From NCBI RefSeq assembly GCF_011045215.1, contig NZ_CP049201.1: a stretch of 64,000 nt of DNA; one strand, given 5' to 3'. The notes under the pieces were generated by a model, which searched no databases, was not told the DNA's origin, and saw only the letters and a program-made list of their open reading frames with translations. Positions 1 to 64,000 of the stretch are shown here, in pieces (position 1 is the stretch's first letter; each line of letters starts with the position of its first letter). The position numbers and the translations under genes are program-made. The stretch is from Escherichia coli. Its GTDB lineage: Bacteria > Pseudomonadota > Gammaproteobacteria > Enterobacterales > Enterobacteriaceae.

Positions 1-15287: not shown

Positions 15288-16100
15288 TTAATTCAGCACA
15301 TACTTTTCAATGGCAAACGCCACGCCATCTTCAAGGTTGGATTTGGTGACAAAGTTCGCCACTTCTTTCACCGAAGGAATAGCATTATCCATTGCCACAC
15401 CGACGCCTGCATATTCAATCATTGCGATGTCGTTTTCCTGATCGCCAATCGCCATGATTTCTTCCGGTTTAATACCTAACACGTCGGCCAGTGATTTCAC
15501 ACCCGTACCTTTGTTAACGCGTTTATCAAGGATTTCGAGGAAGTACGGCGCACTTTTCAGCACGGTATATTTCTCTTTCACTTCCTGCGGAATACGCGCG
15601 ATAGCCTGGTCGAGGATGGCGGGTTCATCAATCATCATCACTTTCAGGAACTGGGTATTGGGGTCCATTTTCTCCGCTTCGCAGAACACCAGCGGAATGG
15701 TGGCAACGAAGGATTCATGCACCGTGTAGTAGCTGATATCACGGTTGGCGGTGTACAGCGTGGTGCGGTCCAGGGCGTGGAAATGAGAACCGACTTCGCG
15801 AGAGAGTTTTTCCAGGAAACGATAGTCGTCATAGCTGAGAGCAGTTTGCGCCACGGTGCTACCATCAGCGGCCTTCTGTACCAGCGCGCCGTTATAAGTA
15901 ATGCAGTAGTCACCCGGCTGTTCCATATGCAGCTCTTTCAGGTAGTTGTGCACACCTGCATACGGGCGGCCCGTCGTTAGCACGACATTCACGCCACGGG
16001 CGCGAGCTGCAGCAATCGCATTTTTAACGGCAGGTGAAATGGTGTGATCGGGCAGCAGAAGGGTGCCATCCATATCGATAGCAATGAGTTTTATAGCCAT
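15288..16100 (-). CDS. yidA: HAD-superfamily sugar phosphatase (Cof-type), 270 aa
   Basis: MAIKLIAIDMDGTLL with the DxDGT HAD motif. Confidence 0.9.
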   Translation of the reverse strand: MAIKLIAIDMDGTLLLPDHTISPAVKNAIAAARARGVNVVLTTGRPYAGVHNYLKELHMEQPGDYCITYNGALVQKAADGSTVAQTALSYDDYRFLEKLSREVGSHFHALDRTTLYTANRDISYYTVHESFVATIPLVFCEAEKMDPNTQFLKVMMIDEPAILDQAIARIPQEVKEKYTVLKSAPYFLEILDKRVNKGTGVKSLADVLGIKPEEIMAIGDQENDIAMIEYAGVGVAMDNAIPSVKEVANFVTKSNLEDGVAFAIEKYVLN

Positions 16101-16214
16101 GAGTTCCCCAGGTAGATTGGTTCCTGACCCATGCTAACGCGATTCCGCTCAAAAATCAGTACAACACCCGAGGGAAAAGGGGGATGCAACGCGGGTTGCA
16201 TGCTCCCCATTTGC

Positions 16215-16613
16215 TTAGCGGAAGAGTTTCCCTTTCAGCAGTTCCATCCCTGAGGAAAGTAAATCATTGTTGGCTTGCGGCGCTACATCGCCCTGTGGCG
16301 AGAGAGCATCAATAATCTTCGGCAATTGCTCTGCCAGTAAGCTGGAAGCCGTACTGGTATCCACGCCAAGTTTTTGTCCAAGATCGGACACCGCGTTTGT
16401 GCCGAGTGCTGATTCCAGTTGCTCGCCGCTAACTGGTTGATTGCCCTGTTGATTACTCAGCCAGGTTGAGAGAATGGCCCCTAAGCCGCCACTTTGCAGT
16501 TTTTCCAGCAGCACCTGAATGCCGCCCTGCTCCTCAACCCAACTTAAAATCGCCTGATATTTCCCCGCATCGCCTTTCAGAAAGGCGCCGACAACTTCAT
16601 CAAAAAGCCCCAT
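16215..16613 (-). CDS. yidB: Conserved protein of unknown function, ~132 aa
   Basis: Start at MGLFDEVVGAF; position between yidA and gyrB. Confidence 0.8.
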   Translation of the reverse strand: MGLFDEVVGAFLKGDAGKYQAILSWVEEQGGIQVLLEKLQSGGLGAILSTWLSNQQGNQPVSGEQLESALGTNAVSDLGQKLGVDTSTASSLLAEQLPKIIDALSPQGDVAPQANNDLLSSGMELLKGKLFR

Positions 16614-16690
16614 GATAATCACCTGTAAAGCGTTACGTGTTGACCCAAAAAGTATAGAACTGCGGGATGATAATTGCGGATTGCAGAAAT

Positions 16691-16721
16691 AAAAAGGGCG
16701 GAGATGATCTCCGCCCTTTTC
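16691..16721. terminator. Stem-loop terminator downstream of gyrB
   Basis: aaaaagggcggagatgatctccgcccttttc: GC-rich stem flanked by A/T runs on both sides. Confidence 0.6.
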
Positions 16722-16730
16722 TTATAGCTT

Positions 16731-16832
16731 CTTGCCGGATGCGGCGTGAACGCCTTATCCGGCCTACAAAAACATGCAAATTCAATATATTGCAGGAGTC
16801 TCGTAGGCCTGATAAGCGTAGCGCATCAGGCA
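16731..16832. repeat. REP-type extragenic palindromes
   Basis: gccggatgcggcgtgaacgccttatccggcctac and gtaggcctgataagcgtagcgcatcaggc are typical REP units. Confidence 0.55.
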
Positions 16833-16852
16833 CGCTCGCATGGTTAACGCCA

Positions 16853-20368
<3,516 letters not shown>

Positions 20369-20369
<1 letters not shown>

Positions 20370-21469
20370 TACAGTCTCATTGGCATGACAACATAAGCCG
20401 CGCTCTGGCTGGCTGCATCTTCAATCTGCACGCTGGAAACCGAATCGGTCAGCATCATGCGGACGTTTTCGCATTTCAGCGCGTTCAGAACATCCAGCAC
20501 ATAGCTGACGTTGAAGCCGATTTCCATCTCCGCACCGCTATAGGTAACGTCGAGGATCTCTTCCGCTTCTTCCTGTTCCGGGTTGTTGGCGGTGATTTTC
20601 AGCTGGTTTTCGCTGACATACAGGCGCACACCGCGGAATTTCTCGTTAGAGAGAATTGCCGCGCGAGCAAACGCCTGCTTGAGGAGATCGCAGCCTGCTT
20701 CCAGATGTTTGTCCGGATTCTTCGGCAGAACGCGGCGGTAATCCGGGAAGCGACCATCCACCAGTTTAGAGGTGAAGATAAAGTCGCCAACGTGGGCGCG
20801 AATATTGTTGCTGCCAATCTGCACGCGCAGCGGATTATCGCCGCCGTCGAGCATACGCATCAGTTCAATCACGCCTTTACGCGGCACGATCACCGAATGG
20901 CTTGGCAAAGATTGACCAATTGGCATTGAACAGACCGCCAGACGGTGGCCGTCGGTCGCCACGGTGCGCAGTTCTTCACCTTCGGTTTCAAACAGCATAC
21001 CGTTTAAGTAATAGCGAACGTCCTGATGCGCCATAGAAAACTGGGTCGCTTCAATCAGACGCTTCATCGTCGCCTGCGGCAGGGTAAATTCGACTTCACT
21101 CTGCCAGTCATCGAGGTTCGGGAAATCCGCCGCTGGCAGGGTAGACAGCGAAAAACGGCTACGCCCGGAGCGCACCAGCATCCGCTCACCTTCCAGCTGC
21201 ACGGCAATTTCCGCGCCTTCAGGCAGACCACGGCAGATATCAAAGAATTTGCGCGCCGGAACGGTCGTCGCTCCTGGCTCGTGTGGCTGAACCAGCGCAA
21301 CGCGTGCCACCATTTCCATCTCGAGATCAGTACCGGTCAGCGACAACGTACCGTCAGCAACCTGTAACAGCAGATTACCGAGAATCGGTAGCGTAGGACG
21401 ACCACCTAACGGACCGCTCACCTGTTGTAGCGGTTTTAATAAATGCTCACGTTCTACGGTAAATTTCAT
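20369..21469 (-). CDS. dnaN: DNA polymerase III beta sliding clamp, 366 aa
   Basis: [37 protein letters not shown]... full-length. Confidence 0.97.
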
Positions 21470-21473
21470 AGGT

Positions 21474-22877
21474 TTACGATGACAATGTTCTGATTAAATT
21501 TGAAAAATCTTCTTTGATATCGTGGCTCTCTTCACGCAGCTGCTCGATCTTACGGCAGGCATGAAGCACCGTCGTGTGGTCACGACCACCAAACGCATCG
21601 CCAATCTCTGGCAGACTGTGGTTAGTCAGCTCTTTCGCCAGCGCCATCGCCATCTGACGCGGACGAGCCACCGAGCGGGATCGACGCTTGGAAAGGAGAT
21701 CCGCGACTTTGATCTTGTAGTACTCCGCCACCGTCTTCTGAATATTGTCGATGGTGACCAGTTTTTCCTGCAATGCCAGCAAGTCGCGCAGCGCCTCACG
21801 CACGAAGTCGATAGTGATCGCCCGTCCGGTAAAGTTGGCGTTAGCAATAACGCGGTTCAGCGCGCCTTCCAGCTCACGTACGTTAGATCGTAGACGCTTG
21901 GCGATAAAGAACGCCACTTCGCCTGGCAAACGAATGTCATTTTCGTCGGCCTTTTTCATCAGGATCGCCACGCGGGTTTCTAACTCTGGCGGTTCGATCG
22001 CCACAGTCAGCCCCCAGCCGAAGCGGGATTTCAAACGATCTTCAACGCCGTTGATCTCTTTCGGATAGCGATCCGAGGTGAGAATGATCTGTTGATTACC
22101 TTCCAGCAGGGCGTTGAAGGTGTGGAAAAACTCTTCCTGAGATCGTTCTTTATTAGCAAAAAACTGAATATCGTCGATCAGCAGTGCATCTACGGAACGG
22201 TAGTAGCGTTTAAACTCTTCGATCGCGTTGTTTTGCAGGGCTTTAACCATGTCCTGAACAAAGCGCTCGGAGTGCATATAAACCACTTTGGCATTCGGCT
22301 TGCGCGCCATAATGCCGTTACCCACCGCATGCAGCAGGTGAGTTTTACCCAGACCCGTGCCGCCATAAAGGAACAACGGGTTATAGGCACCGCCAGGGTT
22401 ATCCGCCACCTGGCGAGCCGCCGCGCGCGCCAGTTGGTTAGATTTACCTTCAACGAAGTTATCAAACGTGTGTTTGACGTTTACGTTAGAACGATAGGTC
22501 GGTTCTGCCGGGGCCGGGACGTTATCCCAACCTGAGCGCGTAGAAGGCGCAGCACGTTGCGGCTGCGTTTGCGCCACCTGTGCAGGGGCCGCGACGTTGC
22601 TCGTCACTGCCGCTTGTGGCGTTTGCGTCACCGGTTTGGTGCCGACTTCAAAACGCAGCTGTGGGGCATCCGCTCCGCAGAAACTGGTTAGCAGTCCATT
22701 GATATTATTAAGGTACTTGTCCCGTACCCAATCGAGGACAAAACGGTTTGGCGCGTACAGGGCCAGCGTGTTATCGCTCAGTTCCGCCTGCAATGGGCGT
22801 ATCCACATACTGAATTCTGTGGCTGGTAACTCATCCTGCAATCGGGCAAGACACTGCTGCCAAAGCGAAAGTGACAC
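21474..22877 (-). CDS. dnaA: Chromosomal replication initiator DnaA, 467 aa, GTG start
   Basis: [23 protein letters not shown]...; AAA+ Walker [12 protein letters not shown]; the track ORF is over-extended at the N-terminus. Confidence 0.97.
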
Positions 22878-23150
22878 GGCGGACTCCACTCGAACAAAAG
22901 TCGATAATGACTAAGGCTGAAACATTCATGATTGTTGACGTACGTCGAAAAGACCCTGCTTGAGGGTGACGCACGAACCGCTGTCTGCGGTTATATGCCC
23001 GATCAAGATCCTGCAAAACGATCGGGACCGCGGATCATAGCCTAAACTGCGCAAGAGATCTTCTGTTTCTCACAGATTTTCCCGATTTATCCACAGGATG
23101 ATCCAGAACTCGCTAAGTGTAAACGATCCTGCCGCGAGGCGGGCACGATT
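22878..23150 (-). promoter_or_regulatory. dnaA promoter region with a DnaA box and GATC cluster
   Basis: ttatccaca at 23087-23095 plus several GATC sites upstream of dnaA. Confidence 0.6.
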
Positions 23151-23471
23151 TACGCCGCATATTGGAAAATTTAATGACCATAGACAAAAATTGGCTTAAT
23201 CGATCTAATAAAGATCCAGGACGATCCTTGCGCTTTACCCGTCAGCCCGTATAATCCTCCACCCGGCGCGCCATGCTGGTTTTCACTGGTGTGAGGTCGT
23301 ACATTTTCCCTGCGAAAAGGTGCGGAAAAGCGCGGTAAATAAGGAAAGAGAATTGACTCCGGAGTGTACAATTATTACAATCCGGCCTCTTTAATCACCC
23401 ATGGCTTCGGTGTCCATCGTTTCATTTTTCGGCGGATATCCAATAAAGCCATTGAATTTATTCAAGTTTAG

Positions 23472-23624
<153 letters not shown>

Positions 23625-23640
23625 TAAAGCTAACCCCTGA

Positions 23641-24000
23641 GTGGTTAAGCTCGCATTTCCCAGGGAGTTACGCTTGTTAACTCCCAGTCAATTCACATTC
23701 GTCTTCCAGCAGCCACAACGGGCTGGCACGCCGCAAATTACCATTCTCGGCCGCCTGAATTCGCTGGGGCATCCCCGTATCGGTCTTACAGTCGCCAAGA
23801 AAAACGTTCGACGCGCCCATGAACGCAATCGGATTAAACGTCTGACGCGTGAAAGCTTCCGTCTGCGCCAACATGAACTCCCGGCTATGGATTTCGTGGT
23901 GGTGGCGAAAAAAGGGGTTGCCGACCTCGATAACCGTGCTCTCTCGGAAGCGTTGGAAAAATTATGGCGCCGCCACTGTCGCCTGGCTCGCGGGTCCTGA
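23641..24000 (+). CDS. rnpA: RNase P protein component, 119 aa, GTG start
   Basis: [22 protein letters not shown]... directly downstream of rpmH. Confidence 0.9.
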
Positions 24001-24221
24001 TAGCCCTCATTCGGGTCTATCAACGCCTGATTAGTCCGCTACTCGGGCCGCATTGTCGTTTCACTCCAACCTGTTCAAGCTACGGAATTGAGGCATTGCG
24101 CAGGTTTGGAGTGATAAAAGGCAGTTGGTTGACGGTGAAACGCGTATTAAAATGCCACCCTTTACACCCTGGTGGTGACGATCCCGTCCCGCCCGGACCA
24201 TTTGATACCAGAGAACACTAA
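23964..24221 (+). CDS. yidD: Membrane protein insertion efficiency factor YidD, 85 aa
   Basis: Overlaps the rnpA 3' end; conserved cysteine-containing small protein upstream of yidC. Confidence 0.85.
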
Positions 24222-24223
24222 CG

Positions 24224-25870
24224 ATGGATTCGCAACGCAATCTTTTAGTCATCGCTTTGCTGTTCGTGTCTTTCATGATCTGGCAAGCCTGGGAGCAGGA
24301 TAAAAACCCGCAACCTCAGGCCCAACAGACCACGCAGACAACGACCACCGCAGCGGGTAGCGCCGCCGACCAGGGCGTACCGGCCAGTGGCCAGGGGAAA
24401 CTGATCTCGGTTAAGACCGACGTGCTTGATCTGACCATCAACACCCGTGGTGGTGATGTTGAGCAAGCTCTGCTGCCTGCTTACCCGAAAGAGCTGAACT
24501 CTACCCAGCCGTTCCAGCTGCTGGAAACTTCACCGCAGTTTATTTATCAGGCACAGAGCGGTCTGACCGGTCGTGATGGCCCGGATAACCCGGCTAACGG
24601 CCCGCGTCCGCTGTATAACGTTGAAAAAGACGCTTATGTGCTGGCTGAAGGTCAAAACGAACTGCAGGTGCCGATGACGTATACCGACGCGGCAGGCAAC
24701 ACGTTTACCAAAACGTTTGTCCTGAAACGGGGTGATTACGCTGTCAACGTCAACTACAACGTGCAGAACGCTGGCGAGAAACCGCTGGAAATCTCCACCT
24801 TTGGTCAGTTGAAGCAATCCATCACTCTGCCACCGCATCTCGATACCGGAAGCAGCAACTTCGCACTGCACACCTTCCGTGGCGCGGCGTACTCCACGCC
24901 TGACGAGAAGTATGAGAAATACAAGTTCGATACCATTGCCGATAACGAAAACCTGAACATCTCTTCGAAAGGTGGTTGGGTGGCAATGCTGCAACAGTAT
25001 TTCGCGACGGCGTGGATCCCGCATAACGACGGTACCAACAACTTCTATACCGCTAATCTGGGTAACGGCATCGCCGCTATCGGCTATAAATCTCAGCCGG
25101 TACTGGTTCAGCCTGGTCAGACTGGCGCGATGAACAGCACCCTGTGGGTTGGCCCGGAAATCCAGGACAAAATGGCAGCTGTTGCTCCGCACCTGGATCT
25201 GACCGTTGATTACGGTTGGTTGTGGTTCATCTCTCAGCCGCTGTTCAAACTGCTGAAATGGATCCATAGCTTTGTGGGTAACTGGGGCTTCTCCATTATC
25301 ATCATCACCTTTATCGTTCGTGGCATCATGTACCCGCTGACCAAAGCGCAGTACACCTCCATGGCGAAGATGCGTATGCTGCAGCCGAAGATTCAGGCGA
25401 TGCGTGAGCGTCTGGGCGATGACAAACAGCGTATCAGCCAGGAAATGATGGCGCTGTACAAAGCTGAGAAGGTTAACCCGCTGGGCGGCTGCTTCCCGCT
25501 GCTGATCCAGATGCCAATCTTCCTGGCGTTGTACTACATGCTGATGGGTTCCGTTGAACTGCGTCAGGCACCGTTTGCACTGTGGATCCACGACCTGTCG
25601 GCACAGGACCCGTACTACATCCTGCCGATCCTGATGGGCGTAACGATGTTCTTCATTCAGAAGATGTCGCCGACCACAGTGACCGACCCGATGCAGCAGA
25701 AGATCATGACCTTTATGCCGGTCATCTTCACCGTGTTCTTCCTGTGGTTCCCGTCAGGTCTGGTGCTGTACTATATCGTCAGCAACCTGGTAACCATTAT
25801 CCAGCAGCAGCTGATTTACCGTGGTCTGGAAAAACGTGGCCTGCATAGCCGCGAGAAGAAAAAATCCTGA
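24224..25870 (+). CDS. yidC: Membrane protein insertase YidC, 548 aa
   Basis: Full-length YidC/Oxa1-family insertase with a large periplasmic domain. Confidence 0.97.
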
Positions 25871-25893
25871 TTCGGTGAGTTTTCGCTAAAATA

Positions 25894-25920
25894 AGGGCGG
25901 TCAGTTGACCGCCTTTTTTC
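25894..25920 (+). terminator. Rho-independent terminator after yidC
   Basis: gggcggtcagttgaccgcc stem followed by tttttt. Confidence 0.55.
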
Positions 25921-25975
25921 TTTTCGTAGGGCGGATAAGCACCGCGCATCCGCCACACAAAGCAACAGGAACATC

Positions 25976-27340
25976 ATGAGCGATAATGACACTATCGTAG
26001 CCCAGGCCACGCCTCCGGGACGTGGCGGCGTTGGCATCCTGCGCATCTCCGGCTTCAAAGCCCGTGAAGTTGCCGAAACCGTGCTGGGTAAACTGCCTAA
26101 GCCGCGCTACGCCGATTATCTTCCGTTTAAAGACGCCGACGGCAGCGTGCTCGATCAGGGGATTGCGCTATGGTTCCCTGGCCCGAACTCGTTCACCGGC
26201 GAAGATGTGCTGGAACTGCAAGGTCATGGCGGTCCGGTGATCCTCGACCTGCTGTTAAAACGCATTCTGACCATTCCCGGCCTGCGGATTGCTCGCCCTG
26301 GTGAGTTTTCCGAACGCGCGTTTCTTAACGATAAACTCGACTTAGCCCAGGCCGAGGCGATTGCCGATCTTATTGATGCCAGTTCGGAACAGGCAGCCCG
26401 TTCGGCACTTAACTCGCTGCAAGGCGCATTCTCCGCACGGGTCAACCATCTGGTGGAAGCCCTCACCCACTTGCGCATTTACGTCGAAGCGGCAATTGAT
26501 TTCCCCGATGAAGAGATCGATTTCCTCTCCGACGGAAAAATTGAAGCCCAGCTTAATGACGTGATTGCCGATCTCGATGCAGTGCGTGCTGAAGCACGTC
26601 AGGGTAGTTTGTTGCGCGAAGGGATGAAGGTGGTGATTGCCGGACGTCCTAATGCCGGTAAATCGAGCCTGTTAAACGCGCTGGCGGGCCGTGAAGCGGC
26701 AATCGTAACCGATATCGCCGGAACCACGCGTGACGTGCTGCGTGAGCATATCCATATTGACGGAATGCCGCTGCATATCATCGATACCGCCGGGCTACGT
26801 GAAGCCAGTGACGAAGTTGAACGTATTGGGATCGAGCGCGCGTGGCAGGAAATTGAACAGGCCGACCGCGTGCTGTTTATGGTCGATGGCACCACGACAG
26901 ACGCCGTTGATCCGGCAGAGATCTGGCCGGAATTTATCGCCCGTCTGCCAGCGAAACTGCCGATCACCGTGGTGCGCAATAAAGCCGATATCACCGGCGA
27001 AACGCTGGGAATAAGTGAAGTGAACGGTCACGCGTTAATTCGTCTGTCTGCAAGGACTGGCGAAGGCGTGGACGTGCTGCGTAACCATCTCAAACAGAGC
27101 ATGGGCTTTGACACCAACATGGAAGGCGGCTTCCTGGCGCGCCGTCGCCACTTACAGGCGCTGGAACAAGCGGCGGAACATCTACAACTGGGCAAAGCGC
27201 AACTGTTGGGAGCCTGGGCAGGTGAACTGCTGGCGGAAGAGTTGCGCCTGGCGCAGCAGAACTTAAGCGAAATCACCGGGGAATTTACCTCTGACGACCT
27301 GCTGGGGCGGATTTTCTCCAGCTTCTGTATCGGTAAGTAA
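25976..27340 (+). CDS. mnmE: tRNA modification GTPase MnmE, 454 aa
   Basis: G-domain motifs ([16 protein letters not shown]) and C-terminal CIGK. Confidence 0.97.
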
Positions 27341-27582
27341 CCTCGCTTACGAAGCCGCATTCTGACTGTCAGATGCGGCTTCGCTTCATTGTTAGCACTC
27401 CTGTTATTCCTCAACCCTTTTTTTAAACATTAAAATTCTTACGTAATTTATAATCTTTAAAAAAAGCATTTAATATTGCTCCCCGAACGATTGTGATTCG
27501 ATTCACATTTAAACAATTTCAGAATAGACAAAAACTCTGAGTGTAATAATGTAGCTTCGTGTCTTTCGAGGATAAGTGCATT

Positions 27583-27657
27583 ATGAATATCTTACATATA
27601 TGTGTGACCTCAAAATGGTTCAATATTGACAACAAGATTGTCGATCACCGCCCTTGA
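27583..27657 (+). CDS. tnaC: tna operon leader peptide TnaC, 24 aa
   Basis: atgaatatcttacat... translates to MNILHICVTSKWFNIDNKIVDHRP-stop, with the regulatory Trp codon at position 12. Confidence 0.88.
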   Translation: MNILHICVTSKWFNIDNKIVDHRP

Positions 27658-27877
27658 TTTGCCCTTCTGTAGCCATCACCAGAGCCAAACCGATTAGATT
27701 CAATGTGATCTATTTGTTTGCTATATCTTAAATTTGCCTTTTGCAAAGGCCATCTCTCGTTTATTTACTTGTGTTAGTAAATGATGGTGCTTGCATATAT
27801 ACATGGCGAATTAATGGATATTGCAGATGCAATATTCACAGGGATCACTGTAATTAAAATAAATGAAGGATTATGTA
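27658..27877 (+). promoter_or_regulatory. tna leader spacer (Rho-dependent attenuation region) between tnaC and tnaA
   Basis: ~220 nt untranslated, low-GC spacer between the TnaC stop and the tnaA start; role follows established tna regulation. Confidence 0.6.
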
Positions 27878-29293
27878 ATGGAAAACTTTAAACATCTCCC
27901 TGAACCGTTCCGCATTCGTGTTATTGAGCCAGTAAAACGTACCACTCGCGCTTATCGTGAAGAGGCAATTATTAAATCCGGTATGAACCCGTTCCTGCTG
28001 GATAGCGAAGATGTGTTTATCGATTTACTGACCGACAGCGGCACCGGGGCGGTGACGCAGAGTATGCAGGCCGCGATGATGCGCGGCGACGAAGCTTACA
28101 GCGGCAGCCGCAGCTACTATGCGTTAGCCGAGTCAGTGAAAAATATCTTTGGTTATCAATACACCATTCCGACTCACCAGGGCCGTGGTGCAGAGCAAAT
28201 CTATATTCCGGTACTGATTAAAAAGCGCGAACAGGAAAAAGGCCTGGATCGCAGCAAAATGGTGGCGTTCTCCAACTATTTCTTTGATACCACGCAGGGC
28301 CATAGCCAGATTAACGGCTGTACCGTGCGTAACGTCTATATCAAAGAAGCCTTCGATACGGGCGTGCGTTACGACTTTAAAGGCAACTTTGACCTTGAGG
28401 GATTAGAACGCGGTATTGAAGAAGTTGGTCCGAATAACGTGCCGTATATCGTTGCAACCATCACCAGTAACTCCGCAGGCGGTCAGCCGGTTTCACTGGC
28501 AAACTTAAAAGCGATGTACAGCATCGCGAAGAAATACGATATTCCGGTGGTAATGGACTCTGCACGCTTTGCTGAAAACGCCTATTTCATCAAGCAGCGT
28601 GAAGCAGAATATAAAGACTGGACCATCGAGCAGATCACCCGCGAAACCTACAAATATGCCGATATGCTGGCGATGTCCGCCAAGAAAGATGCGATGGTGC
28701 CGATGGGCGGCTTGCTGTGCATGAAAGACGACAGTTTCTTTGATGTGTACACCGAGTGCAGAACCCTTTGCGTGGTACAGGAAGGCTTCCCGACGTATGG
28801 CGGCCTGGAAGGCGGCGCGATGGAGCGTCTGGCCGTAGGTCTGTATGACGGCATGAATCTGGACTGGCTGGCTTATCGTATTGCGCAGGTGCAGTATCTG
28901 GTCGATGGTCTGGAAGAGATTGGCGTTGTCTGCCAGCAGGCGGGCGGTCACGCGGCATTCGTTGATGCCGGTAAACTGTTGCCGCATATCCCGGCAGATC
29001 AGTTCCCGGCACAGGCGCTGGCCTGCGAGCTGTATAAAGTCGCCGGTATCCGCGCGGTAGAAATTGGCTCTTTCCTGTTAGGCCGCGATCCGAAAACCGG
29101 TAAACAACTGCCATGCCCGGCAGAACTACTGCGTTTAACCATTCCGCGCGCAACATATACTCAAACACATATGGACTTCATTATTGAAGCCTTCAAACAT
29201 GTGAAAGAGAACGCGGCGAATATTAAAGGATTAACCTTTACCTACGAACCGAAAGTATTGCGTCACTTCACCGCAAAACTGAAAGAAGTTTAA
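27878..29293 (+). CDS. tnaA: Tryptophanase, 471 aa
   Basis: [31 protein letters not shown]... full-length. Confidence 0.97.
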
Positions 29294-29383
29294 TTAATAC
29301 TACAGAGTGGCTATAAGGATGTTAGCCACTCTCTTACCCTACATCCTCAATAACAAAAATAGCCTTCCTCTAAAGGTGGCATC

Positions 29384-30631
29384 ATGACTGATCAAGCTGA
29401 AAAAAAGCACTCTGCATTTTGGGGTGTTATGGTTATAGCAGGTACAGTAATCGGTGGAGGTATGTTTGCTTTACCTGTTGATCTTGCCGGTGCCTGGTTT
29501 TTCTGGGGTGCCTTTATCCTTATCATTGCCTGGTTTTCAATGCTTCATTCCGGGTTATTGTTATTAGAAGCAAATTTAAATTATCCCGTCGGCTCCAGTT
29601 TTAACACCATCACCAAAGATTTAATCGGTAACACCTGGAACATTATCAGCGGTATTACCGTTGCCTTTGTTCTCTATATCCTCACTTATGCCTATATCTC
29701 TGCTAATGGTGCGATCATTAGTGAAACGATATCAATGAATTTGGGTTATCACGCTAATCCACGTATTGTCGGGATCTGCACAGCCATTTTCGTTGCCAGC
29801 GTATTGTGGATAAGCTCGTTAGCCGCCAGTCGTATTACCTCATTGTTCCTCGGGCTGAAGATTATCTCCTTTGTGATCGTGTTTGGTTCTTTCTTCTTCC
29901 AGGTCGATTACTCCATTCTGCGCGATGCCACCAGCTCCACTGCGGGAACGTCTTACTTCCCGTATATCTTTATGGCTTTGCCGGTGTGTCTGGCGTCATT
30001 TGGTTTCCACGGCAATATTCCCAGCCTGATTATTTGCTATGGCAAACGCAAAGATAAGCTAATCAAAAGCGTGGTCTTCGGTTCGCTGCTGGCGCTGGTG
30101 ATTTATCTCTTCTGGCTCTATTGCACCATGGGGAATATTCCGCGAGAAAGCTTTAAGGCGATTATTTCCTCAGGCGGCAACGTTGATTCACTGGTGAAAT
30201 CGTTCCTCGGCACCAAACAGCACGGCATTATCGAGTTTTGCCTGCTGGTGTTCTCCAACTTAGCTGTCTCCAGCTCGTTTTTTGGTGTCACGCTGGGGTT
30301 GTTCGATTATCTGGCGGACCTGTTTAAGATTGATAACTCCCACGGCGGGCGTTTCAAAACCGTGCTGTTAACCTTCCTGCCACCCGCGTTGTTGTATCTG
30401 ATCTTCCCGAACGGCTTTATTTACGGGATCGGCGGTGCCGGACTGTGCGCCACTATCTGGGCGGTCATTATCCCCGCGGTGCTGGCAATCAAAGCTCGCA
30501 AAAAGTTTCCCAATCAGATGTTCACGGTCTGGGGCGGCAATCTTATTCCGGCGATTGTCATTCTCTTTGGTATAACCGTAATTTTGTGCTGGTTCGGCAA
30601 CGTCTTTAACGTGTTACCTAAATTTGGCTAA
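29384..30631 (+). CDS. tnaB: Low-affinity tryptophan permease, 415 aa
   Basis: Polytopic aromatic amino acid permease directly downstream of tnaA. Confidence 0.95.
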   Translation: MTDQAEKKHSAFWGVMVIAGTVIGGGMFALPVDLAGAWFFWGAFILIIAWFSMLHSGLLLLEANLNYPVGSSFNTITKDLIGNTWNIISGITVAFVLYILTYAYISANGAIISETISMNLGYHANPRIVGICTAIFVASVLWISSLAASRITSLFLGLKIISFVIVFGSFFFQVDYSILRDATSSTAGTSYFPYIFMALPVCLASFGFHGNIPSLIICYGKRKDKLIKSVVFGSLLALVIYLFWLYCTMGNIPRESFKAIISSGGNVDSLVKSFLGTKQHGIIEFCLLVFSNLAVSSSFFGVTLGLFDYLADLFKIDNSHGGRFKTVLLTFLPPALLYLIFPNGFIYGIGGAGLCATIWAVIIPAVLAIKARKKFPNQMFTVWGGNLIPAIVILFGITVILCWFGNVFNVLPKFG

Positions 30632-30762
30632 ATCCTTCAAGAAGCCAGTCATTCGCTGGCTTCTTGCCTCTCAGGAAATCACACATGTCCAAATGGCAAC
30701 TCGCCTGATCCTCCTTCACCACGTATGCTTTGCGTCACCTTACTATCAGGACGCTTTAGCCC

Positions 30763-64000: not shown

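What the first reader, a model, noticed from the sequence alone, without database searches (positions are those of the whole stretch)
27583..27877. tnaC leader peptide and attenuation spacer
The 24-codon leader MNILHICVTSKWFNIDNKIVDHRP with Trp12 and C-terminal Pro24 is intact, followed by a ~220-nt spacer before tnaA. This is the classical tryptophan-induced ribosome-stalling / Rho-antitermination arrangement. It is reported because it is absent from the ORF track.
Basis: partly seen in the sequence, partly recalled or inferred. Interest (0 to 1): 0.2.

Follow-up and report, generated by a model that had tools for sequence, protein, structure and literature searches.

The report
Standard E. 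coli tnaC tryptophanase leader
This is the well-known 24-codon tnaC leader gene and its 220-base spacer in front of the E. coli tryptophanase operon, intact and essentially the same as in the laboratory strain K-12, so it is an ordinary, already explained feature.

Summary
The ATG is at 27583. It is followed by 24 codons (MNILHICVTSKWFNIDNKIVDHRP) and a TGA at 27655-27657. A 220-nt untranslated spacer (27658-27877) follows, and the tnaA ATG is at 27878.

The peptide matches Pfam Tna_leader (71 bits, cut-off 25) and TIGR02616. It is identical over 24/24 residues to the TnaC chain of PDB entry 6i0y, deposited as tryptophanase operon leader peptide. RefSeq annotates it as tnaC in every E. coli record inspected, and the region is present in 5419 of 5426 complete genomes.

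Against K-12, the 560-nt mnmE-tnaA intergenic region has 14 substitutions and no indels. Within tnaC the only difference is a synonymous Lys18 change (AAA>AAG). The stretch from that codon through the stop codon and the proximal spacer (rut region, Spot42 pairing site) is identical to K-12, as are the CRP palindrome and core promoter. TnaA is 100% identical to K-12 and TnaB is 413/415.

Seven of the 14 substitutions cluster at 27802-27830. They belong to a common E. coli allele, exact in 312 genomes including O157:H7, that forms a stable hairpin which K-12 lacks. I found no evidence that this matters.

The feature is already known and of low interest.

The parts
27492..27507 (+). CRP (CAP) binding palindrome TGTGATTCGATTCACA of the tna promoter
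   Evidence: This is the only match to TGTGA-N6-TCACA in the 64-kb window; 0.06 are expected by chance. It is identical to K-12 and invariant in 11 E. coli haplotypes. Catabolite control of tna transcription initiation is described in PMC10941005 and PMC8429421.
27520..27558 (+). Core tna promoter region (K-12-type allele; extended -10-like TGtAATAAT at 27542-27550)
   Evidence: 27396-27555 is identical to K-12. The simple sigma-70 scan finds no + strand site, which fits an activator-dependent promoter. The position is inferred from identity to K-12 and from my recollection of a 319-nt K-12 leader transcript, which would put the TSS near 27559. That recollection was not verified here.
27568..27572 (+). 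Shine-Dalgarno GAGGA of tnaC
   Evidence: Read directly from the sequence, 10 nt upstream of the ATG. It is invariant in 11 haplotypes.
27583..27657 (+). tnaC coding sequence: 24 codons plus a TGA stop (Trp12 27616-27618, Asp16 27628-27630, Ile19 27637-27639, Pro24 27652-27654, stop 27655-27657)
   Evidence: Supported (sequence and translation; Pfam, 71 bits; TIGR02616, 44 bits; PDB 6i0y, 24/24; annotated tnaC, WP_001364348.1). The only difference from K-12 is 27636 A>G, a synonymous change in Lys18.
27649..27657 (+). boxA-like sequence CGCCCTTGA overlapping the end of tnaC
   Evidence: Identical to K-12. Its designation as boxA-like comes from my memory of Konan & Yanofsky 2000, which is cited in PMC10941005 and PMC8429421 but is not held in the library.
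27658..27708 (+). Proximal spacer: the Rho utilisation (rut) region immediately after the stop codon
   Evidence: 100% identical to K-12. It has the lowest variability of the leader transcript upstream of the tnaA translation-initiation region, with 1 variable site in 51 nt among 11 haplotypes. C exceeds G, 13 versus 7, in the first 40 nt. [quoted passage not shown]
27683..27695 (+). Predicted Spot42 sRNA pairing core AGCCAAACCGATT
   Evidence: In the duplex prediction this stretch forms 13 paired bases (6+7 with one bulge) with Spot42 AAUCGGAUUUGGCU. The Spot42 sequence was verified at 100% in 5424 genomes. [quoted passage not shown] The site is identical in all 11 haplotypes.
27658..27877 (+). 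220-nt untranslated tnaC-tnaA spacer, where RNA polymerase pauses and Rho terminates
   Evidence: The length comes and is the same as in K-12 (PMC7186457). The spacer has no intrinsic-terminator-like site and no Rfam family match.
27815..27838 (+). Allele-specific 10-bp hairpin in the distal spacer (UGGAUAUUGC-AGAU-GCAAUAUUCA); not known to be functional
   Evidence: Predicted at -10.8 kcal/mol in the window versus -0.9 in K-12, and also present in the whole-leader fold. It results from 5 of the 7 clustered substitutions at 27802-27830. The allele is exact in 312 genomes.
27865..27870 (+). Shine-Dalgarno GAAGGA of tnaA
   Evidence: Read directly from the sequence. The last 47 nt before tnaA are invariant in 11 haplotypes.
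27878..29293 (+). tnaA, tryptophanase (471 aa)
   Evidence: TIGR02617 scores 1010 bits. The protein is 471/471 identical to K-12 TnaA.
29384..30631 (+). tnaB, low-affinity tryptophan permease (415 aa)
   Evidence: NF007235 scores 924 bits. The protein is 413/415 identical to K-12 TnaB.

Best explanation
This is the regulatory leader of the E. coli tnaCAB (tryptophanase) operon, in its standard form.

The mechanism is taken from the literature on the identical K-12 sequence. Transcription starts at a CRP-dependent promoter when glucose is scarce. A ribosome translates the 24-codon tnaC while RNA polymerase pauses in the 220-nt spacer.

At low tryptophan, RF2 releases TnaC at the UGA stop and the ribosome leaves. 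The C-rich rut site just after the stop codon is then exposed. Rho loads and terminates transcription in the spacer before tnaA.

At high tryptophan, one free L-Trp binds in the exit tunnel next to Trp12 and Asp16 of the nascent peptide. Hydrolysis of TnaC-tRNA(Pro) by RF2 is blocked. [quoted passage not shown]

Shown here: all sequence elements are present and are identical or synonymous to K-12.

Inferred, not tested: the stalling and the Rho-dependent termination themselves.
For: The peptide sequence and the critical codons are intact. Family profiles score above their curated cut-offs. The peptide is 24/24 identical to the TnaC chain of PDB 6i0y. The same bases are annotated as tnaC, with protein accession WP_001364348.1, in K-12, in a 100%-identical record (strain 33F4) and in 8 other strains.

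There are 14 substitutions and no indels in 560 nt versus K-12, and 27637-27731 and 27396-27555 are identical. Among 11 haplotypes, all 5 polymorphic sites within the 24 codons are third-position and synonymous. The rut-proximal spacer is nearly invariant, at 0.02 variable sites per nt, against 0.19 in the distal spacer.

The CRP palindrome is unique in the window. The spacer has no intrinsic terminator. TnaA is 100% and TnaB 99.5% identical to K-12. The mechanism is described in PMC8429421, PMC10941005 and PMC12360218.
Against: Nothing in the sequence argues against it. Three caveats apply. First, function was not assayed. Second, 13 non-coding substitutions relative to K-12 exist: two near the transcription start and 5' UTR (27556, 27566), two just downstream of mnmE (27343, 27395), and nine in the mid and distal spacer, including a stabilised hairpin at 27815-27838. 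Their quantitative effect on basal read-through or tnaA translation is unknown. Third, the exact promoter and TSS position is inferred from identity to K-12, because the consensus scan did not find it.
Confidence: 0.97

Rival explanations
1. The leader is the tna leader, but this strain's non-K-12 spacer allele changes how it behaves quantitatively. The allele is the substitution cluster at 27802-27830, which creates a stable 10-bp hairpin about 40 nt upstream of the tnaA start. It might alter polymerase pausing or Rho release sites, L4 binding, or tnaA translation efficiency.
For: The hairpin is predicted at -10.8 kcal/mol in the window versus -0.9 in K-12. The whole-leader fold is more stable than shuffles for the window (z -1.73) but not for K-12 (z -0.18). 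The spacer is a documented target of further regulators, L4 (PMC7186457) and Spot42 (PMC5748587).
Against: The allele is common. It is exact in 312 genomes, and 2018 of 5426 genomes gave a megablast match to the 61-nt allele at 95% identity or more. The hairpin forms in 8 of 11 sampled haplotypes and a weakened one in a ninth, so K-12 is the odd one out. No pair shows changes on both sides, only one-sided strengthening or disruption. The canonical regulation was defined in K-12, which lacks the hairpin, so the hairpin is not required. The tnaA translation-initiation region, the last 47 nt, is invariant.
Confidence: 0.1
2. The 24-codon ORF is a chance ORF, or a decayed remnant without regulatory function.
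For: Short ORFs are abundant by chance: 87 ORFs of at least 20 aa overlap a 6-kb stretch.
Against: The peptide is identical to the studied TnaC, and profile E-values reach 3.7e-20. Across 11 haplotypes the polymorphism within the 24 codons is 5 synonymous and 0 non-synonymous sites. The position upstream of intact tnaA and tnaB is conserved.
Confidence: 0.005
3. The spacer encodes an additional small protein, for example the 36-aa ORF 27781-27891 that overlaps the tnaA start, or the 38-aa ORF 27741-27857.
For: Both ORFs stay open in all 11 haplotypes.
Against: In ORF 27781-27891, 9 of the 12 variable sites fall at codon positions 1 or 2 and change the amino acid. Seven of its first 17 residues vary among the haplotypes. 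That is the opposite of the pattern seen in tnaC. No Shine-Dalgarno evidence was examined. The ORFs stay open partly because their 3' halves lie in the invariant tnaA initiation region.
Confidence: 0.02

Closest known systems
E. coli K-12 tnaC leader and tnaCAB attenuator (Pfam PF08053, TIGR02616; PDB 6i0y, 4uy8)
   Same: The 24-aa peptide is identical and has the same UGA stop. The boxA-like and rut-proximal sequence is identical. The spacer is 220 nt in both. The CRP site and core promoter are identical. TnaA is identical.
   Different: There are 14 single-base substitutions in 560 nt. One is a synonymous change in Lys18. Two lie at 27556 and 27566, around the transcription start and 5' UTR. 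Nine lie in the mid and distal spacer, and seven of those cluster at 27802-27830. The haplotype is a mosaic: a K-12-type core promoter joined to an O157:H7-type 5' UTR and spacer.
E. coli BL21 / strain C type tna leader allele
   Same: Same TnaC peptide, same 220-nt spacer and same operon layout.
   Different: That allele ends tnaC with TAA instead of TGA and has TTTACCC instead of TTTGCCC just after the stop. It is found at 99% identity or more in 1744 of 5389 genomes. The window carries the TGA form.
speFL ornithine-sensing leader (E. coli/Salmonella)
   Same: Same logic: a small-molecule-dependent arrest of a ribosome on a leader ORF shields a rut site and prevents Rho-dependent termination (PMC12360218, PMC8429421).
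   Different: The peptide, the ligand (ornithine), the release factor (RF1) and the operon are all different. There is no sequence relationship to the ORF here. This comparison rests on the literature only.
trpL-type attenuation (trp operon leader)
   Same: Both are short leader peptides with Trp codons that couple translation to transcription termination upstream of tryptophan-related genes.
   Different: trpL senses charged tRNA(Trp) through tandem Trp codons, alternative hairpins and an intrinsic terminator. Here there is a single Trp codon, which is not the sensor of tRNA charging, and no terminator-like hairpin with a U-run in the spacer. Termination is Rho-dependent according to the literature.

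Membership tests
TnaC tryptophanase leader peptide (PF08053 / TIGR02616) | Profile match above the curated cut-off | tested here: met
   Pfam scores 71.1 bits against a cut-off of 25, covering 1-24 of 24. TIGR02616 scores 44.3 bits against 23.55.
TnaC tryptophanase leader peptide (PF08053 / TIGR02616) | Critical residues Trp12, Asp16, Ile19 and Pro24 present with K-12 spacing | tested here: met
   The codons are TGG 27616-27618, GAC 27628-27630, ATT 27637-27639 and CCT 27652-27654. The residue list comes from PMC10941005.
TnaC tryptophanase leader peptide (PF08053 / TIGR02616) | Stop codon directly after Pro24 (UGA, read by RF2) | tested here: met
   TGA at 27655-27657. The role of UGA and RF2 is described in PMC8429421.
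TnaC tryptophanase leader peptide (PF08053 / TIGR02616) | Located upstream of tnaA-tnaB on the same strand | tested here: met
   tnaA is at 27878-29293 and tnaB at 29384-30631, both on the + strand.
TnaC tryptophanase leader peptide (PF08053 / TIGR02616) | Purifying selection on the peptide | tested here: met
   Five polymorphic sites within the 24 codons in 11 haplotypes, all third-position and synonymous. All 10 annotated records carry the same protein accession.
TnaC tryptophanase leader peptide (PF08053 / TIGR02616) | L-Trp-dependent ribosome arrest at the stop codon | not testable with these tools
   Inferred from 24/24 identity to the TnaC chain of PDB 6i0y and to the peptide whose stalled-ribosome complexes are described in PMC8429421.
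tna-type Rho-dependent leader attenuator | rut site (and boxA-like sequence) immediately at and after the tnaC stop codon | tested here: met
   27637-27731 is 100% identical to K-12. C exceeds G, 13 versus 7, in the first 40 nt of the spacer. The region is nearly invariant among haplotypes. This is membership by identity to the characterised sequence; Rho binding was not assayed.
tna-type Rho-dependent leader attenuator | Long untranslated spacer (220 nt in K-12) without an intrinsic terminator | tested here: met
   The spacer is 220 nt. There is no terminator-like site in 27658-27877. The K-12 length is given in PMC7186457.
tna-type Rho-dependent leader attenuator | Termination in the spacer depends on Rho and is relieved by tryptophan | not testable with these tools
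   Known only from the literature on K-12 (PMC12360218, PMC8429421).
CRP-activated promoter | Consensus CRP palindrome TGTGA-N6-TCACA upstream of the transcription start | tested here: met
   A perfect palindrome lies at 27492-27507, and it is unique in the window.
trpL-type (hairpin/intrinsic terminator) attenuator | Tandem regulatory codons plus an intrinsic terminator hairpin with a U-run after the leader ORF | tested here: not met
   There is a single Trp codon and no terminator-like site downstream of tnaC. The feature is therefore not filed under this family.
Rfam cis-regulatory RNA families | Covariance-model match in the leader | tested here: not met
   No match with E-value up to 1 in 27000-28300 on either strand. 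The scan found no Rfam family matching this leader.

The most novel reading that the evidence does not exclude
The natural allelic variation of the tna leader may be functionally meaningful. This window combines a K-12-type core promoter with an O157:H7-type 5' UTR and spacer, and the spacer carries a stable distal hairpin at 27815-27838 that K-12 lacks. Such variation could tune basal read-through, pausing, L4 or sRNA control, or tnaA translation, and hence indole output, between E. coli lineages.
Probability: 0.08. Interest if true: 0.25.

Novelty: already known. Interest (0 to 1): 0.05.

Why it matters
It matters only as an annotation point. tnaC is a genuine, functional 24-codon gene that length-thresholded ORF callers miss. 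Its presence shows that this strain keeps the standard tryptophan-inducible, catabolite-repressed control of indole production. Nothing here challenges or extends current understanding of the tna attenuator.

Tried and rejected
(1) An Rfam scan of 27000-28300 at E-value up to 1 found nothing; no Rfam family matches this leader.

(2) The consensus sigma-70 scan found no + strand promoter. Its single promoter-like hit was on the - strand inside tnaC (27608..27580), at a rate below the shuffle expectation, so I dismissed it. The only terminator-like hit (27301-27322) lies inside the mnmE coding sequence and was also dismissed.

(3) I tested the distal-spacer hairpin for conservation or covariation. 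It is strong in 8 of 11 haplotypes, weakened in one more and disrupted in K-12 and strain 222. Changes are one-sided only, so there is no evidence of selection for structure.

(4) I tested the spacer ORFs 27781-27891 and 27741-27857 as possible small proteins. Their substitutions are mostly non-synonymous, so I rejected them.

(5) A 5' UTR hairpin (27555-27573) is weakened in this allele, from -8.6 to -4.4 kcal/mol. Its 5' arm probably lies at or upstream of the transcription start, so I drew no conclusion.

(6) An unconstrained Spot42-leader duplex prediction gave an unrealistically long duplex. I kept only the 13-nt core that matches the region mutated in PMC5748587.

(7) Konan & Yanofsky 2000 (PMC94583) and the RF2-preference paper (PMC6916493) are not held. 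The boxA and rut boundaries therefore rest on my memory and on secondary citations.

(8) I did not run scans of metagenome or genome collections, structure prediction or large protein searches. The identity of the feature was already settled and those runs are costly.

Full report
**Observation.** The ATG is at 27583. It is followed by 24 codons translating to MNILHICVTSKWFNIDNKIVDHRP and a TGA at 27655-27657. The other two residues the literature calls critical are also intact: Asp16 is GAC at 27628-27630 and Ile19 is ATT at 27637-27639 (residue list from PMC10941005). The tnaA start codon ([11 protein letters not shown]...) is at 27878, so the untranslated spacer 27658-27877 is exactly 220 nt. 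A GAGGA Shine-Dalgarno sequence lies at 27568-27572, 10 nt before the ATG.

A 24-codon ORF is not unusual in itself, since 87 ORFs of at least 20 aa overlap 26000-32000. The mechanical ORF list shows this one only as part of a GTG-started 32-aa ORF, 27559..27657. This explains why a length-thresholded ORF track omits it.

**Identity.** The peptide matches Pfam PF08053 (Tna_leader) over its full length at 71.1 bits against a cut-off of 25, with E=3.7e-20. It matches NCBIfam TIGR02616 (tnaC_leader, equivalog) at 44.3 bits against a cut-off of 23.55. It is 24/24 identical to chain 7 of PDB 6i0y, deposited as tryptophanase operon leader peptide, and identical to the 20 residues of the chain in 4uy8.

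The downstream genes are tryptophanase and the TnaB permease. Tryptophanase scores 1010 bits on TIGR02617 and is 471/471 identical to K-12. TnaB scores 924 bits on NF007235 and is 413/415 identical to K-12. The upstream gene is mnmE. This is the K-12 gene order rnpA-yidD-yidC-mnmE-tnaC-tnaA-tnaB-mdtL.

The 560-nt mnmE-tnaA intergenic region is found in 5419 of 5426 complete E. coli genomes, annotated as 'tnaC: tryptophanase leader peptide'. It is 100% identical in strain 33F4 (calf, Switzerland) and 97.5% identical in K-12 MG1655.

**Base-by-base comparison with K-12.** There are 14 substitutions and no indels.
- In tnaC the only difference is 27636 A>G, a synonymous change in Lys18 (AAA>AAG).
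- 27637-27731 is identical. This covers the rest of tnaC, the stop codon, the boxA-like CGCCCTTGA (a name I recall from Konan & Yanofsky 2000, a paper not held) and the first 74 nt of the spacer, where the rut site lies (PMC8429421, PMC12360218).
- 27396-27555 is also identical. It includes the perfect CRP palindrome TGTGATTCGATTCACA at 27492-27507, the only such site in the window against 0.06 expected by chance. It also includes the -10 region.
- The remaining differences are 27343 and 27395 (just after mnmE), 27556 and 27566 (around the transcription start and 5' UTR), 27732, 27750 and 27773 (mid spacer), and a cluster of seven at 27802, 27803, 27816, 27818, 27822 and 27830.

**Population context.** I aligned this leader with ten other E. 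coli haplotypes: K-12, O157:H7, C, BL21 and six others. All have a 220-nt spacer with no indels, and all encode the same TnaC, with accession WP_001364348.1 in every annotated record. Within the 24 codons there are five polymorphic sites (27621, 27627, 27633, 27636, 27648). All five are third-position and synonymous, which is the signature of purifying selection on the peptide.

Variable-site density (variable sites per nt) by segment is:

| Segment | Coordinates | Density |
|---|---|---|
| 5' UTR | 27559-27582 | 0.04 |
| tnaC | 27583-27657 | 0.08 |
| rut-proximal spacer | 27658-27708 | 0.02 |
| mid and distal spacer | 27709-27830 | 0.19 |
| last 47 nt before tnaA | 27831-27877 | 0 |

So the parts that the established mechanism needs are the conserved parts.

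**The substitution cluster at 27802-27830.** This cluster is not a peculiarity of this strain. The 61-nt segment 27790-27850 is exact in 312 genomes, including O157:H7 and O55:H7. In all, 2018 of 5426 genomes gave a megablast match at 95% identity or more.

In this allele the bases 27815-27838 form a 10-bp hairpin predicted at -10.8 kcal/mol. K-12 and one other haplotype have a disrupted version at -0.9 kcal/mol. The hairpin also appears in the whole-leader fold (versus 13). It is stable (-8.8 to -10.8 kcal/mol) in 8 of the 11 haplotypes and weakened (-4.9) in a ninth, but I saw no two-sided compensatory changes. The canonical regulation was worked out in K-12, which lacks the hairpin. I therefore treat it as neutral polymorphism until shown otherwise.

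The window's haplotype is a mosaic. Its core promoter (27533-27549) is the K-12 type, found in about 1600 genomes, while about 3700 genomes carry the other type. Its 5' UTR, tnaC and spacer are the O157:H7 type. This explains why only 19 genomes match the whole 560 nt at 99% identity or more.

**Mechanism.** The mechanism is established for the identical K-12 sequence and is inferred here by identity. Transcription initiation is under catabolite control. RNA polymerase pauses in the spacer while tnaC is translated.

Without tryptophan, RF2 releases TnaC at UGA, the ribosome leaves, Rho binds the exposed rut site and terminates transcription before tnaA. With tryptophan, a single L-Trp binds in the exit tunnel beside Trp12 and Asp16. 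Residues 23 and 24 keep the GGQ loop of RF2 out of the peptidyl-transferase centre. The stalled ribosome masks the rut site and tnaA and tnaB are transcribed (PMC8429421, PMC10941005, PMC12360218).

Two sequence results fit Rho-dependent rather than hairpin-type attenuation. The spacer contains no intrinsic-terminator-like site, and C exceeds G just after the stop codon.

Two further published layers of control also find their substrate intact. Spot42 pairs with the intergenic region (PMC5748587). The predicted 13-nt core AGCCAAACCGATT at 27683-27695 pairs with Spot42 AAUCGGAUUUGGCU (Spot42 sequence verified) and is invariant. Ribosomal protein L4 binds the 220-nt spacer (PMC7186457).

**Rivals.** A chance ORF is excluded by the identity and selection data. 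A second small protein in the spacer is unlikely: the two ORFs there stay open, but 9 of the 12 variable sites in the 36-aa ORF are at codon positions 1 or 2 and change the protein. A quantitative effect of this spacer allele cannot be excluded, but nothing supports it.

**Verdict.** This is the textbook tnaC leader, already annotated in RefSeq. Novelty: already known. Interest: low.

Noticed in passing
Homologous position of window 27655-27661 in loci L004 (strain C) and L005 (BL21): About a third of E. coli genomes carry a tna leader allele in which tnaC ends with TAA instead of TGA, and the first spacer bases read TTTACCC instead of TTTGCCC. The BL21-type 101-nt allele is at 99% identity or more in 1744 of 5389 genomes. 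The literature stresses RF2 and UGA for TnaC arrest, so this natural stop-codon polymorphism may be worth a look. The window itself has TGA.
   Followed up: partly
window 27533-27549: The core-promoter region is dimorphic in E. coli. The window and K-12 share ...AAAAACTCTGAGTGTAATAATG, found in roughly 1600 genomes. Most strains, roughly 3700 genomes, have ...TTCTTGAGTATTATACTG. The window joins the K-12-type promoter to an O157:H7-type 5' UTR and spacer, a mosaic that is exact over 27492-27582 in only 6 genomes.
   Followed up: partly
window ~27490 (junction just upstream of the CRP site); loci L010, L011: In about 790 complete E. coli genomes, similarity to the window stops about 2 nt upstream of the CRP palindrome. 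In the two such records inspected, a ShET2/EspL2-family type III effector gene (intact or frameshifted) lies just upstream of the tna promoter. The window lacks this insertion.
   Followed up: partly
locus L012 (strain AH62), homologous to window ~27385-27915: An IS1 element has replaced the tna promoter, tnaC, the spacer and the first codons of tnaA. This leaves a 5'-truncated tnaA annotation without its leader.
   Followed up: no
window 27350-27383: A long near-perfect inverted repeat, CGAAGCCGCATTCTGAC-T-GTCAGATGCGGCTTCG, lies 10 nt after the mnmE stop codon. It is probably the mnmE transcription terminator or an RNA-stabilising hairpin. It was not picked up by the terminator scan, which requires a short loop and a T-run.
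   Followed up: no
window 27555-27573: A small hairpin, CUUCG-N7-CGAGG, overlaps the tnaC Shine-Dalgarno sequence. In this allele it is weakened to -4.4 kcal/mol by C>T at 27556, which creates a G.U pair. It is -8.6 in K-12 and -7.1 in most strains. Its 5' arm may lie upstream of the transcription start, so its relevance is uncertain.
   Followed up: partly
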